Part shown: one piece after another, positions 1 through 64,000 of the stretch
Layout: every line of letters starts with the position of its first letter
Numbering within the stretch: the stretch's first letter is position 1
Assembly: GCA_964016885.1 (NCBI GenBank)
Contig: OZ024750.1
Location: 10,540,001-10,604,000 of the forward strand
Origin: Eledone cirrhosa
Lineage: Eukaryota
DNA: 64,000 bases
Direction: 5' to 3'
Position numbers and translations under genes: made by a program
Notes under the pieces: model-generated
The model's database searches: none
What the model saw: only the letters and a program-made list of their open reading frames with translations
What the model was told of the DNA's origin: nothing

Positions 1-63
1 AACAAACACATATATATCTATATATAATAAAACAAGGACGAATGGTTACTCCTTCATTACGCT

Positions 64-159
<96 letters not shown>

Positions 160-539
160 TATGAGAGAGAGAGAGAGAGATTCTACTCTTTCGACTGAAC
201 ATTTATTGTGGGATTCTGTTACTTGCTTCACCTCACCTCACCCTCCGACCCCACCCTACTACCTGCCCTCCACTCCCACCCTCCCACCTCGCCTCACCCT
301 CCCATCCAACCCTACTACCTGCCCTCCCTTCCCACCTTACCCTCCCACCCTCCCGCCTGCCCTCACCCTCCCACCTCACGCCCACCCCGTTTTTTTTTAT
401 TTCGGTATTTTCCCAATAATTACATGTTAAATAATTGAAACTATTTTCTGATATTTCAGGTATATTTTTATATCAAACATGTGGTAATATTGATACCGTA
501 TAATCTCCCTAACATCAATATATGTTATACTTTTCTAAA

Positions 540-1375
540 TAGAAACATTTAGATATATAAGTATATATAGATAGATATAAAGATATACACACATGTAGAT
601 AACCATAAACATTTACACATGTAGGTAGACATAAACATTTACACATGTAGGTAGATATAAATATACACACACAAGTAGGTAGATATAAAGATATACACAC
701 ATGTAGATAGATATAAAGATATACATACATGTAGGTAAACAAAGCTATACACACATGTAGGTAGATATAAAGATATACATACATGTATGTAAACATAAAA
801 GTATACACACATGTAGGTAAAATAAAAATATACACACATGTAGATAGACAGAAAGATATACACACATTTAGGTAAAATAAAGATATACACACATGTAGAT
901 AGATATAAAGATATACTCACATGTAGGTAGATATAAAGACACACACATACATATGTAGACAAAGGCATACATACACATGTAGATATACATAAATATATAT
1001 ACACACATGTAGATAGGCATAAAGACATACACACACATGTAGATATACAAAGACACACGCACATACATGTAGATAGGCATAAAGACATACACACACACAC
1101 ACACATACACATAAATACACACACATATGCACACGTAGATACACATAAACACACACACACACACGTATATATACATAAATACACACACATACACACGTAG
1201 ATACACAAAACCACACACATACACACGTAGATACTCACTCAAAGCCATTCACAGACACACACACATAAAGCCACACACACACACACGCATATATACACAT
1301 AAAGCCACACACACACACACGCATATATACACATAAAGCCACACACATATAGATACACAAAGCCCAAACATACAT
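540..1375. repeat. Minisatellite, ~24-30 bp unit (AGATATAAAGATATACACACATGTAGGT-like), drifting along the array
   Basis: The ACACATGTAG core recurs with a regular period, and the unit changes gradually to ACACATAAAGCCACACAC at the right end. Confidence 0.9.
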
Positions 1376-1509
1376 GTTATTCCTCTAAGATTCAATATAT
1401 CGACAATCGATTTATCTAATTAATTATTTTTTTAAAATTTTTTTTTCATCGATGAATTTCTCAAGCAAGAAATCATTGTTTTGTGTGACATGGTTTCTCC
1501 ACGTTAAAT

Positions 1510-1700
1510 AATTGTTTCTACTTTTGGCACAAGGCCAGCAATTATTCAGTGCATTACTGGTACTTTATTTTATCGACCCCGTAAGGATGAAAGGCAAAGT
1601 TAACCTCGGCGGGATTTGAACTCAGAATGGCAAGGGCCGTAACTCTATGCGTCAAAGCATGGCGTCCGACCCTCTACCGATACTGCCAATCCACTGCCCT
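1510..1700 (-). mobile_element. tRNA-derived SINE, family S1, near full length
   Basis: Reverse complement of the consensus GGCGGTGGATTGGCAGTATCGGTAGAG (A-box-like) ... GAGTTCAAATCCC (B box) ... CTTTCATCCTTACGGGGTCGATAAAATAAAGTACCAGT ... GGCCTTGTGCCAAAAGTAGAAACAATT. Confidence 0.9.
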
Positions 1701-1986
1701 CTTGTTAATAATGATTCGAGGTATATCTAGCTACTGTTACTTCAGGTCAAGTAACCACACAGAGCCTCCTTCACTGGCATGTAGTACTGACTGTTATATT
1801 ATACAGAGATTTATCGGTTCTGGTATACAGAGAATTGATGTTTTCGCACATAAACATGGAGGTTACAAAGTTTGGTTTTGATTGGTTATTCGTTTTATCG
1901 ATTTTATCGATTTTATCGATCTCTCACCACTACAGGAGGAAATCCCAATGATTCTCAGTAACATAACTCATCGTTGGTCATATATA

Positions 1987-2398
1987 TACGAGGGCAATCC
2001 CAAAAGTAAGGTCTGCTTCCGATATTGCAACTTCCGATATTGCAACTTTTCCGTTAAAATCCTGTGGATGGTCCTTCGGGAAACTCCAGGAACCAAAATG
2101 CAGAGAACATCCAGAGTGATCCGCCGATCTTTACGCATGTTTTCCTCGGAAGGAGACCTTACTTTTGGGATTGCCTTCTATATAATAACTGCGCGAAATT
2201 CGCACTTGGCGGTAGCGTTCAACGGGAGCTCCATTCTCAACGGCTGCCAAGCCAAGATTGAGCATCCCTGCGAAGCGCGCGCATGCTTGTTTGGGAGTGA
2301 AGGAAGCACCAATCACAACAGTGTTGCCAACAGCCGTACGAACAGTTTCTCTGCGTCCCCATCGCTTTGGAGACCTTACTTTTGGGATTACCCTCGTA
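1987..2398. mobile_element. Tc1/mariner-type MITE with 28-bp TIRs and an extra internal right TIR
   Basis: TACGAGGGCAATCCCAAAAGTAAGGTCT at 1987-2014 has reverse-complement matches at 2371-2398 and 2154-2180. TA flanks. Confidence 0.85.
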
Positions 2399-2443
2399 TA
2401 TATATATATCTATATATCTATATATATCTAAGGATATATACAC

Positions 2444-3130
<687 letters not shown>

Positions 3131-3414
3131 CATCGTTTGATCCTAATACCGGGTGTTCGTTTTCTAAACCCACCTATTTTACTGAAACAAAACACCACAA
3201 CTAAGTTATATGAATATTAATAGATTAATCTTTAGAAATTTAATGGAACTCTCCACCTTATTGTGTATACATACGATTGATTCTGTGTATGTTTGTTTGT
3301 ATGTTTGTATGTATACATATTTGGGTTAACAGACATACACACTCACACAACACGCACAACCTTGTATATATGTATATATGTATATATGTATATATGTATA
3401 TATGCACGTATCTA

Positions 3415-3463
<49 letters not shown>

Positions 3464-3995
3464 CAAAAACGAAGGAGAGGCGGTGTTTCTGTGCGTAATA
3501 GCCATGGCGAAAGAGGTTGTATGGTGGACGCGTCTGAAAGGACTGAAGTCAGACACCTTTCTCTCTGGCCAACAACTGGTCCGTTTCTTCCGATATCATT
3601 TCGGAAGAAGGATCAGGATGGAGAGAGAGGTGCTGCACCCCAGCCGTTTCTATGAAAGATGGGTGAAAGTGGCGAGAATGGCCCGTGTGAATGGGCCTTC
3701 ACTCTACATCAGACTATAGGTGAGGAAGATGAAAGACCAAGGGAGCACCCCTTCTCTGTGCTCCTGAGGAGAAGGGTTGCACACTTTTTTCGGGGGTGTG
3801 TGCGACCCCCCAAGGCGCCTCCTCTCTATCGAGGGCTTTGTTATAAATTTTATTTTTTGTTATATTTTATTTTATTTTTATATATTGTTATTGCCTCCTC
3901 CCTATTGAGGACGCCTTGTTTTGTAAACTCCCCCCATTGTACTTGTCCCACTTTTGATGCCCTGGTGGCAAATAAAAGAAACATATCTATCTATC
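3464..3995 (+). mobile_element. 5'-truncated Tx1/L1-type LINE 3' end (ORF2 C-terminus plus 3' UTR)
   Basis: The frame ending at 3719 reads FLCVIAMAKEVVWWTRLKG...FFRYHFGRRIRMERE...FYERWVKVARMARVNGPSLYIRL*, resembling L1/Tx1 ORF2 C-termini (K..IW..R and F...W pattern). AATAAA at 3971 and (TATC)n on both sides. Confidence 0.7.
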
Positions 3996-4010
3996 AATCA
4001 ATCATGTAGT

Positions 4011-4258
4011 TGTCTCCGTGGCCTAACGGTAGGTACTAGAGACGGTGGAGATCCTGGTCTGGTGTTCAATCCTGATCAAGAAGTACATGTAACCTTTTTG
4101 GGTGTGTGTGACCCACGTCAACGCCCCCTCCCTATTGAGGACTTCGATTGTTGAATTTGATTTGTTATATGTTTTTACACGTCCCTTGAAATGTATGTAA
4201 ACTCCCCCTCTTGTATTTGTCCCAATCTTTGATGCCCTGGTGGTGAATAAATAGAAAG

Positions 4259-4307
<49 letters not shown>
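4011..4307 (+). mobile_element. tRNA-headed SINE (family S3) whose 3' half matches the adjacent Tx1-type LINE 3' UTR
   Basis: A box TGGCCTAACGG at 4019-4029 and B box GTTCAATCC at 4064-4072. Shares CTCCCTATTGAGGAC, TGTAAACTCCCCC and TTTGATGCCCTGGTGG..AATAAA with 3895-3976. Ends in a (TATC)n tail. Confidence 0.75.
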
Positions 4308-4310
<3 letters not shown>

Positions 4311-4466
4311 ACGTTCTGAGTTCAAATCCCACCGAGGTTAGCTTTGCTTTTCATCATTACGGGGCGGAGGGTGGATAAAATAAAGTACCAGTAATGCATT
4401 GGGGTCGATTTAATCGACTTTCCCATCCCCAAATTTCTGGCCTTGTGCCTAAATCAGAAACAATTA
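4308..4466 (+). mobile_element. SINE S1, 5'-truncated
   Basis: B box GAGTTCAAATCCC, central domain and the GGCCTTGTGCCTAAATCAGAAACAATT tail. Confidence 0.85.
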
Positions 4467-4750
4467 TCCAGTTATAAAAAATGTTAATTCTATAACCGAA
4501 GCAGTGTAGATATAGCATGTATTCAACCGCTTTCCAGTTGTTGCTCATAAAATGAAAGATTTGTATAAATATTGGATTTATCATTGACATTCTTTTATAT
4601 CTCTTAGCCATACATTACACGTCTGTCATTCACGCAGGTAACTCAACAGGCATGCAATGAGTCAATCAAATATTGAGGCCCGGGATATAAAATACATCGT
4701 TTTTTTTTAAACCATACTTCCCATACCGAAATTAACTGCACAGTCGTAGC

Positions 4751-5038
4751 CAAGAGCCTTGTTTCAGGGGGGTACCAGGGGACAAGTCCCCCCCCCCCAC
4801 ACTTTTTCAAACTTCTATATATGTTGTTTTGGTTTATTTGGTATAATAAATTCTTTTTAAGCTTATTTTTTTTTATATCTGAACTTCATTTGAATATATA
4901 AAATTTAATTAGCGTAAAATTTTACTTATGTGATAGGGTCCGGCAAAAGCCACCATAAGCAATACTAACATACTCCTTTAAGATTCAACAAATGTTGGTT
5001 TGTCCCCCCTCACATTTTTAAAGCAAACAAGGCCCCTG
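4751..5038. mobile_element. hAT-type MITE
   Basis: Imperfect TIRs CAAGAGCCTTGTTT / AAACAAGGCCCCTG, with an 8-bp TSD GTCGTAGC (4743-4750) / ATCGTAGC (5039-5046). Confidence 0.8.
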
Positions 5039-5239
5039 ATCGTAGCAGGCTTTTGGATAAGAGTCATTGCAGGTTCTGTCTAATCTCTACATTAACAATT
5101 TTACTGTTTAATGTGGATGCAAAATCTGTTTGTATGGAACATCACTTTAGGGTGTCTTAATATTATTGAAATTTGCTGAATTTTGTGAATAGGCATCATA
5201 TCTTGTCATTTACCTATGATTTAAATTTTATATAAATCG

Positions 5240-5427
5240 AAGGGAAACAAATTTTCAGCGGGGGTTTGAGCCCCCGGGGAACCCTTTGATTAAAATGAAA
5301 TATACGTAAGAAATTAAAGGGCATGAGTCCCAAACACGTGTCAAGTGTCATCAAGATCAGTTTGGTAGTTTTTGAGTTTTAGGTTCACAAACAAACAGAC
5401 AGAAATTGCTATTTATGTAATACAGAT
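5240..5427. mobile_element. Possible non-autonomous Helitron/Helentron-like fragment
   Basis: Ends in TCATCAAGATC...AGTTTTTGAGTT...ACAAACAAACAGACAGA...TTTATGTAATACAGAT, a layout I associate with HINE/DINE-like elements. No second copy in the window. Confidence 0.35.
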
Positions 5428-5446
5428 TTGGTTGTACAGAGACTGG

Positions 5447-5585
5447 AGGCAACAAATTAGCCGAGTCCTTTAACGTCTGATAGAATTCTTTCTGCTCTCT
5501 CAGTTCAAATCCAGCCGAGGTTAACTTTATCTTTCATACATTTGAGGTCGATAAAAAAATACCATTTTAGTACTGGGGTCAATTC
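5447..5585 (+). mobile_element. Diverged SINE S1
   Basis: GTTCAAATCCAGCCGAGGTTAACTTT...GGTCGATAAAA...TACTGGGGTC. Confidence 0.7.
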
Positions 5586-6176
5586 TTCCTTTATATCTCT
5601 TTCTCTCACTTTCTATCCTTCTCTGGAAGAAATCTGCTCAATTCAGACATGGGGAGAGGGAGATAGGTTTGTTAATATATTTTGTTGGCATTGATAATCT
5701 TCCTGTTAATGATTTGTGGCGTTCCTGTTAATGTTGACTGTATTACTCGAGCAAAATATACAAAGTGAAAACAGCATGGAGGAAGGTTACATAAACTTGT
5801 TTCATTGGCTTTGTGTCAACATCTAGGTGTTATATATGAATGGCGTCTTGCATACAAATACATTGAAGTCAAATGAAAACACGGGAGCCAAGCAATAAAT
5901 GGAGAACCGTTATGAACATAAACATGGCGATGATGATGATGGTGACAAAAACATCAACAACACTCTGAAGAACAATAAAATACTACAGAAGTGTGTGTAT
6001 GTATATAAATGTATGTCTGTATGTCTGTATGTTTGTAAGTACACACACACGTACACATATAAATATATGTGTGTGTATATATATGTATATATATATATGT
6101 GAGTCTGTGTGTGTTTGTACATAATGCTGATTACACAATGAACGAAAAAGAGAAGGAACATGTAAATATATGTATG

Positions 6177-6262
<86 letters not shown>

Positions 6263-6314
6263 ATATATAAATATAGCATACATATATTTATTTACATATT
6301 CCTTCTCTTTTTCG

Positions 6315-6352
<38 letters not shown>

Positions 6353-6432
6353 TACTTATATATGTATATATATTTACATATATATGTATATATACACACA
6401 TATATATAAACACACACACACTTATGTGTATT

Positions 6433-6465
<33 letters not shown>

Positions 6466-6502
6466 GCACATATATATAAACACACACACACTTATGTGTA
6501 TT

Positions 6503-6539
<37 letters not shown>

Positions 6540-7039
6540 GCACATATATACATATATCACTACTCCTTTGTTTTGTCTGATTGTTCAAAGAATAAGTAGA
6601 ACCCTATAGAGCTGGAGAGTCTACCCTACTATTGATAACTTTGATATGTTAATTCAAAGCATTTGCTTAATAGAAGCAAAATAGAGAATATCAATAATTC
6701 ACAGAAACTATATATATAAATCATTTCTTAGTTACTTCCAATACACCAACTGCATATTTCATGTGTAGTAGTAGTAGTAGTAGTAGTAGTAGTTGTAGTG
6801 GTAGTAGTAGTGATTGTAGTGGTAGTAGTAGTGGTTGTAGTGGTAGTAGAAGTGGTAGTAGTGGTAGTAGTAGTGGTAGTAGAAGTGGTAGTAGTGGTAG
6901 TAGTTGTTGTTGTAATCTTAATTCCTTATTCTCTTTGATGCTGTATGTGTGCGCGCGCGCGCGCGTGTGTGTATGTGTGTGTGTGTGTGTGTGTGTGTCA
7001 CTAGCTCTCCCTCCTCTCATTCTTCCTTTTTCTCTTTCT

Positions 7040-7105
<66 letters not shown>

Positions 7106-7129
7106 CTCCTTTTGTTGTCGCGTCACTCT

Positions 7130-7191
<62 letters not shown>

Positions 7192-7327
7192 ATATATATG
7201 CCTATATATATATGTGTGCGTGTGTGTATATATATATATAGGGAAAGAATTAGGACCCCGACGGCTGAGCTCCGGCCGTTTCGATAGCTAGATCCGAATG
7301 GTATACCTGGTTTCTTACCACACTTTG

Positions 7328-7379
<52 letters not shown>

Positions 7380-7409
7380 AGATCAAAAGATGGTTAAAAG
7401 AGTTCCATG

Positions 7410-7480
7410 TATTTTATTATGCGCATTTCAAAAACAAATATCATCATGCAATAACATTTGTGTTTTCATCAGATAAAATA
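7410..7480 (-). ncRNA. Type I hammerhead ribozyme, intact core
   Basis: Reverse complement of 8025-8095. Confidence 0.85.
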
Positions 7481-8024
7481 GGAAGACATGATATGAAGGT
7501 TAAAAGACACTTGTGAATAGTGCAGTTTTAAATCAACATATGAAAAGTAGTTTTAGATTGATGTGTGATATTGGGAAAAAAGATTTTTTGAGGGGAGGGG
7601 GAGGTTGGAAAGGATGAAAAAGAGGAGCAGATGAGAGTAAAAAGTGGAGAGGAAGGAGTATAATGAGGAAGGATGAGATAGGAGGAGAGATGGGTGATAG
7701 AGAGAGAGAGATAGCTTTTATAACTGAGAAAAATATATTGTTTTACATAGAGAGGTTGAAAAACCGTTGGAAGATAATATATAAATTAAAAGAATTTGAA
7801 AATTAACGAAGAGAAAAATAATGTTAAGTTAAGGTTTGTATATTGAAGGGTTTAATAATATGTGCGATGAAAAGAAATTGTATTAAGAATAATATTTAAG
7901 GGTTTAATAATATGTGCGATCTCCCCTAAAAACATCTTTTTTCCCAATCTAAAACTACTTTTTATATGTTGATTTAAAACTGCACTATTCACAAGTGTTT
8001 TTTAACCTTCATATCATGTCTTCC

Positions 8025-8095
8025 TATTTTATCTGATGAAAACACAAATGTTATTGCATGATGATATTTGTTTTTGAAATGCGCATAATAAAATA
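8025..8095 (+). ncRNA. Type I hammerhead ribozyme, intact core
   Basis: UAUUUUAU-CUGAUGA-[16-bp helix II, one mismatch]-GAAA-UGCGCA-UA-AUAAAAUA. Helix I is a perfect 8 bp, helix III is the palindrome AUGCGCAU, and the cleavage triplet is AUA. Confidence 0.88.
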
Positions 8096-8232
8096 CATGG
8101 AACTCTTTTAACAATCTTTTAACCATCTTTTGATCTTATATATTATGTATACTCCAGTCCTACAAACTGTAGAGTGCTTCTTATCCGATATCTGCATTGC
8201 TTTATTGTACTACAATAAAACTCACCTCCTAC

Positions 8233-8298
<66 letters not shown>

Positions 8299-8786
8299 GG
8301 TGTTTGGGTGTTTGTGTGTGTGTGCTATGTATGTATGTAAGTATGGGCAAATAAAAACCTGGTCTGGGCTAAAAACATTTTGAGGAAAACCGACGTAAGA
8401 CCCGCACAGGTCTACAAAGACATTTAAATATCCAGAGCCCAGGAAATTTAACAACATCGTGTCACTTCTGGTGAGACATACTTGTACTATTTTAATAGAA
8501 ATTTCAAACACCTGTCGGAGCCCTAGAAAAGCACGTCTGACGAGAAGTGGTCAAATGGTGGTAACATAAACAAAATAAAATACACTGGAAAAACTTTACT
8601 TGGTTTTCTGTTGTTTCATTTGCCATCAGTTGACCTTCGTATTTTCTACATTCTACTGGCTTTTAAAAAAACTTATCAGTCATTTACTACACACCTCACA
8701 ATGCTTTGTATTAATTATACTATTCTATATTTATAAATATACATATATATAAATATACATATAAATATACATATATAAATGCACAC

Positions 8787-9275
<489 letters not shown>

Positions 9276-9276
9276 A

Positions 9277-9668
9277 AGGGCCCATGCTTTGCAGTATAGA
9301 GTTATGGCCCTTTACGTTCTGAGTTCAAATCCCGCCGAGGTTAGCTTTGCTTTTCATCCTTCCGGGTCGATAAAATAAAGTACCAGTAATGTACTGAGAT
9401 AATTGCTGGCCTTGTGCGAAAAGTAGAAACAGTTATTATTATTATTATTAAGGGAGGTGGTTCGGCAGTATCGGTAGAGCGTCAGACACCATGCTTTTCA
9501 GCACAGAGTTAAGACCCTTTACGTTCTGAGTTCAAATCCCGCCGAGGTTAACGTTGTCTTTTATCCTTACGGGGTCGATAAAATAAAGCACCAGTAATGT
9601 ACTGGGGTCGATTTAATTGACTTTCCCTTCTCCCCAAGTTACTGGCCTTGTGCCATGCTAGAAATTAT
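9277..9668 (+). mobile_element. Two adjacent SINE S1 copies (9277-9435, 9449-9668)
   Basis: Two B boxes GAGTTCAAATCCCGCC, two central domains and two tails. Confidence 0.9.
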
Positions 9669-9732
9669 TAAAGCCGGTACAGTGTTACTTCATTTAAACG
9701 AGTTATTTAATTCTCAAGTTATTCTGTGCTAT

Positions 9733-9837
<105 letters not shown>

Positions 9838-10062
9838 GATGTGTGCATGTATGCGGATAAGGGTGTTTATATGTGTGTGGATGCACATCAATTAGCTCTT
9901 ACAAAATTAACGAATAAAGGAAAAACAACAACAACAACAACACAGCTAGACTGAATCAATATAGAGTATTCAGTGATATTATATTCGTTTTTGTTTTGTT
10001 GTTGTTATTATATGATGAAGCTGGCTGGTGTTTCCTTGCTAAACAACACAGTAGTGCATAAA

Positions 10063-10250
10063 TAATTGTTTCTACTTTTGGCACAAGACAAGCAATTACC
10101 CAGCATTAGGTACTTTATTTTATCGACCTCGTAAGGATGAAAGGCAAAGTTAACCTCGGCGGGATTTGAACTCAGATAATAAAGGGCCGTAACTCTATGC
10201 TGCAAAGCGTGGCGTCAGACCCTCTAGCGATAATGCCAATCCACACCCTT
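10063..10250 (-). mobile_element. SINE S1 with 16-bp TSD
   Basis: Full reverse copy. GTAGTGCATAAATAAT occurs at 10051-10066 and 10251-10266. Confidence 0.92.
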
Positions 10251-10657
10251 GTAGTGCATAAATAATGAGGCGGAATTTGACTCATCGTTAGAACTGCTAT
10301 TGATACGGTTGAATCTGCTTTACATTGCCACTGATGCTTACATAGAAGCTTTTCAATAGGTCGATGCTGTCATTGATATTTTATCTCACCCAATAGAATT
10401 TCAGAATCTCGACCCTGATTCTGCAGACTGGAATAGAATGTTTAAAAAAAAAAAAAAATGCATGTTACCATAAGAGGGTTTCTTTTTTATTCTGTTTTGA
10501 TAATGACTTTTTATCTGTGTGTGTGTACGTGTATGTCCCCCCCCTCTCTCTCTCTCTGTAAGTGTTTGTGTGTATCTCTGTGTGGTGTATATATGTATAT
10601 CTCTACCTCTATCTATTTCTTTCGTTATACACACACACACACACACACACACAAATA

Positions 10658-10761
10658 TATAGGGTGTCCCCCAAAAATGTATACACAATTTGATTACCAG
10701 TACAGGCAATATTTATTAGAATGCATAGTCTTTGTGTATACATTTTTGGGGACATCCTGTA
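10658..10761. mobile_element. ~100-bp Tc1/mariner MITE (family U)
   Basis: TIR TAYAGGGTGTCCCCCAAAAATGTATACAC and its reverse complement. Other copies at 26777-26879, 26952-27054 and 41231-41345. Confidence 0.88.
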
Positions 10762-10877
10762 CACACACACACACTCACACACACACACACACACACATAT
10801 ATATACATAGGAATATTAAAAACAACAACGCAGGAGTACAAGTTATGAATGGTATTATGTTCACGCTTAGTGAGAGT

Positions 10878-10933
<56 letters not shown>

Positions 10934-11063
10934 TACATGCAGAGAAATGTTACGGTGTTTAAATGAAAGAAGATATTCAATAGCTAGTTTAGAGTCTATT
11001 CATATATTTATTTGTATAGAGATTTCGTACTCTACTTACTGCATAGATTGTGTGAAATATGAA

Positions 11064-11113
<50 letters not shown>

Positions 11114-11139
11114 GTATGTATATATAATAATAATAATAA

Positions 11140-11305
11140 TAGATTTGAAGACTAAAATATATCAAATATATAAGAACCCTAGAGCAAATATTTATTAAAA
11201 TAACAGATTAAAGTTTAAGCAAATAATCGCTGCTTTCACCCTTAACGGGATCTTCTGAAACTGCTTTTCTTTGCTTAAACTTTAATCTGTTATTTTAATA
11301 AATAT
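11140..11305 (-). mobile_element. Hammerhead-bearing (TA)n insert, family C, fold-back
   Basis: A CAGAAGA-core fold lies on the minus strand at 11212-11262, with a short inverted arm at 11268-11305. Copies at 14612-14716, 17700-17852, 28313-28601, 44465-44648 and 50528-50672. Confidence 0.8.
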
Positions 11306-11354
11306 AAATATATATATAGGACTTGCTTCATTCGTAGGTTTAGTCCTATAGTAG

Positions 11355-11409
<55 letters not shown>

Positions 11410-11411
<2 letters not shown>

Positions 11412-11520
11412 AAAAGAGTCCTGACTCTTTTCCTATTACCCACTCTACTACCCTAAGTATCGAGTACTCTGGTGCGTTATGTCCACCTGGTTCCTTACCA
11501 CACTTTCTTCCTTTCTTCGT
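11410..11520 (+). mobile_element. Family B copy with collapsed palindrome
   Basis: GGAAAAGAGTC-CT-GACTCTTTTCC, followed by the family B tail TATTACCCACTCTACTACCCTAAGTATCGAGTACTC... Confidence 0.85.
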
Positions 11521-12844
11521 AATATATATATATATATATGATTAACTTGGTATGTAATATTTGATAAGTAAAATACGACTGGGAGGCGAAAGAGTAACCA
11601 GTACTCCAAATACACCTAACTTGTGTTTTTTTCTTACGTATTTAAATGTTTTATTGTTCAAATGCTGCTTGAATATTAGTCTAGTTTATTCTTCCGTCCT
11701 TTTCATGTATATGTGTCTGTAGATTCAGGTCATCTTTATTTTAGCGAATCTATACACGTTAGATAGGGATAAAAAGCAAGATACGATTACCTGTTTAATA
11801 CTACTGTAAAATATTATCGACTCGTCTCTCCTACCAAATGTTCGGTGTCGTACCAATGTAAGAAATCAATATTTATTTTATTGTGAACGAAAACTTTCAG
11901 AATTATTGTTTTTGTTATTCTATTTTATATTTAAGCATTTAAAAAAATAGATATATATATTTTCATCTTTTTAAAAAATATATTTTATGTATAATATATA
12001 CCTATAATTCTTTTTTTTTTTTTTTACTACGGGCACAAATAGATAAGTTTTAGTGTTTTTGAGATACCATAATATGTGATATCTATATATATAAAGCTAA
12101 TAAACAATTTATTTGCAATTTTATTTTTGTAGTTACTTCGTCATATACGAAAAAAAAAAGAGATAAAAAGGAGAGAATTCGTCAATTATCGCTATTCTTA
12201 GTTAAAGAATAATTCTCCTATTTTAGATATTTTCTTTAAATTCTACAGCTGTTATTTCTTTTGTATTATTTTAAGAGATTAAAAAGCAATTTCGTTTTAA
12301 TTTTTTATTTGGTTTTTCTTTGCTTTTCTATGATCGTTTATGTGTGTGTATGTCTGTAAGAGTTTGTGACGGTTTGTGAGTTATGTGAAGGTTTGTGTGT
12401 CTGTGTGTTTGTAAGAGTTTGTGAACGTTTGTGTGTTCTGTGAAGGTTTGTGTCTTTGTGTGTTTGTGAGTTCTGTGAAGGTTTGTATGTTTGTGATCGT
12501 GTCTGAGTGGCTAAGGTGATGGGAAATTGTCAATTGAAATTGATTTACAGCATCCTCTTGTTATCTCTTTCTGATATCCGGAGGGTGAGTGGGTGGGGGT
12601 GGGGGAAGAAATCGATCTTTATAAAAACGTGTTATATCTCACTTTATTATTTGTGATAAATATATATTTGTTTTGTTTTGTTTCTTATTTTTATTTGTTA
12701 TTAAATATTTGTATTCCATCTTATGTAATAATCTATTATAATGCCCATTAAAAATTCTTTCTGATAAGAAACGTTCAGTAGTGTTTCTCTCTCTCTCTCC
12801 ACACACACACACACATATTCATTTTATTATGGTTAAAAAGTGAG

Positions 12845-12894
12845 TCTTGTTACCCTGGAGTTTCGCCAGTTTATCACAGAGTCATCAGACAAGA
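12845..12894 (-). ncRNA. Type I hammerhead ribozyme (family E), intact core
   Basis: Minus strand reads UCUUGU-CUGAUGA-CUCUGUGAUAAACUGGC-GAAA-CUCCAGGG-UA-ACAAGA, with a 6-bp helix I and a GUA triplet. Confidence 0.75.
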
Positions 12895-12899
12895 ACTGT

Positions 12900-12949
12900 T
12901 CTCGTCTGATAACTCTGCGATAAACAGACGAAACTCCAGAGTAACAAGA
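12900..12949 (+). ncRNA. Hammerhead (family E), mirror copy with G8>A
   Basis: UCUCGU-CUGAUAA-CUCUGCGAUAAACAGAC-GAAA-CUCCAGAG-UA-ACAAGA. Confidence 0.65.
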
Positions 12950-13346
12950 CTCACTCACTATTTAACCTTTAATCAAATGAATATTTAAACGCTACTACGA
13001 TATATTGAGCACTATTTTCTCTATGCACAGCTGAGATGTACCTCATACAATAAATACAATAAATACGTAAGAATTCTGCAGATTTTTTTCAGGCATAATC
13101 AGAAACCTTTGAGATAAATACTGCTCTTTCGATACAGAATTTATCAACTGCTGGAAGATCATGTCATAACCCTTTTATATGAAGCACCACAAAACTTTCA
13201 CTCACACTCATTGTATTATATCCTTTCTATCACTATTAATTACGTACATAACAGTACAGAATATTATGTCACCCTTCTATCCCCCAAAGATCTGTTTTAA
13301 TGAGGACAGCTTTGACACTTGATGAAGTAAAAGAAAATGTCATATA

Positions 13347-13534
13347 ATTGTTTCTACTTTTGGCACAAGGCCAGCAATTATCCAATGTATTACTGGTACT
13401 TTATTTTATCGACCCCGTAAAGATAAAAGGCAAAGTTAACCTCGACGGGATTTGAATTCAGACCGTAAAGGGACGTACTATGCTGGAAAGCATGGCGTCC
13501 GACCCTCTACCGATACTGCCAATTCACCACCCTT
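13347..13534 (-). mobile_element. SINE S1
   Basis: Full reverse copy of the S1 consensus. Confidence 0.9.
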
Positions 13535-13891
13535 ATATAATGCCATGTAGTCCGCATTAACATGTATATGTTTATATATGAAAAATATATTAAAAAAAAC
13601 GTGTTCACAATCAAATGTTTGTAAAAGATGAAGATGATGGGTAGTTGCGGGGAGATTTACGTTCTATTTCTAACAGTATGGGATACCTCATAGAGAGACA
13701 CTCATTGCATAGGTTGTGATATACGTAATTTTTAAAGGTGTGAAGATTTTTTATGACTTTGATGTATAAACTTTTACGGTATTTCACAACACAGGTTTAG
13801 TAGACATGGACATGTTAAACGTCGTAAAATGTCAACACTAATAATGGAAAGAATTCCAGACAAAACCTACGACATGTTATTTATGCTGACG

Positions 13892-13930
<39 letters not shown>

Positions 13931-13959
13931 GTGTATATATTATATATATATATATACAC

Positions 13960-14042
<83 letters not shown>

Positions 14043-14151
14043 TCAAAACTAAACAAGGCAAACACAAAGATGCAAAAATCCAAGTTTGAAACTAATACGA
14101 CTTTGTGTTTTTGCATCTCTATGTTTCTTTTCTTTATTCTTGAACTATATA

Positions 14152-14208
<57 letters not shown>

Positions 14209-14214
<6 letters not shown>

Positions 14215-14530
14215 TTTATATCAGTTACTTTATTCGGTCCTCATTGTTTACCATTGACTGTCAAAAATACGGTCAAAAATACGATGTGCAACGAAAGAAT
14301 TTCGTTAGACTATATATATATGCGTTTGTGTCTATATTATATCTGTATTTTTGACCGTTGGTCAGTGAATGGTAAACATTGAAGACCGAATAAATTAACT
14401 GATATAAAAGATACAGAAGCGAAAACCAACCAAACAGTGAGTGTGTTATGTTATAATTCTGGCAATATTATTACAACAATATGACCCTCCCCAAGTATAA
14501 CAATATTTGTTTCGACAACCTCGCAAAACA
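14209..14530 (+). mobile_element. (TA)n insert, family D, fold-back
   Basis: Homologous to 28977-29262. The segment 14209-14270 is an inverted copy of about 14345-14415. Confidence 0.75.
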
Positions 14531-14550
14531 AATATGTATGTATATATATT

Positions 14551-14609
<59 letters not shown>

Positions 14610-14712
14610 TTATTTATTAAAATAAATATTTGCTCTACGGTTCTTATATATTTGATATATATTTTTCCTTATCGAGCCCTCTTTGGATTTTACTCTTCAA
14701 ATTTATTATTAT

Positions 14713-14758
<46 letters not shown>

Positions 14759-14859
14759 GATGTATTTATACTTACATTTATATATGTATGTATACATATC
14801 TCTCTTTCTGTATATATATATATATGAAAAGGGAAATAAGGTTCTATATGAAACAGTGG

Positions 14860-14899
<40 letters not shown>

Positions 14900-15349
14900 T
14901 ACTTATATATATATATATAAGTAGAAACACAACAGTTAGTTCACCATACCCAGAACAATTGTATATATATATACAGTATTGAGTGCACTATGAATGTATT
15001 TATCCATTAATCCATGTATTTATTTATCTATCTAAATATATATTTACCAGTGTATATGGCTGGGAACCTGGGTCCCTTTCAAGAAAATCTGGTCAGTCGC
15101 AGAGGAACACATTTTTTACGATATAAGATTACTGTGTAGTTGTTTAATGTATTACTGTCAATTGACATAATTAAGGATCAAGATCTTTATTCATTTATGA
15201 GATGAGCGGGATCAATTGAGTGATTTGGCCAAAAGCTTAACAAACACTTGCAGATAGTCATGCTGAAGCAGGAATCTATACAAGGAACATCGCCTGCTAA
15301 AACTAGCAGTCAAATTTACCTTCAATCTCACTTTCTGCATGTAAGGAAA

Positions 15350-15492
15350 ACATTGTTTCTACTTTTGGCACAAGACCAGCAATTATCCCAGTGCATTACT
15401 GGTACTTTATTTTATCGACTCTGTAAGGATGAAAGGCAAAGTTAACCTCGGCGGGATTTGAACTCAGATCGTAAAGAGCCGTAACTCTATAC
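15350..15492 (-). mobile_element. SINE S1, 5'-truncated; an older diverged copy follows at about 15740-15895
   Basis: Reverse tail, central domain and B box. Confidence 0.85.
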
Positions 15493-16380
15493 TCTCATAA
15501 GGAAATAATGTTATGATCATAGCTTGCTTAAGTTGATTTTATTAGCGATGGTATGGTATGGTCCCGTAACTCATGTGGGAGACGAATATGTCACCGATTT
15601 GACATATTTGCAAGGCGTTTCTTGGGTATTTTAAGCCTGGAAGAGCTCATATCTCACCAGGCCTGAGTACAGCAGAATTCTTCCAGAGAAAGAAAGAAAG
15701 TAAGAAAGAGGAAGTGAGAAAGAGATATAGTGGAAGAACCCACCCCAATACTAGTCTGGTACTTTTTTTTATCGACCTCGAAAAGATAAAAGTCAAAGTT
15801 GACCTCAGTGGGTTTTGAGAGCAGAGAGCAAAGAGCTGGAACGAATACCACAAAGGATTCTATCCGACGCTCTAACGACTCTGCCACTTCGTTGCCTTTC
15901 ATTAGCAACAACCTGTTGCTAAAACAGACGCAATGATCAGTTTCTAAATTTGCTCTGGTGAGTACAACATACAGAGTAGCGAAAGATCTGATGAGTGTCG
16001 GTTTCGCTTTACTAATCAAAGCAGATATTTGGGGTTCCGTTTTCCCTCTTATTCATTCTCTTTCTTATGACACACACTAATACACACACACACACACACA
16101 CACACGCGCGCGCGCGCTCACATACAGAGAGAGAAAGAGAAAGAGAGGAAGAGAGAGAGAGAGAGAGAGAGATGTGTATTTATAAATATTAATTAGTGAT
16201 TGTTCACTTCAACGCTTCACCGATTCGACTGGCTCCTCGAAACAGTCAGCAGCAGGATGATACATTCTCTCTCTCTATATTAGGAGTCTAATATAGAGTT
16301 AAGGAGTTGATTTAGTAAACATGTATAAAACGAGAATGAGAAGCTGCGAATAACCCAAGTTCTGCTGCACGTCGGGGGGC

Positions 16381-16673
16381 TGAGGTGGCCAGACTCTCCA
16401 AATACCGGTCGCTCTCCGACAGGTCTGCGGTCGTACTCTTGGCAGTGGAGACTTCTGGTGTCCTCGGCCCTAGGCGCTGAGCTGGCCAGCCGCAGGTGTG
16501 AGCCTCGCGAGTTGGAATGGCTCTTCCTGCGCGTTTCCCTTGCCGTTCTACGGGGAAACGCCTTCTCTATTCTGTCCGCCGGGGCTGTGGGGGAGGCCAC
16601 CAATATCATTGACTGACTTGTCATTTTATTAGTCAACTGTTGCTTTCGTTAACAAATTAACGTACCTACCACA
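16381..16673 (+). mobile_element. Probable LTR (TG...CA) preceded by a polypurine tract
   Basis: GGGGGG at 16374-16379, then TGAGGTGG...CTACCACA (6/8 inverted termini). Partial reverse copy at 37660-37877. Confidence 0.55.
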
Positions 16674-16996
16674 ATAACTGCTTTTCATAAACAAAGGGGT
16701 CATGGCTCGGAGGAAGTATTTATAAGGTGTTTAGTCAACCGTGTAGCTAATATATTTCCTATAATATTGACAGCAAAGGTTAAAGAGCATTGACACAAAC
16801 AGTTAATAGTAACTTAAGTTCTTACAAGATTGAACTTGAGTGTTAAATCTTTTGTTTTCAACTCATTCACTAAGACAAGTTCTGTCTGGTTCTAGAAATG
16901 ACATCGTCGTGTGCACAATGATCCTGTGAGTACAGGTGAAATTCCAGAGTAACAGGACTCATCAGGGAGACATAATAACGAATATATATATATATA

Positions 16997-17400
16997 TGGT
17001 GGCTGCCAACTCGTTTTCGAGTACGGCCACTACTTTATATCCATGTAGGAGAACCCCTACCGATGCGCTGAACGAGTGTGACTTTTTAGTCCAGCCAGCG
17101 ACTATAAAACTCTGGTACAAACACTACACTTGTGACAATTATTGACATAGTGCTGGGCCCATGGTACCATGTGACGACAAGTGCAGAGAGATCTCCAGAT
17201 ATAAAGCAATGCCTGTGCCGTGAAGCTTTTATAGTGAGCAAAGGCACTGCACAAAGCCAGTCCCACACTCTTAACCAAGATGATATTTACCAAAAAGAAG
17301 AACAAGTCAACATCATTGGATACCATCAGGCTTGCAGGTGTTATATCAGAGTTTTCCTTCTCCTAGAATTCTGCCTTGACAAAGGCTAAGGGGTCATCTC
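16997..17400 (-). mobile_element. Non-autonomous RTE-type element, 5'-truncated
   Basis: Reverse-complement homologue of 39243-39676, flanked by (TA)n. Confidence 0.75.
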
Positions 17401-17629
17401 ATATATATACATACATACATACATACATACATATACACACGCGCACACACAGACATATCTATATATATATATATATATATATACATTCGGTATATAAGGA
17501 TGCAGTTCACTTCAAGCACTCGACGTCATATTACATATTACTTCTTTAAAACAAGGATGACGGCGTATATTTATAAAAAGGAAAAGGCGAAGTTGTAGAT
17601 GTTAGAGTCTTTTATTAATTGAGCTGTTA

Positions 17630-17684
<55 letters not shown>

Positions 17685-17935
17685 GTATATATATATATAT
17701 TTATTAAAATAACAGATTAAAGTTTAAGCAAAGAATCGCTGCTTTCACCCTTAATAGATATTTGCTCTACGGTTTTTATATATATTTATATATATATATT
17801 ATTCTTATCGAGCCCTCTTTGGATTTTAGTCTTCACATTTATTATTATTACTACACACACACACACATATGTATATATATATATATATACACACACATAC
17901 ACACACACACTCACACATATATATGTGTGTGTGTA

Positions 17936-17971
<36 letters not shown>

Positions 17972-18032
17972 CACGTACGCACACACACACACACACACAT
18001 ATATATATGTGTGTGTGTGTATATATATATAT

Positions 18033-18230
18033 ATTTGTTTACTTGTCTCGGTCGCTTTACACTATATTACTTGTCACAATAGCTTTATTTAGCTATTGCT
18101 CGCACCAACTGGAGGTAGATGATTTTTAAAGCGATGAAATACCAATGAAAGTTGGAAAATCACGGATGAAGGACTAATTTTATTCATATGTAACCCATGG
18201 TACAACCACGTAGCACTCAATTCTTCTCAT
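18033..18230 (+). mobile_element. (TA)n insert, family H
   Basis: Reverse copy at 37148-37345. Contains the hairpin CAATAGCT...AGCTATTG and a C(T/G)GATGAAGG half-core. Confidence 0.75.
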
Positions 18231-18232
18231 AG

Positions 18233-18333
<101 letters not shown>

Positions 18334-18340
18334 GAGAAAG

Positions 18341-18492
18341 AAATGACTTCTACAGGTCTAGAACTGTTTCATTCGAATGAAACAGTTCTAGTCAGATAGA
18401 ACTCATTTCTATATATAATAAAGATGCCTATCCAATGTATTGAGTACGTTTTTTTAAACTATGGTTACTCCCTGACACCACGTAAGAACCTA
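18341..18492 (+). mobile_element. Hammerhead-bearing insert, family A, fold-back
   Basis: Palindrome centred on CATTCGAATG: CTAGAACTGTTTCATTC|GAATGAAACAGTTCTAG. Tail with TATTGAGTAC. Copies at 26150-26333, 29857-29906, 30825-31010 and 37381-37526. Confidence 0.8.
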
Positions 18493-18675
18493 CACACACA
18501 CACATATATATATATATGTCTAACCTCCAATATTCTATTTCTTTCTAGAACTCGATGGCCTACTATGCGGGTGATTATAGCCACGGTTTCCAAGAAGTTT
18601 CGGTAAGTAGAAATAAATGTTTATAATTCCTTCTTATTGAACAAAACGAGGTTTCACATGAATGTCTTAATTTGT

Positions 18676-18758
18676 ACAGTTACAACTGTTTCACAGATGG
18701 ATGGTTCAGGAGCCACGTTAATGCTATACCTCCGACTCCTACCTAATCTACTCATCAG
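18676..18758 (-). ncRNA. Hammerhead with a long helix II, in fold-back insert 18638-18830
   Basis: Minus strand reads CUGAUGA-GUAGAU...AGGAGUC/GGCUCCU...AUCUGU-GAAA-CAGUUG-UA-ACUGU. The 5' strand of helix I is replaced by the inverted arm. Confidence 0.6.
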
Positions 18759-18882
18759 CCACCCAACTGTGAAACGGCCGTAACTGTGCTTAATCAATAA
18801 AGACCTTAATGTGAAACCTCGTTTTGTTCTTAATATATATATATATATATATACATTTATACACATATATATATACATATAT

Positions 18883-18928
<46 letters not shown>

Positions 18929-19035
18929 ATATATATATACATGTATATATATATATATACATGTATATATATATATATACATGTATATATATATATATAT
19001 ACATGTATATATATATATATATACATGTATATATA

Positions 19036-19381
<346 letters not shown>

Positions 19382-19429
19382 CTTCCAAATTTTATATAAG
19401 TATATTTTTTATAGTTTTTCATTAGAAGA

Positions 19430-19960
19430 GTGTCGTTTGTAGAAGAGAAACTCTCGTATACATGTATTCCTTTTCTGATTTATTTGTGACAACTGAGATG
19501 GAAAACCCTACTTTTAATTTAGATCTTGATCTACGTGGACCAGTCTTATTGTTTCTGCTCATATTTAGAGTTTTTGCACCATTCGCCATTTTTCTTCCTG
19601 CATAAGATTTAAAATACACATTCCTGTATTATAATCTTGGACCAAATTACACGGTTTATATAATATGTGTATGGCATTTCATTTGTGATTTTGAACGGCG
19701 GAAGAATCGGTCTAGTGTTGATATAATCTGTACTCCGATAGTTTGTTAACATTAGGTACCAGATCACCGATAACTATGCGTTAGAATTCTATAGACTTCT
19801 CAAGAGATTTTTGCATGAAATACCTACACAGATACCTTTCAGTACTTTCGGTATCTTTTGTGTTTCTTTTAGGTTTGATTCAATGTTTTGTAATAGTTGG
19901 TATTAGATATTTTATTGGTAAATAGAAACTCTTGTCAAGCTTCCCCAGTATTTTATCGGA
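19430..19960 (-). pseudogene. Possible heavily decayed C2H2 zinc-finger array remnant
   Basis: Out-of-frame peptide shreds on the minus strand: NTGE, DKSF, SNLK/KHKR, ITNEMPY, HLSCHK. No intact finger. Confidence 0.2.
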
Positions 19961-19978
19961 TTATTATCGTGGATTGGT

Positions 19979-20350
19979 AAGGCGGTGGATTGGCAGTATT
20001 GGTAGAGCGTCAGACAACAGGCTTTGCAGCATAGAGTTATGGACTTTTACGTTCTGAGTTTAAACCCTGCCGAGGCTAACTTTGCCTTTCATGCTTACGA
20101 GGTTGATAAAATAAAGTACCAGTAATGCACTGGGATCGATTTAATCGAATTCCCCCCCCCCTCTCCCTAAATTCGTTGGCCTTGTGCCTATGGTGGAAAC
20201 GACCGAGTTCAAAACTGACCGAGGTTAACTTTGCCTTTCATCCTTATGGGGGTCGATGAAATAAAGTACCAGTTATGCACTGGGGTCGATTTAACCTACT
20301 TTCCCCTCCCCCAAAATTGCTGGCCTTGTGCCTATATAAGAATCCATTAT
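19979..20350 (+). mobile_element. Dimeric SINE S1 flanked by a direct repeat
   Basis: A full unit plus a second unit starting at the B box. ATTATYGTGGATTGGTA lies on both sides (about 19963-19979 and 20346-20362). Confidence 0.85.
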
Positions 20351-20773
20351 TGTGGATTGGTAGAGGCGGTTATAGAGGCGGTTAGAGTGTCGGATAAAAT
20401 GTTTTGGGTATTTAGTTACGTTTCCTTTATATTGTGGGTTCAAATTCCATCTTTATGGAAATAGGGCTGTTCTTATGAGTTAGTCTTTGTTTTGTATCTC
20501 TATTACTGTTAGTATAGTCGTCACCACCATCATCATCACCACCACCACCATCATCACAACCATCATCATGATCATTATGATGATAATCATCATCACCATC
20601 ATCATTTTCACAGGTACTTTCATGTTCGTTTCTTAGTCATTTGATACTGTCACCTACCCCCACCCGCCCCTCCTCGTTCGTGCCAACAAACAATTATTGT
20701 AAAACACTTTAATGTTATTCTTTTTCTTGTTTGTGTTATTAATATGATTTATTTATACGTATTTATGAATATG

Positions 20774-20833
<60 letters not shown>

Positions 20834-20881
20834 AGGTGTCCCAAACATATATATATACACTCATACAGCATTGCAATGAAA

Positions 20882-20950
<69 letters not shown>

Positions 20951-20953
<3 letters not shown>

Positions 20954-21129
20954 CAAAGAGGGTGTGGTTAGGAACCAGATGGACCATAACGCACCAGAGT
21001 ACTCAATACTTAAGGTAGTAGAGTGGGTAATAGTAAAAGAGTCAGGACCCCGACGGCTGAGCTCCGAATTTAGGATCTAGCTGTCGAAACGGTCGGAGCT
21101 CAGTCGTCAGGGTCCTGACTCTTTCCCCT
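20951..21129 (-). mobile_element. Family B fold-back insert
   Basis: Reverse tail plus the inverted arm GTCGAAACGGTCGGAGCTCAGTCGTCAGGGTCC, in (TA)n. Confidence 0.85.
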
Positions 21130-21327
21130 ATATACATATATATATACATACATATATATATATATATTAAAGGTATATATTGAGTTAGAAACTCAAAATA
21201 GTCTCTTACAACAAAATAGCTCTAAGAAAGAGATATCTATGAGCCGCATATTATAATAGAATATAATCCCTTACGATTTGAACACAGATATCTATATATC
21301 TGTGTTCGTTTTTCTGTTATATTCTAT

Positions 21328-21568
<241 letters not shown>

Positions 21569-21608
21569 ATATATATATTATATATATATATATATATATA
21601 TGTGTATA

Positions 21609-21662
<54 letters not shown>

Positions 21663-21665
21663 ATA

Positions 21666-21707
<42 letters not shown>

Positions 21708-21710
21708 ATA

Positions 21711-21758
<48 letters not shown>

Positions 21759-21761
21759 ATA

Positions 21762-21803
<42 letters not shown>

Positions 21804-21853
21804 TTATATATATATATATATTATATATATATATATGTGTATATACATATATA

Positions 21854-21904
<51 letters not shown>

Positions 21905-22031
21905 CTTGTTTTGGGGAGAAGCCGCCACACTGCAAGTAGTCGGGTCAAAGTACCAGAGGAGACGGCAAAAAACAAACAGAAATGTCTGCACCCAATCCTC
22001 TTTCTACGATCATCATTATCACTACAGCTGT

Positions 22032-22223
22032 AAGGCGGTGGATTGGCAGTATCGGTAGAGGGTCGAACACCATGCTTTGCAGCATAGAGTTACGGCCCTT
22101 TATGATCTGAGTTCAAACCCCACCGAGGTTAACTTTGCTTTTCATCCTTACCGGATCGATAAAATAAAGTACCAGTAATGCACTGGGTAATTGCTGGCCT
22201 TGTGCCAAAAGTAGAAACAATTA
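22032..22223 (+). mobile_element. SINE S1, full length
   Basis: Complete consensus match. Confidence 0.92.
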
Positions 22224-22450
22224 TTATTACCAAACAATATTCCTATTCTTCACACCTAAAAACTATTTCCTATTTTTTCAATTTCTCTTCATTCCATACC
22301 TGCCTAACTAATCGTCTCTTATTTCTCCTACATTCTCTCACCCTCCCCTCTCTCTCTCTCCTTCTCTCTCTCTCTCACCTCTCTCTGTCATTCTCCTCAT
22401 TTTGCCTTTTGTCGTTCTTCTTCGCAAATCACTTTCTCTCTGTCTCTCTT

Positions 22451-22496
<46 letters not shown>

Positions 22497-22506
22497 CATA
22501 CACAGG

Positions 22507-22564
<58 letters not shown>

Positions 22565-22981
22565 TCCCGTCATTCTGCTCCTTCTACTAAAATCACCCTC
22601 TCTCTCTCTCCTATTTTCCTCCCCTGTATACCACATCTAAACACTCTCAACACTGTCCAATATAACTCTACAATAGAACAACAACCCAGTCTATATGGTA
22701 CATTGCCAACCTCTCTACTCTCTTTTGTCTTGTTAATAACGACTGCAATTTCTGACTCAATATTTCCTTCTTCATTTTCTGTTTCTTATATTTTTACTTT
22801 GCTTTCATTAAATTATAGAATCCAGCGAAATTTAGTCTAACAACAACTCTAATTCTTGGATTTCATACACACTCACACACATATATATATACACATACAT
22901 GCACGCACACACGCTCTCTCTCTCTCCCCCTCTCTCTCTCTCTTTCACACACACAAACATAAACACACACACACATATATA

Positions 22982-23243
22982 TATATAAGGAAAATGATTT
23001 AAAAAGGGGTTAGACAAGCACACCTGATATAAAAGAGCTGTATAACATGTACAAAAATTGATATTTAGCAAAGCTTGTTTTCTCCGTATTGGATTATCAA
23101 ATCATCGTTTCTTTTTCTCATTAAAACTCCCGCATACTGATTCTCGACCACATGGTTTGATAATCTAATACATGTTATAAATATCCTTTATATATATACC
23201 AGGTGCGCCTTTCAAACCCTTTTTAAAATCATTTACCTTATAT
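22982..23243. repeat. Decayed inverted repeat next to (TA)n
   Basis: TATAAGGAAAATGATTTAAAAAGGGGTT...CACCTG...TATAACATGTA is mirrored by TACATGTTATA...CAGGTG...AACCCTTTTTAAAATCATTTACCTTATA. Confidence 0.75.
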
Positions 23244-23285
23244 AACGTGATCTGTGCAGAACGTTTTCAAACAACGTCACGTTTT

Positions 23286-23360
<75 letters not shown>

Positions 23361-23702
23361 AACTCTTTTGTCTCACACTCTTAACCAATCGTGTCAGTGT
23401 AGCAAAAGCAAATCTATAATTTATAGCTTCTAATATTCATTCCGTTCTTACATCTCCACCGCTACCACCGACCACACCACCGCTACCACTAACTACACCA
23501 CCAACCACACCACCACACACCACTACCACACCACTACCACACCACCACTACCACTACCAGCACCACCACCAACAGACTATTTCCCAGAACTTCCCCCACC
23601 AAATCATTCTCTCTAACAATGTCACTCTTTTTCTCCGTTTCTGATTCTCTATCGTGCAGGTTACTTTGAGTACTGTCTTATTTTTTATACTTCATATTCT
23701 AT

Positions 23703-23802
<100 letters not shown>

Positions 23803-23863
23803 TTGTATATATATATTTGTATATATATATATATATATATATTTGTATATATATATTTGTATA

Positions 23864-24069
23864 TGTGGCTGAGTGGTTAGAGAATTGGATTCGCAATCGT
23901 AAGGTTGTGAGTTCGATTCCTGGACCTGGCGATGCGTTATGTCCTTGAGCAAGACACTTTATTTCACGTTGCTCCTTCTACCTGGAGTTGCGACCGATAG
24001 ATAGTATTAGCAATTGGAAAGACCAACGGAAACATTGTTCCCTCGGTCCGATTTGACGAAAGTCGATCG
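23864..24069 (+). mobile_element. tRNA-derived SINE, family S2
   Basis: A box TGGCTGAGTGGTTAG, B box GAGTTCGATTCC, and body TGTCCTTGAGCAAGACACTTTATTTCAC. Second copy at 57945-58177. Confidence 0.9.
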
Positions 24070-24190
24070 TTCCTGTATATATATATATATTTGTATATAT
24101 ATATATATATTTGTATATATATATATATTTGTATATATATATTTGAATATATACATATATATATATATTTGTATATAATATAAAACCAGG

Positions 24191-24261
24191 TATTTTATTA
24201 TGCGCATTTCAAAAACAAATATCATCATGGGATGATATTTGACTTCTCATCATATAAAATA
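24191..24261 (-). ncRNA. Family P hammerhead, C3>A variant
   Basis: Minus strand reads UAUUUUAU-AUGAUGA-GAAGUCAAAUAUCAUC-CCAU-GAUGAUAUUUGUUUUU-GAAA-UGCGCA-UA-AUAAAAUA. Confidence 0.7.
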
Positions 24262-24550
24262 GGGAGACATGATATGAAGCTTAAAAAACACTTGCGAGCA
24301 GTGAAGTGTTAAATCAACATATGAAAAATAAAATAAGATGGATATATGAGATTGGGAAAAAAGGAAAGGAAGGGGGACAGGAAAAGGTAAGGAAGAGGAA
24401 GAAAGAATATAGATAGAAGAAAAAAAAAATAATAAAGAAAGGATGACGGAGGAGGAGTAAAAAAAGGGAGGATGAGAGAGGAGGAGAAAATGAAATTTGT
24501 ATATATATATATATATATATTTGTATATATATATATATATATATTTGTAA

Positions 24551-24596
<46 letters not shown>

Positions 24597-24598
24597 AA

Positions 24599-24647
<49 letters not shown>

Positions 24648-24721
24648 AATATATATGTATATATATGTAAATATATATGTATATATATGTAAATATATAT
24701 GTATATATATATATATATTTG

Positions 24722-24837
<116 letters not shown>

Positions 24838-24842
24838 TATAC

Positions 24843-24941
<99 letters not shown>

Positions 24942-24998
24942 TCTATATATCTATATACATATATAGATATCTATATACATATATATATCTATATCTAT

Positions 24999-25053
<55 letters not shown>

Positions 25054-25125
25054 TGGGTGCATGCTTTAAACATCAATCTTTCGCCCTCACAATTGTTATT
25101 TCCATTTTTGTCACTTATCACATGG

Positions 25126-25185
<60 letters not shown>

Positions 25186-25192
25186 TCATTCG

Positions 25193-25246
<54 letters not shown>

Positions 25247-25829
25247 CATCACTGTCTTTCTCTCTCTTTCTCATTCACCTTCTCTTTATCTCTCATTTCC
25301 ACTCACATTCTCTCTTTGTCTTCGTCATTTTGCATCGTTAGTGATGGCTGATATCTTGACAACGGAACCAATTTTCTAACAAACTCTTATCTAACAAAAA
25401 CGGCCATAAAGCTGTATAGGATGTTAAGCAAAATGTGTTCATAAAATGTCTATACATTCACTCCTTTTTCTCTATTATATTTTGCTTTTTTTACACACGT
25501 TGAAATACCAGAAATCATTCTCTATTCCATTTGTGAAATGTCATGTCGATAAGATAGATATTCTTCGATCTCTCATCCTCTCTCTTTCTCCTTTCTATTC
25601 TATATCTCTCTATCTATCTCCCATTATCTATCTTTCTATTATAACTTCTTTAGACTCAATAGTTTCCTTGTTTCTTTGCTCTAAGATATAATTTACCTTC
25701 GGATAATTCTCATGAAGATTTTAAAGGAAAATATAAAATATAAATATATATATATATATATATATAAATCACAAGTGGCTTAAACAAGTAGAGAATGTGG
25801 TAACAAGACATAATTTATATAGGCTCGTT

Positions 25830-25870
<41 letters not shown>

Positions 25871-26092
25871 CGTGTGTGTGTGTGTGTGTGTGTGTGAATG
25901 TGTGTGTGTATGTATGTGTGTATATGATATACATATATATATATACATATATATATAAGACATAGTTGATTATAGTGGAGTATTTCCACAATTATTTTTG
26001 GTAAGATGAAAGAAGTTCTATACACACTAAAATTCTATTCTACGAACGTAGAAATTAAAGAATAAATTTAAGTCGTTAACATTGGTCTTTTG

Positions 26093-26149
<57 letters not shown>

Positions 26150-26152
<3 letters not shown>

Positions 26153-26333
26153 GTATCCTACAGGACGAGAATTTTTTCATTCGAAAGAAATCATCAGGAT
26201 TTCCTGATGATTTCCTTCAAATGAAACAGTTCTAGTCCTGTAGACAGCATTTCTATATTAAACCTGATGTTTACAGTCTTCTAATATATTGAGTACCTTA
26301 CTGAGGTTATCCCCGATTGAACGGCAGACTCCT
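26150..26333 (+). mobile_element. Family A fold-back insert with hammerhead core
   Basis: TCATCAGGA-TT-TCCTGATGA palindrome centre, with CTGATGA at 26204, GAAA at 26223 and GTA at 26240. Confidence 0.8.
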
Positions 26334-26334
26334 A

Positions 26335-26399
<65 letters not shown>

Positions 26400-26744
26400 C
26401 ACATCGTCTGCTCATCTGACCGACTGTATTTCCATACTAAAATATGGAGAAATCAATATAATACATAGTTTGAGCAGAACGTATTAAGTGGACAAAGTTA
26501 AAATATATAAATTTCAACACAAATAGAGGGTGTTTCACTATTTTAAATTCAAAAATAAATGTATTAATATATTAATAGTTAGTTGCAAATTACAACTATG
26601 AGAGAAGCTCATTTTGTTGTTAAACGTATTTCGCAGCTTTACATAAGCCATTCTTATTGCAGTGTTTTTCAGAGAGAATTTAATAATTATTGAAATTAGG
26701 CAGCTTTAACGGAAAGTGTTCTCTTATGTTACAGAATAAACGAA

Positions 26745-26874
26745 CAGTTTATTTATTCATCGCTATTATGATTATATACAAACTGTCTCCAAAAAATGTA
26801 TACACACTTCAACAGTATTTTAAGAAATATTGCCTGTACAGGTAATCAAAGGGTGTATACATTTTTGGGACACC

Positions 26875-26915
<41 letters not shown>

Positions 26916-27049
26916 TCAGTTAAATATTTATTCATCGTTACTATGATTATATTAGGGTGTCCCCCCAAAAATGTATACATACTTCAACAGTATTTTAATA
27001 AATATTGCCTGTACAGGTAATCAAAGGGTGTATACATTTTTTGGACACC

Positions 27050-27096
<47 letters not shown>

Positions 27097-27100
27097 CCAG
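26745..27100. repeat. ~175-bp tandem duplication, each unit containing a family U MITE plus (TA)n
   Basis: ATTTATTCATCG.TA.TATGATTATA-MITE-(TA)n-TGAA.CAGT occurs twice. Confidence 0.85.
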
Positions 27101-27169
27101 TCAAATTTTCTTGTAGATTTAATAGTCTAATCCTTCAAGTTAACCAAATTTTTAGAAGTTTGTGTTTGA

Positions 27170-27355
27170 TAGAAACCATGCTTCGCGGCAGAGTTACAAT
27201 TCTTTACGTTCTGATTTCAAATCTCGCCGAGGTTAATTGTGCTTTTCATCCTTATGGGGTCTATAAAATAAAGTACCAGTCATGCATTTGAGTCGATTTA
27301 ATCGACTTTCCCCTTCCCCCAAATTACTGCCTTGTGCCTATATAGGAAAGCATTA
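27170..27355 (+). mobile_element. SINE S1
   Basis: B box, central domain and tail. Confidence 0.85.
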
Positions 27356-27490
27356 TTTTCTTTGGATATTTTTACATTCACATACATTCAATGACATAAA
27401 ACAATTAACATGTTTAAACCCCGGGACCCGTGATGGTATGTCTATGAGGGCTGGTCTAGGACTACCACACACACAAATGTATATATATAT

Positions 27491-27567
<77 letters not shown>

Positions 27568-27660
27568 TTATTTATATATATATATACAAACATGCATATA
27601 TATATATATGCGTGTGTGTATGTACGTACGTATACATACATATTTATATATATATATATT

Positions 27661-27709
<49 letters not shown>

Positions 27710-27744
27710 GCGTATCTGTATGTACATACGTATACATACATATT

Positions 27745-27775
<31 letters not shown>

Positions 27776-64000: not shown

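What the first reader, a model, noticed from the sequence alone, without database searches (positions are those of the whole stretch)
7375..8236. Two identical, fully intact hammerheads in divergent orientation, with structure-preserving variation in a third copy
8025-8095(+) and 7410-7480(-) have a perfect core, an 8-bp helix I, a 16-bp helix II and a palindromic AUGCGCAU helix III. The copy at 24191-24261 converts three G.U pairs of helix II to Watson-Crick pairs (CAAAUAUCAUC/GAUGAUAUUUG), which supports the fold. Any transcript crossing this site in either direction would carry a ribozyme and a ~200-bp dsRNA stem, a potential A-to-I editing substrate (inference). The minus strand at 7823-7843 reads IYKP*LN, reminiscent of PLE GIY-YIG C-termini (weak evidence).
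Basis: partly seen in the sequence, partly recalled or inferred. Interest (0 to 1): 0.72.

Follow-up and report, generated by a model that had tools for sequence, protein, structure and literature searches.

The report
Inverted Penelope-like retroelement ends with hammerheads
This is a back-to-back pair of truncated ends of a very common jumping gene (a Hydra-type Penelope-like retroelement), each with its usual hammerhead RNA motif; the layout is a known insertion pattern, and read-through RNA is predicted to trap the ribozyme in a long double strand.

Summary
The two hammerheads are real and identical (71/71 nt). They are not a special device. Both are the 3'-UTR (pseudo-LTR) end of a Hydra-clade Penelope-like element (PLE); an intact natural copy has a 798-aa RT + GIY-YIG ORF between two such hammerheads. 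The genome holds 18,032 exact-pattern copies, plus 38,541 of sister families. In a sample of 100 copies, 30 sit in a head-to-head pair under 300 nt apart. Head-to-head inversion, a tail on one end and (TA)n targeting are all published PLE features.

Helix II has a C.U mismatch. IYKP*LN lies about 675 nt into the 3' UTR. In a read-through transcript all 71 ribozyme bases are predicted to pair with the other arm.

Real two-sided covariation exists across sister families. Cleavage and expression are untested. Of modest interest: a ~90-nt tail on exactly one arm in 18 of 22 pairs, and 563 identical palindromic junctions.

The parts
7375..7920 (-). 5'-truncated PLE copy: part of the 3' UTR plus hammerhead, ending at the inner (tail-less) 3' end, joined to (TA)n
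   Evidence: 94-95% identical over 546 nt to both pLTRs of the intact copy L142; ends as in 43 of 90 sampled copies
7410..7480 (-). type I hammerhead motif, identical to the + copy
7921..8236 (+). shorter 5'-truncated PLE copy: hammerhead plus tail, joined to (TA)n; carries a private 12-nt duplication near 8108-8131
   Evidence: 94% identical to L142; sequence
8025..8095 (+). type I hammerhead motif: helix I 8025-8032/8088-8095, core 8033-8039 and 8076-8079, helix II 8040-8075, palindromic helix III 8079-8086, predicted cut after 8087
   Evidence: covariation across sister families
8147..8236 (+). optional ~90-nt 3' tail; in ORF-bearing copies it continues for about 80 nt to the ATG
   Evidence: present in 45 of 90 sampled copies
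7918..7944 (.). head-to-head junction of the two truncated copies (about 7920/7921)
   Evidence: not bridged by any public contig laid
7537..7542 (.). the element's internal 6-bp palindrome CATATG, the centre of the commonest inversion junction elsewhere in the genome (not used at this locus)
7333..7374 (.). left (TA)n target tract
8237..8275 (.). right (TA)n target tract
24186..24363 (-). separate copy of a sister subfamily; its hammerhead (24191-24261) has the core change C3 to A
   Evidence: 22 of 30 subfamily loci share one intact-core sequence; 2 of 30 carry C3 to A
43188..43291 (+). solo tail fragment of the same family between (TA)n tracts

Best explanation
7375-8236 is a head-to-head pair of 5'-truncated 3' ends of a Hydra-clade Penelope-like retrotransposon sitting in a (TA)n tract, likely made in one insertion event, and each arm carries the element's standard type I hammerhead motif. 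Shown: family identity, copy number, arm structure, tail on one arm. Inferred mechanism: the element's GIY-YIG endonuclease nicks both strands of the (TA)n target; the RT primes one cDNA from each nick, one at the outer start site (with tail) and one at the inner start site (without); both stop early and their ends are joined head to head, often at a short self-complementary word. The hammerhead is cargo of the pseudo-LTR. In the parent element it would cleave weakly, as a dimer through the palindromic helix III or with help from the element's protein. At this locus a read-through transcript is predicted to bury it in the inter-arm duplex.
For: Both arms match the pLTRs of L142, a natural copy with hammerhead - tail - 798-aa ORF - 3' UTR - hammerhead - tail, unit 3,709 nt. 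The ORF has FDI and YRDD, DKT, CxCx5C, LIY..YFG, CxxC and CxH, as described for Hydra (PMC8557442 section 11), and lines up by eye with the Hydra rows of that paper's supplementary alignment. Atlas neighbours carry GIY-YIG/RVT_1/HTH_animal at scores 0.95-0.98. Among 100 listed copies, 15 of 99 neighbour gaps are under 300 nt and all 15 are divergent; within 8 kb 28 are divergent, 3 convergent, 4 tandem; chance expects 0.36 within 1 kb. Tail on exactly one arm in 18 of 22 divergent pairs. Arms of a pair are more alike than arms of different loci (median 97.5% vs 91.5%). 563 sites carry one exact palindromic junction, and loci of several subfamilies have junctions at or next to the same word. 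37 of 95 ORF-side copies have an adjacent inverted piece, after discounting 8 (TA)n-only matches. In vitro, a PLE protein nicks and extends both strands and starts RT at two internal sites that bound the tail (PMC11167929, parts 1-2 of 4). Helix II pairs covary across sister families: 4 of 6 basal pairs change on both sides.
Against: No cleavage or transcription data. Rfam misses the motif and the monomer fold is not significant against shuffles. Pfam and PDB find no RT or GIY-YIG hit for the ORF. 3 of 22 pairs have the tail on both arms and 1 runs on into the ORF. For many of the 22 pairs another locus matches an arm as well as or better than its partner does, so single-event origin is not proven pair by pair. 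No target-site duplication can be read in (TA)n. The junction of this locus is not bridged in public contigs. The unit (3.7 kb) and tail (~90 nt) are longer than the published Hydra (<3 kb) and PLE (30-40 bp) norms.
Confidence: 0.9

Rival explanations
1. The inverted arm arises by fold-back self-priming (on a cDNA end or an antisense template) at an internal palindrome, not by two separate primings.
For: Perfect palindromic junctions centred on the element's CATATG are common (563 exact sites). Self-priming was proposed for head-to-head Penelope junctions in PMC3846280 (passages).
Against: At this locus the arms are unequal (546 and 316 nt) with a ~385-nt non-palindromic spacer. Many hotspot junctions carry extra or missing bases. 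Fold-back alone does not explain why one arm stops at the inner start site (18 of 22).
Confidence: 0.25
2. The pair is a non-autonomous, MITE-like palindromic unit that was copied as a whole.
For: Hundreds of loci share the same junction.
Against: Junctions at or next to that word recur in different subfamilies, with arms carrying their own subfamily's diagnostic bases. Of the divergent pairs inspected none has this locus's junction, and contig depth falls to about zero across it. A transcript of the unit would be a long duplex.
Confidence: 0.07
3. The locus is a selected bidirectional RNA switch or editing substrate.
For: About 200 bp of duplex would form if it is transcribed. One weak zinc-finger match 31 kb away (E 0.002, below cut-off) leaves open that a gene lies nearby.
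Against: The arrangement is the family's routine insertion product. The ribozyme is predicted to be trapped in both directions. Arms differ at only 2 of 176 sites, as expected for a young insertion.
Confidence: 0.04
4. A tandem non-LTR retrozyme that makes circular RNA.
For: Type I hammerhead with a weak palindromic helix III.
Against: Copies are inverted, not tandem: 0 of 99 neighbour gaps within 2.5 kb are tandem. The sequence is the UTR of an ORF-coding element.
Confidence: 0.02

Closest known systems
Hydra clade of C-terminal EN+ Penelope-like elements (Craig et al. 2021, PMC8557442; read: passages, section 11, supplement parts 2 and 58 of 59)
   Same: Single RT + C-terminal GIY-YIG ORF; DKT; CxCx5C linker; CxxC and CxH; (TA)n target; canonical type I hammerhead near the 3' end; inverted 5'-truncated copy (noted there for Penelope-13_HM); tail on one end.
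   Different: A different family from the listed Hydra-1_oBim (different hammerhead sequence). RWI in place of RWK. Unit 3.7 kb with a ~1.1-kb 3' UTR. Tail ~90 nt against 30-40 bp. Helix II much longer, with a conserved C.Y mismatch and an A-U base. [quoted passage not shown]
PLE hammerheads (Cervera and De la Pena 2014, PMC4209133; read parts 1-2 of 4)
   Same: Type I, in pLTRs, long helix II, small palindromic helix III, mostly dispersed truncated copies; dual motifs 100-700 bp apart on opposite strands already reported in Schistosoma.
   Different: Helix I is 8 bp. No G10.1-C11.1 in this subfamily. At least 56,573 exact-pattern copies here against about 2,000-9,000 per genome reported there (by another search method).
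PAc Poseidon element of Anolis (Frangieh et al. 2024, PMC11167929; read parts 1-2 of 4)
   Same: Two discrete 3' ends bounding a tail; AT-rich target; genomic copies mostly from uncleaved RNA.
   Different: In PAc the hammerhead overlaps the ORF start. Here the ATG lies about 215 nt downstream of the cut site and the tail is non-coding.
Adineta vaga Penelope insertions (PMC3846280; passages read)
   Same: Head-to-head inverted pLTRs with palindromes at the junction; tail on one inverted pLTR.
   Different: A few copies with readable target-site duplications there; thousands in microsatellites here.

Membership tests
Type I hammerhead ribozyme | Core CUGANGA and GAAA with UH cleavage site in canonical order | tested here: met
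   (both arms; not met in the third copy, C3 to A)
Type I hammerhead ribozyme | Three helices, helix I open, pairing supported by covariation | tested here: met
   99.2% of 378 cells paired in 21 hand-picked variants; 4 of 6 basal helix II pairs change on both sides; helix I shows one-sided changes only. Core, helix I and helix III were constrained by my search patterns; helix II was not.
Type I hammerhead ribozyme | Match to an Rfam hammerhead model | tested here: not met
   none of 8 matches at E<=10 is a hammerhead
Type I hammerhead ribozyme | Self-cleavage | not testable with these tools
   needs an in vitro assay
Penelope-like element, EN+ | Single ORF with RT and GIY-YIG endonuclease between pLTRs in tandem | tested here: met
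   L142; motifs read by eye and Atlas neighbours; Pfam and PDB gave no hit. The window itself has no ORF piece.
Penelope-like element, EN+ | 5' truncation, adjacent inverted copy, optional tail on one end | tested here: met
Hydra clade | DKT in place of DKG; CxCx5C linker; CxxC and CxH around conserved E and N | tested here: met
   DKT 123, CxCx5C 657, CxxC 757, CxH 785; definition
Hydra clade | RWK motif | tested here: inconclusive
   RWI at residue 37
Hydra clade | Insertion into (TA)n | tested here: met
Hydra clade | Generally shorter than 3 kb (a tendency in the paper, not a strict rule) | tested here: not met
   unit 3,709 nt
Hydra clade | Phylogenetic placement with published Hydra RTs | not tested
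   reference proteins were only readable in a supplement; compared by eye
Non-LTR retrozyme | Tandem 150-400 nt repeats, each with a hammerhead, no ORF | tested here: not met
   definition from 10.64898/2026.07.22.740005 part 1 of 5 and PMC7761336 passages

The most novel reading that the evidence does not exclude
The palindromic helix III works mainly as an RNA dimerisation signal: it pairs two element RNAs so that the dimeric RT-endonuclease primes one cDNA on each target strand, one from each start site. That would explain head-to-head pairs with the tail on exactly one arm and give PLE hammerheads a role that needs no cleavage. This genome, with tens of thousands of copies and sister families with strong (AUGCGCAU) and weak (AUAUAUAU) palindromes, would make it directly testable.
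Probability: 0.12. Interest if true: 0.7.

Novelty: new member of a known kind. Interest (0 to 1): 0.27.

Why it matters
The locus itself is ordinary: one of thousands of similar insertions. The family is a useful resource. How PLEs make inverted ends, and what their hammerheads do, are both stated as open in the papers read. Here a young, very abundant family with an intact ORF copy gives large samples: two sharp 3' ends, a tail on one arm in 18 of 22 pairs, a junction hotspot, and no pile-up of 5' ends at the cut site (1 of 95). If transcribed, thousands of such palindromes would be a large source of double-stranded RNA; that is inference and untested.

Tried and rejected
Rfam scan of the whole window listed only microsatellite-driven miRNA-type matches in the 150 of 680 rows shown; the local scan gave no hammerhead. 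The repeat finder was swamped by microsatellites. Pfam and PDB gave no RT or GIY-YIG hit for the ORF. The look-up of sequencing runs: no RNA holder listed; the six runs are contigs of unknown kind, so expression, RNA ends and editing were not testable. No laid contig bridged the 7920/7921 junction; this is uninformative, as the runs may be other individuals. IYKP*LN as an endonuclease remnant: rejected. Third copy as covariation evidence: rejected. Hammerhead cleavage as the source of template 5' ends: not supported; of 100 ORF-side copies fetched, 95 could be mapped, 1 starts at the cut site, 22 start 3' of it (11 at +27 to +43, partly at a TA-like word) and 72 extend past it; the cluster at -391/-402 is an alignment artefact of another subfamily's UTR. 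Host gene around the locus: 83 open frames scanned, two weak hits below cut-off, so intron or intergenic status is unknown. The paper on PLE hammerhead dimers (PMC5785218) is not held; I know it only through a review's passages. Paper searches; none listed a study of this family, which does not show that none exists (Repbase and Dfam were not available). Earlier scan notes: no look-alike by sequence; those listed concern permuted Naiad hammerheads, a different motif.

Full report
OBSERVATION. The two motifs at 8025-8095(+) and 7410-7480(-) are identical over 71 nt and are the only hits of my type I hammerhead descriptor in the window. Anatomy on the + copy: helix I 8025-8032 with 8088-8095 (8 A-U pairs), CUGAUGA 8033-8039, helix II 8040-8075, GAAA 8076-8079, palindrome AUGCGCAU 8079-8086, predicted cut after A8087. 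Helix II has 16 positions: 15 pairs (three G.U) and one C.U mismatch, on an A-U base. The arms 7385-7560 and 7945-8120 are complementary at 174 of 176 sites. Against the call: Rfam lists no hammerhead among 8 matches at E<=10, and the 81-nt fold has z -0.58.

THE THIRD COPY. 24191-24261(-) differs at 8 of 71 sites. Three changes do turn G.U into Watson-Crick pairs. But one changes core C3 to A, one makes a U.U mismatch, one turns the basal A-U into G.U, and all helix II changes lie on the 5' strand. It belongs to a sister subfamily: 22 of 30 loci fetched with it share one intact-core sequence and 2 of 30 carry C3 to A. It is a damaged copy and gives no two-sided covariation.

WHAT THE SEQUENCE IS. 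The window lies in a 3.0-Gb animal genome; that it is an octopus is my untested guess from the look of its repeats. Related loci extend about 1.1 kb upstream of the hammerhead to the stop codon of an ORF, and downstream through the tail and about 80 nt more to an ATG. L142 is an intact natural copy: hammerhead, tail, 798-aa ORF, 3' UTR, hammerhead, tail, (TA)n, with a unit of 3,709 nt. The window's minus arm (546 nt) and plus arm (316 nt) match its pLTRs at 94-95%. The ORF has RWI 37, DKT 123, FDI 262, YRDD 356, CxCx5C 657, LIY..YFG 676-693, CxxC 757 and CxH 785. These fit the Hydra clade as defined in PMC8557442 section 11, and the RT, thumb and endonuclease stretches line up by eye with the Hydra rows, not the Neptune, Nematis or Poseidon rows, of its supplementary alignment. 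Pfam and PDB gave no hit; the Atlas gave neighbours with GIY-YIG, RVT_1 and HTH_animal. No tree was built. IYKP*LN maps at 4808 in L142, whose stop ends at 4134, so it is UTR; the ORF finds nothing in the window by tblastn.

HOW COMMON. An exact pattern for this hammerhead has 18,032 matches, control 0; a pattern for sister families has 38,541, control 0. Among the first 100 listed matches, 15 of 99 neighbour gaps are under 300 nt and all are divergent; within 8 kb there are 28 divergent, 3 convergent and 4 tandem pairs; chance expects 0.36 neighbours within 1 kb. I fetched loci for most of these and recovered 90 distinct copies: 43 end at the inner site, 42 end after the tail, 3 run on into the ORF, 2 are otherwise cut. 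Of 22 divergent pairs held in one locus, 18 have the tail on exactly one arm, 3 on both, and 1 runs into the ORF. The window follows the majority. Many close pairs are near-perfect palindromes centred on the element's own CATATG about 60 nt upstream of the hammerhead; one exact 36-nt junction occurs at 563 sites, and public contigs show joints at the same place. The window's own junction (7920/7921) is elsewhere and was not bridged in the runs laid.

IS THE FOLD REAL. A general descriptor run on the first 132 loci found unrelated helix II sequences inside the same core and helix I, with other palindromes in helix III. On 21 hand-picked variants, 99.2% of 378 cells pair, 4 of 6 basal helix II pairs change on both sides, and the score beats 500 of 500 shuffles and all six slid controls. 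Caveats: rows are related, and core, helix I and helix III were fixed by my patterns; helix II was free. A C.Y mismatch at the fourth position of helix II is kept in nearly all rows.

HOW IT LIKELY WORKS. Shown: two truncated ends, head to head, in (TA)n, tail on one. Known from print: PLE insertions often have an inverted 5'-truncated copy and a tail on one end (PMC8557442 passages; PMC3846280 passages); opposite-strand hammerhead pairs 100-700 bp apart were seen in Schistosoma (PMC4209133); a PLE protein nicks and extends both strands, starts at two internal RNA sites bounding the tail, and uses mainly uncleaved RNA, and its hammerhead needs the protein (PMC11167929). Inferred: one cDNA was primed from each nick, from different start sites, and the two were joined head to head. 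Arms of a pair are more alike than arms of different loci (median 97.5% vs 91.5%), though in many pairs another locus matches as well. Fold-back self-priming remains a rival for the join. The monomer helix III is 2 bp around a 4-nt loop and adds no stability (-6.4 vs -6.8 kcal/mol), while the 8-bp intermolecular palindrome gives -10.5, so dimer or protein-assisted cleavage is the likely mode in the parent element. Of 95 mapped ORF-side copies (100 fetched), 72 extend 5' past the cut site and 1 starts at it, so cleavage does not visibly set template ends.

AT THIS LOCUS. In the 862-nt transcript of either strand all 71 hammerhead bases pair with the opposite arm and helices I and II have probability 0.0; the plus arm alone forms helix I at about 0.37 and the minus arm alone does not form it. 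In a divergent pair the antisense arm is made first in both directions. A long duplex is therefore predicted if the site is transcribed, but not together with an active ribozyme. Transcription and editing were not testable here.

VERDICT. A new, very abundant family of a known clade, in a known arrangement. The locus is ordinary. The family-wide counts (one-arm tail, ~90-nt tail, junction hotspot, at least 56,573 motifs) are the only part that a specialist might use. Supplement parts of PMC8557442 other than 2 and 58, and the supplements of the other papers, were not read and may hold related sequences or counts.

Noticed in passing
window 7240-7332, 21036-21127, 31283-31389, 43394-43590, 50457-50511, 56355-56400, 57869-57925, 58729-58926, 60459-60654; fuller copies in L042, L155, L166, L232: A second PLE-like family in (TA)n, with two 3' ends and head-to-head palindromes. 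It carries the 3' half of a hammerhead with a long helix III and a GUC site; fuller copies show a type I fold with the U3/A8 core variant and a long helix II. The U3-A8 variant is described in PMC4209133.
   Followed up: partly
genome-wide; examples L123, L133, L139, L171: 563 sites share one exact perfect palindromic junction centred on the element's CATATG.
   Followed up: partly
L173-L202: Sister PLE families with the same core and helix I, different helix II and AU-only helix III palindromes; at least 38,541 copies, also often in divergent pairs.
   Followed up: partly
L142:2571-4964 (-): Intact 798-aa Hydra-type ORF with an Asn/Thr-rich stretch between RT and endonuclease; no Pfam hit at all. 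200 copies genome-wide match the 5'-UTR anchor exactly.
   Followed up: partly
window 43188-43291: Solo tail-only insertion, that is, just the stretch between the two 3' end sites.
   Followed up: no
window 39281-39613 (+): Weak single C2H2 zinc-finger match below the Pfam cut-off (E 0.002).
   Followed up: no
window 23866-23990: A tRNA-like SINE head just upstream of the third copy, recognised by eye from recall.
   Followed up: no
window 28458-28549: Near-perfect 90-nt hairpin; the same sequence appears beside PLE copies in L030.
   Followed up: no
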